The notes: generated from the sequence alone by a model not told the origin. A DNA stretch of 64,000 nt from Candidatus Calescibacterium sp. (GCA_032249135.1 JAVVGL010000008.1:3211-67210); one strand, 5' to 3'. Counted from the first letter of the stretch, positions 1-64,000 are shown. Numbers and translations: made by a program.

Positions 1-111
1 GATGATAGTATTCAAAAATTTGCTTTTAACGATGTCAAAAATAGAGCAATAGCATCATCAAGGTTTTATCTGATGCTTTTTTGTGCAGAAAAAGCAAATA
101 TATGCTATTAG
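1..111 (+). CDS. 3' end (last 36 codons) of a toxin gene that starts upstream of the window; tail paralogous to that of the 721..2067 product
   Basis: Frame 1 is open from nt 1 to TAG at 109-111 and reads DDSIQKFAFNDVKNRAIASSRFYLMLFCAEKANICY*. This aligns without gaps to the last 36 aa of the 721..2067 protein (DGNIQKDAHWEVKSKATDSTKYHLDLFCKGLGGICY*), about 16/36 identical including LFC and the terminal ICY. The same 19-nt stop/start junction follows. Confidence 0.6.
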   Translation, partial: DDSIQKFAFNDVKNRAIASSRFYLMLFCAEKANICY

Positions 112-167
112 GATTTTTTATACTTTCTTATTTCCAATATTTTTGCCTCATGAGAGAAGAAGCATAG
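102..167 (+). pseudogene. Decayed duplicate of the 5' end of the small paralog gene (21-codon remnant)
   Basis: ATG at 102 overlaps the toxin stop exactly as at 2058 and starts MLLGF like paralog 2. A T6 run replaces the T5 run, and the frame ends at TAG 165-167. The functional-looking start is re-created at 170. Confidence 0.35.
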
Positions 168-169
168 GT

Positions 170-694
170 ATGTTATTGTTATTAGGATTTTTAACATTCG
201 TGTGGATTTTTGGAAATTCATCTGAGTCAAGAAATTTTAGTTATACCTTGGCGATTAATCCTTTACCTGTTCTAGTGGGTATCACACGTGAAGCATCTAT
301 TGTAATTTGGATTCCAGGAATAAATTTTGAGTCAAAACTTAAAGAGAATTTTTCGCTGAATTTTGAATTAAATAATGTGTTTTTAATTTTCCCCTTTGAA
401 CTAGAAGTAGGAGTTAGGGAATATTTGAAGGGAGGAGGTATTAAAGGTTTTTATCTTTATCAAGGAATAGCAGGTACGCTTACCTATTTTTTTAATGGTA
501 AATTTGAAGTTATACCAAACTTAACACTGACTTTTGGGGATAAATATATTTCTCGGAAAGGTTTTACCTTAGATCGTTTTATAGGTTTAAAAATAGTGTA
601 TGGTGGAGGTTTTTTCAGCGAATATTTGTCTATCGGATCTCTTAAGTTTGGAATTCTGCCAGCCATAGGTTTATATTTAGGTTATAGTTGGTAA
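170..694 (+). CDS. Small beta-barrel-like secreted/membrane protein, paralog 1 of 3 (candidate immunity protein)
   Basis: ATG at 170 gives the hydrophobic N-terminus MLLLLGFLTFVWIF. It shares with 2058..2534 and 2599..3102 the blocks INPL, PGINFE, FSLNFELNN, E-x-G-x-REYL, GFYLYQG, KGFT-x-D and the C-terminal LGLYLGYSW. The ORF-track GTG at 83 would read through the decayed duplicate. Confidence 0.6.
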   Translation: MLLLLGFLTFVWIFGNSSESRNFSYTLAINPLPVLVGITREASIVIWIPGINFESKLKENFSLNFELNNVFLIFPFELEVGVREYLKGGGIKGFYLYQGIAGTLTYFFNGKFEVIPNLTLTFGDKYISRKGFTLDRFIGLKIVYGGGFFSEYLSIGSLKFGILPAIGLYLGYSW

Positions 695-720
695 GTTTTA
701 TGCAGAATGATTAAACTACT

Positions 721-2067
721 ATGATGGATTGGAGAGGAGTGCCAATAGCTATATACGGCGAATTAGGGAAGGAGATATGGAGAGGGGAATTTGGTCCATT
801 TGGAGAGCCATTGTATGAAAGAGGTGTTGTAAGCAACTACATTCCATTCAGATTGTATGGTATGTATAAGGATATGGAGACGGGTTTATATTATAATGTG
901 AGGAGGTATTATGATTGGAGAGTAGGAAGGTATTTGCAACCTGACCCTGTTTCTGACTTGAATTTGTATGTGTATGGGAGTAACTCGCCGTATGATGCAG
1001 TTGATCCGGTGGAAATGTTTGAAGTAGGAGTGAAATGGAGCCCCTATTTTGTGCCGCTTTTGCATGTTGGCGTTGATCCTAACCATGAAGAAATTACAGA
1101 GAGTGCAATTAGTGAACTTTATGGAGCATATCCAGGAAAATATTCAAAATTATACCAATATGGCTTTAGGTTAGATGATTGGAGAGGAGTGTATTTTAGG
1201 ATTGGCACTTTGACTTTTCAATGTAGAACTGGTACAGATGTTAGACCTGATGCAGATAGGGTAGCGCAAGGAACAAATATAGCGGATTGCCTCTTTTTAA
1301 ATGACTCCTCTTACCATTGTGATAACAGCAATTTTGATGGATGCGATGAAAAAGGGTTTATGGTAATGAACCCGGTCAGCAATGGTTTAGTAACTTGCCA
1401 GTGTAGTGGTGGAGGAGGCAGTGGAGGCGGTGGAGGTAGGGGAAGAGGAGGAGGTGAAGGAGGTGGTGCAGGTTGTTCAGTTGCTAAACAAAGGTTGAAG
1501 AATAAAGGTTATGACCGATGTCAATATTTTTTCCCTTCTAGACCCGAGGAATGTAAGTGCGTTTGTTCTTTTAAGGTAGCTATCTCCCCTGATATTAGGG
1601 ATTTGGGGCAAATGGATTACGAAAAACTCGGAAGGTTACTTCATCCTATACAGGACTTTTGGTCTCATTCCACAGCTATATATGTTCCTGGTTGTAAGAC
1701 GAAAAAATGTGTTAAAAAAGTTCTTGGTGTATGCCTTGATGAGGAATGTGCAGAGTATTATAGGAATTATAATTGGACCAATCTTGACATACCTATGAGA
1801 ACTCAAGCAGGAAATGTAGGTCTCAGGACAGGTTGGTTTGGGGCTAATGGATGGTCTGCCTTAGAAGATGTTGCTTGTTTATGGCCCCCATGTAATGCGC
1901 ACTGTATGTTAAATAAAGATGATGGTAGTTTTGATAGGGATGATTTTAGCCCGTGTGACGGAAACATTCAAAAGGATGCTCACTGGGAAGTAAAAAGCAA
2001 AGCAACAGATTCAACGAAATATCATTTAGATCTGTTCTGTAAAGGACTTGGAGGAATATGCTATTAG
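721..2067 (+). CDS. Orphan Rhs-core C-terminal fragment fused to a Cys-rich HET-C / Zn-phospholipase-C-fold-like toxin domain
   Basis: The N-terminus has GLYYNVRRYYDWRVGRYLQPDP...NLYVYGSNSPYDAVDPVEM, matching the Rhs repeat-associated core end (YYxxRYYDPxxGRF..DP..NLYxY..N.P...DPxGL). No YD-repeat shell is present. The tip carries HEEIT, YHCD, LLHPIQDFWSHS, AHCMLNKDD, 21 Cys and a poly-Gly insert. Confidence 0.65.
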   Translation: MMDWRGVPIAIYGELGKEIWRGEFGPFGEPLYERGVVSNYIPFRLYGMYKDMETGLYYNVRRYYDWRVGRYLQPDPVSDLNLYVYGSNSPYDAVDPVEMFEVGVKWSPYFVPLLHVGVDPNHEEITESAISELYGAYPGKYSKLYQYGFRLDDWRGVYFRIGTLTFQCRTGTDVRPDADRVAQGTNIADCLFLNDSSYHCDNSNFDGCDEKGFMVMNPVSNGLVTCQCSGGGGSGGGGGRGRGGGEGGGAGCSVAKQRLKNKGYDRCQYFFPSRPEECKCVCSFKVAISPDIRDLGQMDYEKLGRLLHPIQDFWSHSTAIYVPGCKTKKCVKKVLGVCLDEECAEYYRNYNWTNLDIPMRTQAGNVGLRTGWFGANGWSALEDVACLWPPCNAHCMLNKDDGSFDRDDFSPCDGNIQKDAHWEVKSKATDSTKYHLDLFCKGLGGICY

Positions 2068-2534
2068 GATTTTTAATTCTTTTACTGATATCTGAGACTT
2101 CAGAAAAAAGGTTTGGTCATAAATACTCACTGAGTATTAATCCTTTGGCTGTTTTTATTGGAGTTGCAGGTCATGCGGGGGGAATAATTTTACCAAATCC
2201 TGGAATAAATTTTGAGGCGAAAGGAGGAGGTAATTGGTCATTTAACTTTGAAATTAATGCAATATTTTTTATTCCTACTGAAATAGAGGTGGGGATTAGG
2301 GAATATTTAAAGAAGGAAAAAGAATTTAGAGGATTTTACCTTTATCAGGGATTAGCTTTTGGATGGACAAATTTCGTATTTGGTTTATATATACCAAACC
2401 TAATTTTGGCGGTTGGCTATAAGAATGTTTCTGCAAAAGGTTTTACCATAGACCCAATTTTAGGTTTAAGAGCAGTATATACTGCTTTTGTAGTATTACC
2501 AGTTTTGGGATTATATTTAGGTCGTACTTGGTGA
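2058..2534 (+). CDS. Small beta-barrel-like protein, paralog 2 of 3 (candidate cognate immunity of the 721..2067 toxin)
   Basis: Its ATG overlaps the toxin 3' end by 10 nt (ATATGCTATTAG). It carries the family blocks INPL, PGINFE, FNFEINA, EVGIREYL, GFYLYQG, KGFTID and ends LGLYLGRTW. Confidence 0.65.
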   Translation: MLLGFLILLLISETSEKRFGHKYSLSINPLAVFIGVAGHAGGIILPNPGINFEAKGGGNWSFNFEINAIFFIPTEIEVGIREYLKKEKEFRGFYLYQGLAFGWTNFVFGLYIPNLILAVGYKNVSAKGFTIDPILGLRAVYTAFVVLPVLGLYLGRTW

Positions 2535-2598
2535 GTTTTGTATAGGAGATACGGTACGTTAGAGTATAGTTTTTGAGTGAATTGAAAGCGATAAATTT

Positions 2599-3102
2599 AT
2601 GCTTCTAATTTTAATATTTGGGTTAATTTCAGAAGTTCGGGATGGAGACTTAGAAATGAGATATAAGTGCACTATATCTACTAACCTTTTTTCTATTGTT
2701 TTTCTGGAGGCAGAACATGGGGTTTTACCTCTTCCTTCTCCCGGGATAAATTTTGAGTTAAGGATTTCAAAGAAGTTTTCATTTAACTTTGAACTAAATA
2801 ATGTACTTTTTGTTCTTCCCCATGAGGGAGAATTAGGTATCAGGGAGTATTTAGGGAAGAAAGATTTTGAAGGTTTCTATCTTTATCAAGGGTTTGCAAT
2901 TGGATTACCTATATCTTACCGTCCTGATAGATCTTTTATTCCAACTGATCCCAGTTTAGTATTAATAGCTGGTCATAAATCTATTGAAGATAGTGGATTT
3001 ACAATTGATCCTTTTTTGGGAGCAAAGATATTTTATGCGACGGAGGAAAAAAGGATAATTTCTACCCCAGCATTAGGTTTATATTTAGGTTATAGCTGGT
3101 AG
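2599..3102 (+). CDS. Small beta-barrel-like protein, paralog 3 of 3
   Basis: Same family blocks (PGINFE, FSFNFELNN, LGIREYL, GFYLYQG, SGFTIDP, ALGLYLGYSW). It is diverged from paralogs 1 and 2 (roughly 35-45% identity by eye). Confidence 0.6.
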   Translation: MLLILIFGLISEVRDGDLEMRYKCTISTNLFSIVFLEAEHGVLPLPSPGINFELRISKKFSFNFELNNVLFVLPHEGELGIREYLGKKDFEGFYLYQGFAIGLPISYRPDRSFIPTDPSLVLIAGHKSIEDSGFTIDPFLGAKIFYATEEKRIISTPALGLYLGYSW

Positions 3103-3450
3103 ATTACGAATTGATTATGTTTCCATTATACATTTGGAATTTACATTCCTACGCAAAACTGTTATTTCAATATCTTTGGTAGCTTACCTTATGAAGATAA
3201 TAAGTTTGCAATTGAACTTGGGTTCTTTATTGTGTCTTTCATTTTATAGGGTGCTGTTGGGAGGTTCCGAGCCTTTTGTCCTTGTACCTCGTCTTCGCTT
3301 TCAAAGAAAGGTAAAGGCGGAAGATAGTGAAAGATGTATCAGCAGGGGGCAAGTTGAAGTCAGCAATAAAGTGGGTCAGCAGAGACAATTTTGTAAATAA
3401 AAACCAGTAACAAACAAAATGAAAAAGATAAAAATAAAATTATTTGATAC

Positions 3451-5034
3451 ATGAGGAAATTAAAGTGGAACGGATGGGGATATGAGGGAGAGGAGTTCCC
3501 GCAAGATAGGGTAAAAAAAATTATTGATATATTGCAATCTTTTTTGGGAATTTCAGAGGAAGATTTCTCTCCATCTATAAATCTTGAACAAATAAATTTG
3601 CCAGAAGCAAAAATAGATTATCAATTGCTTCAGAAAAAATTGAAAGCATCTTCTGTTAGTGTTGAAAAGTACGATAGGGTTTTAAATTCATCTGGTAAAA
3701 GCTATAAGAACCTTGTGAGATTAAGAAAGGGTACTATAAAAAAATTTCCAGATGCAGTTGTATATGTAAAAGATAAAAACGATGTTTTTGAAATTCTCTC
3801 TTTCTGTGAAAGTGAAAATGTTGCATGTGTTCCTCGTGGTGGTGGAACAAGTGTCGTCGGGGGAGTTGATGTTGAAGAAATATCATCTCCCGTTTTGGTT
3901 TGTGATTTGACTTATCTTAACAAAGTCATTGATGTAGATGTTAGATCTTTGACGGCTCGGGTTCAGGCAGGGGTGAGAGGACCTCACCTTGAAGAACAAC
4001 TCAGAAATTATGGTCTTGCCCTGAGACATTATCCTCAATCTTTTCATTTTTCTACTTTGGGTGGATGGATAGCTGCAAGATCTGCTGGGCATTTTTCGTC
4101 AAGATACGGAAAAATAGAAGATATGATACAAAGCATTGAAGTTATAACTCCTCGGGGGGTTGTAAAAAATTTTGATGTACCATCAACTGCTTGCGGACCA
4201 GATATACCTCGTACATTTGCTGGTTCTGAGGGTATTTTAGGTATAATAACAGAAGTTGTAGTGAAGTGCCATAAAATACCTACGAAAAAATTTTCAACAG
4301 CTTTTGTTTTCCCTGATTTTGAAACTGCGTGCGATGCAGCAAGAAAAATAGTTCAATCTGAAATATTCCCTCCACTTTTGAGAATACTTGACGAAAGAGA
4401 GTACATGATATCTTCTATCCTTTCAGGTAGAACATATAATGGCGGAGCCCTTTTACTTTTGGGGTTTGAATCAGATGATGAAACGGAAGATATTGTACGA
4501 GCTGAGTTTGAAAAGGCATCGCAAATGTGTATAAAATCCGGCGGAAAAGATGAAGGAAAAATGAGATTTGAAGATTGGAAAAAGGAGTATTTTGAACAGC
4601 CTTATCTTCGCGATGTACTTTTGGATTTCTGTATAGTTGTTGATACTCTTGAAACAGCCACAAGTTGGTCTAACCTTATGAACCTTTATAGAAGAGTAAA
4701 AGAAGCTATAGAGCAAGCTATTTTTTCCGAAACTTTGGGTGGTGTGACTTGTCGTGTAACTCATGTTTACACAACTGGGGCATCTTTGTACTATTCTTTT
4801 TTTGCAAAAGCTCAAAAAGGAAAAGAGGAGGAGCTTTGGTGGAAAATAAAAAAAGCCGCCTCTGATGCTATATCAAACTATGGAGGAACAATCTCTCATC
4901 ATCACGGGGTAGGGAGGGACCACAAGATTTGGGCTCAAAAAGAGCTGAAAGATTCTTTGATTTTTCTCAAAACTTTGAAAATATCTCTTGACCCAAAAAA
5001 TGTTATGAATCCCGGAGCTGTTTTTGATATGTAA
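3451..5034 (+). CDS. FAD-linked oxidase, alkyldihydroxyacetonephosphate synthase (AGPS)-like
   Basis: N-terminal KWNGWGYEGEEF, the PCMH-type FAD motif VPRGGGTSVVGG, and C-terminal ISHHHGVGRDH...LDPKNVMNPG closely mirror the RWNGWGY and HHHGVG hallmarks of alkyl-DHAP synthases. Confidence 0.75.
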   Translation: MRKLKWNGWGYEGEEFPQDRVKKIIDILQSFLGISEEDFSPSINLEQINLPEAKIDYQLLQKKLKASSVSVEKYDRVLNSSGKSYKNLVRLRKGTIKKFPDAVVYVKDKNDVFEILSFCESENVACVPRGGGTSVVGGVDVEEISSPVLVCDLTYLNKVIDVDVRSLTARVQAGVRGPHLEEQLRNYGLALRHYPQSFHFSTLGGWIAARSAGHFSSRYGKIEDMIQSIEVITPRGVVKNFDVPSTACGPDIPRTFAGSEGILGIITEVVVKCHKIPTKKFSTAFVFPDFETACDAARKIVQSEIFPPLLRILDEREYMISSILSGRTYNGGALLLLGFESDDETEDIVRAEFEKASQMCIKSGGKDEGKMRFEDWKKEYFEQPYLRDVLLDFCIVVDTLETATSWSNLMNLYRRVKEAIEQAIFSETLGGVTCRVTHVYTTGASLYYSFFAKAQKGKEEELWWKIKKAASDAISNYGGTISHHHGVGRDHKIWAQKELKDSLIFLKTLKISLDPKNVMNPGAVFDM

Positions 5035-5159
5035 ATTTTGATATAGAATAAATTTTCCGATAACCAATAAAAAACAACTTTTTCTCTCTTTTGAGATTAA
5101 ATTTTATTATATAAAAAAATTTTAAATTTATATAGAAGAAAAAGTGAGGTTTGAGTTTT

Positions 5160-7319
5160 ATGGTTAGAAAAGAAAAAATATTTCTTTTTTCTACTATATT
5201 TTTTATTTTTCCCCTTTTTTTATTTTTCGTTTTTCCATTTTATTCTTATTCCTCCAAAACTTTTGAGTTAAAGATTGCAGAAGCGACAGAATTTTTGAAT
5301 AAAGGTGATCTTATAAATGCATATGTGAGTTTTTCAATAGCCTATGAGTACGCAGAAAATACCAGACAAAAGGCTGATGTAATGGTAAAACTCGGAAATA
5401 TACTTTTCAAATTGGGAGATACATTCGCAGCAGAAAAAACATATGAGAAAGCCCTAACTCTGGATCCCGGAAATTTTGAGATTTTAAAAAAGGTCATAGT
5501 CAGTAAGGCTGAAAATCTATCCCCGGATTTCAAAGCTTATCTTAAAAAAATCCCAAAAGATAAAATAGATTCTGAGATTTTATATTACTGGGGAAAATAT
5601 GTCCTTTTGGCTGAGAAAAATCCAAAAGAAGCGTGTAATATTTTAGATTCTGTAAGGAAAGAATCTGAATTTTTTTATAGAGCTTCTTATCTTTGCGGTA
5701 TAGTCTCGGTTATGAAGGGCGATAGGGATGATGCGGTGAGGAGATTCGAGAGCGCTTCATTATCTCCTGATATAACACTTCGGGACTATTCTCTTCTTGC
5801 ATTGGCGAGAATATATTCCGACTCCGGATATTTTCAGAAGGCTTATCATTATTATTCCAAGATTACAGAGGGTTCTCCTGTTTTTTATGATGCAAAATAT
5901 GAAGTTTGTTGGGTTTTGTATGGGCTTGAAAAATATGGGGAGGCGCGCGAATGCGTTGAATATTATAGAAGGTCAGCCCCTAAATCACATCTTACAAAGA
6001 GAATAGAAGTTCTTTCAGCTTTTTTGACGATGAATGAGGATTTAGTTGGTGCTCTACTTACTTTCACATTTGTCTCTGATTCCGCTGAAATGATATTATC
6101 AAAAATAGTAGAAGTGGAGAGAATGCCGCTAAAATTTTGGGAGAAAGATTATATAGATTATTTTAGCGCACACGACCCAGATATAGTATTATATATACAA
6201 GCCTTCCCTGAATATAAAGATTATCTAAAAAAGAAAACATACATAGAGCAGGTGAAAAGTGAGATAAAATCTATAATTCAAGATATGCAAAAGGTAGGTA
6301 GTATGTCCGTTATCGTTGCTGATAAATCACTTAAAAAGTATTTTGAAAGGGTATGGTTTGTTCAGGAGAGAATAATAAATTTGATTTCCTCTTTTATTGA
6401 AAATAGTATGGAATATGGAGAAAAAAATGTTTGGACCACTCTTTATTCTCTTTCCAAAGAATTAAGAAAACTTGATTTTAAGGCAAGAGAGCTCACCGCA
6501 CTATCAGCTGTAAAATCTCTGGAATTGTATCGTAAAGGCGAAGAGTTCAAAAATTGGGAGAAGAAACTCGAAGTCTACAGAGGAACGATGAATTATACTA
6601 TTGATGAAATTAGGAAATTAGTAGATTATCAGAAAAAATCAGCAAGCTATTTTGTATCGCTTGTAAATGAAATATCATCTGAACATGATAGAGGAGAAAA
6701 TACTAAACTCAAAGAACTCATTCAATATTTTGGAACTTCTCAAGATGTTTTTTTTGATTTTGCAAACTTGTGGCAAGATCTTATACAATCTCTAAATAAA
6801 TTTCTTCTTGTTCAAGAAAGAAAATTGAGGGGTATGTATTTTGTCCTTGATAATTTCAGCCGTTATCTTGATGATTTCAAGAAATCTCTTGTGAGATATA
6901 TTGTCCTCTCTAAACTCAGGCGTGAATTCTTTGAAATATACGCCCTCGCTCAGTACGGTTTTATTGAGGTTGCTTGGATCATCAAAGAGAGCGAATCCGA
7001 AGCATTAAATAGAATGCACTCTATAAGACTTAGGGAAGAGGACAATATCAGAACTAATTTCTCAAAAGTTCAAGATGAATTAAATAAAATAGAAATTCAA
7101 TCAAAGTCAGTAAAATCTGATTCTGTTTTTGAGGAGGAGGTCAGAACTTATGATTCTATATTAAGTGAAATCATAAAAAAAGTGGATACTTCTTCTAATA
7201 TTTTTTCACGTGGGAGCACAATCACTTTTACTCCTCCTCAGGATTTATACCAAATTATTAGCGAATTAGAGAAAAAGTCAAAAGAAGAAACACAAAAAAA
7301 GAAAAAGGGAAGAAAGTAG
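5160..7319 (+). CDS. Membrane-anchored TPR plus long coiled-coil protein
   Basis: ATG at 5160 lies about 10 nt after AAAGTGAGGT (the track start at 5151 is TTG). It has an N-terminal hydrophobic helix, TPR-like repeats (GDLINAYVSFSIAYEY, AEKTYEKALTLDPGN), and a K/E-rich helical C-terminal half. Confidence 0.6.
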   Translation: MVRKEKIFLFSTIFFIFPLFLFFVFPFYSYSSKTFELKIAEATEFLNKGDLINAYVSFSIAYEYAENTRQKADVMVKLGNILFKLGDTFAAEKTYEKALTLDPGNFEILKKVIVSKAENLSPDFKAYLKKIPKDKIDSEILYYWGKYVLLAEKNPKEACNILDSVRKESEFFYRASYLCGIVSVMKGDRDDAVRRFESASLSPDITLRDYSLLALARIYSDSGYFQKAYHYYSKITEGSPVFYDAKYEVCWVLYGLEKYGEARECVEYYRRSAPKSHLTKRIEVLSAFLTMNEDLVGALLTFTFVSDSAEMILSKIVEVERMPLKFWEKDYIDYFSAHDPDIVLYIQAFPEYKDYLKKKTYIEQVKSEIKSIIQDMQKVGSMSVIVADKSLKKYFERVWFVQERIINLISSFIENSMEYGEKNVWTTLYSLSKELRKLDFKARELTALSAVKSLELYRKGEEFKNWEKKLEVYRGTMNYTIDEIRKLVDYQKKSASYFVSLVNEISSEHDRGENTKLKELIQYFGTSQDVFFDFANLWQDLIQSLNKFLLVQERKLRGMYFVLDNFSRYLDDFKKSLVRYIVLSKLRREFFEIYALAQYGFIEVAWIIKESESEALNRMHSIRLREEDNIRTNFSKVQDELNKIEIQSKSVKSDSVFEEEVRTYDSILSEIIKKVDTSSNIFSRGSTITFTPPQDLYQIISELEKKSKEETQKKKKGRK

Positions 7320-7333
7320 GGGGGTAGATTGTT

Positions 7334-10300
7334 ATGTGTAGATTTGGTTGGAAGATAGTTTTCTTCATTTTCCTTTCATCATCTTTTTTTATTCCTTGTG
7401 GGGTTTTCTCTCAGCAGAGATCGGAAAAACAAATTGGAAATGCAAAAAAGGATGAGCTTGTGGATAAGCTCAGGGAATTGAGAGACAGGTACTCGCCGGA
7501 CTTTTCAGAATATGTAATTGAGAAAGAAATTATTTATGCTAAATCAATTTCAGTTTATGCTGATAGGTTTGAAAAAATAAGGTCCATTATGAAAGAACTT
7601 TTGGATGTCCGCGCTGGTATTGAAATGACAAAAATATTAGATTATTTCTCTTCCTCCATGGCACCATTTTTGGAAGTTGAAGACCTCAGGAGGGAAGAGC
7701 TCCTCAGCTCACTTGAAAGATATATCAAACTATTTTCAAACTCCCCGCTTGCTCCGTACGCTATTTTAAGATATGCTGAAATACTTTATGAAAAACTATC
7801 ATATGAGTATATTCGGGAATATGAGAGAGCAATCATTTTGGGAAATCCTTTACCTCAGAAGAATTACTATCCTGTCGTTAAAGTATATGAAGATTTCTTG
7901 AAAAAATACCCAGATTTTCCAAGGCGTGATATTGTGATGTATCTTGCTGGATACATTCTTGAAGAAATGGATATGGCAGACGAAGCTGTGGAAAAATATT
8001 TTTCCCATTTGTCTAAAATTAGAGCCTCCCCTTTCGCTCCAGAAGCTGCCATGCGTTCTGGAGAATACTATTTCAAAGTAGGTGAACTGGAAAAAGCAGA
8101 GGAGTATTACATTTTAGTGCTTGATTTCCCAGAAAGCCCATTTTATCCGAAAGCTCTGTATAAGCTCGCATGGACGTACTTCCGACGAGGAGATTATTCT
8201 TCAGCCATAGATTATTTTATTGAAACAATAGAAGCATCATATGGGAGGGAAGCATCAGATGAAAAAGTCAACCTTGTAAAAGAATCTATGGATTACATTA
8301 TTTTCTCAATTGCAGAGCTTGGTGGATTTGATGCTATTGAAAAATCAAGAAAAGAAGTAGTACTTTCTGTACTGCTCAAAATCTATCCAATTGTATCCCA
8401 ATTTCATGATGAACCAGAAGCTTTTATCCTTGAAGCTCAGGGAAAAGTTTTCCTTGAACAAGGAAAGTATCCGGAAGCTATTTTATCTTTCAAGAACCTT
8501 ATAGACAGATTTTATCTTTCTCCAAGGTCAATAAATGCAGCCTTTGGTCTTTTTGAGGCTCTGAAAAAGTCAGGTGATATATCTTCTGCTGTATCCTGGC
8601 AGATCAAGATGGTAGAGAAATGGGGACCCGGTTCGGAATGGGCGCGCAAAAATCCCGAAGAGGCTAAAAAATATGCACAAAAGCTTGAAAGCGGGCTATT
8701 GGAAGGAGCAAAATATTATCACTCAAAAGGTATCCTTGATCAGGCGGAATCTGCATATTTACTTTTCCTCAAACTCTTCCCGGATTCTGAGTTTTCAGTC
8801 GAAGCTCAATTTCTTCTTGGCGAAATATATTTTCAGCAGGGGAAATTTTCCGAAGCATTCAAATATTACAAATTGAATGTTGAAAATGTTAATGTAAAAC
8901 AGAATAAGTTCCTCCAAGATGCTGCATGGGGTATGGTTATTTCTGCTGATGAGTTGCTCAAAGCTGGTGAAAAAGATGCGGGAGAAAAATTAAAAAGCGC
9001 GGCGTTTCTGTACGAAAGGCTTTTCCCTCTTGACAGAAGAGTTCCTGTTGCTTTATATAAAGCTGCGAAAGTCATATCGGCAGAAGGGAAAAAAGACGAA
9101 GCTCTATCTATGTTCTCAAAAATAATAGAAAGGTATCCCGGTTCAGAAGTCGTTGCAGATTCTATGCTTGAGATCTTGAAAATATATGTGGAGAAAGCCG
9201 ATTTTAAAAAGGTCCTTGAGTTTTCTATTTCCGCAAGACAGCGTACAGATATATTTTCACAGGATGATATAAACTACATAAACAGCACCGGAGCAAAGGC
9301 TCTTTTCTCCATAGCATTAGATTATGAAAAAAATAAGAACTTCAGCGAAGCAATTTCTCGCTATCTCCAAGTCCCCATTCTTTTTCCTAATTCTGATCTT
9401 GTAGATGAAGCACTATACAGAGTTATCATGATATACTATGATCTTAAAAAGTTTGACGAGGTTCTAAAATATTCTGGTGAGTTTTTGGAAAAATTTCATC
9501 AATCTGAATTAAGATATGATATTTTGTATGTTAGAGCGTCCGCTCTTTCAAGTCTTTTCTTGTTTGATCAAGCGCTTGAGGTTTTTATAAAGCTCGAAAA
9601 AGATATTAAAAACAAAAAGAATTTATCAGAAATAGAAAAAGATATTCTCAGGAAAACCATTTTATCAGTAGTTTCAATTTATGCTGGGCTTGGCAAATTT
9701 GAGGAGGCTGCGGAATGGACATTAAAATACTATGACGAATTTGGAAAATCAGAAAAAGATCCTCTCATTTATATAAGGAGGGCTGCCGACCTTTATGAAA
9801 AATCCGGCAACATACAAAAAATGAGGGAACTTCTTTCAAATTTCATAAAGGAGATGGAGAAGCAAAAAAGAGCAAACTCATATGATGTTTTGTATGCAAA
9901 ATATAAGATTGCAAAATCTTTTGAGAAATCAAATCCAGCCGAAATGGAGAAAATTTTCTCTGAAATTATAAATACATGGCCAAAACTCTCGGAAGAAGAT
10001 AGAAGGAAATCATTGAGTATATATGCGGAAGCTAAATTTCATTTCGCTAAAAAAACTTTTGAAGAGTATAGAAAAATAAGAATAACAGGTGATGAAAGAA
10101 AGAAACAGTTGGCAGATAAGCTGAAAAAGAAATCGGAGATGCTCAAAAAGGTTCAATCAGAGATGGGAGATATAGCAAAACTCGGGGATCCTGAATGGTC
10201 ATTCGCAGCTATCTTTTACATGGGATTTGCTTTTCAGGATTTTGCTGATATGCTGATCAATTCTCCTCTCCCACCAGAAATAAAATCTATAAGAGATCCA

Positions 10301-10750
10301 GAAGAGAGAGCATTAGCAGAAGCTGTTTATAGGGAGGAGTTAGAAAAGCAAGCTTTCCCTCTCGAGGACAATGCAATAAAAATTTTCTCAGGGGCTATTG
10401 ATAAAATAAAACAGCTTGGAGTAAGAAATGAATGGACAAATCTTATATTCAAGCATCTGAAGATGTTAGATCCTCTTGCACCTGTTGAGATAGAAGATGA
10501 TAGAATTCAAGATGCTAAATTTGTTCTCTCTATGAGATCAGAGACTATACCACCGGTGGTTGAGGAAAAAAGAGAAGAAAAAACCCTGTTTGCAAAAAGG
10601 AAGGATATATACCTTGCGAGTTCCCCGGAAGTCCTCAGAGTTTCTACTCTTGATGGCATTTTCCAAAACTTCTTTCAAGGATATTTTATCTTTGAATCAG
10701 ACGGAAAATTGCTTTATATTAACTTTGATAATGTAAAGGCGAATAGATAA
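7334..10750 (+). CDS. Very large secreted multi-TPR protein (BamD/YbgF-like repeats)
   Basis: 1138-aa ORF with a signal-like N-terminus. It contains many repeats of the type PFYPKALYKLAWTYFRRGDYSSAIDYF and EAQFLLGEIYFQQGKFSEAFKYY. Confidence 0.6.
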   Translation: MCRFGWKIVFFIFLSSSFFIPCGVFSQQRSEKQIGNAKKDELVDKLRELRDRYSPDFSEYVIEKEIIYAKSISVYADRFEKIRSIMKELLDVRAGIEMTKILDYFSSSMAPFLEVEDLRREELLSSLERYIKLFSNSPLAPYAILRYAEILYEKLSYEYIREYERAIILGNPLPQKNYYPVVKVYEDFLKKYPDFPRRDIVMYLAGYILEEMDMADEAVEKYFSHLSKIRASPFAPEAAMRSGEYYFKVGELEKAEEYYILVLDFPESPFYPKALYKLAWTYFRRGDYSSAIDYFIETIEASYGREASDEKVNLVKESMDYIIFSIAELGGFDAIEKSRKEVVLSVLLKIYPIVSQFHDEPEAFILEAQGKVFLEQGKYPEAILSFKNLIDRFYLSPRSINAAFGLFEALKKSGDISSAVSWQIKMVEKWGPGSEWARKNPEEAKKYAQKLESGLLEGAKYYHSKGILDQAESAYLLFLKLFPDSEFSVEAQFLLGEIYFQQGKFSEAFKYYKLNVENVNVKQNKFLQDAAWGMVISADELLKAGEKDAGEKLKSAAFLYERLFPLDRRVPVALYKAAKVISAEGKKDEALSMFSKIIERYPGSEVVADSMLEILKIYVEKADFKKVLEFSISARQRTDIFSQDDINYINSTGAKALFSIALDYEKNKNFSEAISRYLQVPILFPNSDLVDEALYRVIMIYYDLKKFDEVLKYSGEFLEKFHQSELRYDILYVRASALSSLFLFDQALEVFIKLEKDIKNKKNLSEIEKDILRKTILSVVSIYAGLGKFEEAAEWTLKYYDEFGKSEKDPLIYIRRAADLYEKSGNIQKMRELLSNFIKEMEKQKRANSYDVLYAKYKIAKSFEKSNPAEMEKIFSEIINTWPKLSEEDRRKSLSIYAEAKFHFAKKTFEEYRKIRITGDERKKQLADKLKKKSEMLKKVQSEMGDIAKLGDPEWSFAAIFYMGFAFQDFADMLINSPLPPEIKSIRDPEERALAEAVYREELEKQAFPLEDNAIKIFSGAIDKIKQLGVRNEWTNLIFKHLKMLDPLAPVEIEDDRIQDAKFVLSMRSETIPPVVEEKREEKTLFAKRKDIYLASSPEVLRVSTLDGIFQNFFQGYFIFESDGKLLYINFDNVKANR

Positions 10751-10784
10751 TTTATTATAATAAATAATTGTTTTCAGAAATTGT

Positions 10785-10840
10785 AAAATTTATTTAGACG
10801 GATTTTGTTTTTAAAATTTGTTTAGACGAATTTTATTTTG
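10785..10840. repeat. Two adjacent copies of a 28-bp direct repeat upstream of the mltD-like gene
   Basis: aaaatttatttagacggattttgttttt (10785-10812) is followed immediately by aaaatttgtttagacgaattttattttg (10813-10840), differing at 4 of 28 positions. It ends 12 nt before the ATG at 10853. Confidence 0.6.
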
Positions 10841-10852
10841 GAATAAAAGAAG

Positions 10853-12715
10853 ATGAATTTTTTAAAAAAATTTCTGAAATTTATTCCTTGCACATTTTTT
10901 TTATTTTCCCTTGTCCATTGCTCATCATTCCCTTTAATCTCGCCGAAGAAAAAAATCAGTATTTCAGAGGTACAAGAGCAAATTTCAGATAAATCTAATA
11001 AATCCGAAAATTATGGAAAACCAATTATTGACCTAACAAAAAAAATGGACCAGGAGATGTGGTCCTATGAGGAAATTCCGTTTACTCCCTCTGACCAAGA
11101 TGAACCTGTAATTTTACTTGAAGAGGAACCGGAAGAATGGGAAATTGATGAGATAGATAGATCGTTCCAGAGAGCTTTAACACAACCATTTCCAAAATCT
11201 ATAACGAAAGTAGAAAAATATTTTGTAAGAGGTTTTGGATACTTTAATATACCTGTTGAGCTTAATGAATATGTTGATTACTATATTTATCTTTTTACTG
11301 AAACTAAATTCAGACAACATCTTGAAAAATGGCTTAGGAGATATTTTAAGTACGAAAAGGTGATAAGAGATATAATTAAGTCTTATGGCTTGCCAGATGA
11401 CCTTATTTTTGTTGCAATGGCAGAATCTGGATTTTCAACTCGTGCGGTCTCTCCTATGAGTGCAGTCGGACCATGGCAATTTATAGAAGAAACTGCAAGA
11501 AGATATAAGCTCAAAATTGATTTGTGGGTTGATGAAAGAAAAGACCTGATAAAATCAACTCACTCTGCTTTGAATTATCTCAAAGACCTATATGATATGT
11601 TCGGAGATTGGTATCTAGCTTGGGCTGGCTATAACGCAGGAGAAAAGAGGATAGAAAAAGCAATTGAAAGGGCAGGAGGTAAAAAAGATTATTGGTATTT
11701 TGTAAAAAGAGGTCTTATACCTCGGGAAACTCAAGGATATGTCCCAAAAATAATAGCTCTTGCGCTTATAACAAAAAATCTGGAAAAGTTTGGATTCTCA
11801 AAAGATGATTTCAAAGATGAAAATAAGTTTGAGTTTGATACGGTAAAAATATCAAAGCAAATAGATATTTTTTCTCTCTCTAAAATATGTGAATGTGATG
11901 TTATAGATTTGTGGGAGCTTAATCCTTCTCTTCGCCTCCCAGTTACTCCTCCCTATGAATTTGAGTTGAAGGTACCAAAAGGTAAAGGTAAACTTGTTGA
12001 AGAAAGATTGAAGTTTTTTGAAGCCTTTGCCACTCGCTTTTATCCAGCGGTAAGACATTCTTTCTCACCGGTGCCAAAAGATGATTACCAGAAAAAAGTT
12101 TTAGGTGGATGGCTTTACATAACTCCTATAAAAGATATTAGCGGTAAAGAGCAAATCATAAGCTATGTATCTTTGCAACAAAATTTGAGTTCAGAAGATC
12201 CCTTTCTTGACGATTTAAAAGAATCTATGGAAAAGGGAGAAACTTTTATTCTACCAGTTTATGTTTATATTAAACCTTTCATACTCTATAAGGTGAGGAA
12301 AAAAGTGGAGTCTTTAAGCTCAATTGCTTTACGATTTCAAGTTCCAGTCCAAGAGATTAAGAGGTTAAATGGAATTAGAGGGAACAAAGTTTATAAGGGA
12401 AAAGTTCTGAAAATTCCAACTCATAATTTCAGCTACGCTTCTCAACCAGCAAAAAATTCAAAGTATTATAGTTCAAGGAATTCAGGGTGGAGCAATACTG
12501 TTATTGTGAGTCAAGGAAAGCAAAAACAAGTGAATATATCAAAATTTTATCAGCCTACTAAAAACACTATTATAAGACACAGAGTAAAAAAAGGTGAAAG
12601 CTTATTTTTAATATCAAAAATGTACGGGGTTGAAATACAAAAGATAAGGGAATTGAATAGATTGAGTGGAAACAGAATCTATCCAGGTCAGGTCCTTCTC
12701 ATTCCAGTAAACTAA
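10853..12715 (+). CDS. mltD: Membrane-bound lytic murein transglycosylase D-like (SLT domain plus two LysM domains)
   Basis: SLT motifs MAESGFSTRAVSPMSAVGPWQFIEETA and AGYNAGEKRI. Two C-terminal LysM-like units (YKVRKKVESLSSIALRF...VLKIP and HRVKKGESLFLISKMYG...VLLIPV). Signal/lipoprotein-like N-terminus. Confidence 0.8.
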   Translation: MNFLKKFLKFIPCTFFLFSLVHCSSFPLISPKKKISISEVQEQISDKSNKSENYGKPIIDLTKKMDQEMWSYEEIPFTPSDQDEPVILLEEEPEEWEIDEIDRSFQRALTQPFPKSITKVEKYFVRGFGYFNIPVELNEYVDYYIYLFTETKFRQHLEKWLRRYFKYEKVIRDIIKSYGLPDDLIFVAMAESGFSTRAVSPMSAVGPWQFIEETARRYKLKIDLWVDERKDLIKSTHSALNYLKDLYDMFGDWYLAWAGYNAGEKRIEKAIERAGGKKDYWYFVKRGLIPRETQGYVPKIIALALITKNLEKFGFSKDDFKDENKFEFDTVKISKQIDIFSLSKICECDVIDLWELNPSLRLPVTPPYEFELKVPKGKGKLVEERLKFFEAFATRFYPAVRHSFSPVPKDDYQKKVLGGWLYITPIKDISGKEQIISYVSLQQNLSSEDPFLDDLKESMEKGETFILPVYVYIKPFILYKVRKKVESLSSIALRFQVPVQEIKRLNGIRGNKVYKGKVLKIPTHNFSYASQPAKNSKYYSSRNSGWSNTVIVSQGKQKQVNISKFYQPTKNTIIRHRVKKGESLFLISKMYGVEIQKIRELNRLSGNRIYPGQVLLIPVN

Positions 12716-12803
12716 CAAAATATCATCTCTTTAAGACTTTCTTTAAAATCTTTTACAAGACCTCTATATTAACCTTGGTTTCATACTTATTTTCTATTTG
12801 AGG

Positions 12804-13991
12804 TCAATATGATCTTGGTAATCCAAGAATGTGTTCTGCTGTAAGGTTGAGAATCATTTCGTTTGAAAGTGGAGCTGTTTTGAGAAGCCTTGCAGAATCC
12901 CATAAAAGTATAAGGAAATTATCTTCCACAAATCCAGCTCCTCCATAAGTTTGTATAGCTCTATCTACTGCCATAAGCAAAAGTTCCGCCGCAAGATATT
13001 TTGAAGAGTTTGCCAAAAACATAACTTCTTGCGGAGGTAAATTTTTATCATAAGCCCATGCTGCTTTGTAAACAACAAGTCTTACAGCTTCTTGTCTTAT
13101 TTTCACATCAGCAAGCGGATGTTGAATTGCTTGATAGCTCCCGATAGGTCTCTCCCCGAATACACATCTTTGTTTTGCATATTCTACTGCTCTTTGCAAA
13201 CAAAATTCTGTCAGCCCCAATGCTCCAGCACCCGCTAAAATTCTCTCGGGATTAAGTCCGTTGAACATAACAAATACTCCTTGATTTTCTTCCCCAACCA
13301 AGTTCTCCTCCGGAACCTCTACATCTTCAAATACAACTGTGAACTGATTCATACCTTCTATTCCTCTTGTGTTAAGTTTGTGGAGCTTTATTCCCTTTGA
13401 TTTCAGATCAACAAGAAACAAAGACAATCCAAACATTTTAGGTAGTCCTTTTTTTGAAAGTTCTGAATAAGGGATTGTTCTTGTGACAAGCAGGATATAG
13501 TCGGCGACATCGGCTCCTGTGATGTAAGTTTTTTCTCCATTTATTATATATCTATCTCCTTTCTTTTCTGCCAGAGTTTTTATTCTGAATGTATTGGTTC
13601 CTGCCTCTGGTTCTGTGACGCCAAGTGCACATTTTATTTTACCCTCTGCCATAAAAGGTAGAAATTTCTTTTTGAGATTTTCGCTACCGTTTCTTACGAT
13701 GCAAGATTCCGCACATAGTGTTAGGACAAAAATTGCATTTCCTATCCCATATTTTGCAAGTGTTTCTATTGCTACTGCGCTTGCAAGCATTCCTAACCCC
13801 GTTCCGCCATACTCTGGTGGTACTATTGCACCAGTGAAACCAGCTTGTGAAAGTTCATCCCATATTTCCTGAACGAACTCGTTTCTTCTTATTTTTTCGA
13901 ATATCTCTTTCTTTTTCCCTTCTAATTTTTTGTGTATTTTTTCTGCGGTGTCTTTTGCCATCTGAACCTCTGGAGAAAGCTCAAAATCCAT
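12804..13991 (-). CDS. Acyl-CoA dehydrogenase
   Basis: GVTEPEAGTN motif, the IINGEKTYITG block, and a C-terminal QTYGGAGF-type segment typical of the ACAD family. Confidence 0.85.
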   Translation of the reverse strand: MDFELSPEVQMAKDTAEKIHKKLEGKKKEIFEKIRRNEFVQEIWDELSQAGFTGAIVPPEYGGTGLGMLASAVAIETLAKYGIGNAIFVLTLCAESCIVRNGSENLKKKFLPFMAEGKIKCALGVTEPEAGTNTFRIKTLAEKKGDRYIINGEKTYITGADVADYILLVTRTIPYSELSKKGLPKMFGLSLFLVDLKSKGIKLHKLNTRGIEGMNQFTVVFEDVEVPEENLVGEENQGVFVMFNGLNPERILAGAGALGLTEFCLQRAVEYAKQRCVFGERPIGSYQAIQHPLADVKIRQEAVRLVVYKAAWAYDKNLPPQEVMFLANSSKYLAAELLLMAVDRAIQTYGGAGFVEDNFLILLWDSARLLKTAPLSNEMILNLTAEHILGLPRSY

Positions 13992-14116
13992 TCTTACTTA
14001 CCTCCTTTTTTTATTTTTTTTCGTTTTTATTTTTTGGTGTTGTAATAAATAATTCACTATGGTAATCAAATTTATTTTTTCTTTTTTTAATCTTTTAGTT
14101 TTCTTTTTCAAGAATT

Positions 14117-14134
14117 TTTGAACAAGCGTTCAAA
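14117..14134. promoter_or_regulatory. Perfect palindrome TTTGAAC-AAGC-GTTCAAA between lipid kinase and acyl-CoA dehydrogenase genes
   Basis: 7-bp arms with a 4-nt spacer, about 125 nt upstream of the ACAD start on the minus strand. It is followed on the plus strand by a T-run. It could be an operator or a hairpin. Confidence 0.25.
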
Positions 14135-14170
14135 TTTTTTTATTTTTTGTGTTGATTGAAAATTTTCAAG

Positions 14171-15136
14171 CTATGTGATAAAAAACACTTTTGGAGCTGG
14201 TTTCAAAATTATTTTTCTTGCAGAATATAAATCTCCATCTATTGTGAAACCTATTTTTTCTTGACTTTCTATCTCAGCACCTCTTGCAATTTCATTAAGA
14301 GAATCTTTTGGTAGTTTACCAAAGTAAATTAAAGGTAGATAAATGGCAAGTTTAAAAAGGAAGTCGGAGTAAGCTATAAAGTTAAATGAATCGCTGCATT
14401 TTGGAGCTTTCGGGAAGTTAGAAAAATTCAAACCAAAGGAATGAATTGTAGAAGCTCCTATCAGGAGAAATTCGCCTTCGGTTTCAAGATGAGGGATTTC
14501 TTCATAAAACGCAACTTTTATTTTACATTTTTGCTTTTTTAGAATTTCCCTTTTTTTCTCTTTTTTGAGCATTTCCGATAATGCAATCAGTAAAGTTTCG
14601 GCACCTCTTATTGGTCCCAATATTTTTCCTGCGTAGTATTTTTCAAGAAAGTTGAAGGGGGTTATGGCTCCGAACAAAAATCCATAGAAGACATCTTTTT
14701 CTGTTTTTATTTCAATTGGGTTTCTGGGAATAACATCAATTTTTTTGCTTTCTTTTATTTTCAAAAGAATGTTTTCTATTTTTGGGATTTGAAGACAGGT
14801 TGCAATTGTGTTCATAGTTCCGCCGCGCAGATGTCCAACAAGTATTTTTGGAAAGTTCTTTGTTTCTTTCAACTTTTTGAATATTTCTGTGAGAACTCTG
14901 TGAATTGTTCCATCTCCACCGAAAATCAAGAGAACATCTCCGTCATCTGGTTCAAGGTCTATTTTGTTATCTGGCAAAACAAAAATTTTTTCTGGAATTA
15001 TTTTCACATCTTCAAATTTTCTCATAAGTTGGATGAATCTTGATGAGTTTGAATTCCTGTTGTAGAAAGCTTTCTTGTTGTAAAAAAGGAAAATTCTTTT
15101 TATTTCAGCTTTTTCCTTTGGGTATTTGTGAAACAT
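14171..15136 (-). CDS. Diacylglycerol/lipid kinase family protein (YegS/BmrU-like)
   Basis: DAGK catalytic-domain motif LLIFGGDGTIHRV and the overall length (321 aa). Confidence 0.6.
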   Translation of the reverse strand: MFHKYPKEKAEIKRIFLFYNKKAFYNRNSNSSRFIQLMRKFEDVKIIPEKIFVLPDNKIDLEPDDGDVLLIFGGDGTIHRVLTEIFKKLKETKNFPKILVGHLRGGTMNTIATCLQIPKIENILLKIKESKKIDVIPRNPIEIKTEKDVFYGFLFGAITPFNFLEKYYAGKILGPIRGAETLLIALSEMLKKEKKREILKKQKCKIKVAFYEEIPHLETEGEFLLIGASTIHSFGLNFSNFPKAPKCSDSFNFIAYSDFLFKLAIYLPLIYFGKLPKDSLNEIARGAEIESQEKIGFTIDGDLYSARKIILKPAPKVFFIT

Positions 15137-15180
15137 ACTTTACTTTAAAGTTTTCTTTTATTTTTTCTTGTGTGTTTTTA

Positions 15181-15954
15181 TCAGTCAAATTTAGGTTTTC
15201 GTTTTTCAAAGAACGCTGAAATTCCTTCCTTTGCGTCTTTTCCTGCTCTTGCTTCTGCAAGAAAGTGGGATGCGAGGTCAAGTGAGTAGCTTAAACTTGA
15301 ATCAAAAATTCTCATAATAAGTTCTTTTGTTTTCCTTACTGCATAACCTGAATTACTTTTTATCTCTTCTATAATTTCATTTACTTTTTTATCTAACTCA
15401 TCTTTTTCGCAGACTATGTTTATAAGTCCAATTTTTTGAGCTTCAAAAGCGTCAATTTCTTTTCCTGAGAGAGCAAGAAATTTCAAGTTTGACATCCCTA
15501 TTTTTCTCAGAAGGAAAACGGAGATTACTGCTGGAATTAGACCTATTTTGACTTCTGGTGTTCTGAACTTTGCATTTTTTTCGCAAATAGATATATCTGA
15601 TACAGCTAAAAATCCAACTCCTCCCCCAAAAGCCCCCCCTTGAACTTTCACAATAACCGGGACGGGAAATTTCCATATTGATTCATACATTTGAGCGAGC
15701 TTTCTTGCATCTGCGAGGTTCTCATCGTATTTGAGTTCTCCTTTTTCTTTCATCCATCTCAAATCTCCACCTGCGCAAAATATCTCCCCTTCTCCTTGAA
15801 TCAAAGCTACTTTCAAGCTTTTGTCTTTGCTTTCCTCTGTGAAAACCTCGGTTATTTCGGCTATCATTTTTTCATCTAAAACATTTCTTTTCTCCGGAAC
15901 AGAGAGGGTAACTACGAGAATTCCGTTCTGCCTTTCTACCTTTATCTTTTCCAT
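15181..15954 (-). CDS. Enoyl-CoA hydratase/isomerase (crotonase) family
   Basis: FCAGGDL and VQGGAFGGGVGF oxyanion-hole motifs; 257 aa. Confidence 0.8.
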   Translation of the reverse strand: MEKIKVERQNGILVVTLSVPEKRNVLDEKMIAEITEVFTEESKDKSLKVALIQGEGEIFCAGGDLRWMKEKGELKYDENLADARKLAQMYESIWKFPVPVIVKVQGGAFGGGVGFLAVSDISICEKNAKFRTPEVKIGLIPAVISVFLLRKIGMSNLKFLALSGKEIDAFEAQKIGLINIVCEKDELDKKVNEIIEEIKSNSGYAVRKTKELIMRIFDSSLSYSLDLASHFLAEARAGKDAKEGISAFFEKRKPKFD

Positions 15955-16069
15955 ATTATCTTCCTATTTTCCAAACAAAATAAAACGTAATAAGCGAAAG
16001 TATTATAGTTATAATTTCCAATATTTTAATTACTATTTCCATATTTTTCGCATCCTTTCCATAAGGAAT

Positions 16070-16330
16070 TTACTCTTTTTCCCCGAGAATTTTCTTTGCT
16101 AATTTTCTCTTTTCTTCTGGTGTTTCAGCTAAAATCAGGAGGGCAATTAACCTGAAACCTTCATCTATTTTTCGCCCAAGATTATCTATTTTCTGTCCAA
16201 GCTCATCTATTTTACTAACGATTATTGCCGTATTTTCCCTTATGATTTTTCCGTTCCTCCAAGCAAGATAAGTCAAAATAGCTGCAAACAGTGTAATTCC
16301 AATTCCCATTATTGTAACCGCTATTTCCAT
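16070..16330 (-). CDS. Small membrane-anchored protein with three KID-x-LG-x heptad repeats
   Basis: N-terminal TM helix (IAVTIMGIGITLFAAILTYLAW), then SKIDELGQ-KIDNLGR-KIDEGFR. The repeats are encoded by three imperfect 21-nt tandem repeats at 16161-16223. Confidence 0.45.
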   Translation of the reverse strand: MEIAVTIMGIGITLFAAILTYLAWRNGKIIRENTAIIVSKIDELGQKIDNLGRKIDEGFRLIALLILAETPEEKRKLAKKILGEKE

Positions 16331-16442
16331 ATTTTTTCAACTCCTTTACATATAACTTTAATAACTGAATTTAGATAAGATGTTAAGCGAATATATTTGA
16401 TGCTTTTTTCAGAATTTCAGAAAAGAACATTATTTTTACTTT

Positions 16443-16498
16443 GGTGCCATAAAGGCAGAATGTCTTATGGCATCATTCGGATGATGCTCTTTTATTTT
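16443..16498 (+). promoter_or_regulatory. Two overlapping, mutually exclusive hairpins, the second followed by a U-tract (attenuator-like leader or small-RNA 3' end)
   Basis: Hairpin A pairs 16443-16452 with 16465-16474 (ggtgccataa / ttatggcatc, 12-nt loop). Hairpin B pairs 16470-16476 with 16481-16487 (gcatcat tcgg atgatgc) and is followed by tcttttatttt. The two share nt 16470-16474. Confidence 0.35.
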
Positions 16499-16556
16499 AG
16501 GAAATTTTGGCTTACAAATAAAACTTTATCCGGAAAACTAAAATTCTTATTATAAA

Positions 16557-19500
16557 ATGGATAAGAAAGAAAAATTCCCTATATCAATAGTATTCTTATG
16601 GATATTAACTGCTATTGCAGTTGGTTTAGCTCTAATTTCACTTATAGGTCTTATAATATCAAAAAATCAAAAGGTGAAAAAATCTTTTTTGAACACTATA
16701 AAAAATAAAACTGGAATTGAAATCCAAGATATAAAAATAAGTTTGTTCCCTCTAACCTATATAGCTGATTTGGAGATAAAACAAGCTAAATTTGGAAATT
16801 TACATATAAACCAAATCTCAATTTCTCTTCCCAAAAAAATCGTATTGAAAAAATTAAAATTGGGAAATGACTTTATATCAGAAGAAATAAAAATAAATGG
16901 GAACAAAATAGAGTTAAATAACTCAAAGCTGATTATAAAATCATCAGAAAAAAGCGAAATACCTGACTTGAAAATTCTGTGTGAAATAAAGGAAAAAATT
17001 TCTCAATCAAAAATATGGGATATATTTTTATTTTCCCAAAGTTTCATAGGATTTAACATCACTGCAAAAAACTTAGAGGTAATTGAGAAGAATTTTAAGG
17101 CGAATATACAAAAAATTTCGGCTAATGTGGAACAAGCAACAATAAATGGAGAAGCGAAGGGTAAAATATCTATTTCAAATTTAGGACTGATAGAAAAAGA
17201 AAAAAAAAGAGAAAATGAAATTATCGATGCCAATCTTAAATTCTTTTCATATATAGAAAGCTTTGGAGGTGGAGGTGAGATAATTTTTAAATCAGAAACT
17301 CTTGCCGGCTCAACTGATTTCTCATTTTTCCTGTGCAAAGAAGCAGAACTTGAATTCAAATCAAAATCTGATATTTCATTCGGTATATCAAGCCAGGATA
17401 TTGAATTAGATGGGAATATTCTGGCAAAATTAGAAGGAAAGCTCAAAGACAAAAAAATTTCTTTTGATATATCTTTTAATGTACAATCTGAAAATTTAAA
17501 AATTTATCAGGAAAATATCGGTGAGGTATTTATTTCAGGAGAAGCTCATATCCGTGAAGATAAAATATATGGCAGCGGTGAGCTGAAAGCTGATGCAATA
17601 GAAAAACTTGAATTCTCTTCCGAATACTCCCCCAAAGATAAAAAAGGGAATATAAACTTTTTCTCATCTATTGACCTTTCAGAATCAAAAATTCTGAAAA
17701 AGTCAGATGGAAAAATAAAGTTATCAGGTAAAATTGGATTTCCCTATATAAAAGGGAAACTTGATTTTGACGTAAAACATAGCGAGATAGAAAACATATT
17801 CAAAATTCAAAGGACACTCGGAAACATAGATATAGAAAACGGGATACTGAAAATAAGTGCGGTCGCATATAATGAAGAAAGCAAGTTTATAATAAAAGGG
17901 GATTTTAATCCAAAAAATCTTGAAGCGTCAGCGAAAATTGAAGTCGCAAAATCTAAACTCTCAGACCTACTGAAAACAATAAATGTTGATGTTCCGTTTG
18001 ACGGTTATGTTAAGTCAGATAACCTAAAATTCAATTTATATAAAAACACAATAAAATTAAATGGAATCGCATATGCAAAAAACTTTGAAATAATATCAGA
18101 AAAAATAAAATGCGCAAATGCAAATATCAAAACAGAAGTAGATTTTGAAGGAAACTATAATGTAAAGATAGAAGGAGTAGGTTTTGATGGAGTAATAATT
18201 TGCCCAGAGTATTATTCAGACTTTGAAAACAGTGAATTAAGCAAAGCATCAAAATTTTTCTTTGACGCAACCATAAATCAGAAAACTATAGATGTTTCAT
18301 TAGAAGGATTATACAACCTTGAAGACATAGATATAACACCTTTTAAGATGAGAGGTAAAGCTGAATTCAAAGGCAAAGTAATAAGCGACCACAAAAATAT
18401 TGAAAGTTCAATAGATATGAAATCAGAAGATTTTCAAATAGAAGATTATGCTGTAAGTTCATCTTGTGTCATCGGAAAAATTGAATACAAAGAAAATAAA
18501 GTTTTTATATCTGGACAAACTTGTGAAAATTTTCTTTTTGACATAGCTTATAATCCCAAAAAAGAAGAAATTTTTGGAGAAATAAAAAAGGGTGAAACAG
18601 AAATAAAGTTTTTGGGAGATCAAATTCAAGCAAAAGGTGAGATAAAAACTCTGTCGGAAATAGTCCCACTCCTTTATGGAAATGAAGGTTCATTTTTTGC
18701 AAATTACAAAATAAAGGAAAAAAAAGGAGATATTTCTTTATCATCTCCAAAATTCTTGATAGGTAATTTTATTTTGACTGACCTGAAAGCTTCATCACAA
18801 ATAAAAGGAAATATTTTAGATTTTAAAGCGAACGCAAAATATCTTGAAGAAGAACTTGAAACAGAAGGAAAATATAACTTGAAAAACAAAGATATAGATT
18901 TGAAGATTAATTTGAAAGGATTTGCTGGTATTCCACTAAAAGGAGATATAAAAGTAGCAGGGAACATATTATCTCCGTATGTCAGCGGGAACTTAACAAT
19001 AGAAAATGTTGATCTGACAGAAAAAACGCTTGCAAAAATCAGAAGTTATCTAAAATACGGAGGTGAATCAAGTGAAAAATTTGATAGAAAAGAAGAAGAA
19101 CAGGAAAGAGAATCAAATGAAGAAAAAAAACAGGGAACAATAAATTTAGTTTTGAATATGAAAAACGTTTCTCTAAAATATGATATAATATCCACGAATT
19201 TATCTGGTAGAATTCATGTTTACGGCAATTTGGACTCACCAAAGGTAAGCGGCATATTAGAGATAAAAGATGGGTCGGTTCCAATCGCAGAGGTTGAGTT
19301 CAAACAGATAAGAGGAATGGGGATAATAGAAGGAGAAAAAGTTTTCCTGAACATACAAGGACAGGCAGAAGTTATAACTTTTGAAAACGAAAAATATCAG
19401 ATAAACATAAGAATGATAGGAAATTTAGATTCTCTGAACTTTCACCTAACATCAAAGCCAAGTCTCCCTCAAAATGATATAATGTGTATCCTGGTTCTAC

Positions 19501-19847
19501 TGAGAAAATGTAAATCTGTTGAAGATTACAAAGGAGTTCTTGAAGTAGCAGTATATAGAGGACTATATTTAATTTCAAAAAAACTTGAAGAAAACATAGG
19601 AATAGCAAGCACTAACGCAAGACCATTTTTTAAACCAACTGAATTCGGAATCATGGGTAAAGCATACGGACTTAACTTCACTTTCTCACAAAACATCTTT
19701 GAAGGAGTGAATAAATTTTCTCTCTCCCGCGAAATATCAGATAATATCTTTACGACTTTGAGTTGGGATAACAAAAAATACGGATACTCCCTTCTTGGAA
19801 ATGTGGGAAATCTCGGTCTTGATGTAAAAACAATTAGAAGGTTCTGA
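16557..19847 (+). CDS. TamB/AsmA-like translocation-and-assembly-module protein (putative)
   Basis: 1096 aa with a single N-terminal TM anchor and a long region of beta-strand-like periodicity. The C-terminus ends in an aromatic residue (...LGLDVKTIRRF). The assignment rests on architecture only. Confidence 0.45.
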   Translation: MDKKEKFPISIVFLWILTAIAVGLALISLIGLIISKNQKVKKSFLNTIKNKTGIEIQDIKISLFPLTYIADLEIKQAKFGNLHINQISISLPKKIVLKKLKLGNDFISEEIKINGNKIELNNSKLIIKSSEKSEIPDLKILCEIKEKISQSKIWDIFLFSQSFIGFNITAKNLEVIEKNFKANIQKISANVEQATINGEAKGKISISNLGLIEKEKKRENEIIDANLKFFSYIESFGGGGEIIFKSETLAGSTDFSFFLCKEAELEFKSKSDISFGISSQDIELDGNILAKLEGKLKDKKISFDISFNVQSENLKIYQENIGEVFISGEAHIREDKIYGSGELKADAIEKLEFSSEYSPKDKKGNINFFSSIDLSESKILKKSDGKIKLSGKIGFPYIKGKLDFDVKHSEIENIFKIQRTLGNIDIENGILKISAVAYNEESKFIIKGDFNPKNLEASAKIEVAKSKLSDLLKTINVDVPFDGYVKSDNLKFNLYKNTIKLNGIAYAKNFEIISEKIKCANANIKTEVDFEGNYNVKIEGVGFDGVIICPEYYSDFENSELSKASKFFFDATINQKTIDVSLEGLYNLEDIDITPFKMRGKAEFKGKVISDHKNIESSIDMKSEDFQIEDYAVSSSCVIGKIEYKENKVFISGQTCENFLFDIAYNPKKEEIFGEIKKGETEIKFLGDQIQAKGEIKTLSEIVPLLYGNEGSFFANYKIKEKKGDISLSSPKFLIGNFILTDLKASSQIKGNILDFKANAKYLEEELETEGKYNLKNKDIDLKINLKGFAGIPLKGDIKVAGNILSPYVSGNLTIENVDLTEKTLAKIRSYLKYGGESSEKFDRKEEEQERESNEEKKQGTINLVLNMKNVSLKYDIISTNLSGRIHVYGNLDSPKVSGILEIKDGSVPIAEVEFKQIRGMGIIEGEKVFLNIQGQAEVITFENEKYQINIRMIGNLDSLNFHLTSKPSLPQNDIMCILVLLRKCKSVEDYKGVLEVAVYRGLYLISKKLEENIGIASTNARPFFKPTEFGIMGKAYGLNFTFSQNIFEGVNKFSLSREISDNIFTTLSWDNKKYGYSLLGNVGNLGLDVKTIRRF

Positions 19848-19867
19848 AAGAAAAATGGTAAGAAAAT

Positions 19868-20986
19868 ATGGTAAGCATAATAACTATATCTAACTCAAGA
19901 GAAAAGCTATTGAAAACAGCACAAGGAGTTATAAGAGAATGTAAAAACTTCAATAGTGAATGGGAATATATAATCGTTGAATGTCAAAAAGAAAATAGTG
20001 ATAGGAATTACATATCAGAAACAGATGCAAAAACAGAAGCAGATGAACTTGAAAATGAAATAAAAAAAATAAAGGAAGAACTTGAAAATAAAAACCAAAT
20101 AAGACATATAAAAGTAGAAAAGTGTGGATTTTCTTATCAGAGAAACATAGGAGTAAGAGAATCAAAACACAAAATTTTGGTATTTGTGGATGATGGTATG
20201 GATATACCGGAAGGTTGGTTAAAAAAACTAATATCTCCTATAATTTCAGGTGAAGCAGATGCAGTTCTTGGCGGAGTATTACCTAAATTAGAAAAGGGTA
20301 AGACAAAAGAGAATATATTAGCTTTGTGCCAGAGCATTCTGGGTTTTCCAGGTGGAGGTCTAAAATATTATGCGTTGGGTACGCGACCGATAGACTCGTT
20401 CTCAACTCCAAATTTAGCAATAAGAAAAGACCTCGTAGAGCTCGCTGGTGGATTTGACGAAAAACTCATATTTGGAGCAGAAGACTCTGATTTAGCGATA
20501 AGAATAAAAAGTAAATTCCCAAATTCAAAGTTTCTTTATAAAAAAGAAGCTTATGTTATAGCAGAACCAAGAAAAAATTTAAAAGAAATAACAAGATGGT
20601 TTATAAGAAGAGGTAAAGCATTAGCAACACTAAAAATAAAATATTCCAACGGCAAAACGAAAATAAAAGATTTATTAAGTAGAGAACTTATTCTCCCAAA
20701 AATCTTTATATCATCTTCTATACCTTTGATTTTTCCTTTATTCTCCTTTTCTTATGTGGCCAAGGTGGAAAAAACTCTTTTTTTGGTAAAAAATAAACTA
20801 AAAAATGAAGATATTATACCAAAAGAGTATTCTTTAATTTTGCCAATTGCTCTCCCCATATTTAAGTTTTTAGCTGATATGTGTTTTTCTATTGGGTTTT
20901 ACATTGCTTATTTTTCAGCGGGAAAGAAAATCACGTTATGGAAACGAAAAAATATGAAAAATGCAAAATTTCTTATGAAAGGATAA
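19868..20986 (+). CDS. Family 2 glycosyltransferase with C-terminal membrane segments
   Basis: ILVFVDDGMDIP (DxD-type) and FGAEDSDLAIR motifs; hydrophobic C-terminal third. Confidence 0.6.
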   Translation: MVSIITISNSREKLLKTAQGVIRECKNFNSEWEYIIVECQKENSDRNYISETDAKTEADELENEIKKIKEELENKNQIRHIKVEKCGFSYQRNIGVRESKHKILVFVDDGMDIPEGWLKKLISPIISGEADAVLGGVLPKLEKGKTKENILALCQSILGFPGGGLKYYALGTRPIDSFSTPNLAIRKDLVELAGGFDEKLIFGAEDSDLAIRIKSKFPNSKFLYKKEAYVIAEPRKNLKEITRWFIRRGKALATLKIKYSNGKTKIKDLLSRELILPKIFISSSIPLIFPLFSFSYVAKVEKTLFLVKNKLKNEDIIPKEYSLILPIALPIFKFLADMCFSIGFYIAYFSAGKKITLWKRKNMKNAKFLMKG

Positions 20987-20999
20987 AGATATAAAACTT

Positions 21000-21488
21000 A
21001 TGATACCGAAAAAGAGCAAAGAATGGAAAAGGAAAAAATTTGAGGAGCTAAAACAAATGAAGGCAAAATATAATTTTTTCATTTTTTTCAATTTTACAGA
21101 CCTTGATGTACCAGCAATAACCGAAATAAGAGATAAAATGAAGGAAATAGGGAATGAAGTGAAAATATCAAAAAATGCGTTCATAGAAAAGATACTTGGG
21201 GTGAGATTTGAAGATCCGACAGCAGTTGTTGGAATAAAAGATGACCCAATAAAAACTGTAAAAATCCTTTCAAAACTTATAGAAAAGAAAATAAAAGGAG
21301 CACTAATTGATGGTAGATTTATTGATAGAGAAGAGACAATAAAATTAAAGAACCTCCCAGATACACCCGAATTAAGAGGAATGGTTATAGGCTCACTTAT
21401 ATCTTTGCTTCACAGATTAATTACTTCTCTTTCATGGTATCCTTCTTCTCTGATTAGTATATTAAAGCAAAAAAGTGAAAAAGGGTAA
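21000..21488 (+). CDS. rplJ: Ribosomal protein uL10-like
   Basis: Pattern KRKKFEELKQ...FFIFFNFTDLDVPAITEIRDKMKEIGNEVKISKNAFIEKIL and later LKNLPDTPELRGMVIGSL follow the L10 consensus (..d..Gl.v....eLR......g....V.KN.l......LPs.eel...l.g.l). Confidence 0.6.
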   Translation: MIPKKSKEWKRKKFEELKQMKAKYNFFIFFNFTDLDVPAITEIRDKMKEIGNEVKISKNAFIEKILGVRFEDPTAVVGIKDDPIKTVKILSKLIEKKIKGALIDGRFIDREETIKLKNLPDTPELRGMVIGSLISLLHRLITSLSWYPSSLISILKQKSEKG

Positions 21489-21537
21489 AAAATAGAAGAA
21501 GTGATAAATAAAAAACGGGAAAGGAGGTAGAGTAAAT

Positions 21538-22143
21538 ATGCAACAGAGGGAAGATCTGATGGAAAAGGTAAAGGAGTTAAAAGAGATAACGGGGGCAGGA
21601 TTTGCTGATTGTAGGAAAGCTCTCGCCGAAGCCAATGGAGATATTGAGAAAGCAATCGAAATACTTAGAAAAAGGGGGTTAGCAAAGGCAGAAAAAAAAC
21701 TGGCTCGCCAGGCAAAAGAAGGAATAGTTGATGCATACATACACATAGGTGGAAGAATAGGGGTTCTCGTTGAAGTCAACTGTGAAACGGATTTTGTTGC
21801 AAGAAATGAAGAATTCAAAAAATTTGTTCATGAAATAGCTATGCAAATAGCGGCTATGTCTCCGCGATGGATAAAAAGGGAGGATGTCCCAGAAGAAATA
21901 GTGAAGAGAGAGTTTGAAATATATTTTGAGCAAAGTAAAGCCGAAGGAAAACCAGATCATATTGCAGAGAAAATAGCAAAGGGGAAGCTTGAGAAATTTT
22001 TCGAAGAAAACTGCCTCTATGAACAAATATGGATAAAAGATGGTAAAAGCAAAATAGAAGACCTCATAAAATCAATGATAGCAAAATTCGGTGAAAACAT
22101 ATCGGTCAGGAGATTTGCAAGATTTGAGATAGGAAAAGAGTAA
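21538..22143 (+). CDS. tsf: Elongation factor Ts (short form)
   Basis: [37 protein letters not shown] and [24 protein letters not shown] lies 9 nt upstream of the ATG at 21538. Confidence 0.9.
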
Positions 22144-22150
22144 TTTCATT

Positions 22151-22759
22151 TTATTCACTCATATAAAGTCCATTCCTTTCTATATACATCAGAACTCCGT
22201 CTGGAACGAGATATTTTACTGATTTTCCTTCTTTTATAAGTTGCCTTATTCTTGACGATGAAACATCTATTATCTCCGCCTCTATTTTTACAAAATTTTT
22301 CAAATCAGGAAAATTATGAAATTCATCTTTATTTGGAATATATCTTGGAAACCACGCAACTTTAACTAAATTCAAAATTTCAGAACTATTCTTCCATGTA
22401 TGAATTTTTAAAGCTGAGTCTTCTCCAACAAGAAGGAAATATTCATCCGCAGAAATATTTTCACGGAAGAATTTTATTGTATCTATTGTATATGATATTC
22501 CACCTCTTTCTATTTCGCATGTTGATATAGTAAAATCAGGATGAGGCAAAAGTGCGATACGAAGCATATTTAATCTATGTTCAGCAGAAGCAACTGGAAT
22601 TTTTTTATGAGGTGGAATATTTGCGGGAACAAAGAAGACTCTGTCAAGTCCCAATTGTTCAACTGCTCTTCTTGCCATAATAAGATGTCCAATATGAGGA
22701 GGATCAAATGTTCCTCCAAATATTCCTATTTTTCTCAAAATCATAAACGGGGTGATCAA
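22151..22759 (-). CDS. nadD: Nicotinate-nucleotide adenylyltransferase
   Basis: GIFGGTFDPPHIGH nucleotidyltransferase motif and C-terminal ISSSRIR. Confidence 0.85.
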   Translation of the reverse strand: MITPFMILRKIGIFGGTFDPPHIGHLIMARRAVEQLGLDRVFFVPANIPPHKKIPVASAEHRLNMLRIALLPHPDFTISTCEIERGGISYTIDTIKFFRENISADEYFLLVGEDSALKIHTWKNSSEILNLVKVAWFPRYIPNKDEFHNFPDLKNFVKIEAEIIDVSSSRIRQLIKEGKSVKYLVPDGVLMYIERNGLYMSE

Positions 22760-22938
22760 ATAGTAATAAAAGTTTCTATTTATCGGAAAATCAAAAGATA
22801 AATATTAAGATAAGAGCCAAGGCGAAAAAATAATCCTAAAAACTTTTGGTAATCGCTCATTTTATACATTTTCCCAAAAAAATGTAAAATTCAGTATTAA
22901 TGATCTAATTTTGTAAGTTTCTGAAGTTTTGGTAAGAA

Positions 22939-23784
22939 ATGAAAGATAAAATTTGGGGCAAGATTTGGAATTTTGTTTTGCTTGCGAGACCTTTTCAGTG
23001 GCAAAAAAATATTTTTGTTTTTGCTCCCGTTTTCTTTTCTTTTTCTTTTGAAATACAAAAGCTCATAAAAGTTTTTTGGGCATTCTTATCTTTTGTATTG
23101 GTTTCATCTTCCGTTTACTCTATAAACGATATAATTGATCTTGAAAAAGATAGGGCTCACCCTATAAAAAGTAAAAGACCGGTAGCTTCCCAGAAAATAT
23201 CTAAAAACGAAGCTTTAACTTTTGCTCTGTTACTATTTATCATTTCTCTGATAATAGGTTATGTCTCTCATACGCTTTCTATCATAGTTGCTTATTTCCT
23301 TTTGAACATTTTATATTCGCTCTTTTTTAAGGGAATAGAACCTCTTGGTATTTTTTCTGTTGCTTTTGGTTTTGTTTTGAGGGTTTTTGCTGGTGGTTTA
23401 GCAGCTAAAATAACTCCTTCAAGTTGGCTTACAACCTCCACATTCTTCATCTCTCTTTTCATTTCTTCTATGAAGCGTGAAGCGGAGGAAAAAGAACATT
23501 CAAAAATCTATGAACATATAGGGGTTATTTCCGCAACTTTAACAATAATTTTTTACACCTTATACATAATTTTTGAAAGAAGAAGTTTTTTCCTTCTTAT
23601 CTCAATAATCCCAGTTATGTTCGGTATAATAAGATACTATATAATATCTGAGGAACAAAAAGGAAAAGACCCTTCTTTACTCATAGTAGATCCACAAATA
23701 TTGATTGCTGCCTTTATATGGGGTGTGATGTTCGTATTGGATAGTATTTTCCCTGATCTGAGAACTATTGATTTTTCAAGATAA
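22939..23784 (+). CDS. UbiA-family prenyltransferase, decaprenyl-phosphate phosphoribosyltransferase (DPPRT)-like
   Basis: N-terminal ARPFQWQKNIFVF, NDIIDLEKDRAHPIKSKRPVASQKIS, and multiple TM helices. Confidence 0.6.
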   Translation: MKDKIWGKIWNFVLLARPFQWQKNIFVFAPVFFSFSFEIQKLIKVFWAFLSFVLVSSSVYSINDIIDLEKDRAHPIKSKRPVASQKISKNEALTFALLLFIISLIIGYVSHTLSIIVAYFLLNILYSLFFKGIEPLGIFSVAFGFVLRVFAGGLAAKITPSSWLTTSTFFISLFISSMKREAEEKEHSKIYEHIGVISATLTIIFYTLYIIFERRSFFLLISIIPVMFGIIRYYIISEEQKGKDPSLLIVDPQILIAAFIWGVMFVLDSIFPDLRTIDFSR

Positions 23785-25110
23785 TACCACCGGCTTTTCT
23801 AATTTTTCTGGGAAATTTTCATTTTCCTTATACTTTCTTAATTTTTCTGCTGCTGCAAGGGTTCCAAGTAAAAGCCAGAACATCTCAGCTGTTTGTAAAA
23901 TAATGAATGTATTGGCACCCAACATATGAACTAGTATCCCAACAAACCATCCAATTATTCCTACTGATAAAGCTTCAATATTTTTATCCTCGTAATTTAA
24001 TTTCGTATTCATTTTCAAAAACTTCCAAATTGTGTATAGAAGATAAATAAAAACTATAAGTCCCAAAGTTCCTGTTTCACCCCAAACTCTGAAAAATTGG
24101 TTATCCATCAAGCCAACTCCTAATATTCCAAATCCAAAAATCGGGCTTTGTGGGAGCTGACCGGTTATAAACCATTCCCATCTTTTCAATCTTACAAAAA
24201 CAGATGATTCAACATATATATCTCCTAATATCTCCCCCCCTCCCTCACCTACAAATGTGTATCTCATTCTCTCTATGACATAATCTGGAACTATAAACGG
24301 AAATACTGCTACAAGTATGAGCGAGATAATGAAAATATCTTTCCTTCTCATGAAGATTAGCAGGAAAATTAGCCATGTAACTCCGGCTATATATGATGCT
24401 CTTGAAAGGGTTCTGAAATAAACCAGACAGGCTGCTGCAAAGATGATTGGGAATAAAAATTTTTTTAATCCTTTTGATTTGAGCATAAATGGTAATGCTA
24501 TTGCCATTATTCCAAGGTTGAATATTCCTACATTCTCTCTACCTCCAAATTTTTTGTGGAAAGGGAACATTATTACATTTCCTATTTTACCCTCTATTAT
24601 TATTTCTTTTAGCCAGTATATTAGAGCTAATGATACACCAAGGAAATAAGCTATTATAACATTTTTGATTTCTTTTTCACTTTTTAGCAGAGAATAGCTC
24701 ATTATAAAGTAAAGCCAGTATTGTATAAACTTTGCAAGAAAAAGAAGTTGAGCTTTCCATCTCCAAGGTGATAAATATAAAAAAGTTGAAATGGTGTATA
24801 TGAATGCAAAAAACAAAATTATTGCCGATATTTTTGCTCCATATCCTATCTTTGGAATGTAAAAACCTCTTATTCCCCACGAAACAAATGTGAGAACGAA
24901 AAAAATATCTTCAAACCTTAAAGTTATATCTCTTACACCTGTTTCTCCTACACTTATTGATGGGGAGATTGGAATAAGAAAACATATCAGATATATTCCA
25001 ATTGAAGGATTTTTCAGTATAAGTGGAGCAAATATTGCTGCTGTTACAACTATTGCTGGTAAGTAATCTTTAAGTATTTTCCCTATATTTACTTCACTTA
25101 CTTCCATCAA
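23776..25110 (-). CDS. O-antigen ligase/polymerase-like (Wzy_C) polytopic membrane protein
   Basis: More than 10 predicted TM helices and a central TLSRASYIAG block typical of O-antigen ligase-like proteins. Confidence 0.5.
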   Translation of the reverse strand: MMEVSEVNIGKILKDYLPAIVVTAAIFAPLILKNPSIGIYLICFLIPISPSISVGETGVRDITLRFEDIFFVLTFVSWGIRGFYIPKIGYGAKISAIILFFAFIYTISTFLYLSPWRWKAQLLFLAKFIQYWLYFIMSYSLLKSEKEIKNVIIAYFLGVSLALIYWLKEIIIEGKIGNVIMFPFHKKFGGRENVGIFNLGIMAIALPFMLKSKGLKKFLFPIIFAAACLVYFRTLSRASYIAGVTWLIFLLIFMRRKDIFIISLILVAVFPFIVPDYVIERMRYTFVGEGGGEILGDIYVESSVFVRLKRWEWFITGQLPQSPIFGFGILGVGLMDNQFFRVWGETGTLGLIVFIYLLYTIWKFLKMNTKLNYEDKNIEALSVGIIGWFVGILVHMLGANTFIILQTAEMFWLLLGTLAAAEKLRKYKENENFPEKLEKPVVLS

Positions 25111-25180
25111 AGATAAATTTACTTTTAATTTATTATTTTTTGAAAATTTTTAATTTCGGGATTACATTTTTCACTTGCGT

Positions 25181-25558
25181 ATGAGGAGAGCTTATTTTTA
25201 TATTTTTTTATTTTTCCTTTGGTTTTTCAGTGTGATTTACAACGCTTCTTTACCATCTCGTATTCCTGCTGGTTTAGGAAATTTAGATAAGATTATTCAT
25301 TTTATCTACTACATTCCTGGAGGATTTTTGGCTTTTATGTACATCAGAGCTTTCGGGCAAATTTCTTTGCTCGCTTCTTTTCTTTTAGCTCTTTCTGTAT
25401 CAATTACTGATGAATTTATTCAGTCTTTTATTCCTGGGAGACAGGCTGATTTCTTTGATATAGTTGCAGATGCTTTCGGAATCATTTTAGGAATTTACTT
25501 GGGAATTATAAGAGAGAAATCAAATCAAATCAGAGAAAAATTGAAGAGGGAAAATTGA
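25181..25558 (+). CDS. VanZ-like family membrane protein
   Basis: DKIIHFIYYIPGGFL and DEFIQSFIPGRQADFFDIVADAFGIILG motifs. ATG at 25181 is preferred over TTG at 25175. Confidence 0.65.
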   Translation: MRRAYFYIFLFFLWFFSVIYNASLPSRIPAGLGNLDKIIHFIYYIPGGFLAFMYIRAFGQISLLASFLLALSVSITDEFIQSFIPGRQADFFDIVADAFGIILGIYLGIIREKSNQIREKLKREN

Positions 25559-25680
25559 TTTGACGGAAAAAAAATTCCTAATTTCAGAGAATTTTTCTAT
25601 TTTTTGAAATCAAAATTTTTTGTTTTTTTTATTTTTCTTTCTGATTTTTTTATCATAAAAAAAAATTTTTTGGTTGTAGA

Positions 25681-25708
25681 ATAAATTCATAAAAATAAAT
25701 TCATAAAA
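25681..25708. repeat. Perfect tandem duplication of a 14-mer upstream of speH
   Basis: ataaattcataaaa occurs twice in tandem (25681-25694 and 25695-25708), about 60 nt upstream of the speH start. Confidence 0.5.
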
Positions 25709-25767
25709 CAGAAAATTATTTTTATTTTTAAAATTTTTATTTATGAGTTTTGGTTTAATAAAAAAAG

Positions 25768-26217
25768 ATGGAGGAGGTGAGGGGAAAAGTGGAAAGGAAG
25801 TTTCTGGGGACCCACATAATAGCGGAACTTTATGGGTGCGATCCAGCTTTGCTTGACGATGTTGAATTCATAACCTCTACCTTACTTGAATCCGCCGAAA
25901 AAACAAAAGTTACAGTCGTAGATTATGTTTCAAGAAAATTTGAACCACAGGGAGTATCCGTTGTCGTTATAATATCTGAATCTCACATAACAATACATAC
26001 GTGGCCAGAATTCAAATATGCAGCTTTAGATTTTTATACTTGCGGTGAGGAAGACCCTGAACCTGCTGTCAGAGAAATAGCTCAAAAGTTCAAAACAAAA
26101 GAATTGGTCTTGTTCCGAGCAGATAGAGGAAACATATCTAAAGTGAGGAAATTGATGAAAAGAAAGTTGAAAGGAGATGAACAAATTAGGACCGATGAAA
26201 TGCAAATTCTACTTTGA
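25768..26217 (+). CDS. speH: S-adenosylmethionine decarboxylase proenzyme (pyruvoyl, class 1)
   Basis: GTHIIAELYGC, PQGVSVVVIISESHITIHTWPE (E-S self-cleavage site) and ALDFYTCG. Confidence 0.85.
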   Translation: MEEVRGKVERKFLGTHIIAELYGCDPALLDDVEFITSTLLESAEKTKVTVVDYVSRKFEPQGVSVVVIISESHITIHTWPEFKYAALDFYTCGEEDPEPAVREIAQKFKTKELVLFRADRGNISKVRKLMKRKLKGDEQIRTDEMQILL

Positions 26218-27091
26218 TTGGACCGATAAATCCTCAGGGTTCTTCTATTCAATAAAAGATGTTATATTATCTAAAAAAACTGAATTTCAGCAAATAGACC
26301 TTGTTGTCCTTGAAGAGGTCGGACTTACTCTAATATTAGATGGAAAAGTACAAATTGCAGAGCTTGATGAGTTTATATATCATGAAACTTTGGTCCATAT
26401 ACCGGCAATTGCGGTTGGTGATCCCGAAAGTATTCTTATAATTGGAGGAGGAGATGGATGTGCCCTCCGAGAGGCTTTAAAACACAAAAGCGTGAAAAGG
26501 TGCGTCCTTGTAGACATAGATAGAGAGGTTGTAGAAATATCAAAAGAATATCTCAATCACATAAATAAAGGTTCTTTTTTTGACCCGCGAGTTGAAATAT
26601 TTTATGAAGACGGACGCAAATTTATAGAAAACACAAATGAGAGATTTGATATAATAATAATAGATACAGTTGATCCTCTTGAATATGGACCTTCCTACCT
26701 TCTTTTCACAAGAGAGTTCATGGCGTGTGTCAAGCAAAGACTTACAGAAAGAGGAATTGTTGCAATACAATCAAATACGATTTTCCCGGGGGGCTCAAAA
26801 TTTCTGCTTGCTATGTATAAGACTTTGGAAACGGTCTTCCCAAAAGTTTCTTTTGCTTGGACGTATCTCAAATCTTTTATGTTAAGTTGGGCTTTTACTT
26901 TCGGTTGCTTGAAAAGAAAACCGGAAGATGTTCCCGATGAGGAAATAGAAAAAGTTTTATCTCAAATTGAAACTCGTTTCCTTACTCCACAAGTTTATAA
27001 AGCTTGTATAGCTAAACCTAAGTTCTTTATAGAAGACCTCAAAAATTTTGATCAAATAATAACTGACGAAAAACCGCTATTTGTTTATTGA
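26177..27091 (+). CDS. speE: Spermidine synthase (aminopropyltransferase)
   Basis: LDGKVQ..E.DEFIYHE, IIGGGDGCALRE, DIDREVV and IIIDTVDP motifs. It overlaps the speH 3' end; an alternative ATG lies at 26195. Confidence 0.85.
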   Translation: MNKLGPMKCKFYFDWTDKSSGFFYSIKDVILSKKTEFQQIDLVVLEEVGLTLILDGKVQIAELDEFIYHETLVHIPAIAVGDPESILIIGGGDGCALREALKHKSVKRCVLVDIDREVVEISKEYLNHINKGSFFDPRVEIFYEDGRKFIENTNERFDIIIIDTVDPLEYGPSYLLFTREFMACVKQRLTERGIVAIQSNTIFPGGSKFLLAMYKTLETVFPKVSFAWTYLKSFMLSWAFTFGCLKRKPEDVPDEEIEKVLSQIETRFLTPQVYKACIAKPKFFIEDLKNFDQIITDEKPLFVY

Positions 27092-27159
27092 AATACCAGA
27101 TATTGTCCTGAAGCTTTGTTTATTTTTTTCTTCTTTTCTCCTTCTTTTTTTCTCCTTTT

Positions 27160-28659
27160 TTACTTTGAATAAAACTTTACAATTTCTTCTACAAGAGATT
27201 CTATTGTTTGTTTTTTTGACACGATCTCTGGTTTTTTGACATACCTTTCCACTGTCTTTGCGGTTACTTCTCCTATGCAAGCTATCACTCTATCTTTTAT
27301 CCAGTCCTTTTCAAAAAATTCAGTAAAATATATGAAAGATAAAGAAGATGTAAAAGTGAGAACATCAGGATTTAAAATTTTTAATTCTTCTATTTCTTCT
27401 TTGGTTTTTTCTTCTTTCTCTATTGAGTATATTTCAACTGTTTTTACATTTTTTCCACTCTGAATAAGTTTATCCTCTATATTTTTTACTTTTTCTGCTC
27501 TTAAAAATACCACATTTTTTTCAGGTCTAATTTTTAACTCTTCGTATAAATTTTCTGTTGTGAAATTCTGAGGTAGTATGTCTGGAATGATACCAGATTC
27601 AACCAGGGACGAAGCTGTTTTTTCACCTACTGCGGCTACTTTCATTCCCCAGATAGTTCTTGAATCTTTACCTATACTGAAAAGAAAAGAGAAAAAATTT
27701 TGCACACCATTCTGGCTCGTAAAAACCAAGATTGTATCGTTCCTTTCTTCTTTATTTTTAGATTCAATTTCTTCTAAAAATTTTTTTATGTTTTCTTTGT
27801 GCTTTTCTCCGAAGACTATTTTTACGGAGGGAAATAGTATAGGCAAACCTCCGAACTCTCTTATTAGTTTTGATGCGGAATAAGATTGCTTTAAAGGACG
27901 TGTTATCACTATTTTTTTCTGGAACAAAACTTTTTTTTCAAACCAGTTTATTTTCTCCCTAAGCTTTACAACTTCCCCTACCAAAAATATCGCCGGAGGA
28001 TTTATCTTCTCATCTTTTGCTTTCTCAACTATTTTATCTAAGGTAGATATTACTGTTCTTTGTAAGGGAGTAGTTCCATTTTCTATAACGGCACATGGGG
28101 TAGAGGGGGGTAAATTTTCAAGTAGCTTTTTTACTATTTTTTCAAGTGGTTTTACTGTCATAAGGAATATCAGAGTTCCACACTTTGATAAAGCTGAAAA
28201 ATCTAATCTTTCTCTCCCTTCTGCCTCACTCCCTGTTGCAACTGCAAAAGATGAAACAAAATCTCTGTGTGTTATTGGAATTCCAGCATATGCGGGGACG
28301 GAATAAAAAGATGAAACGCCGGGAACCACTTCAAAATCTATATTGTTTTTCCAAAGATATTCGCATTCTTCTCCTCCTCTTCCGAATATAAAAGGATCTC
28401 CTCCTTTTAGCCTTACAACATTTTTCCCTTCTTTTGCTTTTTCAACTAAAAGTTCGTTTATTTTTTCTTGTGAGAGAGTGTGTTTTCCAGCCTCTTTTCC
28501 AACATATATTTTCTCCGCCTTTTCTGCATACATAAGTAGTTCTTGTGGTATAAGATGGTCATATATTACAACATCTGCTTTTTTTAGTATTTCTACACAT
28601 TTTATAGTTGCAAGGTCTGGATCTCCCGGTCCTGCTCCTATTATATAAACCTTCCCCAT
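27160..28659 (-). CDS. cobA: Uroporphyrinogen-III C-methyltransferase / uroporphyrinogen-III synthase fusion (CobA-HemD)
   Basis: N-terminal KVYIIGAGPGDPDLATIKCVEILKKADVVIYD and RLKGGDPFIFGRGGEE; the C-terminal half is HemD-like. ATG at 28659 is preferred over the TTG at 28731, which overlaps the metG start. Confidence 0.8.
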   Translation of the reverse strand: MGKVYIIGAGPGDPDLATIKCVEILKKADVVIYDHLIPQELLMYAEKAEKIYVGKEAGKHTLSQEKINELLVEKAKEGKNVVRLKGGDPFIFGRGGEECEYLWKNNIDFEVVPGVSSFYSVPAYAGIPITHRDFVSSFAVATGSEAEGRERLDFSALSKCGTLIFLMTVKPLEKIVKKLLENLPPSTPCAVIENGTTPLQRTVISTLDKIVEKAKDEKINPPAIFLVGEVVKLREKINWFEKKVLFQKKIVITRPLKQSYSASKLIREFGGLPILFPSVKIVFGEKHKENIKKFLEEIESKNKEERNDTILVFTSQNGVQNFFSFLFSIGKDSRTIWGMKVAAVGEKTASSLVESGIIPDILPQNFTTENLYEELKIRPEKNVVFLRAEKVKNIEDKLIQSGKNVKTVEIYSIEKEEKTKEEIEELKILNPDVLTFTSSLSFIYFTEFFEKDWIKDRVIACIGEVTAKTVERYVKKPEIVSKKQTIESLVEEIVKFYSK

Positions 28660-28724
28660 TTGATTAATAGTATTTTTTCTTGTGCTTTTGAACAAAAAAT
28701 CTGTATAATAAAAAATAAAAAGAT

Positions 28725-30236
28725 ATGGCAAAGTTTTATATAACTACACCAATATATTATGTAAATGATGTACCTCATATTGGGCATGCATATACTACGA
28801 TTGCGGCAGATATTATCGCAAGGTTCAAAAGGCTTTTTGGTTACAAAGTTTTTTTTCTTACAGGAACTGATGAACACGGAAAAAAGATTGAAAAAGCAGC
28901 TGAAGAAAAAGGAATTTCACCAAAAGAGTTAGCCGATGAAACTCATAAAAGATTCAAAGAACTTTGGAAAGTATTGAATATCTCTTATGACAAATTTATA
29001 AGAACAACAGATCCAGAACACGAGGAAGCAGTTATCTATTTTTGGAAAAAGATGAAGGAAAAAGGAGATATATATAAAGGGAAATACGTCGGTTGGTACT
29101 GCATTCCATGTGAATCGTTTTTTCCTTCTTCACAAGTAGAAGAAGGTAAGTGCCCATCTTGTGGGAGACCCGTAGAAGTTTTAGAAGAGGAAAGCTACTT
29201 TTTTTCTGTTCAAAAATATAAAGATAAGCTCAAAGAATTCATGTCAAGTACAAACTTTATCAAACCAGATTTCAGACAGAAAGAGGTTTTGCATGCCCTT
29301 GATGAACTAGGAGATATATCTATATCTCGCCCTCGCAACAGAGTTCAATGGGGAATTCCTGTCCCAGATGATGAGAATTTTACTATCTATGTTTGGGTTG
29401 ACGCTCTTATAAACTATGTCTCTGCACTTGGGTATCCTGATGGTGAAAAAATGGAATTCTGGCCAGCAGATATTCATCTTATAGGAAAAGATATATTAAA
29501 GTTTCATGCTATATACTGGCCTATGTTTCTTATGTCAGCTGATCTTGAGCTCCCGAGATTAATTTTTGCTCACGGCTGGTGGAAGGTTCAAGGACAGAAG
29601 ATGTCAAAGTCTTTGAGAAATGTTGTTGATCCTTTTGAAATATCAGCGGTCTTTGGAGCTGATGCTTTGAGGTTCTTTTTGTTCAGAGAAACTCCCTTTG
29701 GACAAGATGGAGACTTTTCAGAAGAAGCTATAAGGTCAAGATATGAGAATGATTTGGCAAAAGATTTTGGGAATCTTATTTTGCGTGTTGCAAAATTTGC
29801 AGAAACAAATTTTCCATCTGGTGTGAGAAAATTAGATTTACCAAGTTTTGGAGATTTTTCTCCTGCGGAATTGCTCTCACGATGGAAGAATGCAATTGAA
29901 AATATAGATTTATTTTCTGCTTTATCTTATTTTTCCTCACTTGTTTCTTTTTCAAATAAGTTTATAGATTCACAGGCTCCTTGGGCAAAATTGAAGGCAG
30001 GGCAGACGGAGGAAGCTGAAAAAATCATTTATGCTCTCTCATATCTTATCAAAATAATAACTTTTATGATATATCCTTTCTGTCCAGAAACTGCTTTGAA
30101 AATCTCTAAAAGTTTTGGGTTTGAGTGGCTTTTAGATGAAACCACTAAACCAAAAACGCTTCAAGATGTGCTAACCTATGATGCTGTTTTCAGAGTAAAG
30201 AGTCCGGGAGTTCTTTTCCCAAAAATTGGAGGTTGA
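28725..30236 (+). CDS. metG: Methionine--tRNA ligase (short form)
   Basis: TTPIYYVNDVPHIGHAYT (HIGH), KMSKS, and the Cys knuckle CIPCE...CPSCG. Confidence 0.9.
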   Translation: MAKFYITTPIYYVNDVPHIGHAYTTIAADIIARFKRLFGYKVFFLTGTDEHGKKIEKAAEEKGISPKELADETHKRFKELWKVLNISYDKFIRTTDPEHEEAVIYFWKKMKEKGDIYKGKYVGWYCIPCESFFPSSQVEEGKCPSCGRPVEVLEEESYFFSVQKYKDKLKEFMSSTNFIKPDFRQKEVLHALDELGDISISRPRNRVQWGIPVPDDENFTIYVWVDALINYVSALGYPDGEKMEFWPADIHLIGKDILKFHAIYWPMFLMSADLELPRLIFAHGWWKVQGQKMSKSLRNVVDPFEISAVFGADALRFFLFRETPFGQDGDFSEEAIRSRYENDLAKDFGNLILRVAKFAETNFPSGVRKLDLPSFGDFSPAELLSRWKNAIENIDLFSALSYFSSLVSFSNKFIDSQAPWAKLKAGQTEEAEKIIYALSYLIKIITFMIYPFCPETALKISKSFGFEWLLDETTKPKTLQDVLTYDAVFRVKSPGVLFPKIGG

Positions 30237-31126
30237 ACCTCACCCAGAAGCTTCAAAAATTTTCCCTCATCAAATTCTCCTTTCTTTTTTCTTATTTTTA
30301 GAACTGAGTTTTTCAGAGAGTTTGCAAAATATATAACTTCTGTTCCGGTTGGATCTACAAGCGTCATTTTTGATCTTTCAAAATTTTTTATAAAATCTTC
30401 TGATGTCTTTTTGGCCATAAAGAAATATTCTTCCATAACTTTTGAATATATGTTTTTACTTTCATGATTTTTCCCGTTGCTGATTTGTTTGAGCTTTGAT
30501 TTTATAAGCTCCTTTATTATATTTGCAGAAAGAATTTTCATATAAATTTTGCTTGAGGTTTTTGATGAACCAAAGATTGTTCCTTGTAAATTCTCTTCAA
30601 GAAATTCAATACAGATTTTATTTTCCGGAATAGATTGCAAATATCTTATTTGTTCCCAGATTTTTTGATTGACAAGATTGTCTGCTTTTCTTTCAACCTT
30701 AAAGTGTAAAATTGAGAGGTTTTTTGGTAGATTATTTAAAAATACACTTGCCACTATAAATTCTGGAATCATGAAATTATGAGCTACTATGTCTTGAGCA
30801 AGATGTGTCATATAACCTATCATGAAAGCTTTCTTATAATCATCTGAAGCTTTGAAAAATATAGAAAATATAAACTCCCAGTTATGAGGGTGTTGTTTCC
30901 AGTTTGAAAAATTTTTCCCTATGATTATATCTGCCATTATACTCCCCCATAAAAACTGGGGATAAAATTTTTCACATATTTTTGCTATTGTGCTTCCCAT
31001 TTTTATAAGATCTATCGCTGAAGTTATGCTAAGATGGGCTCCAGGTCCCCATGCAAAAGCGTCTTGGGAAAAAATGGAAATCAAAGGAAAAGAAAAGAGT
31101 ATCAAGAGTAAAATTTTGAACATCAT
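30176..31126 (-). CDS. Secreted Zn-dependent phospholipase C / S1-P1 nuclease superfamily protein
   Basis: The signal peptide ends ...SQDAFA and is followed by WGPGAHL, so the mature N-terminus would be Trp, as in Zn-PLC and P1 nuclease. It also has THLAQDIVAHN (H-x3-D-x3-H). Confidence 0.55.
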   Translation of the reverse strand: MMFKILLLILFSFPLISIFSQDAFAWGPGAHLSITSAIDLIKMGSTIAKICEKFYPQFLWGSIMADIIIGKNFSNWKQHPHNWEFIFSIFFKASDDYKKAFMIGYMTHLAQDIVAHNFMIPEFIVASVFLNNLPKNLSILHFKVERKADNLVNQKIWEQIRYLQSIPENKICIEFLEENLQGTIFGSSKTSSKIYMKILSANIIKELIKSKLKQISNGKNHESKNIYSKVMEEYFFMAKKTSEDFIKNFERSKMTLVDPTGTEVIYFANSLKNSVLKIRKKKGEFDEGKFLKLLGEVQPPIFGKRTPGLFTLKTAS

Positions 31127-31240
31127 ATTAATTTTGCAAAAACAAACCGTTCAAGAAGAATTTTCAAGAAAATAAAAAAAATGATAAAAAATAAAGCTTA
31201 AGAAATCAGAAACTTAAAAAGAACTTTAAAAAGCTTGGAA

Positions 31241-31771
31241 TCATATATCGACAATTATCGGTAAAAGAAAATATTCGCCCTCTTTTTTCAGTTCTGCGCC
31301 CCCATATGTTACTGCTTTGATATAAATTTTTGGATTAAGATTGTTTTCCTTCAAACTTTCAAATAACATTTCTACTTCAATTTCTGCTTTTTCTTTATCT
31401 TCAATTATTTTAACCTTTTCCAATTTAAATGGTGCAATTTTTTTTGTGTCAAATAAGAAAATTATTTCGTTAAGAAGTGTTATCAAGGCATCAACAAAGT
31501 CTATTCCATCTGATTTTATTTTGAGCCTTATTTTTTTACCTACACCTTTATTTTTTTTATCTCCTATTTTTTCTATAATATTACCTTCTATAATATTATT
31601 TTCTATTTCCTCTATTCCTTCTGATTCCTCTCTTTTCTTTTTTTCTTCAAATTTATCTTCTCCAAAATATATATAGTAGAGAGCATCTATTGAATCTCTG
31701 ATTATTTCTTCTTTCGTTTTTGCCTTTACTGTGAATCCAGCTTCGCCTGTATGATCCATTATCTCAAACAT
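31241..31771 (-). CDS. Archease with an internal charged insertion
   Basis: FEIMDHTGEAGFTVKAKTKEE at the N-terminus and YIKAVTYGGAEL near the C-terminus match archease. A roughly 35-aa K/E/I-rich insert sits between them. Confidence 0.7.
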   Translation of the reverse strand: MFEIMDHTGEAGFTVKAKTKEEIIRDSIDALYYIYFGEDKFEEKKKREESEGIEEIENNIIEGNIIEKIGDKKNKGVGKKIRLKIKSDGIDFVDALITLLNEIIFLFDTKKIAPFKLEKVKIIEDKEKAEIEVEMLFESLKENNLNPKIYIKAVTYGGAELKKEGEYFLLPIIVDI

Positions 31772-31833
31772 ATTTTTTTTAGTTCATTATATTATTTTAG
31801 TTAAGTTATATTGTTATTCGTTATATTATTATT

Positions 31834-33918
31834 CTATATTATTCCGAATTGTGCAAGCAATCTTTCTAAATTTGTACCCATTATTTGGATGAAAAGATTT
31901 ATTTCAAATTGATCTGGTTTCTTAAAACCTACTATCGGAACATCTCTTGAGAATGTTGAAAGGTATCCTGAGTTTATATATAAAAGCCCTAAAAAATCTG
32001 GGGATTGAAAACCGATATATGGGAAAACGGTTGTCATTCCGTCTTTTTTTATTGGCTCAGGTAGCTTCACTCCTTTAGCAGGAATATATTTTTTTGATTC
32101 ATCTTGGGAGAAATGTTCTGAATCTTCAAATCTTATTGTTGATACACAAAATTGTTGAGATTCACCTGATATTCGTTTTAAAATCTTTGTTTCTGTACAG
32201 TATTTGAGACATTTTTCTGTTTTTTCGTCTACAAGTTCGCAAATTTTCATTTGCAATCTACCATCACCTTGACAGCTCTGTACTTCTATTGGACAATATA
32301 GCGAGCAAGTTGTTTCTTGGAGATTGATGAAAGTTTCGTTGCATTCTTGGAGTTTTATGTCGCATGTACCTATATATTTTTTTTCAAAGCAATATGAAGT
32401 TTTTGGCATCTTACAAAATAGCTGATAAATGGGATTACTTTCTGCGAGTGGGATTATGCCCGGGGAATCGGAAAAGCATTCCCACTCAAATATGAATCTG
32501 TGGTCAGCAGTCCATGCGGGTAATATTGCTCTTATTCCACCTTCTGCTGATGAGAAGAAAGCATGAAAATCAAATTGTAATTCATTTGGAATTATACCGG
32601 TTATAAGAGAGGAAAGTATTTGAGGGTTTACAAATTGTATTAAATTATTTACAACATTTTGTTGTATACCGACGCCAGTTAAAGATGTTGTCAGAGCTCT
32701 TATTAATTCATCAAAAATACCAGTTCTAACGATTCCTACGATGAAAGTTAATATTGCGTTAATTAAAGATTGCCAGCTCACTCTTTCTGTGCCCTGAAAA
32801 CTTTTTGCGATTTGAGAAAAATCATCTTTTAAACTTGCAGGTATTTCAAGTTTTGATCTTGGGAGTTTTCCGAATTCGTTTGATAATTTATCATCTACAA
32901 AGATTGAAGAAGATGAAGTTGGAATTGCAAAGATATTTTCTCCAGCTTGTGCTATGAAATCATCAGCCTGTGGATCTGTTTCCTGCTTGATTGAATCAAG
33001 CATCATAGCAAATGCTTCCGCTGAGCTCAAGAAAAGCTCAGGAACTTCTTTCCAGTACACTCTGCCTTTTTTGGGTTCTATACCTAAAAGATTTTCTTTT
33101 TCGTTCAGCAAAAATGGGATAACTCTTATTATGACATCCCTTACAGAAATTCCACCAGCAGAGACTCTACCTGAGGAAATTTGGAGCTCAAGTCCGAGTT
33201 CTTGAATGAATTGAAACGTTCTTACTACATTCTCTAGTTTCACATCAAGGTCTATTGATAAAATGAATTTTATAAGACCTTGGACTACTTTTAGGACTCC
33301 ATACAATAAATTTGCGTCGGCATTATCAAATTCTATGCCATCAAGGTCTAATCTCCACCATTCTTTTCCTTGAAATTCAATTCTCCATGAGAATTTATCT
33401 ACCTTAAAGCTCCAATTTTTTTCTTTGCGCGGAATTTCTAAGTTTTCAATTATTTTTTCTGAAATGTCAATTATGTTTCCCTGGAATATATCATCAAGGA
33501 GTGTGTTTATTGTTGTTTCTGCTTGAATTTGCTTTTCGCTTTGATGTGGTCTTATATGTCGGGGAGAAGTTCCAGATGCCAATTGAATTATTATATTTCC
33601 CAGCTCAATGGTAACATTTTCAACATTTTTGAGGAGTATTGCGGACTGGGCTAATGCCAGACCGAATCTAATCTCCGGATTATTGGGATATATCTTCACT
33701 CCTTCTGCAAATATTTTAGCAGCTTCTTGGAAATTACCTTCGCCTAATTTCTTTTTCCCATTTGAAATTATATCATTTACGCTTGGCTCTTTTTCACCAA
33801 ATAAAGCATCATTTATTTTCTGGCATTTTATAAAAGGTATTATTATGAAAACCAGAGCTAAAATTAGAGATGTAATAGTTCTTCTTTTTATTTTTATTTT
33901 TACCGGATTTACTTTCAT
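31834..33918 (-). CDS. Large secreted/membrane-anchored hypothetical protein with a Cys-rich C-terminal region
   Basis: A long ORF. ATG at 33918 gives MKVNPVKIKIKRRTITSLILALVFIIIPF (signal/anchor). There is one TPR-like unit (GNFQEAAKIFAEGVKIYPNNPE) and a Cys cluster CFEKKYIGTCDIKLQECNE...CSLYCPIEVQSCQGDG...CELVDEKTEKCLKYC. Confidence 0.55.
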   Translation of the reverse strand: MKVNPVKIKIKRRTITSLILALVFIIIPFIKCQKINDALFGEKEPSVNDIISNGKKKLGEGNFQEAAKIFAEGVKIYPNNPEIRFGLALAQSAILLKNVENVTIELGNIIIQLASGTSPRHIRPHQSEKQIQAETTINTLLDDIFQGNIIDISEKIIENLEIPRKEKNWSFKVDKFSWRIEFQGKEWWRLDLDGIEFDNADANLLYGVLKVVQGLIKFILSIDLDVKLENVVRTFQFIQELGLELQISSGRVSAGGISVRDVIIRVIPFLLNEKENLLGIEPKKGRVYWKEVPELFLSSAEAFAMMLDSIKQETDPQADDFIAQAGENIFAIPTSSSSIFVDDKLSNEFGKLPRSKLEIPASLKDDFSQIAKSFQGTERVSWQSLINAILTFIVGIVRTGIFDELIRALTTSLTGVGIQQNVVNNLIQFVNPQILSSLITGIIPNELQFDFHAFFSSAEGGIRAILPAWTADHRFIFEWECFSDSPGIIPLAESNPIYQLFCKMPKTSYCFEKKYIGTCDIKLQECNETFINLQETTCSLYCPIEVQSCQGDGRLQMKICELVDEKTEKCLKYCTETKILKRISGESQQFCVSTIRFEDSEHFSQDESKKYIPAKGVKLPEPIKKDGMTTVFPYIGFQSPDFLGLLYINSGYLSTFSRDVPIVGFKKPDQFEINLFIQIMGTNLERLLAQFGII

Positions 33919-34012
33919 ATTAGAAAATTTAGTCAAGCTTTTCAAAAAAAATGGGAAAATAACAAATTGGAAAAATTGAAAAATTTGGATTTCTTTATTA
34001 ATCTCCAAAAAT

Positions 34013-34441
34013 ATGGAGAATAAAAATACGGAGATGACATGTGTGATAATAAAGCCGGATGCATTTGAGAGGAACCTTACCGCAAGAATTCTATCTAAAA
34101 TAGAAGAGAGTGGACTAAGGCTCGTCGCGATAAAAAGTTTGAAGATTTCAAAAGAGCAGGCTGAAAAGTTTTACTATGTGCATAAGGGAAAACATTTCTT
34201 TGAATCGTTAACAAACTATATTTCATCTGGTAAAATAGTTGTCGCAGTATTTGAGGGAGAAAACGCAATAGAAAAGGTAAGGAAGATAATGGGAGCAACA
34301 GATCCCAAAAAAGCGGAAGAGGGAACTATAAGAAAAATTTATGGAATAGATATAGAAAAGAACTCAATACATGGATCGGATTCACCAGAAGCAGCTAAAT
34401 TTGAAATAAGTTTCTTCTTTTCAGTTTCAGATTTACTTTAA
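34013..34441 (+). CDS. ndk: Nucleoside diphosphate kinase
   Basis: CVIIKPDAFERNL, YYVHKGKHFF, and NSIHGSDS (active-site His). Confidence 0.9.
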   Translation: MENKNTEMTCVIIKPDAFERNLTARILSKIEESGLRLVAIKSLKISKEQAEKFYYVHKGKHFFESLTNYISSGKIVVAVFEGENAIEKVRKIMGATDPKKAEEGTIRKIYGIDIEKNSIHGSDSPEAAKFEISFFFSVSDLL

Positions 34442-35902
34442 AGGTTTAAATATTCGTAATACATGGTTTTTATATCTTATTTCTGTTATGGGTTCAGCAA
34501 ATCCTAATTCCCTTATCTTATCTTGCGGTAAAGAAATTAGTTCTGGTTTCCCACGAGATGAAGTATAATCTAGGGAGCTTATCACATACGCGTCGGCTCC
34601 ATAAGGATTTGTAGTCCATTCTTTCTCAGCATAGAATGTTGCTATTGGGAATGGTTCAAAAATAATTTTGATTTCTCCGTAGTTTTCTCTTATCCATTTT
34701 CCAGCAATCTTATATATTTTTCTTCCTTCATCTGTGTAAAAAGGTCTCAAAGAGTAGAATATATTAAGGAGGATTATAGTTCCTAAGAAGATTAGCCGAG
34801 CTCTTTTTGATTTTTCAAGCTCAAAAATAAAAAGCGATGAAATAATTGCTATTTGAGGTAAAATTGGTATAAAGAAGTAATCAGCCACGATCGCTATTGC
34901 AAAGTTGGGCACAAACCATATAACCAAAATAATAAGCAGTATTACCCCGGAACCTTTTAATCTCTCCCAATTTTTTATCAGGTGGAGTAATCCAAATCCA
35001 AATAAAATGATGTAAGATGATGTGAGGAGACTTGGAAATGCATATTTGTGAAAAAGATGAATGTTTGAAAGAAAAGTTCTTATATACTCCTTCAAAGAAA
35101 GAATCTTGCCCAAACTTTCTATTTGTAAAAGTTTTTTAGGTTCAGAAAGTCTTTCGGGAATTAATTCACCACCCTTGTAAAGAAAAAGTTTTGATATAAT
35201 TGATGGAAGATTTCCTTCGTTGAAACTCAATATATGATATGGGGCTGAAGAAATAAAAAATCCAAAGATTGAAATTGCTATTCCTTGAAAGTTCCTTATA
35301 AAAATTGCGGAAATTAAAACAGAGATTATAATCTCTGGTCTGACTATATATCCTATTCCCGCTGATAATCCCGCAAGAAATGAAAGTAAAAGAAAAATTT
35401 TTCTATCAGATATTTTCTTTCTTGCAAGGAAAGACAGAAAGCAGGTTAGTGTAAAAAATAAAGTTGATGTTGTATATGGTAAAGTAGAAGAGGAAGCCCA
35501 TACAAACTTTGGGATAAAAGAAAGTAAAACAGAAGATAACAGGGCTAATATTTGGGACTCATAATAAGGAAAGCTTGTAAGAAAAATCTCTTTTGAGAAC
35601 AGAAAAGTTATAATTAAAACTCCTAATCCAAAAATTGCAGAAGTTATTCTACCTGCAAGTTCTGTTTCAATACCAAGTTTATAAAACAAAGATACGAACC
35701 AGGAATATCCAGGAGAATAAACAGGATGAGTATATCTTTCACCTTTTGCAGATTTTTCAGCTATTTTCAAATAAAAATATGAATCTGTTGACTCTATTGC
35801 ATCATTTGAATATTTTTTCAAAGATAAAGAAAGCGAGAATATAAACCAAGCTGTACAAAATATAAAAAATAAAATGGAGATTTTTCTTCCAAAAGAACTC
35901 AC
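34433..35902 (-). CDS. GT-C fold membrane glycosyltransferase (ArnT/PMT, family 39-like)
   Basis: About 12 TM helices, with a first-loop acidic/aromatic motif (ESTDSYFYLKIAE) as in GT-C enzymes, and a soluble C-terminal domain. Confidence 0.45.
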   Translation of the reverse strand: MSSFGRKISILFFIFCTAWFIFSLSLSLKKYSNDAIESTDSYFYLKIAEKSAKGERYTHPVYSPGYSWFVSLFYKLGIETELAGRITSAIFGLGVLIITFLFSKEIFLTSFPYYESQILALLSSVLLSFIPKFVWASSSTLPYTTSTLFFTLTCFLSFLARKKISDRKIFLLLSFLAGLSAGIGYIVRPEIIISVLISAIFIRNFQGIAISIFGFFISSAPYHILSFNEGNLPSIISKLFLYKGGELIPERLSEPKKLLQIESLGKILSLKEYIRTFLSNIHLFHKYAFPSLLTSSYIILFGFGLLHLIKNWERLKGSGVILLIILVIWFVPNFAIAIVADYFFIPILPQIAIISSLFIFELEKSKRARLIFLGTIILLNIFYSLRPFYTDEGRKIYKIAGKWIRENYGEIKIIFEPFPIATFYAEKEWTTNPYGADAYVISSLDYTSSRGKPELISLPQDKIRELGFAEPITEIRYKNHVLRIFKPLK

Positions 35903-35907
35903 TATTT

Positions 35908-37476
35908 TTATATTTTAACGAAAGTTGCTCTCAAAACATTAGGAATCTTTCTTATATCCTCAATAACATCATCTGGAGGAATAGAATCTATATTAACCAG
36001 AGCAATGGCTTTCCCTCCTGGTTTTTCTCTTCCGAGATGAATTGAAGCAATATTTATTCCCTTTTCTCCAAGGTAAGTTCCTATTTTACCGACGACTCCG
36101 GGTTTATCTTCATTTTCGAAAAATATTATGTTTCCCGCTGCGGGTGCCTCAACTCGCATCGAGTTAAGTTCTATAATTCTTGGCTCTCCTTGAAAAATAA
36201 TTCCTCCAATTGAGAAAACACCCTGCGATGTAGAAACTTCAACTTTTACCTGAAATTGGGTTCCTGAATCTTTTACTACAGTTTCACCAAGTAAAATTCC
36301 TCTTGACTTTATAATACTTTCTGAGTTGAGTGGAGTTGCTAATTCTTCTCCGAACATATTTTTTGCAAATCCCCAAGCTACCCCAGCTCTCACAATATAT
36401 GCTTCATCAATAGTGGTTAAAACTTTTATTTCTTTGATAGTAAATGGATATGCTTGGGCTAAAAAAGAAGCGAGCTTTGTGCCAAGTTCAAAAAACTGAA
36501 CTTTATCTTCTGGTATTGGGAAGAAATTGACTGCGTCCTGAATTATTCCATATTTTAAAAACTTTATAACCTTCTGTGCTATCTCCAAGGAAACATTTCG
36601 CTGTCCCTCTACTGTTGAGGCTCCAAGATGGGGAGTTAAAACAACATTATCTAAATGTAAAAGAGGATTATCTGGATCTGGGGGTTCTTTTTCAAAGACA
36701 TCTATTCCTGCTCCCCAAACTTTTCCCGCTTTTATATATTTTGCCAGAGCTTGCTCACTTATTATTCCACCTCTTGCACAGTTTATAATTATAACTCCAT
36801 CTTTCATTTTCTCGAATTCCTTCTCGCCTATCATACCTCGTGTTTTTTCAGTAAGTGGAACGTGAACCGTTATTATATCAGATTCTCTCAGGAGCTCATC
36901 AAAATCAACTTTTTTGAATCTCTGATCATCAACATAAGGGTCGTAAAAGATGACATTCATTCCAATAGCTTTTGAAATTTCAGCCACTTTCTTTCCTATA
37001 TTTCCAAGACCTATTATTCCTATTGTTTTTCCTGAAAGTTCTCGCCCTATAAATTTATTCTTTTCCCATTTACCTTCTTTTAAAGATTTGTGAGCTTGCG
37101 GAATTTTTCTTGCAACAGCAAAAATCAAAGCGATTGTATGTTCAGCTGTTGTTATAGCCGCTCCCAAAGTATTCATGACTATTATTCCTTTTTCAGTTGC
37201 TGTTTTTACATCTATATTATCTACGCCTATTCCAGCTCTACCTATGACTTTGAGGTTCTTTGCATTTTCTAAAACCCTTCTTGAAACTTTCGTAGCAGAC
37301 CTTACAATCAAACCAGAATATTCGCCAGAAGATAAAAGTTCTATTAATTCATCTTCTTCTATTTTCCCTCTTTCTTCGACTTCAAAATGCTCTCTCAGTA
37401 AATCTATTCCGGCTTTGTCTATGCCATCACACGCAAGGACTTTTTGTTTGCCGGTCTGATCATTGCTCTTGACCAT
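35908..37476 (-). CDS. serA: D-3-phosphoglycerate dehydrogenase with C-terminal ACT domain
   Basis: Rossmann motif GIIGLGNIGKKVA, CARGGII, LTPHLGAST, and an ACT-like tail (NEDKPGVVGKIGTYLGEKGINI). Confidence 0.9.
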   Translation of the reverse strand: MVKSNDQTGKQKVLACDGIDKAGIDLLREHFEVEERGKIEEDELIELLSSGEYSGLIVRSATKVSRRVLENAKNLKVIGRAGIGVDNIDVKTATEKGIIVMNTLGAAITTAEHTIALIFAVARKIPQAHKSLKEGKWEKNKFIGRELSGKTIGIIGLGNIGKKVAEISKAIGMNVIFYDPYVDDQRFKKVDFDELLRESDIITVHVPLTEKTRGMIGEKEFEKMKDGVIIINCARGGIISEQALAKYIKAGKVWGAGIDVFEKEPPDPDNPLLHLDNVVLTPHLGASTVEGQRNVSLEIAQKVIKFLKYGIIQDAVNFFPIPEDKVQFFELGTKLASFLAQAYPFTIKEIKVLTTIDEAYIVRAGVAWGFAKNMFGEELATPLNSESIIKSRGILLGETVVKDSGTQFQVKVEVSTSQGVFSIGGIIFQGEPRIIELNSMRVEAPAAGNIIFFENEDKPGVVGKIGTYLGEKGINIASIHLGREKPGGKAIALVNIDSIPPDDVIEDIRKIPNVLRATFVKI

Positions 37477-37615
37477 TTATTTTCCCTCCTTCCAATTTTT
37501 AATTTTGAAAAAGAATAATAAAAAGCAAAATTTTCAAAAGTTATCTTTATAAACTAAAAAATTTTTCCTAAAATCTTAAATTAAATCTTAAATTAAAAAT
37601 AAAGGTGGAAAAATT

Positions 37616-38425
37616 ATGGATGGCAGGTTCAAAGACTTGATTATAAAATTCCAAGAAATAAAAAGGGGGCTTTTATCTGCTGAAGATATTGAGATTATAG
37701 AAGGTGAAGAGATAATAAGAAGTTCTGGATGGGGTAAGATAAAATCTGCTCTTGGACTCTCAAATGAGATAAAATTAGCAGAAAGGATAGAAACGGGAGA
37801 GAATGGAGCGAAAAAAGTAATATGGAGATATATAATAAAGGTCTCAACGCAAGATGGAATTTTCTCGGAAGGAGAGGGCATATGCTCATCGGACGAGTTT
37901 GAGGGTAAAACTGAAAACTTCATATCATATATTGCACAAACAAGGGCTTTGAGCAGAGCCGTATCATTTCTTTTGGGAGTAATAAAGATGTCAGCAGATG
38001 AGATTTTACCATACATAACTAAAAAGGAAAAAGGAAAAGCTGGCTTATCTATTCCGGAGGAAATGGCAGAAGAGTGGCATAAAAAAGAAAGAAGCCTCGA
38101 AAAGGAAATGAAAATATACTCAGATGTGATCTCTACACCGGAAGAGAAACAAGAATTATATGAAGCAAAGAGAACGAAAATTGAAGAACCTGAGGAAGAG
38201 ATAAGAATTGAGAAAAAGAGATTAACCTCAATTCAAAGGCGAGAAATCTTTTCTCAAATAGGAGAATTTTTGAATAAACTCGGAATGAAAACACCAGAAG
38301 AAAAAAGAGAATATGTTTCAAAAATTTTGAAAAAACAAGTAGTGAAATCATCTGAACTCCAAGATGAAGAACTTTTACTGCTTTATGAAACCCTAAAAAG
38401 AGAGTTAGAGAAGAAAATAAAATAA
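37616..38425 (+). CDS. Rad52/Sak/DdrA-like single-strand annealing protein candidate with K/E-rich tail
   Basis: SSGWGKIKSALGL...KKVIWRYIIKVSTQDGIFSEGEGICSSDE...IAQTRALSRAVSFLLGV follows the Rad52 N-domain pattern (GW..., beta strands, dG...e..G.G, A.TDA.KRA...FG.G). Confidence 0.4.
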   Translation: MDGRFKDLIIKFQEIKRGLLSAEDIEIIEGEEIIRSSGWGKIKSALGLSNEIKLAERIETGENGAKKVIWRYIIKVSTQDGIFSEGEGICSSDEFEGKTENFISYIAQTRALSRAVSFLLGVIKMSADEILPYITKKEKGKAGLSIPEEMAEEWHKKERSLEKEMKIYSDVISTPEEKQELYEAKRTKIEEPEEEIRIEKKRLTSIQRREIFSQIGEFLNKLGMKTPEEKREYVSKILKKQVVKSSELQDEELLLLYETLKRELEKKIK

Positions 38426-38551
38426 TAAAGAGGAAAATAAAATAATAAAATAAAAAGGACAAAGCTAAAGACTTACAAAGTTAAAAACTTACAAAATAAT
38501 AGAACAAAAAATAATGTAAAATAAAAATGATTGTTTGATCATAAACAAAAG

Positions 38552-40201
38552 ATGGGTGGAGAATTATATCTGAAAAGCAAATTGTATCTGAGAAACAAAA
38601 ATCTTATTTTGAAAGATGTAAAGCTTGTTTCACGGGAAAAAGCTCGTGAACTTGACCAGATAGCAGAAAGAGAATACGGCATACCAACTTTGCTCCTTAT
38701 GGAAAATGCGGGAAGAATGATAGCAGAAAATGTACTGAAAATTGTGTCGGAAATAGGATTGAAAAATATTGTGATTGTTGCAGGGAAAGGAAACAACGGG
38801 GGAGATGGATTCTGTGCAGCAAAACATATAAAAAATCAAAGAAAAGAAATAAACATAAAAATCATAATATTAGAAGACGAAGGAAAATTAAAAGGTGATG
38901 CACTTGTAAATTTCCAGATAGCAAAAAAAATGGAAATCCCGATAGTTCAGCTGAAAAATGGCGGAGAATTGAAAAATTTTTTGCCAGAAGAAGGTATATT
39001 AATAGACGCAATTTTTGGGACGGGACTTTCAAAAGATATAGAAGACAAATTTTTTTTAGATGTAATAGAAACAATAAATCTTTGGAAAGAAGCTGATGAA
39101 GAAAAGAAAGATAAAGATAAAAAAAGATTTATTGTAGCAGTTGATATACCATCTGGACTTGATTCAAATCAGGGGATACCTCGCCCGAAAGCAGTAAAAG
39201 CAGATATAACAATAACATTCGCTCCAGCAAAAGTAGGATTATTTGTCGGAGAAGCATCAAAATACACAGGAAAAATAATCATAGAAGACATAGGAATACC
39301 GGTAGAGCTTTGGGAAAACTCTGAATTTACACTCATATCAAAAGAAATAGTAAGAGGAATTTTGAAAGAAAGAGAAGATCTTTCACATAAGGGAACTTAC
39401 GGTCACCTTTTGTGTATAGTAGGAGGACTCGGCAGAGCCGGTGCAGCTGTTCTTTCAGGAAAAGGAGCTCTCCACATCGGCACAGGACTTGTCACAATCA
39501 TAACTCCCGATGTAGTTTATAATCCAGTCGCATCAGGAGCAAGGGAGTTTATGGTGATTCCAGCTCCATCTCAAAATAAAACCTTTTCAGAAAAAGCTTG
39601 CGAAGTTATAGACGAACATATTGAAGGCAAAACAGCAATTCTTATAGGACCTGGAATCTGGGATGAAGAAGGTAGCAGAAAAGTTCTAATACATACTATA
39701 AACAGAGCAAAGGAGAAAAAAATTCCCATCGTACTTGATGCAGATGCGATAAATATACTTTCTCACTTAGATTTAGGAATTCTTGATGAAGTACGTGGAG
39801 TTATAACTCCTCACCCCGGGGAAGCAGCGAGACTTCTCAAAAAAACAACCTCTGAAATTCAGAAAGATAGAATTCAAAGTGCAAAAGAAATAAGTCAAAG
39901 AACAAAACTTGTATCGGTTCTCAAAGGATTCAGAACTATAATAACGGATGGGGAAAATTTTTTCATTAACACAACCGGGGGAGCAGAACTTGCTACTGGG
40001 GGAACAGGAGATGTTCTTGCAGGAATAATAGGGGGGCTTTTAGCACAAGGATATTCTTTGATGGAGTCAGCTGTTGCTGGTGTTTTTATTCACGGACTTG
40101 CGGGAGAAATTGTATCAAAAGAGAAAAAGTTCAAACTCTCACTCGCAGAAGAAGTAGCAGAAAACTTAGAAAGAGCTTTGGCTGAGATTCTTTCTACTTA
40201 G
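38552..40201 (+). CDS. nnr: Bifunctional NAD(P)H-hydrate repair enzyme (epimerase/dehydratase)
   Basis: The YjeF-N motif GKGNNGGDG and the C-terminal carbohydrate-kinase motif GGTGDVLAG. The first ATG is at 38552; the track start is a TTG. Confidence 0.85.
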   Translation: MGGELYLKSKLYLRNKNLILKDVKLVSREKARELDQIAEREYGIPTLLLMENAGRMIAENVLKIVSEIGLKNIVIVAGKGNNGGDGFCAAKHIKNQRKEINIKIIILEDEGKLKGDALVNFQIAKKMEIPIVQLKNGGELKNFLPEEGILIDAIFGTGLSKDIEDKFFLDVIETINLWKEADEEKKDKDKKRFIVAVDIPSGLDSNQGIPRPKAVKADITITFAPAKVGLFVGEASKYTGKIIIEDIGIPVELWENSEFTLISKEIVRGILKEREDLSHKGTYGHLLCIVGGLGRAGAAVLSGKGALHIGTGLVTIITPDVVYNPVASGAREFMVIPAPSQNKTFSEKACEVIDEHIEGKTAILIGPGIWDEEGSRKVLIHTINRAKEKKIPIVLDADAINILSHLDLGILDEVRGVITPHPGEAARLLKKTTSEIQKDRIQSAKEISQRTKLVSVLKGFRTIITDGENFFINTTGGAELATGGTGDVLAGIIGGLLAQGYSLMESAVAGVFIHGLAGEIVSKEKKFKLSLAEEVAENLERALAEILST

Positions 40202-40202
40202 T

Positions 40203-40676
40203 TTACTTTTTCACAATAACCTGAGATTGAACGAACTTTTTTCTACCACCTTCAAAATCAAGAAACCATCCCATAAAATCTCCTTTTTGTCCATTAATGA
40301 TTGACATTATAAGGTAAAATAGTCCGTCTACTGCGGCTTCAAGATCGTACTGTGATGCAATAGGAGGATGATCGGGGTGAGTGTGATATATTCCAATTAT
40401 CTCCAAATTTTTTTTGTCTGCCTCATCTTGAATGCGCACGAAATCAAGGGGATCAAGAATGAACCTGATAGGATTGTCGCTTAAATTTTTTGCTTCTTTA
40501 ACTTCATTGCTTATAAAAACTATTTCATTTTCATTTTCTTCTACTTTTCCCAAAATTATTCCACAAGCCTCATGGGGGTACTGTCTTTTTCCATGTTGAG
40601 CTATGCAATCAAGTAAGCTCTCATCTATAATAAGTTTTGCTCTTTTTGTTTTTGAAACTTGATTTTCCATATTCAT
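40203..40676 (-). CDS. JAB/MPN (JAMM) metalloprotease domain protein
   Basis: HEACGIILG and IGIYHTHPDHPPIASQYD (the E...HxHx7Sx2D JAMM motif). Confidence 0.75.
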   Translation of the reverse strand: MNMENQVSKTKRAKLIIDESLLDCIAQHGKRQYPHEACGIILGKVEENENEIVFISNEVKEAKNLSDNPIRFILDPLDFVRIQDEADKKNLEIIGIYHTHPDHPPIASQYDLEAAVDGLFYLIMSIINGQKGDFMGWFLDFEGGRKKFVQSQVIVKK

Positions 40677-40744
40677 CCGAATTTCCGAAATAGATCAAAA
40701 ATAAAATTTTCTAAAATTTACACACAAATTTTAAAAATATTGAT

Positions 40745-42274
40745 ATGAATAAAAAATTTCTCTTTTTCGCCTTTTTAACTTTATTTGCACTGTATGGGTG
40801 TAGCAAGGAATCAGAAGGTAAAAATATACAAATCCGTAATCCGATAATAAATGAAATTTTAGGAGAAAAATTGAGTGAAGTTCCTTCTCAAACACCAAAA
40901 TTATGCATTTCAGGAGGAATAAATATAGATAACAAAGATGAAATGATAAGGACTATTGATATCTTGAAATCAGCTGGATTTGATGTGATTCGCCGAGATT
41001 TTCTCTGGGAAGAGATAGAACCGGAAGAGAATAAAATAGATGAGGTGAAATTACAAAGATACAAAGAATTTGTAAATGAAGCAAAAAAAAGAAATATTGA
41101 GGTAATATCACTTGTAGTGTATGGGAACTGGTGGGCATCAGATGAATCAAAAATTTGCTACCAAGCCTGTTTGGAATCTGGAAAACAAGAAGGTGAATGC
41201 AAATCTTCATGTGCAAAATTAGTTCCCGATCCACAAAAATATGGGAAATTTGCAGGTTTCCTTGCGGAAAGTTTTCCAGAGATAAATATGTTTGAGATTT
41301 GGAACGAACCTAACTGGATTATCTTTTTGCAACCGAACTTTCCCGAAGCATATGCAGATATTTTCTTTACAGCAAGGGCAAGCATAAAAAAATATGGTGA
41401 GAAAAAGGAAGTAATATTGGGAGGACTTCTTATGCATGAAATAACAAATTTACCAAGCTCGGTTCTGTATAACTGGCGTGAGTTTTTAGGTAAATTGAGG
41501 GAAAGAAGTGTTCTAAATTTAGCAGATTCAGTTGCATTTCATCCTTATATAGGATCAAAGCCTATGCCTTATCCCCCTTCCTTACCACCGGAGGACTCAA
41601 AAAATTCAGCAGGTTCTCTTATATACTACATATCATCTTTGAGGAAGCTTATAAAATCTTTTATATCAGAGGAAAAACCTATTCACATAACCGAGATAGG
41701 TTGGCCAGCAAATTATTCTGAAAAGACGGGAGAAAGATATGGTTCAGCTCAATACATATCAGAGGAATCGCAGGCAAGCTTTATAATAAGAGCATTTGTT
41801 ATTTCTGCTATTCTCGGAGTAAAAACATTTTGCATATACACCTTAAAAGATTTACCAGATGACTTTCAAGTGTATCACGATGCCGAAAAATATTTTGGAG
41901 TTCTGAGGAAAAATTTTACTCCGAAAAAATCGTATGAAGCAATAAAATTTACTATACCAAAAATAAAAGGAAAATATATAGGGGATGTAAAGATAGAAAT
42001 TGTTGATGAAACGGAAAGGAATAAAGAAGAAGGTGAGAGAAAAATAGTATTTTCTCCTGCATTTGAGGGGGGAGATAAAAAATTGCGAGCTATATTTTGG
42101 GTCGTCGGACCGGATGGCACAGAACAAAAAGAAAAAATAAAGGTCAAAGCATACATTCCAGAAAACTCGGAGATATTCTCAATATATGGAGAAAAAATAA
42201 CAAATTACGAAAAGGGCAAGGGTTATATAATTTTAGAGATTTCTTCATCACCTCAAATTGCGGAGATAAAATAA
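40745..42274 (+). CDS. Lipoprotein glycoside hydrolase (clan GH-A, GH5-like)
   Basis: Lipobox-like LFALYGC, FEIWNEPNW (acid/base NEP) and IHITEIGW (nucleophile). Confidence 0.6.
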   Translation: MNKKFLFFAFLTLFALYGCSKESEGKNIQIRNPIINEILGEKLSEVPSQTPKLCISGGINIDNKDEMIRTIDILKSAGFDVIRRDFLWEEIEPEENKIDEVKLQRYKEFVNEAKKRNIEVISLVVYGNWWASDESKICYQACLESGKQEGECKSSCAKLVPDPQKYGKFAGFLAESFPEINMFEIWNEPNWIIFLQPNFPEAYADIFFTARASIKKYGEKKEVILGGLLMHEITNLPSSVLYNWREFLGKLRERSVLNLADSVAFHPYIGSKPMPYPPSLPPEDSKNSAGSLIYYISSLRKLIKSFISEEKPIHITEIGWPANYSEKTGERYGSAQYISEESQASFIIRAFVISAILGVKTFCIYTLKDLPDDFQVYHDAEKYFGVLRKNFTPKKSYEAIKFTIPKIKGKYIGDVKIEIVDETERNKEEGERKIVFSPAFEGGDKKLRAIFWVVGPDGTEQKEKIKVKAYIPENSEIFSIYGEKITNYEKGKGYIILEISSSPQIAEIK

Positions 42275-42279
42275 AAATT

Positions 42280-42507
42280 ATGGAAATATCCCCAGAAATA
42301 TTAGAGAAAGCAAAAAAAGTAGAAGAGCTTATAGCTGAATGGGAAAATGCTCTTGAAGCAAAAGATACGGAAAAGCTCAAAAAAATAGCTTATGAAATAC
42401 TGAAAATGGGAGATGAGTTTATGAAAAAAATATGGAAGGATATAAAACCCGGTGAAAAAATTTCTGATGTTGCAAAAAAAGTACTTGAACAAAAGGAAAA
42501 TACTTGA
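42280..42507 (+). CDS. Small helical hypothetical protein (75 aa)
   Basis: ATG at 42280, just after the GH stop. The track ORF from 42097 overlaps the GH gene and is discounted. Confidence 0.4.
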   Translation: MEISPEILEKAKKVEELIAEWENALEAKDTEKLKKIAYEILKMGDEFMKKIWKDIKPGEKISDVAKKVLEQKENT

Positions 42508-42513
42508 CCTACG

Positions 42514-43527
42514 CTACTCTTTTCTGAGCCAGGGCATCATAGCTCTTAATTTCTCTCCAACTTTCTCAGCCTCTATATTCTCCCATTCTTTAAGCAATGA
42601 ATTAAAAACAGGGCGTCCCGACATATTCTCTAATATCCACTCTTTTGCAAATTTTCCCGATGTTATCTCTTCAAGTATTTCTTTCATCTTTTTTCTCACA
42701 TTTTCATCTATAATACGGGGACCGCGAGTTAAATCTCCGTACTTTGCTGTATTTGATATATATTTTCTCATCATTTTAAATCCGCCTTCGTAAATCAAAT
42801 CGACTATGAGTTTCATCTCATGTATGCATTCAAAGTAAGCGAGTTCGGGTGGGTAGCCGGCTTCCACAAGGGTTTCAAATGCGGCACGCATCAAAGAAGT
42901 TAGCCCTCCGCACAGCACAACTTGTTCTCCGAAAAGATCTGTTTCTGTTTCGTCTTTGAAGGTTGTTTCTATAACACCAGCTCGTGAGGCTCCTATTGCT
43001 TTTGCATAGGCGAGAGCAACTTGTTTTGTATCACCAGATGGATCTTGATAGACTGCAAGTAAAGCGGGAACTCCTCTGCCCTTTAAAAATTCATCTCTGA
43101 CAAGCTTCCCAGGTCCCTTGGGAGCAACCATAAAAACATTAACATCTTCTGGTGGTACTATTTGTTTGAAGTGTATGTTAAATCCGTGAGCGAAGGCAAG
43201 ATATTTTCCTTTTGTAAGACCTTTCTTTATTTTCTCCTCATAAACTTTTGGCTGTTCTTCATCTGGTATAAGAACCATTATAATGTCAGCCCATTTTGCG
43301 GCATCTTCTATCTCCATAACTTCAAGTCCAACTTTTCTTGCTACTTCCCATGAAACTCCTCCTTTTCGCAACCCGACAGCAACTTCAACTCCGGAGTCTT
43401 TGAGGTTTAGGGCATGAGCATGTCCTTGACTTCCGAAACCTATAATTGCAACCTTTTTATCTTTTATGTAAGATATGTCCGCATCCTTGTCATAGTATAT
43501 ATTGACTTTTCTTCCCTTTTCACTCAT
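42514..43527 (-). CDS. ilvC: Ketol-acid reductoisomerase
   Basis: [22 protein letters not shown] and [16 protein letters not shown] lies 7 nt upstream of the ATG at 43527. Confidence 0.9.
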
Positions 43528-43655
43528 TTTTATTACCTCCTTTATAAAAACCGTATTTGATCTATGTCGCAATCAAATTTGATTTATGTCGAAAAATTAT
43601 GAAAATACTTAATTCAGAAATAAAAGCTTTTTGCTTAAATATTATTAGTGATAAT

Positions 43656-44018
43656 TTAGTTTGGCTTTGGTATTTTACCAGTTATAAGATAATCTGTAAA
43701 TATAGTTTCGGCATTGAGGATTTTTTCCCTCAAATCCTTCAAAATCTCGCGAGCGTCATCATCATCTCTTACAAGTTTTTCACTTACTATAAGGCACGAA
43801 TCAATAAATTCAAGAAGATCTATTATCTTGACAATCTTTTTTACCCTCAAAGATAGCTCTTCATTATCAAAGAACAAGTCATCTTTATCTCCTGATAAAT
43901 TTTCTTCTTTCTCATCTGAAAATAAAACACGAGTCTCTTCATCATCTGATAAAAACCAGTCGCCCGCTAAAAATTCATCTTCTTCTTTCTTATTCTTGTA
44001 TTTTTTGTTTTCTTTCAT
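43656..44018 (-). CDS. Acidic hypothetical protein
   Basis: 120-aa ORF, D/E-rich, with no recognisable motif. Confidence 0.35.
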   Translation of the reverse strand: MKENKKYKNKKEEDEFLAGDWFLSDDEETRVLFSDEKEENLSGDKDDLFFDNEELSLRVKKIVKIIDLLEFIDSCLIVSEKLVRDDDDAREILKDLREKILNAETIFTDYLITGKIPKPN

Positions 44019-44071
44019 ATTTTTTCACCTCTACTCTTATTCTTTCGGAAGTGAATTATTTTTTTTAAGTA

Positions 44072-44542
44072 ATGGAACCGGTAAAGATGAGGATAGAGGC
44101 CGATGAGATTAATATAAGACCCGCTGATGAGAGAGATTTAGAGAAAATACTTGAGATAGAAACAAGATCTTTCAAAAAACCTTGGAGCAAGAACCTTCTT
44201 CTGTATTCAATAAGAGTTGGGGGAATGTTTGTAGCTGAAATTGATGGTGAGATCAGAGGATACATCGCTTTCAGCAAAATACTTGATGAAGTACATATAG
44301 AAAACATAGCGGTTGAACCGGAATGGAGAGGAAAAGGAATAGGTTCGCATCTTCTAAAATTTGTGATAGAAAAAAACAAGGATTGTGATTTTTTTCTTGA
44401 AGTTAGACCCTCAAACCAATCTGCAATTTCACTTTACAAAAAATTTGGTTTCTTTGAAGTGGGAAGAAGAAAAAAATATTATGGAGATGAAGACGCTATC
44501 ATGATGGTGAGAAGAAAAGAAATAATAAGGAGAACAAAATAA
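44072..44542 (+). CDS. rimI: GNAT N-acetyltransferase, ribosomal-protein-alanine acetyltransferase-like
   Basis: IRPADERDLEKILEIE..SF..PWS and the acetyl-CoA motif WRGKGIGSHLL. Confidence 0.65.
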   Translation: MEPVKMRIEADEINIRPADERDLEKILEIETRSFKKPWSKNLLLYSIRVGGMFVAEIDGEIRGYIAFSKILDEVHIENIAVEPEWRGKGIGSHLLKFVIEKNKDCDFFLEVRPSNQSAISLYKKFGFFEVGRRKKYYGDEDAIMMVRRKEIIRRTK

Positions 44543-44558
44543 GAGTATGAAAAGAAAA

Positions 44559-44837
44559 CTAACCTACTGCCTCTTTTTTTCTTTTATAGTATTCTGCGTT
44601 CTTTTCTATAAAATGCTTCCACTTTTCAGGTAAAGACGATTCTGGGAATATAGCATTAACGGGACAAACTGGCTCGCAAGCTCCACAATCTATGCATTCG
44701 TTAGGGTCTATATAAAGTTGCTCCTCTTTTTCAAAATCAGGTTCATCTTTTTTGGGGTGAATGCAATCAACTGGACAAACCTCCGTGCAAGCGGTATCCT
44801 TTACCCCAATACAAGGCTCTGCAATTATATATGCCAT
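44559..44837 (-). CDS. Ferredoxin (FdxA-type, two Fe-S cluster motifs)
   Basis: CIGVKDTACTEVCPVDCIH and CIDCGACEPVCPVNAI. Confidence 0.8.
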   Translation of the reverse strand: MAYIIAEPCIGVKDTACTEVCPVDCIHPKKDEPDFEKEEQLYIDPNECIDCGACEPVCPVNAIFPESSLPEKWKHFIEKNAEYYKRKKEAVG

Positions 44838-44877
44838 CTTTTTTCCCTCCTTTCACTTTAATCTAAAAATGTGAATT

Positions 44878-45909
44878 TCATTTTCCAAATTTACTGAAAT
44901 TCATAGGTAAAGAGTTTAGAGTGCAGTAAAAGAGGATATTTTTGTTTTTGAATTCATCTTTTTTTGCAAGGATTGCCGCAAGAGTTTTTGCCGTATAAGT
45001 TTTCTCCACTTTCATATATTTTGAAAAAAATCTCATAGCTTCTATCCCTTCATCAGAAGGGTATCCGTAACCTCTTCCGAGAAAACTGTGAATTATAGAA
45101 AAATTAGAGAAAGCCGATTCCTTTATTTTTGTAAGATCGCTGAGATTTAAAATTTCTTTGAGAACTTTTATTACTTTGCTTATAAGCTTTTTCGCTAAAA
45201 ATTCATTACACAGAATCCTTTCAACAACTGCACATCCCAAAATTTTTGTTTTCATTCCACAAATAGCTAAACCACAGGAAAGTCCGACAAGCGTTCCCAT
45301 AGTTCCAACTGGCAAAAATATAAAATCTGGTTCCGGAATCTTTCCAGAAAGAACATCTTCTTTTATCTCTATTGCAGCTAAAACAAATCCCAAAGATGAG
45401 ATTTCCGATGTAGAGCCTGCTGGCACAAAAAATCCCTTCCTGATTGTAGCCAATACTTTTGAGATAATGAAGGCATGAAGGAAAGTTGGTACAAAAACAA
45501 ATCTAAAAGATAATTTTTTTGCCAATTCAGTATTTTCTCTCACATACACATCTCCCCATTTCCAAAGATATGTAGGAAAGACAAAAGTTGTGAATTTGAT
45601 ATCTTGGAAAAAATCTTTTGCATATATTAAGTTGGCAAGAATATGGTGAGAGCCTGTTGGACCGAATATAAAAACATCTTTTTTTTGAGAATCTTTTATT
45701 TGTTTGAATATGAATTCAAGTTTTCTCGGTTTATTTCCTCCATATAAACCTAAAATATCATCTCTTTTTAAAAAGAAATTGAATCCAAGTTCGGCTGATA
45801 AATCTTTGTGAAAGTCTATTCTTGATGGCAGATTTACAAGCTCTACTTTTTTCTGCGATATTCTATCTTTTATTTCATATAGCTTGAGCTTCAAGGGCGT
45901 TCTTTCCAT
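44878..45909 (-). CDS. PLP-dependent D-cysteine desulfhydrase / ACC deaminase family protein
   Basis: KRDDILGLYGGNKPRKLEF matches the GGNK-x-RKLEF motif of this family. Confidence 0.7.
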   Translation of the reverse strand: MERTPLKLKLYEIKDRISQKKVELVNLPSRIDFHKDLSAELGFNFFLKRDDILGLYGGNKPRKLEFIFKQIKDSQKKDVFIFGPTGSHHILANLIYAKDFFQDIKFTTFVFPTYLWKWGDVYVRENTELAKKLSFRFVFVPTFLHAFIISKVLATIRKGFFVPAGSTSEISSLGFVLAAIEIKEDVLSGKIPEPDFIFLPVGTMGTLVGLSCGLAICGMKTKILGCAVVERILCNEFLAKKLISKVIKVLKEILNLSDLTKIKESAFSNFSIIHSFLGRGYGYPSDEGIEAMRFFSKYMKVEKTYTAKTLAAILAKKDEFKNKNILFYCTLNSLPMNFSKFGK

Positions 45910-46753
45910 TCACAATATCTATAAGCTCTTTTGTTATTGCTTCCTGTCTTGCTTTGTTCATTTGTAAGGTCAAAACTTTTATCAACCTGTCTGAGTTTTG
46001 TGTAGCCATATCCATCGCTCTCATTCTCATAGCATGTTCTGATGTGATTGAGGATTGAAATATATAGAAAAGTTTTGCTTTCAGGAAAGCTTCTGAAAAG
46101 AAATCTAAAAGTTTTTCCCGAGAAGGTTCAAAAATTCTTTTTGGTCCCCAGGTTTCATATATATAAATGGGATATATTTTCTCACAAGTTGGGATTTGAG
46201 TTCCCGCACTCTTGAATAAAGTAAAGATACAATAAACCTCTAAATTCCATCCGTCTTCTTCCATTCTCTTTTTTATTTCTGATGAAAGTTCATCATATAC
46301 TTTTTCAATTTTCTCATATGATAAGTCTCTCCAAAAATCTCTGAATTCTTTTACATTTTTGTATTTTTTAGAGAGAAATCTTGCTACACGAGTTCCGAAA
46401 GCCCATATGATATCATCTTGTTTTATATAATATTGAGCAAGTCTTAAAATATTACTATTGAAAGCTCCGCAAAGTCCTCTGTCTGAACCTAAAATTATGT
46501 ATAGCCTTTTGATCTTATCAGAATTCTTACTTTCGTTGAATTTCATATCAATCAAAAATTCTTCTTTTGGTTCATAAGAAACCGAGAAGATTTTCTCTAA
46601 GTTTTCAATAAATTCTTTTGAATTCAAAAGTATAGGTTGAGCTTTTCTTAACCTCACAGATGCAACGGTTTTCATAGCTTTTGTGAGCTTCCTTATGTTC
46701 CTTACTGCTCTTATTCTTTTCCTTAAAAATTTTATCCCGCCCTTTAGAGCCAT
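45875..46753 (-). CDS. atpG: F-type ATP synthase gamma subunit
   Basis: LRKRIRAVRNIRKLTKAMKTVASVRLRKAQ, GSDRGLCGAFNSN, and C-terminal MNKARQEAITKELIDIVNG. The start is uncertain (ATG 46753 or TTG 46774). Confidence 0.85.
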   Translation of the reverse strand: MALKGGIKFLRKRIRAVRNIRKLTKAMKTVASVRLRKAQPILLNSKEFIENLEKIFSVSYEPKEEFLIDMKFNESKNSDKIKRLYIILGSDRGLCGAFNSNILRLAQYYIKQDDIIWAFGTRVARFLSKKYKNVKEFRDFWRDLSYEKIEKVYDELSSEIKKRMEEDGWNLEVYCIFTLFKSAGTQIPTCEKIYPIYIYETWGPKRIFEPSREKLLDFFSEAFLKAKLFYIFQSSITSEHAMRMRAMDMATQNSDRLIKVLTLQMNKARQEAITKELIDIVNGKNALEAQAI

Positions 46754-46856
46754 ATTCTGAAAAATAATATCCAAAATAAGAGTTTTTAGAATATTCCAAA
46801 AAATTTTGCTCTGTTTTGTCCAGTTTATTTTCTATATCTTTTTTATTTTTTGCGTA

Positions 46857-47858
46857 TCATTTTCCATATATAGCTTCTCGTGGATGAAAACCTGATTTTA
46901 TTATCACATCATCTATTGTTTGGATTGAAACAAGGTGTACTGGTATCAAGATAACTTTAACATCAACTTTTCCGTTGTTCATTTTCTCATTATACTGTGG
47001 AGTTTTTCCTTGGGAAAGTGCATAAGCAACACGGGCAGCGGATCTTGCAAGTGGTTCTATTGGTTTTAATATATCTATGGTTTGTTTTCTTTTCACAATT
47101 AACCTGCAATTTTCAAGGTCAGCATCTGCTCCTGCGGTAAAGATATTTTTTAAATCTAAACCTTCTTCCTCCAAAGCTTTTATTGCTCCTCTTATCAAAG
47201 ATGAGTTATTTGCTAATACAACATTTATATCTTTTGTCTTTTTGAGTAGTTCCTTCATAGTATTATACGATTCTTTTTCATCCCAATTTTCGTGATAAAA
47301 AATTCCTAATCTTTTCATTCCAGGATATTTATCTAAAATTAACAGATTTCCAGCTGTTATTTGTTTTGCAACTGAATGATCTTTGCCTCCGGACAAAATC
47401 ACATAATTTCCTTTGCCTCCCGTAAATTTAACTGCTTCTTGGGCTTGAATTATTCCTACCATTTTGCTATCGTGTGTGACGAAAAAATCAATATCTGCAT
47501 CGTATATTATTCTGTCGTATGCAACTACCTTTATTCCTTTTTGTGATATTTTCTGGATTTCAGAACTTATACCAGACGAATCAACAGGTTGTATGACAAG
47601 AACCTTTATACCTTTTCCCTCCAACATCCTGATGAGCTCTTTTTGTTTTTGGATTGAGTTACCTGCGTGTTCATAAAAAACTTTCATACCAAGTTTTTCT
47701 GCTTCATCTAAAAAAAACATCTTATCTTTTTTGTATCTTTCTTCTTTCTCTGTCGCAAGAATAAACCCAACTTTTATCTCATCAGAATACAAATTAAAAT
47801 GAAGAAAGAAGAAAAGAATGAAGAAAAGAAATAAAAACACTACAAAAAAATTTTTCAT
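46857..47858 (-). CDS. xylF: D-xylose-type sugar ABC transporter substrate-binding protein
   Basis: KVGFILATEKEERYKKDKMFFLDEAEKLGMKVF...GIKVVAYDRIIYDADIDFFVTHDSKMVG parallels E. coli XylF (KIGMAIDDLRLERWQKDRDIF...GIKVLAYDRMINDADIDFYISFDNEKVG). Confidence 0.75.
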   Translation of the reverse strand: MKNFFVVFLFLFFILFFFLHFNLYSDEIKVGFILATEKEERYKKDKMFFLDEAEKLGMKVFYEHAGNSIQKQKELIRMLEGKGIKVLVIQPVDSSGISSEIQKISQKGIKVVAYDRIIYDADIDFFVTHDSKMVGIIQAQEAVKFTGGKGNYVILSGGKDHSVAKQITAGNLLILDKYPGMKRLGIFYHENWDEKESYNTMKELLKKTKDINVVLANNSSLIRGAIKALEEEGLDLKNIFTAGADADLENCRLIVKRKQTIDILKPIEPLARSAARVAYALSQGKTPQYNEKMNNGKVDVKVILIPVHLVSIQTIDDVIIKSGFHPREAIYGK

Positions 47859-48092
47859 ATGAAAAAAATTTAAGGCAAATTAAGAAAAAAGTGAAAGAAA
47901 TTTGAAAGAAGCAAATCGGATATGAAAAAATTTGGGTGATTACTTAAAATTTTCTACTCATACCTTCTGATTTTACCGATAGATTTGTTTCCGCAAAGTG
48001 GGCAGAAGTTTAACGATTACCAAAATAAATTATCAGACCAAAATCATAATTTCTGAAAGTTTTTCTGATTTATTTTGATTTCATCATTATTA

Positions 48093-50276
48093 TTATTCCT
48101 TTATTTTCATCAGCATATCTTCTGGGGTATAAGATGGTGCTTTACATATCCACTCTGAACATACATATACTCTTACATCATCTTGTGGCGAAATATCAAT
48201 GTGTTTTATAAAAGTCAAATCTTTTATTCTTTCGCTGTATAGTATTACGATTTTGTTTGGAATGTATGTTTCTCTCAATTTATCAAAAAATGGTTCTACA
48301 CTTTTTGGTGTTTTACTATTATTTATTTCATGCTTTGGAGGAACTATTACTATCTCGTATGTCGGACCTGCGAGAAAATCTAATGCACAGAGTGTGTTAC
48401 CAAATCCAAAAGAAGAATTTTCAATATAATCAATAATGCTCATCAAGACACTTTCAGCTAAATTTTTGAATTTTTCTTTTCCCGTTATCTTGTAGAGCTT
48501 CAAAAGACAAATTATAGCCACAGAGTTTCCAGATGGTGTTGACAGATCATATAAATCTCTGATTTTTGATAAGACGTAATCTGAGTTTTCTTTTTCTTGC
48601 ATAAAGAAGCAGCTTTTTGACTCATCATAAAACTTTTCAATTAATTTTTCAGCGATTTCAACTGATATCTCCAAGAATTTTGTTTTTTGTGTTGAAAGAT
48701 AAAGTTCTAAAAGACCTTGTAGTAAAAAAGCCCAATCATCTAACATACCCTTAGTATAAACTTTTCCGTCTTTGAAGCAGTGATATAGATTTTCTCCGTC
48801 AAACATTTTTGATAAGATAAATTCTGCTGTGTTTTCTGCTGTTTTTATCATCTTTTCGTTTTTGAGTATAAATCCTGCTTTTGCAAGAGAGTAAATGAGG
48901 AGAGAATTCCAATCGGTAAGTATTTTTGTGTCTTTGAAAGGTGGAACTCTTTTTTTTCTTTCTTCTTTGAGTTTTTTTCTGCCCCATTCTATTATTTCTT
49001 CTATTTCTGATTTATTTTTTCTATAAAATTGAGCTATTTTGTCTTTGTTTGCTGATATGTGAAGGATATTTTTATTTCCAAAATGTGGTGTGTTTCCTGA
49101 AAAAGAAACTCCAAAATGTCTCATAAATATCTCTGATTTTAGATCATCTCCGATTACATTTTTTATTTCTTCAGCTGTCCAAAGATAGTATTTTCCTTCT
49201 TCTCCTTCTGATTCTGCATCTTGTGCTGAAAAAAATCCGGAAGTTTTTTCATCGTAAAGTTCCTCAAGAAGATATTCAAATGTTTCATCTACAACTCTTT
49301 TATACTCTGGTTTTTTTGTTATTTGGTATGCTTCTGAATATACATCAATAAGTTGAGCTTGATCATAAAGCATCTTTTCAAAATGTGGAATAAGAAATGC
49401 TCTATCTACTGTGTATCTGTGAAAACCTCCTCCTATTTGGTCATAAATTCCTCCTTGATGCATACTATCAAGTGTTTTTTCTACCATAAGGAGTGCTTTT
49501 TTATTTTTTGTTCTTTTCCAGTATCTCAATAGAAAGAGAAGGTTGGGAACATTTGGAAATTTTGCTCCTGATCCAAATCCTCCATATTCTTCATCAAAGG
49601 AGTTTTCAAGATCAAAAAAAGCTTTTTGCTCTAATTCAACTATTGACTTTGTACTTAATTTTGATTTATCTTTTGTTTCTGGGACCTCTTCGTTGATTTT
49701 GGTTATAAAATCCAGTATTTTGAGTCCATTTTGATATATTTTATCTTTTTCTTTCTCCCATATTTCTTTTATTTTTGGAATGAGGTCTGTGAGTCCTAAA
49801 ATTCCTCTTTGTGTTGTCGGGGGTAGATATGTTGCCACAAAAATCGGGAGACCATCGGGAGTGAGTATAACATTAAGGGGCCATCCGCAATTTCTGATTG
49901 TTATTTCGCATATCATCATAAAAATTCTATCAAGATCAGGTCTTTCTTCTCTATCTATCTTTATCGCAACAAAATTTTCGTTTATAAGTCTGGCTATTTC
50001 TGGGTTTGAAAAAGATTCTCTTTCCATCACATGACACCAGTGGCATGTTGAATACCCTATTGATACCAAAATCAATTTGTTTTCTTTTTTTGCTTTCTCA
50101 AATGCTTCCTTACACCATGGCCACCAGTCAACAGGATTATCTTCGTGCTGTTTTAGATAAGGGCTATTTTCAAAGTATAATCTGTTTTTTCCCGGTGGAG
50201 GATCTTTTAGAACATACTCTTTGCTCTCTAAAACCTCAATAAAATATTTTCTTTGATTTTGTTCTCCTTGAAACAT
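48093..50276 (-). CDS. Thioredoxin-domain protein of the DUF255/YyaL (SPATA20-like) family
   Basis: [43 protein letters not shown] at the N-terminus, with a long alpha/alpha-toroid-like remainder. Confidence 0.8.
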
Positions 50277-50379
50277 CAGTTAATTTTTGCTTTCTTGATT
50301 TTTTTTTCAGTTTCAGCAGATTTTTTGTTTTTCTTTGATTTATGTTTATTTTTAACTTTACTTATTTCTTTTTTGTTGT

Positions 50380-51807
50380 TTATTTCTTTTCTTGATTTTC
50401 TTCTATTTTTGGTTTGAGGTTTTCAATCTTTGAAATTATTTCTGTTATTCCTGGTGGGAAGATATAGACTGATTTTTCACTTTCTTCTGCTCCTATGATT
50501 CCTTTTTCTGTTTTATCTCCTAAAACGAGCAAGTATGGAGTTAATCTCCCATCTACATCTACTCTAACTCTTATTTTTGGAGTTTTTACAAATTTTGTTA
50601 TATCTGTGTTGTCTTCTACAAAATCAACAACTTCCACATTTGAAAGCTGTGATAATAAATCTTTCACTTGTGATGAATCTAATTCTTTCTTTTCGTTTCC
50701 GGACACAAGGTAGAATTTGTCTGTGTTTACTGGATCTCTTTGAATTATTGTTATTTTTTGTTCTCTTTCTATTGAGACATTTTTTACTCTCCACACATAA
50801 AATCCTAAGATTTTTCTTTCTCTGTAAAGGGATGCAAAGAGAGTGTTATAGAAATCTTTTTGAATTTCAACAGAGAATATGTTGGGTCTATCAGGTTTTT
50901 TTGCATATATTTTACCAGGTTGAATTTTGAGTAGAAGATTATATTTTTCTCCATCTGACATTGTAGCTTCAATTGAGAGATCCGGGTTTTCAAGACCATA
51001 AAGGTTTTGAGGGTGAGTGGAATCTGAAACGAATTCTGTTATTTTTATTCCATTTATTGCATAAAGTAGGTCTCTTACTTGGCTTTCCCTTGCTTTGACA
51101 TATGTTGTATTTTCTGGAAATCTTATATACCAATCTCCTCCTTCTCTTTTCTCAAATATATACTCTTTTTTGTTTGCAGCTTCTTCTTGTTTTCCGTTTT
51201 TTACTATCACAAGTTTTTTGACATCTGGGACGACAAAGTCCATAGGTTTCTTTTCTCTGAAATCTTGTAAATTTTTATCTATTACTGCTTCCAGAGATGC
51301 GCTTATGAGGACTATTCTGTTTTCTGGGTCATCTTCTCTTTTTGCGTAAATGCTGTATCCAACTTTTGATTTTTCTCCTATAAGTATAACTATGCTTTTT
51401 TCTTCTTCTTTTTCGTCTTTTACTTTGAGCTCAACTTTGAATCTTGGTGGTATGAAACCGAATTCTTTTAGTTTTTCTTCATCTACTACATTTTTCTCAA
51501 TAACTCTTTCTATTTCAATTGATGAGTATCTTGAAGCTATTGGATTTACGGAAAATTTATCTGCCTCTGCCCATATGGGATATATTATATCCCACTTTGA
51601 ATTTACTCTTTTGAACCCAATTTTTTCTCCATTTTGCTTTGTAATCCATATTTCACTTATTTTTGAACTATCTACATTTACGATTTTCTTCTCTTGTTCT
51701 TCTTTTTGTTTTTTCTTCTCCTCTGATGGTTTTATAACAAGAAAATATACTCCTAAAATGACCAAAAAAGCAACCAAAAGAATGATCGTTTGTCTGAAAA
51801 CTCTCAT
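50380..51807 (-). CDS. DUF4340-like protein (usual GldG partner)
   Basis: An N-terminal TM anchor, about 475 aa, located immediately downstream of the gldG-like gene. The assignment rests on architecture and context. Confidence 0.45.
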   Translation of the reverse strand: MRVFRQTIILLVAFLVILGVYFLVIKPSEEKKKQKEEQEKKIVNVDSSKISEIWITKQNGEKIGFKRVNSKWDIIYPIWAEADKFSVNPIASRYSSIEIERVIEKNVVDEEKLKEFGFIPPRFKVELKVKDEKEEEKSIVILIGEKSKVGYSIYAKREDDPENRIVLISASLEAVIDKNLQDFREKKPMDFVVPDVKKLVIVKNGKQEEAANKKEYIFEKREGGDWYIRFPENTTYVKARESQVRDLLYAINGIKITEFVSDSTHPQNLYGLENPDLSIEATMSDGEKYNLLLKIQPGKIYAKKPDRPNIFSVEIQKDFYNTLFASLYRERKILGFYVWRVKNVSIEREQKITIIQRDPVNTDKFYLVSGNEKKELDSSQVKDLLSQLSNVEVVDFVEDNTDITKFVKTPKIRVRVDVDGRLTPYLLVLGDKTEKGIIGAEESEKSVYIFPPGITEIISKIENLKPKIEENQEKK

Positions 51808-51881
51808 GGTTTATACTTTTTTCTTTTTCTTTTTTTTACATGTAATTTCTTTAAATGTAATTTCTGGAATTATTTTTATAA

Positions 51882-53312
51882 TTATAATTTTCTTTTTCTG
51901 ATATACATTACAATTGCCAATGCAAAGGAAATTGTTGGTAAAGCAATAAGGAATATGTTTCTTAGCGTTGATATGTTCTTTGGAGTAAGAACCAGAGTTC
52001 TTGCTTTTCTTTCTTTTGGTCTTATTGATATGAGTTCTCCTCTTTCTGCCACCCAATTTACTGCATTCAAAATAAGGTCTTTATTTCCAAGAATTTCTAT
52101 CATACCATTTGAGATAAAATCAGAGTCTCCGAATACGACTAATCTTGCTTGTGTAGTTACCGGGTTTTGCATCGTTCCATATACTGCTTCACCACCTTTT
52201 GTTCCCGGAATTCCAGATGCTGCGACTGCAACTGGAACGGGACCTTTTATATCTTGAGGGTCGAATTTTACTTGCCCTGATTGCCAATCAAAATCAGCCC
52301 ACGAGTTTTCTGATGTTTTAGCTATTTCGGTTGCATCTACTCCTGAAACATTCTTTGATATGAATACTCTTCTTGCTGTTCTCATAAGAACACCGAATCT
52401 GAAATCTTTTGTTATTGGGTGCTCATTATCATAATTTACTATTATGGGATGAGCAGGAGAAGCGCCAACGGCTCTGGAAGCAAGGTCTATTATAAGAGAT
52501 TTATCTAACTCTATTCCCCATGCTTTTACTATTTCAGCTATATTGTCTTTTGAGTCTGGGTCAGAGAGAAATATTGCTCTTCCGCCTGTCATAAGATAAT
52601 CTGAAATTTTTGTTATTTCATCGGGAGTGAATCCAATCTGTGGTCCGGCAATTATTAGCACATCGCAAACAGATTCTATTGGAGTTGGATCCCATGTTCT
52701 TATTTTTCCAACTTGAAAACCTTCATTTCTGAGAAATTCTCCTAATTTTGATATTCCTAAAATTTCGGTGTCGTTTGGGTCTTTTTCACCGTGTCCTTCT
52801 GTGAAACAAACTCTTGGTTCTATAACCCTTACTATTTTCAGTATAGCGTTTGAGATTTGGCTTTCAGGGGATTTATCTTTGTCTTGCATGTTTATATCTA
52901 ATTTTATTGTCTTTTCTCCATATGATATAACAACAGTTCCGAGTGTTTTTATTTCATATTTTGTTGCAAGTTGAGGTTTTTTTTCCGGATCTATGATTTC
53001 CCATTTTATGCTTTTTGAGTTATATTCGTATTGCCTCATAAGTCTTTCAAATTCTCTTGTTTCTTCGTCTCCTTCTCGCATGAATGCAATTATTTCAAGT
53101 TTTTTATTTTCAACTTTGGCTTTCTGATCAAGTTCCTTTAGTATTTTTTTTGTTTGGTCAGAAAGGGAAAGAAGTTTTTCTTCTGTCATGTCTTTTAAAA
53201 TATAGTATTTATTTGAGATTATATTCACCACAACCAATATTCCAATAAGTAAAGCGAAAGAGACACCAAAATTTGACCAAAAAGAAACCTCTCTTTTTGT
53301 TATCTTCGGCAT
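51882..53312 (-). CDS. gldG: GldG-like ABC-transport auxiliary component
   Basis: N- and C-terminal TM helices bracket a large periplasmic domain. The LKDMTEEKLLSLSDQTKKILKEL start is typical of GldG-family proteins. Confidence 0.6.
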   Translation of the reverse strand: MPKITKREVSFWSNFGVSFALLIGILVVVNIISNKYYILKDMTEEKLLSLSDQTKKILKELDQKAKVENKKLEIIAFMREGDEETREFERLMRQYEYNSKSIKWEIIDPEKKPQLATKYEIKTLGTVVISYGEKTIKLDINMQDKDKSPESQISNAILKIVRVIEPRVCFTEGHGEKDPNDTEILGISKLGEFLRNEGFQVGKIRTWDPTPIESVCDVLIIAGPQIGFTPDEITKISDYLMTGGRAIFLSDPDSKDNIAEIVKAWGIELDKSLIIDLASRAVGASPAHPIIVNYDNEHPITKDFRFGVLMRTARRVFISKNVSGVDATEIAKTSENSWADFDWQSGQVKFDPQDIKGPVPVAVAASGIPGTKGGEAVYGTMQNPVTTQARLVVFGDSDFISNGMIEILGNKDLILNAVNWVAERGELISIRPKERKARTLVLTPKNISTLRNIFLIALPTISFALAIVMYIRKRKL

Positions 53313-53445
53313 AATATTATTTTCCTTATATCTCTTTAATATATTTTATTGATTAGTCAAAAAAATTCCAAAAATAAAGGAAAAGGTATGAAGAATTGTT
53401 TAAAAATTATGTATTTGAATTTGAATTCGGAAAATTAAATTTATT

Positions 53446-54030
53446 ATGTGCTTGAAGAAAATAAATATTTTGTTTATTTTGGGTATTGTTGTGGGTTTGT
53501 TATCTTTTTTTTATTTTTATTCTATCGGTTCTCTTTCGTTTGCTCAGCAACAGAGGCAAGGTCTGAAAATAGCTTATGTTGATATAGCTAAGGTTATTCA
53601 GGAAGCTGAAGCCGCTCAGGAGGCAAAAAGGAAACTACAAGGAGAGTATGAAAGAAGACAGGCAGAACTAAAAAAGATGCAAGATGAAATTCTGAAAATG
53701 CAAGATGATTTTATGAGTAAAGTAAAGTTTATGAGTCAGCAGGAGGCAGATAAAAAGAAAGCAGAGATTGAAGCTAAGCAGAACGAGTTCATGCAAAAAT
53801 TGAGACAAGCTGAACTTGAAATCCAAAGTCTTGATGCTAAACTCACCCAGGGCGTAATAGAAGATATAAGAAAAATAGTAGAAAGGATTGCTCAAAGAGA
53901 GGGATACGATATTGTGCTGGAAAAAAATCAAATAATTTATGTTAAAGACGCTGATGATATAACTTTCAGAATAATAGATGAGTACAATAAATCTTGGAGA
54001 AAAGAAAAAGAAAAGAGGGAAAAGAAATAA
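53446..54030 (+). CDS. skp: OmpH/Skp periplasmic chaperone
   Basis: Signal peptide, KIAYVDIAKVIQE, a long coiled-coil K/E/Q-rich arm, and a position directly upstream of lpxD. Confidence 0.65.
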   Translation: MCLKKINILFILGIVVGLLSFFYFYSIGSLSFAQQQRQGLKIAYVDIAKVIQEAEAAQEAKRKLQGEYERRQAELKKMQDEILKMQDDFMSKVKFMSQQEADKKKAEIEAKQNEFMQKLRQAELEIQSLDAKLTQGVIEDIRKIVERIAQREGYDIVLEKNQIIYVKDADDITFRIIDEYNKSWRKEKEKREKK

Positions 54031-54072
54031 AATTTTGGTAAGTGTAATCACTAAAATTGGTATGAGCAAATA

Positions 54073-55143
54073 ATGGAAAAATCTTTCAGTTTAAAATATA
54101 TAGCTGATTTCCTATCCGGCGAGCTTATAGGCGATCCCGATGAAAGGGTTTTTTCACCAAAAAATATAGAGGAAGCAAAAGAAGGAGATATTTCCTTTTT
54201 GGTAAATCCAAAATATGAAAAATTTCTTGAAAAAACATCTGCAACTTGTCTTGTGGTAGAGAAAGGTTTCTTCCTGAAAAAAAAAGATAAAATAGAATCC
54301 GGAAAAATAAAGACAAAGAACTTCATAGAGGTTGAAAATCCTTACATTTCTATGATAAAACTTTTGTCTCTGTGGGAGTACAAATCTTCTTTTCCGGAAG
54401 GTGCAGAAAATCTGTCTTTTATTTCTAAATCTGCAAAAATAGGGAAAGATTGCCTTATTTTTCCTTTCTGCTACATAGGTGATGACGCTGAAGTAGGTGA
54501 AAACTCTATTTTGTTCCCCGGTGTTTTCGTGGGAGATAAATCTAAAATAGGGAAAGGAGTCGTTGTTTTTCCAAATGCTGTTATATATCCATTTACGGAA
54601 ATAGGCGATAATTCAATAATTCATGCAGGAGCAGTAATAGGAGCTGATGGGTTTGGATACATTTCTTATTTTGGAGATATACTGAAAATACCACAAGTTG
54701 GTAAAGTGAAGATAGGAAGTAGAGTTGAAATTGGAGCTAACTCCTGTGTAGATAGAGCTACTATGGGGCAGACAGAAATAGGAGATGATGTCAAAATAGA
54801 TAATCTTGTCCAAATAGCTCATAATGTCAAAATAGGAAAGGGGACAAGAATAGCTGCTTTGTGTGGTGTAGCAGGTAGCTCTAAAATAGGAGAATATTGC
54901 GTCTTTGGAGGTCAGGTAGGAGTTGTAGATCATGTAAGTGTAGGGGATTTTTCCATAGTTGCTGCAAGAGCTGCGATTATTTCTGATGTGGAAGGCGGAA
55001 AAGTAATAATGGGAGAACCTGCTATGGATAGAGCGAAATTTCTAAAAATTCACGCTTTATATCTTAAACTCCCTGAAATCTATGAAAAAATCAAAAAACT
55101 TGAGTCAGAAATTCGAGAACTGAAAAATAAAGAGAAAAAATAA
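54073..55143 (+). CDS. lpxD: UDP-3-O-acylglucosamine N-acyltransferase
   Basis: N-terminal [17 protein letters not shown], many hexapeptide repeats, and [12 protein letters not shown]. Confidence 0.85.
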
Positions 55144-55189
55144 AGAAAACTACAAGAATAAAAATAAGACACACGAAAAATAAAAAAAG

Positions 55190-55204
55190 TGGGTAGGTTG
55201 GGGC
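55190..55204. repeat. Left arm of a 15-bp perfect GC-rich inverted repeat
   Basis: tgggtaggttggggc at 55190-55204. Its exact reverse complement lies at 55525-55539. Confidence 0.8.
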
Positions 55205-55230
55205 AAGTGTAAAAAGTTAATTTTTAATTA

Positions 55231-55452
55231 TTATTGTTTTGGTGCTTCTTCTTTCTTTTCTTCTTTTTTGTGTTCTTTTTTCTTATGTTCCTTCTTTGCT
55301 TTTTCTTCTTTTTTCTCTTCTTTCTTTGGCTCAGCCTGCTGTTGCTGTTGTGGCTGAGCTGGCTGTTCCCCAGGTTCCTGGGCAAAAACAATACCGCTTG
55401 ATACTCCGATGAAGCTAACTAATGTAATTAAAGAAAGTATTTTCTTTACCAT
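55231..55452 (-). CDS. Small secreted Q/K/E/H-rich protein (73 aa)
   Basis: The signal peptide MVKKILSLITLVSFIGVSSGIVFA is followed by QEPGEQPAQPQQQQQAEPKKEEKKEEKAKKEHKKKEHKK. A strong SD (GGAGGTG) lies upstream of the ATG. Confidence 0.6.
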   Translation of the reverse strand: MVKKILSLITLVSFIGVSSGIVFAQEPGEQPAQPQQQQQAEPKKEEKKEEKAKKEHKKKEHKKEEKKEEAPKQ

Positions 55453-55524
55453 GTTTTTTCACCTCCTTTCTTTGTTTTTTGTTGATATTTTTATGAAAAA
55501 GAAAAGAAAGAGAGAGTATAGTTA

Positions 55525-55539
55525 GCCCCAACCTACCCA
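55525..55539. repeat. Right arm of the 15-bp perfect inverted repeat
   Basis: gccccaacctaccca at 55525-55539, 73 nt upstream of the small gene's start codon. Confidence 0.8.
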
Positions 55540-55776
55540 TGTATATTAGGAAATATGGTTTAATAAACAATTTATTTTTGTGTTATTTTTCAATTTTTTT
55601 TTCTTTTTTATTTTTGTGCGAAATTTTGGAATTGTAAGTGTTTGTGATTGAAAGATTTGAATGGAAAATATTGCAGAAAATATCGGTTAGTGAGGTAATA
55701 TTTCGGATAATTTCATACTTTTGGATCAGATTGTAAAATTTGATAGTAGAAAAAATAAAAAAGGAGGTTTGAAGAT

Positions 55777-56967
55777 ATGGGAAATGGTAGCAACAAAGTA
55801 GTATATATAGTTGATGCAGTAAGAACTCCTATGGGGCGTTTCCAAGGAGCACTTGCTAAATTCAAAGCATCGGAACTTGGTGCAAAAGTTATTTCTGCTC
55901 TTTTGAAAAGAAATAATTTGAAGGGAGATGAAATAGATGAAGTTATTATGGGAAATGTTTTGCAAGCCGGTGTTGGTCAAGGTCCTGCAAGGCAGGCTGC
56001 AATATTGGGTGGTGTTTCTCCTTCTGTTCCGGCTGAAACTATAAATAAAGTTTGCGGTTCAGCTCTCAGAGCTGTTATTCACGGTGCTGAGGAGATTTTG
56101 CTTTCAAGAGCAAATGTGATTATTGCAGGTGGTATGGAATCTATGTCAAATGCCCCGTTTCTTATTCCAGCTGAGACAAGGAGAGGTTGGAAGTTTGGGA
56201 ATATTTCAGTTCAAGACCATATGATTTATGATGGTCTGTGGTGCGCTTTTGAAAATAGACACATGGGAGAACTTGCAGAGTACACGGCTGAGAAAGCGGG
56301 GATATCAAGGGAAGAGCAAGATAAATTTGCATATGAAAGCCACATGAAGGCTGTAAGGGCATCTGTTGAGGGATTTTTCAGGAACGAAATAGTTCCGATT
56401 GAGTTAGGAGATGGTCAAATTCTTGACAGAGATGAAACTCCGCGTCAAGACACATCTTTGGAGAAGTTAGCAAAGCTAAAACCTGCATTCAAAAAAGATG
56501 GAACTGTAACTGCAGGAAATGCTTCTTCTTTGAATGATGGGGCATCTGCTGTTTTGTTGATGTCAGATAAAGAGGTTGATAGGAGGGGAATAAAACCTAT
56601 TGCGAAGATTGTTGATTGGGCAGTTGCTGCTGTTCCTCCGAAAGAAATATTTTTTGCTCCTATCTTCTCAACTAAAAAGCTTCTTGAAAAGCTCGGAATG
56701 AAAATTTCTGATATAGATCTTATAGAAATAAATGAAGCTTTCGCTTCTCAGGTACTGGCAGATGGAAAAGAATTAGGATTTGATTGGTCATGTGTTAATA
56801 TAAACGGTGGGGCGATAGCTCTCGGTCATCCAATAGGTGCATCGGGTGCACGAATTCTTACTACTCTGGTCTGGAATATGAAGAGATTGAATGCAAAAAG
56901 AGGGTTGGCAACAATATGTATAGGAGGAGGTATGGGAATATCACTTTTGGTTGAGCTTGTACAATAA
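55777..56967 (+). CDS. Acetyl-CoA C-acetyltransferase (thiolase II)
   Basis: NKVCGSALRA (nucleophilic Cys), NEAFASQ, NGGAIALGHPIGASGAR, CIGGGMG. Confidence 0.9.
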   Translation: MGNGSNKVVYIVDAVRTPMGRFQGALAKFKASELGAKVISALLKRNNLKGDEIDEVIMGNVLQAGVGQGPARQAAILGGVSPSVPAETINKVCGSALRAVIHGAEEILLSRANVIIAGGMESMSNAPFLIPAETRRGWKFGNISVQDHMIYDGLWCAFENRHMGELAEYTAEKAGISREEQDKFAYESHMKAVRASVEGFFRNEIVPIELGDGQILDRDETPRQDTSLEKLAKLKPAFKKDGTVTAGNASSLNDGASAVLLMSDKEVDRRGIKPIAKIVDWAVAAVPPKEIFFAPIFSTKKLLEKLGMKISDIDLIEINEAFASQVLADGKELGFDWSCVNINGGAIALGHPIGASGARILTTLVWNMKRLNAKRGLATICIGGGMGISLLVELVQ

Positions 56968-57112
56968 AACTTTTCAATCAAAAACTCAAAACATAAAGAT
57001 TATGCTCCGCTTAAAAAATCCTGCATATTTTGTAAAGGAATTACTATAATTTATAGAAAGGTAAAATAAAAAATGATTACATCTTCCGGGTCGGCAGAAA
57101 GAGGGATAAAAC

Positions 57113-58219
57113 ATGGCTATTAGAAAAAGGTATGTAGGAAGAATAAAAGTTGTTGATACACCTCGGGAGATTTTTGTTGAATCCGTTGGATTATCTAAAT
57201 TTGAGAGAAAAAAAAGGAGAAGCATATTAGATGATTTGCACGAATTACTTTTTTCAACACTTGAAGGGGTGAAACTATCACTTGAAGATATAGATGCTTT
57301 TGTTGTGGCAAATTCTATGGGTGGGATTTTCGGTATTCCAGAATTTATGCGCTATGTGGTTCCTTCTGTTGTTGGAAATCACAGAACATTTTTTGAGGTA
57401 AATTGTGAGGAGGCAGGAGGTCTATGCGCTGTAGTTAAAGCGTATGAGCTTATAAAATCTGGTCTTGCAAATAGAGTATGCGTTCTCGCAGCAAACAAGG
57501 TGAACATTGAAGACATTGATGAAATTGCAAACTTAATTTTTATGGACATTTTACAGTTTCTTCAAGAATTTATGAAAAAGCATATTGAGGAGGGAAAATT
57601 GAAGCAGAAAGATTTACATGAAATCTTTTTGATCGCTTACGAGAAAGCAAAGAAAAATCCTTTTGTGAAAGCTGAACTTCCAAAAAAAATAGATTATTTG
57701 GAGACTTTACCTAAATTTAATGATGGAGCTGGTGTTGCCATAATTTCTTCAAGTGAGGTTGCGAAATCTAAACAAATAAAAATAATTTTTGCAGATGAAA
57801 GAACAGAACTCGTTGATATTGATCAAAAAGATGATGAGATAAAGGTTGTCGCTTCCCTTGCAAAAGCTTTATGCGAAAAACTAAAAATATCCTCTTTGGA
57901 AGATAATATATCTATTTTTGAGGTGTATGATTTTAATCCTCTCATTGGGGAGGTGATAGCAGAATCTCTGGGGTTGAAAGGAGGATATTTGGCAGACAGG
58001 GGAAATAAAAATGGGAGAACCAAAGAAAGTAAAATTGATTTTAATCCGTCTGGAGGAGTTTTCTTTGAGAATTCTCCTCCTGTATCTGCGTTTTCAAGAT
58101 TTGCTCACTCTTTCTTTTCTCTCAAAAACAGAAAAGGTGTGAAAAGAGCTTTAAGCCTTGCTATATCTTTGAGAACTTTATCGCATGCATCTTTGGTTGT
58201 ACTTGAAAAATTAAGATAA
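57113..58219 (+). CDS. Thiolase-like (SCP-x/Ltp type) protein lacking canonical catalytic His/Cys motifs
   Basis: Thiolase-fold blocks are recognisable (NCEEAGGLCAVVKAYELIKSG, NDGAGVAIISS, FEVYDFNP, NPSGGVFFENSPP). GHP is replaced by ENSP, HD/NE by YD, and no C-terminal CxGG is present. Confidence 0.55.
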   Translation: MAIRKRYVGRIKVVDTPREIFVESVGLSKFERKKRRSILDDLHELLFSTLEGVKLSLEDIDAFVVANSMGGIFGIPEFMRYVVPSVVGNHRTFFEVNCEEAGGLCAVVKAYELIKSGLANRVCVLAANKVNIEDIDEIANLIFMDILQFLQEFMKKHIEEGKLKQKDLHEIFLIAYEKAKKNPFVKAELPKKIDYLETLPKFNDGAGVAIISSSEVAKSKQIKIIFADERTELVDIDQKDDEIKVVASLAKALCEKLKISSLEDNISIFEVYDFNPLIGEVIAESLGLKGGYLADRGNKNGRTKESKIDFNPSGGVFFENSPPVSAFSRFAHSFFSLKNRKGVKRALSLAISLRTLSHASLVVLEKLR

Positions 58220-58268
58220 AACTTTGATTAGATTTGAAATAAAATAAATGGGGAGGAGCTAATAAAAA

Positions 58269-58721
58269 GTGAAGAGGGTTGCAAAATTAAGGACACAAAA
58301 AGGTAAAAAGATTATAGTGAATTATCAGAAGGATATCACTCAAATTGAGGAAAGATTTTATGCTGAGCTGAAAAAAGAGAAAATAAAAGCGGCAAAATGT
58401 AGGAAGTGTAAAAAAATAATCTTTCCTCCGACTCAGTATTGCCCATGGTGTTCTGGTCCTATATCCTCTTCTGATCTTATAGATGTGGGGAATTCAGGTA
58501 AAGTTATTTCTCAAACCACAGTCCATTATCTCCCATCAGAAGATTTTCCTCTTTCTATCCCATTTTCTATACTTGCTATAAAGGTGGGAAAATCTGATTC
58601 CGTTTTTATACTTCCAACTCAGAGAACAGATATATATCTTGGGGATAAAGTTAGGATCTTTCTCAAAAGACAAAAGGAAAGAAGAGGTGATATTTTTGAT
58701 ATAGATGTTGAAAAATTATAA
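58269..58721 (+). CDS. DUF35 OB-fold / zinc-ribbon protein (thiolase partner)
   Basis: Rubredoxin-like CRKCKKIIFPPTQYCPWCSG followed by an OB-fold-sized C-terminus, adjacent to the thiolase-like gene. Confidence 0.65.
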   Translation: MKRVAKLRTQKGKKIIVNYQKDITQIEERFYAELKKEKIKAAKCRKCKKIIFPPTQYCPWCSGPISSSDLIDVGNSGKVISQTTVHYLPSEDFPLSIPFSILAIKVGKSDSVFILPTQRTDIYLGDKVRIFLKRQKERRGDIFDIDVEKL

Positions 58722-59388
58722 TTTTAGTATAGATGTTAAAAAATTACAATTGATAAACATGCAAAATGAATTACAAAGTGTAGTAGAGATTCCTGATTGG
58801 TTGAGACCACGTAGAGGCATCCCAAGAATGTTTGAAAATGAAATTCTTGAGAGACTAAGTCATGTTCACCCTATAACTCCTCACATTATATATGTTCCTG
58901 TGATAAGCTATATGCTTTGGAAATCATTCAAGCTTTTCGAGTTTTCCAAAATAATTTTGCTATTTTTCTTTGGAATTTTTATCTGGACCATTATGGAATA
59001 TACATTACATAGATTTGTTTTTCATTTTACACCAAAGAGTGAAATAGGTAAAAAGATACATTTTATAATTCATGGTGTGCATCATATGTATCCGTGGGAC
59101 ACAACAAGGTTAGTTATGCCACCCGCTGTATCAATACTGATAGCCATAGTAGTTTTCTCTATAATGAGTTTTATTTTCGGGGACAAAACTTATCCTATCT
59201 ATGCAGGAACAGCTTTGGGATATCTTATTTATGATACAACACATTTTTCTGTGCATTACTTTAAAGCACCAAAAAACAGAATATTGAGGTATTTGTGGAA
59301 ACATCATCTGCAACACCATTTTCAGAATCCAAACAAGAAATTTGGAGTAAGTTCCCCACTTTGGGATATAGTTTTTAGGACAAAATAA
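58705..59388 (+). CDS. Fatty acid hydroxylase / sterol desaturase superfamily membrane protein
   Basis: Histidine boxes HRFVFH, HGVHHMYPWD and HHLQHHF, with 3-4 TM helices. An alternative start lies at 58759. Confidence 0.6.
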   Translation: MLKNYNFSIDVKKLQLINMQNELQSVVEIPDWLRPRRGIPRMFENEILERLSHVHPITPHIIYVPVISYMLWKSFKLFEFSKIILLFFFGIFIWTIMEYTLHRFVFHFTPKSEIGKKIHFIIHGVHHMYPWDTTRLVMPPAVSILIAIVVFSIMSFIFGDKTYPIYAGTALGYLIYDTTHFSVHYFKAPKNRILRYLWKHHLQHHFQNPNKKFGVSSPLWDIVFRTK

Positions 59389-59453
59389 GACAAAATAATT
59401 TTCCTTTCCTCTGAACCTTTATCATTCTTATTTTGGTCAAAACCCTTATTACC

Positions 59454-60152
59454 TTAAACTTTTCTATTTTCACATATTGTTATTGTAACTATTCCGAATG
59501 TTAGATTTATATGTTTTATATTTTCAAAGTTAAAGCTTTTGAGAAAATCTGTAAGTTCTTCTTGTGTCATATAATTTAGGATGCTTTTTGCCATGTAAAT
59601 GTACTCATTTTTTCTACCTAATAGTATGCTCGTTATAGATGGTATAATGTAAAGGAGGTAGAATTTGTAAAATGGTAAGATTGCTGAATTAGGTTTCAAA
59701 GTATCTATACTTATAAATTTACCTCTGTTTTTGAGAACCCTTTTTATCTCTGATATTGCAGAAGAAAGATTTTCAAAATTCCTTAAACCGAAAGCTACAC
59801 AAACTGTATCAAATGTATCATCTTTGAACGGGAGACTTTCAGCATAACTTGCAACAAAATTTACCTCCCTGCAAAACTTTTTGTTTTCAATCCCCCATTT
59901 CATCATTTTTTTGCTCATATCAGCTCCGAAAACTTTTGAAACAGAGTTTTTACAAGAAAATCTGCTTGTCATCTCTCCTGTACCGCAAGCTAAATCAAGC
60001 ACTACTCCTTCAGCAAAATCTGCAAGTTTATCTCTCCATTTTTTATCTAATCCCAAAGATAAGACCTTATTTGTGGATTCATAATAGGTAGAAATAGAGT
60101 CAAAAAGGTCCTTAAGTTTTCTCCGACTTATAAGCTGATTATAAATTCTCAT
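59454..60152 (-). CDS. ubiE: Demethylmenaquinone/ubiquinone methyltransferase
   Basis: VLDLACGTGEMT (SAM motif I) and FDTVCVAFGLRNFEN. Confidence 0.75.
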   Translation of the reverse strand: MRIYNQLISRRKLKDLFDSISTYYESTNKVLSLGLDKKWRDKLADFAEGVVLDLACGTGEMTSRFSCKNSVSKVFGADMSKKMMKWGIENKKFCREVNFVASYAESLPFKDDTFDTVCVAFGLRNFENLSSAISEIKRVLKNRGKFISIDTLKPNSAILPFYKFYLLYIIPSITSILLGRKNEYIYMAKSILNYMTQEELTDFLKSFNFENIKHINLTFGIVTITICENRKV

Positions 60153-60380
60153 AATACTTAAAAGGAATATATATCATAAGAAAAAAGGATATAAAAAAGC
60201 AAGAAAATGAAAAAATAGAATAAGGGAAAAGAAAAAAAGAATAGAAAAATATTTGAAACCATTTGAAAATCCGAACTAAAAATATAAGCAGAGAAGTTAG
60301 AATGGAATGAACACAATAATAAATAAAAAAGAAAGATAAAATAAATAAAATAAATAAATTAATTAAATAATATAGAAAAT

Positions 60381-61394
60381 ATGAGAAAACTTCACTTTTT
60401 CAGGGAAAAGATAAAGGCTTCCGTTTTTTTCCTGATAATATCAGTAATTGGAACAATAATTATTTTTGATAATCTACAAGCACAAGAATATACTTTAAAG
60501 CTTGGAACACTTGCACCGGCAGGTTCATCTTGGTTTGATAAACTTTCGGAGTTCAAAAATGAAGTTGAAACAAAAACCAACGGCAAAATCAAAATAGTCA
60601 TATACTCCGGTGGAGTAGCAGGAGATGAGATAGAGATGGTGAGAAAAATGCAATCAGGAAAAATTCAAGGAGCAGCCCTGATAATAAAAGGTATGAAAGA
60701 AATAGCCCCAGAACTTGATTTTTTAGATATACCCTTTATGTTCAAAAACTACGATGAAGTAAGAAAAATATATAACAGAATGGAAAAAGAAATAGCAGAA
60801 ATATTTGAGAAAAACGGATACATTCTTTTAGGAATGTCTCATCACGGTTTTGTAAAATTCTTTTCAACAAAGGAAATAAGTAGTTTCTACGACCTTGCTA
60901 AAATGAGAACATGGGCATGGTATGGAGAGCCAACAATAAAAAACTTCCTTGAAATACTTGGAGTAAAACCCGTTTATGCGGAAGTTGTCGGATTGCTATC
61001 TTCAATAGAAAATGGAATGGTAGAGGTTTTTCAAACCTCCCCTCTCTCCTGTCTTACTTTACAGTGGTGCAAACTTGTAAAGTACTGTCTTGATGAAAAC
61101 TATAGATACGAACCCGGCCTGGTAGTTTTAAAGAAAGATTTTTTCAACTCCCTTCCACCTGATATAAGAAACACAATTTTAGAATCAGCAAACAAGAAAG
61201 TAAAAGAACTGAATCTGGAAATAGAAAAAATACAAGCAGAAGCAGAAAATAAATTGAGAACGATGGGAATAAAATTTGTGAAACCTAAAAAGGAGGAAGT
61301 TGAAGAGCTAAAAAAGAAGGTCAGAGAAGAAATGTTCAAAAAAGTAAAGAATAAAGAACTGTTTCAGAGATTTCTTAAGGAACTCGGAAGTTGA
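60381..61394 (+). CDS. dctP: TRAP transporter substrate-binding protein (DctP family)
   Basis: Signal peptide, then TLKLGTLAPAGSSWFDKLSEFKNEVETKTNGKIKIVIYSGGVAGDE..MVRKMQSGKIQGA. Confidence 0.7.
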   Translation: MRKLHFFREKIKASVFFLIISVIGTIIIFDNLQAQEYTLKLGTLAPAGSSWFDKLSEFKNEVETKTNGKIKIVIYSGGVAGDEIEMVRKMQSGKIQGAALIIKGMKEIAPELDFLDIPFMFKNYDEVRKIYNRMEKEIAEIFEKNGYILLGMSHHGFVKFFSTKEISSFYDLAKMRTWAWYGEPTIKNFLEILGVKPVYAEVVGLLSSIENGMVEVFQTSPLSCLTLQWCKLVKYCLDENYRYEPGLVVLKKDFFNSLPPDIRNTILESANKKVKELNLEIEKIQAEAENKLRTMGIKFVKPKKEEVEELKKKVREEMFKKVKNKELFQRFLKELGS

Positions 61395-61462
61395 AGCTTT
61401 GAGATAAAATAAAAACAGTTATGGTTTAAAGTCTCTGGGACTGGTTAATATTTCAACATCGC

Positions 61463-61849
61463 TCAAAACTCTCGCTTCCTCCCAAGCTTCTTCTCTTGCG
61501 TATGAGGTCTCCCTTTCACTACCTCCTCTTTATCTTCTATATAGATTTCCCTTACATCTGCATTAAAATATTTTCCTAAAATTTTTTTCAAAACTTCTCT
61601 GAAAGCTCTTTCAGCAGAAACTCCCAACCTTGAACCGATGGAAGTTAATGTTCTCTTTCTTTCTAACAAATTTTTTTGCCATACGAAAAAATAAAAAAAA
61701 ATGAGCAATAAAAATAAAAAAGCAAATAAGAAATAAAAAAAGATAGTAAAAAACACAGAAGAAAGCCAAACGATGAGCTTATTTCCGCAAAGAAGGTTGA
61801 GAAGGTTAAGGAAGAGTGAAGGGATAAGAAAAATTTTATCAGAAAACAA
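61463..61849 (-). CDS. Hypothetical membrane protein (doubtful)
   Basis: ORF with F/L-rich low-complexity TM segments. Its 5' end overlaps the hemB start by 77 nt. No motif recognised. Confidence 0.2.
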   Translation of the reverse strand: MFSDKIFLIPSLFLNLLNLLCGNKLIVWLSSVFFTIFFYFLFAFLFLLLIFFYFFVWQKNLLERKRTLTSIGSRLGVSAERAFREVLKKILGKYFNADVREIYIEDKEEVVKGRPHTQEKKLGRKREF

Positions 61850-62771
61850 GGTTTTACCAGAGGATATAATGTTCCCAATTTTTGTGTGGGAAGGTCAAAC
61901 GGAAGAGATAAAAAATTTCCCAGATCAAGTAAGATGGAATATTGAAGATAAGAAACTTTATTTGTTTTTAGAGGAACTTGTAAAGAGAGGTTTGAGCTCA
62001 ATTATTGTTTTTGGTGTAGCACAAGAAAACCAGAAAGACGAGATCGGCTCATACGGCTGGAAAAGCGATAATGTAGTCCAAAAATTTATAAAGAGAGTAA
62101 AGAGAGAATTTCCAGAACTTGTGATTGCAGCAGATGTGTGCCTTTGCACATGGAGAAAAGACGGTCACTGCGGTGTGGTCAAAAACGGAGAGATTTTGAA
62201 CGATGAATCCTTGGAACTCTTGGGTAAAATAGCTTTATCTTGCGCAGAAGCAGGGGCAGACTTAGTGGCTCCCTCAGATATGATGGACGGAAGAGTAAAA
62301 TTCATAAGAGAAAAACTTGATGAAAACGGATTCAAAAACACTTTGATTATGTCGTACTCTGTAAAGTATGCATCTGCTTTGTATGGACCATTCAGAGAAG
62401 CAGCGCATTCAGCTCCTGCTTTCGGAGATAGAAGCTCGTACCAGATGAATCCTTCGCAATCAAGAGAAGCAATTTTAGAGGCTCAACTTGACTTTGAAGA
62501 GGGTGCAGATATACTTATGGTGAAACCTGCGCTATTTTACCTTGATATAATAAAAAGCCTAAAAGAGAAGTTTTTATTACCAATAGCAGCTTTTAATGTT
62601 TCAGGAGAATATACCATGATAAAGCTCGGAATAAAAAGCGAAATCTTTGATGAAAGAAAAATAATAAACGAAGCTTTGATTTCAATAAAAAGAGCAGGAG
62701 CAGACATTATCATAACATACTTTGCACCAGAATTTTTTGGAGTGAATGTAAAAAAGTTTTTGAGAAAGTGA
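61773..62771 (+). CDS. hemB: Porphobilinogen synthase (Zn-type)
   Basis: RRLRRLRKSEGIRKIL, the Cys-rich metal site DVCLCTWRKDGHCG, and the active-site regions SYSVKYASALYGPFR and MVKPA. Confidence 0.9.
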   Translation: MSLFPQRRLRRLRKSEGIRKILSENKVLPEDIMFPIFVWEGQTEEIKNFPDQVRWNIEDKKLYLFLEELVKRGLSSIIVFGVAQENQKDEIGSYGWKSDNVVQKFIKRVKREFPELVIAADVCLCTWRKDGHCGVVKNGEILNDESLELLGKIALSCAEAGADLVAPSDMMDGRVKFIREKLDENGFKNTLIMSYSVKYASALYGPFREAAHSAPAFGDRSSYQMNPSQSREAILEAQLDFEEGADILMVKPALFYLDIIKSLKEKFLLPIAAFNVSGEYTMIKLGIKSEIFDERKIINEALISIKRAGADIIITYFAPEFFGVNVKKFLRK

Positions 62772-62804
62772 AAATGTTCGCTTTATTTCTTATTTTTTAA
62801 CTTC

Positions 62805-64000
62805 TCATTCTACCTTTCTTTTTTTATTTATCAACTTTACTATAAATCCAAAATAAATCACAACATACACCAAAAGAATAGCAGAATAGATAGGGGGAAC
62901 TGAATAACATCCAATACCTTCCTCAGGAGGTGGAGGCTGAGGGGAAGGTGGTTGTTCTGGAATTGGCTGGGAAGGAGCAGAAATTGAAACTACCTCCGAG
63001 GCATAACCGGCATCTCCTTCATCATCAATAACTATTACACTGACCCCATAATTTCCGCCCGTAGGATATATACAAACCATACGATTTATTCCATAAGGTG
63101 TTATAAGGTAATTCCCTTCTCTTCCAATTTCAATTTCTCGTCCAAATAAGTTTCTCACCTGATCTCTTATCTGATTTAAAACTTCATCAGGTACATAATA
63201 TCCGCAATCCCACTTATATATCCATATAACTCCATCATCATCATAACTTCCCGAAGCATCAAGAATAATCACGTTTGAACTAATGCGTGATACTTTGAGG
63301 TTAGCAATTGGAGATTTATTAGGTGGACAAAGACCAGGAGCTTCTTTTGGTGATAATCTTGAACCATTAAAATTATTTACTGCTGCAACTTGATAGCAAT
63401 GCGGTCTACCAAACCTCCAAGAATATATCACATCCTCATATGAATTCAAAATACAAGAAACATCTAAGGTTCTGAATGTTTCCTGATTATTCGCAAGAGA
63501 GAATGAAGGAAGAGAAATTGGTATGTCTGACCTTATTAGGAACCCTGTTTCAACCCCTGAGCAGTCATACCAACTTACAAAAATTCTCTTTTCAAGTGAA
63601 TCAGGTGTAACTCTTTTCTTTGGTTCAATTTCAACCTGCCTTGGCATCTGAGGTAAAAATTCTATCCCGTTGAATTTTGATACTCTGTCTATCCTCTTTC
63701 TGACATCTTCACTGACATCCTCATGCTGCCACAATTTATATGCAAAATCAACATAATCCTTTGGCTTATAAACATAAAGTGTTGTAAGAGATTCACTCCA
63801 TGATATTTTTAGTTCATCACAAGGGTACCTCCCTTCCACCTCATGATTGATACAGATGTTACAGGGTCTTCCATTTTGGTCAACGTAACCTTTATTAATT
63901 CCTCTCCATTCACAGCCTTCACGCTTGTTCCAGTCTGTCTCACTTACATCATCATATAAATCCCATATCGCAGAAGCAACATAACCGGGTAACTCCCATG
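62805..64000 (-). CDS. Secreted PKD-domain protein with Pro-rich linker, C-terminal TM helix and basic tail (5' end outside the window)
   Basis: The reading frame stays open upstream of the track's GTG at 63839 to the window end (...WELPGYVASAIWDLYDD...). It has a PKD-like block VIILDASGSYDDDGVIWIYKWDCG and the tail PSQPIPEQPPSPQPPPPEEGIGCYSVPPIYSAILLVYVVIYFGFIVKLINKKRKVE. Confidence 0.6.
   Translation of the reverse strand, partial: WELPGYVASAIWDLYDDVSETDWNKREGCEWRGINKGYVDQNGRPCNICINHEVEGRYPCDELKISWSESLTTLYVYKPKDYVDFAYKLWQHEDVSEDVRKRIDRVSKFNGIEFLPQMPRQVEIEPKKRVTPDSLEKRIFVSWYDCSGVETGFLIRSDIPISLPSFSLANNQETFRTLDVSCILNSYEDVIYSWRFGRPHCYQVAAVNNFNGSRLSPKEAPGLCPPNKSPIANLKVSRISSNVIILDASGSYDDDGVIWIYKWDCGYYVPDEVLNQIRDQVRNLFGREIEIGREGNYLITPYGINRMVCIYPTGGNYGVSVIVIDDEGDAGYASEVVSISAPSQPIPEQPPSPQPPPPEEGIGCYSVPPIYSAILLVYVVIYFGFIVKLINKKRKVE

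Follow-up and report, generated by a model that had tools for sequence, protein, structure and literature searches.

A putative Rhs toxin array of a Calescibacterium-like bacterium with a HET-C-like tip and predicted outer-membrane-barrel partners

Results

Organization of the array and its relatives

The window analysed here, a stretch of 64,000 nucleotides, opens inside an Rhs polymorphic-toxin gene array of an uncultured Calescibacterium-like hot-spring bacterium (candidate phylum Calescamantes). To our knowledge, nothing from this candidate phylum has been cultured, and functional genetics is all but lacking for it. The following features lie at the 5' edge:

1..111, plus strand: last 36 codons and stop of an upstream tip-bearing gene, product ending LFCAEKANICY (translation, tip-profile match, tail in related locus L008)
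100..167, plus strand: relic junction, consisting of a 19-nt ICY-stop/MLLGF junction (100-118) and a 21-codon dead ORF from ATG 102
170..694, plus strand: small gene 1, 174 aa from ATG 170, in an ORF open from GTG 83 (small-family HMM, 212.6 bits, E 5e-64)
721..1017, plus strand: 5' part of an orphan cassette, a terminal piece of Rhs core, aa 1-99, ending DPVEM (TIGR03696, PDB Rhs/TccC cores)
1018..2067, plus strand: orphan tip, 350 aa, HET-C/VWA7_N-like, with 21 Cys (alignments, hhalign, AF2)
1405..1473, plus strand: Gly-rich low-complexity insert SGGGGSGGGGGRGRGGGEGGGAG between the tip halves (an insertion relative to Leptospira-type proteins)
2058..2534, plus strand: small gene 2, 158 aa, whose ATG overlaps the last codons of the tip by 10 nt (AF2, Foldseek, L008)
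2599..3102, plus strand: small gene 3, 167 aa, following small gene 2 in the same cassette (small-family HMM, 255 bits)

The translation of nt 1-108 is DDSIQKFAFNDVKNRAIASSRFYLMLFCAEKANICY, followed by a stop, and it aligns to the final 35 positions of the tip profile (E 6e-11), which bears out an initial annotation of this DNA in which nt 1-111 were read as the tail of a toxin gene paralogous to the tail of the 721..2067 product. That annotation also asked whether the upstream gene encodes a full-length Rhs/YD protein, and a near-identical gene in locus L008 supports an Rhs identity. L008 is colinear with the window and 97-100% identical to it in DNA across window nt 1-700, with homology stopping at 3105. 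The tail of its protein P0018 is identical to the nt 1-111 product (local DNA 99% identical), and P0018, cut by the contig end, is at least 586 aa long and reaches into Rhs-shell sequence in its upstream part. A full-length gene of 1801 aa in L013 has an RHS_repeat match of 38.7 bits (cutoff 22) and carries the same tip family at its C-terminus, and YD-type sequence lies upstream in L015, L017 and L018. The YD/RHS-repeat shell is thus found in the main genes of related loci, while that of the window, most likely the gene that ends at nt 111, is encoded beyond the window edge. The main Rhs protein of related loci (~1800 aa) possibly carries a fused leader of signal-peptide or lipoprotein-like type. 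Neither PAAR nor VgrG came up in Pfam searches of the full-length Rhs ORFs (L013 and L019) and of nine L013 neighbours, or among the hits precomputed for the initial 11 kb of the window contig.

The 721..2067 gene is a 448-aa ORF in which the tip begins at about residue 101. The RHS repeat-associated core model TIGR03696 covers residues 26-96 at 53.1 bits (cutoff 32.5), the family profile matches solved Rhs, TccC and teneurin cores with E values down to 9e-11, and no YD shell is present upstream of the core within the ORF, in agreement with its earlier description as a terminal Rhs core lacking a shell. Its reading as a displaced C-terminal tip also holds: across 19 related loci the first gene, itself contig-cut, is long and all later copies begin ~50-130 residues ahead of the tip. 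Orphan arrays in these loci run to nine or more cassettes behind long Rhs genes. The window core closes with DPVEM in place of the family's near-invariant DPxGM; at the corresponding alignment column of the cleavage motif (column 402), Gly is conserved in at least 90% of sequences and the window orphan has Glu.

Both toxin ends had been proposed to share a 19-nt junction at which the ATG of a small gene overlaps the toxin gene. The shared sequence is real, since ATATGCTATTAGGATTTTT occurs exactly twice in the 64 kb, at 100-118 and 2056-2074, against a chance expectation of ~0.11 even with three mismatches allowed. Within the window the overlap exists only in cassette 2, where ATG 2058 precedes the tip stop at 2065-2067; the same 10-nt overlap (here 2058-2067) recurs in many L002 cassettes. 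ATG 102 was rejected as the start of the first small gene, because its ORF lies in another frame and ends after 21 codons (MLLGFFILSYFQYFCLMREEA, then stop). The first small gene occupies the frame 83..694, and its homologous start, MLLLLGF, is ATG 170, 58 nt past the toxin stop, with the start motif duplicated at 177-194. ATG 102 is therefore a relic, in an arrangement conserved in L008, and part of the window copy may accordingly be decaying. The repeated 19-mer is a by-product of the paralogy of the coding ends and not a separate element.

The tip is a divergent HET-C/VWA7_N-like domain

The initial annotation could name neither the tip nor the small-protein family. The second still lacks a sequence match in Pfam, NCBIfam or the PDB, but the tip can now be placed. 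The Tox-HET-C signature is H, [DE], HxD, HxxxDxxxH and Nxx[DE] (Zhang et al. 2012, PMC3482391), and the full set is present in the window tip as H24/E25, H101-C-D103, H210xxxD214xxxH218 and N300-K-D-D (codons H 1084; HCD 1315-1323; HxxxDxxxH 1642-1668; H..NKD 1900-1920). Across 14 diverse tips these residues are invariant, except for K301 (at least 90% conserved) and the second Asp. An hhalign comparison of the tip family with proteins passing VWA7_N and/or Het-C gave 99.4% (E 3.8e-21) over 208 columns spanning both domain halves, and a search of 1.84 billion representative proteins with the tip profile brought up no distant relatives other than passers of Pfam VWA7_N and/or Het-C. The window tip itself falls under the Pfam threshold for VWA7_N (PF25107; 19.6 bits, cutoff 27.5) and has no match to Het-C (PF07217); sub-threshold VWA7_N matches occur in 30 of 34 tips. 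By remote homology, then, the tip is a divergent HET-C/VWA7_N-like domain. Stand-alone secreted relatives of the tip, with no partner gene, occur in Leptospira.

The tip is predicted to be a metal-dependent phosphoesterase akin to zinc phospholipase C and S1-P1 nucleases. An AF2 model of the tip (pLDDT 77, pTM 0.77) found no match in the PDB with Foldseek, phospholipase C and P1 nuclease included, and so the predicted enzymatic class is based on distant homology together with a borderline profile match from the literature; a sequence search of the PDB likewise returned nothing for the tip, and the Zn_dep_PLPC matches of its distant relatives are weak (E 0.009-0.05).

The tips are unusually rich in cysteine, with 16-28 residues each, or 6.0%, versus 0.94% on average and 2.33% at most in 34 further ORFs of the window; the Rhs shell has 0.63%. 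The Gly/Pro-rich insert, 23 residues long in the window and up to ~150 in relatives, is the hypervariable segment of the family. It lies in the region where a recombination breakpoint falls, and pLDDT is below 50 across tip residues 137-167. The cysteine content and the hypervariable insert together suggest a tip that probably reaches its fold and does its work extracytoplasmically, either at a neighbouring cell's envelope or through it, with the proviso that high cysteine is no proof of such a site because thermophiles can hold disulfides in their cytoplasm.

The small genes belong to the cassettes and vary with the tips

The three small ORFs of the window are 41-50% identical and share 51 invariant columns, confirming that they are paralogues. 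Small gene 2 is 97% identical to the gene that follows the matching tip in L008, where the order of small genes (158 aa, then 167 aa) is that of the window. Every complete tip among the 19 loci and 26 unique cassettes is followed on the same strand by one or two small genes, and all detected members of the small family lie in cassettes, decayed cassettes or orphan pairs. It has no Pfam, NCBIfam or PDB sequence match apart from a weak DUF3575 hit of one member (E 0.0011), and is an undescribed, lineage-restricted family. Small gene 1 is a candidate immunity partner of the upstream tip, whose tail class (AEKANICY) is followed by the small-gene-1 class in four unique cassettes from other loci and by a different class in L016. 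Small gene 2 is the candidate cognate partner of the orphan tip.

The initial annotation had called for a comparison of tips and small genes across related loci. Such a comparison revealed mosaic tips; the window tip and the L008 orphan, for example, are 46% identical in their N halves and 88-89% in their C halves. Small-gene distances correlate with those of the tip C half (Mantel r 0.70) more than with those of the N half (0.52; p = 5e-4), and in two chimeric tips the small gene tracks the C half. There are exceptions: one small gene is 71-73% similar to another although their tips are only ~42% similar, and in one case the small gene behind a related tip is unrelated. Physical adjacency alone could also produce co-variation with the C half.

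These data bear on whether the array is a weapon at all. The tips might instead be secreted scavenging or host-directed phosphoesterases with a diversity unrelated to competition, as the partnerless Leptospira proteins might suggest, or the window copy might be a non-functional remnant, to which its short array, the relic start and the Gly-to-Glu change at the cleavage motif would fit. Rhs fusion, orphans with a recombination arm, strict co-varying pairing and mosaic tips are nonetheless the signature of polymorphic toxin-immunity systems, and the family-invariant residues of the catalytic motifs are all intact in the window tip. We regard both versions of this reading as highly improbable.

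The small proteins are predicted outer-membrane barrels

An AF2 model of the small gene 2 product, of moderate confidence (pLDDT 76, pTM 0.71), has an N-terminal helix and long strands, and Foldseek placed Ail, OmpX and OmpA on top of its matches, with OmpW, PagP and NspA also among them (TM ~0.5, probability 1.0). The C-terminal residue of the small proteins is Trp in 78 of 86 members and aromatic in 83. Their strands are amphipathic and 10-14 residues long, and the polar face is more conserved (entropy 1.00) than the hydrophobic one (1.46). Indels are confined to four loops, predicted to be surface loops, on the side away from the termini; the three turns have none. The proteins hold 0-1 Cys and have an N-terminal hydrophobic segment, with the basic n-region missing in most members. 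From the model and these features we predict that they are 8-stranded integral outer-membrane barrels, and an outer-membrane location is probable. As such they would differ from immunity proteins of the classic type.

A more conventional reading would make them soluble, lipocalin-like periplasmic barrels, anchored in the inner membrane through the N-terminal helix and neutralising a periplasm-acting tip in the manner of Tli proteins. The hydrophobic segment modelled as a helix without a basic n-region would fit a tether, the periplasm suits a phospholipase-like, cysteine-rich toxin, and no Pfam outer-membrane family is matched except by the one weak DUF3575 hit. We consider it quite unlikely, as every leading Foldseek match is an integral outer-membrane barrel and the best 50 include no lipocalin, and a conserved polar face with a freely varying hydrophobic face is the reverse of what a soluble barrel has; the strand length, the aromatic C-termini, like those of barrel-assembly machinery substrates, and the near-lack of cysteine argue in the same direction.

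The barrels could also be accessory surface partners, either a place where the producer docks or anchors its own tip or Rhs protein, or a polymorphic receptor on target cells serving kin recognition, with true immunity absent or encoded elsewhere. Their variable parts are predicted surface loops, as in receptors exploited by contact-dependent toxins, and literature searches and the 2012 catalogue, in which Tox-HET-C has no assigned immunity family (PMC3482391), yielded no outer-membrane-barrel immunity protein. A receptor for one's own toxin beside every silent cassette, with no other protective gene in the cassette, would however be self-harming; the small gene outlasts the tip in orphan pairs and decayed cassettes, as expected of protective immunity genes; and an 8-stranded barrel lacks the width for exporting a domain of 350 residues. 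On this evidence an accessory or receptor role appears unlikely.

Discussion

On balance we favour the view that this is an Rhs toxin locus in which a HET-C-like tip is matched by outer-membrane-barrel immunity partners acting at the surface; toxicity, substrate and immunity are all inferred. A long YD-repeat Rhs protein encoded just off the window would encapsulate the C-terminal tip, which would be freed by Rhs self-cleavage after the DPxGM motif and would then act extracytoplasmically, either upon or by way of the envelope of cells nearby. The 721-2067 gene would be a silent orphan cassette, and because it keeps ~100 residues of the conserved core, homologous recombination could move its tip into the main gene. 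The small barrels, with their hypervariable surface loops, would most likely be the cognate immunity proteins, binding or excluding the matching tip at the cell surface, chiefly via its C-terminal half.

Orphan rhs-CT/rhsI cassettes are known from Rhs/YD-repeat toxin loci of E. coli, Dickeya, Salmonella and Serratia (Poole et al. 2011, PMC3150448). The present loci resemble them in a core ending DPxG(L/M) followed by a variable tip, in the small gene after each tip, in the mosaic tips and in downstream orphans that retain the core 3' end as a recombination arm. They differ in having one tip family (HET-C-like) per array rather than a mix of unrelated toxins, in the lack of a detected PAAR or VgrG, with a Sec or lipoprotein-type leader possible on the full-length gene, and in partners predicted to be membrane barrels rather than small cytoplasmic proteins. 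The best reading is that the Rhs architecture is of the ordinary polymorphic-toxin type and that the cargo and its immunity partner are unusual.

Tox-HET-C has been described as a domain of polymorphic and PVC toxins, with neither an RHS association nor an immunity family in the 2012 catalogue (PMC3482391). The tips share its motifs in the same order; the window tip departs from Tox-HET-C, Het-C and VWA7_N in scoring below both Pfam cutoffs and in its ~21 Cys and the Gly/Pro-rich insert inside the domain. The small proteins are like OmpX, Ail, the OmpA N-domain, NspA, PagP and OmpW in predicted fold, size, terminal aromatic residue and near-absence of cysteine, and like OmpX-type barrels they combine short, fixed turns at one end with long, variable loops at the opposite end. 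Unlike these, they show no detectable sequence similarity to OmpX-type barrels in Pfam or PDB sequence searches, and their genes lie inside toxin cassettes and diversify with them. We know of no such location or diversification for families of the OmpX, Ail or OmpA type.

The Tle toxins, which are alpha/beta hydrolases or PLD enzymes delivered by type VI secretion, have Tli immunity proteins that are soluble or lipid-anchored in the periplasm. The present pairs may be compared with them by functional analogy only, as a putative envelope-acting, lipid-directed toxin with an exported envelope immunity protein; the folds are unrelated, the partners here are predicted transmembrane barrels, and type VI delivery is a trait of Tle.

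Rhs arrays with orphan cassettes are textbook knowledge; the HET-C cargo and the barrel partner are not. HET-C domains connect bacterial toxins with fungal heterokaryon incompatibility and vertebrate VWA7, and we know of no solved structure, demonstrated bacterial-toxin activity or immunity partner for them. The locus family offers dozens of natural co-varying tip/partner pairs, together with natural chimeras, for specificity mapping and activity tests. We tentatively propose, at somewhat less than even chances, that the small genes represent a new immunity class, in which hypervariable loops of outer-membrane barrels intercept the cognate HET-C-like tip at the surface. If so, HET-C toxins would for the first time have an assigned immunity family, and the Rhs cargo would attack the outer membrane from outside or enter through it. 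Protection would then take place at the cell surface and not by enzyme inhibition inside the cell, a different logic of self-protection for contact-dependent or secreted toxin systems.

Coding sequences and junctions at the start of the window

The first 3.1 kb contain the end of one toxin gene, a second toxin-bearing cassette and three small genes, arranged as follows:

1-111, + strand: 3' end of a gene, nt 1-108 translating as DDSIQKFAFNDVKNRAIASSRFYLMLFCAEKANICY and followed by a stop
170-694, + strand: small gene 1
721-2067, + strand: orphan-cassette ORF of 448 aa, a 3' piece of an Rhs core followed by a C-terminal toxin domain (the tip, 1018-2067)
2058-2534, + strand: small gene 2
2599-3102, + strand: small gene 3

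As initially proposed, the small genes are paralogous, their products sharing 51 invariant alignment columns and pairwise identities of 41-50%, and a 19-nt junction is repeated: the 64 kb contain just two exact copies of ATATGCTATTAGGATTTTT, at 100-118 and 2056-2074. We rejected this repeat as a functional element, as the paralogy of two overlapping coding ends accounts for the copies. The initial annotation also had each toxin 3' end overlapped by the ATG of a small gene, which holds for the second cassette, where ATG 2058 overlaps the toxin stop (TAG 2065-2067), but not for the first. There, the ATG at 102 opens a dead frame of 21 codons, and small gene 1, which lies in the open frame 83-694, has its homologous start (MLLLLGF) at 170 and a duplicated start motif at 177-194; overlap coupling is therefore limited to the second cassette. 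The dead-frame relic after the first toxin stop is also kept in a sister locus.

Base composition of the region is native, and a scan of 1-3500 for promoters and terminators gave none above background. Between the last small gene and an FAD-linked oxidase gene lie ~350 nt (3103-3450) that hold no convincing gene.

Rhs core and probable long upstream gene

The RHS repeat-associated core model TIGR03696 matches the 448-aa product at residues 26-96 (53.1 bits versus a cutoff of 32.5), and the family profile matches the C-terminal plugs of solved type VI Rhs proteins, TccC3, YenC2, Tse5 and teneurins with E-values down to 9e-11. An exact look-up of this product among public proteins was empty because public gene calls begin at Met48. 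The predicted Rhs self-cleavage site (1009-1017) reads DPVEM in the orphan cassette as opposed to the near-invariant DPxGM of >90% of relatives; were this orphan tip swapped into a main gene, a full-length YD-repeat Rhs gene, its release might be impaired.

The public copy of the window contig (JGI 3300045867) begins 840 nt inside the window and so adds no upstream sequence. On the related contig L008, identity to the window is 97-100% over 1-700, 68-90% over 701-1600 and 89-100% over 1601-3105, where homology ends abruptly; the L008 array is longer. An L008 gene (P0018), whose tail is identical to the nt 1-111 product, encodes at least 586 aa before the contig breaks off, among them a shell-proximal stretch that is absent from all orphans. 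Searching with this upstream sequence retrieved another related locus, L013, with a complete 1801-aa ORF (6881-12286) that has RHS_repeat matches (38.7 bits versus a cutoff of 22), an Ig-like N-terminal region and the same core, and that ends in a same-family tip; two small genes lie downstream. The same long frame is present in L015, L017, L018 and L019. In each of 19 loci, the gene that stands first and is cut by the contig end is the long one, and all later copies start ~50-130 residues ahead of the tip; L002 alone has at least nine orphan cassettes within 19 kb. This pattern of one long gene and short later copies, together with the TIGR03696 match, bears out the earlier reading of 721-2067 as an orphan Rhs-core/tip cassette. 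By sequence, nt 1-111 very probably belong to the main Rhs gene, and we have little doubt that the locus has an Rhs polymorphic-toxin architecture.

Several further features of these arrays were observed. In the L013 protein, the YD repeats are separated from the core by a non-YD segment of ~300 residues (residues ~1000-1330), with no Pfam match except weak ones to the teneurin YD-shell; it may be an inserted domain. A run of nine Gs (L013:6809-6817) marks the overlap, in different frames, of the Rhs ORF and a 273-aa ORF (6003-6824) that is signal-peptide or lipoprotein-like and weakly matches DUF7305. A one-base change here would fuse the two. Either the homopolymer was misassembled or it is a slipped-strand switch that turns the Rhs protein on and off. 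The array ends adjoin different genes in different contigs (ExbD, CstA, FAD oxidase), implying several array loci or repeated truncations.

Homology of the tip to HET-C

Neither the tip nor the small-protein family could initially be named with certainty; the small family is still without a name, while the tip is very likely homologous to HET-C. Clustering at 90% leaves the tip with ~35 relatives, which all come from hot-spring metagenomes and include one named Candidatus Calescibacterium. A tip-only profile run against 1.84 billion representative proteins found 26, whose distant members are proteins of 180-480 aa and one animal VWA7-type protein; these distant matches pass Pfam VWA7_N and/or Het-C, some with weak matches to zinc phospholipase C. 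In a profile-profile comparison, the tips matched the VWA7_N/Het-C-passing group with 99.4% probability (E 4e-21) over both domain halves, and the invariant residues HEEIT, HCD, HxxxDxxxH and H..NKD match the published Tox-HET-C signature. The Tox-HET-C catalogue contains no immunity family for this domain and no RHS among its associated repeats (PMC3482391).

A scan of one genome per species yielded no Calescibacterium copy, only stand-alone secreted homologues in Leptospira, a useful bridge from the tip to VWA7_N and Het-C. These HET-C/VWA7_N-like proteins of 257-275 aa (L010:9839-10615, L011:9833-10612 and L012:9779-10603) are the tip's nearest relatives among cultured organisms; they adjoin an AcrB-type efflux pump gene, with no Rhs or small barrel gene there.

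The AF2 model of the tip (pLDDT 77, pTM 0.77) had no structural match in a Foldseek search of the PDB, and sequence-profile searches there, with the tip and with the Leptospira-type family, found nothing meaningful and no solved relative. Since the PDB offers no relative by structure or sequence and the window tip alone falls below the Pfam cutoff, that the tip may be a metal-dependent phosphoesterase is something we infer from remote homology; the PDB searches lend neither support nor disproof to a phospholipase C/P1 nuclease fold. The tips have 16-28 cysteines apiece; cysteine makes up 6.0% of the window tip, versus a mean of 0.94% in 34 other window ORFs and 0.63% in the Rhs shell. Such a load speaks for a domain that folds and acts outside the cytoplasm. 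The domain is interrupted by a hypervariable Gly/Pro-rich segment.

Small proteins as predicted outer-membrane barrels

The small proteins form 61 clusters, all from the same sample type as the tips; searches of Pfam, NCBIfam and the PDB gave neither a family model nor a sequence relative for them. In the AF2 model (pLDDT 76, pTM 0.71), long strands come after an N-terminal helix, and the structures it matches best are Ail, OmpX, the OmpA transmembrane domain, OmpW, PagP and NspA. A terminal Trp is present in 78 of 86 unique sequences. The strands are amphipathic, and it is their polar face that varies less (entropy 1.00, versus 1.46 for the hydrophobic face). All indels fall either immediately ahead of strand 1 or in the four loops at the barrel end away from the termini; the three turns at the end with the termini are constant in length. 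A soluble periplasmic barrel would be the rival reading, and on these five lines (model, structural matches, terminal Trp, strand faces and indel placement) we consider a bona fide outer-membrane barrel the probable one. The variable parts of such a barrel would be surface-exposed.

Linkage and co-variation of tips and small genes

One or two small genes follow every complete tip. Among 26 unique cassettes, identity of the first small gene correlates with tip identity more closely for the C-terminal half (Mantel r 0.70) than for the N-terminal half (0.52). The window tip illustrates this: over its N half it shares 81% identity with the L019 main gene and 46% with the L008 orphan, while over its C half identity to that orphan is 88-89%, and the small gene is 97% identical. 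Judged from these alignments it is a natural chimera, and the mosaic (701-1600 versus L008:2350-3240) implies that recombination took place within the toxin domain, at or close to the Gly-rich insert. A second chimeric tip, in L002, behaves in the same way. Physical adjacency alone could yield such co-variation, and there are exceptions to it.

Copies outside cassettes bear on whether the small proteins are a normal outer-membrane family in housekeeping contexts, which would undercut an immunity role. In two Calescamantes single-cell genomes (GCA_000404605.1, L023:7868-8556; GCA_000404685.1, L024:214-902), a frameshifted small-family gene precedes a 27-residue tip-tail remnant between unrelated housekeeping genes; from its sequence this site is a decayed cassette, distant from any array. 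Downstream of a DEAD/ResIII helicase is a conserved pair of small-family genes, with products of 167 and 171 aa (L020:8001-9098, also L021 and L022), identical on 14 contigs and with no tip or tip remnant at the locus; it is either an orphan pair or a housekeeping paralogue. We rejected the housekeeping explanation on reading these sites as a decayed cassette and a likely orphan pair, both typical fates of immunity genes. A rival view of the array itself is that the locus is non-antibacterial or decaying.

Proposed mechanism and significance

We propose that the long Rhs protein would hold the HET-C-like tip in its shell, self-cleavage after DPxGM freeing it. The protein may be Sec-exported, since in L013 only a frame change at the G9 tract splits the signal-peptide ORF from the Rhs ORF. 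Recombination would let silent downstream cassettes supply a new tip, with the crossover either in the common core or inside the tip at its low-complexity insert. The freed tip would act on the envelope of neighbouring cells, and a cognate outer-membrane barrel would protect kin, most simply by surface loops that bind the variable C half of the tip. For barrel-mediated immunity we put the chances at about even; the small proteins could instead serve as a receptor or anchor.

Rhs arrays are of an already known kind. In the literature searched we found nothing on Rhs arrays built on a single HET-C-like family, on an immunity family against HET-C toxins, on barrel-type immunity proteins or on Rhs systems in Calescamantes. 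Three points appear to be new: that Rhs arrays draw on one diversifying family of HET-C-like tips, that HET-C toxins have a candidate family of immunity proteins and, most notably, that these proteins are predicted to be integral outer-membrane barrels.
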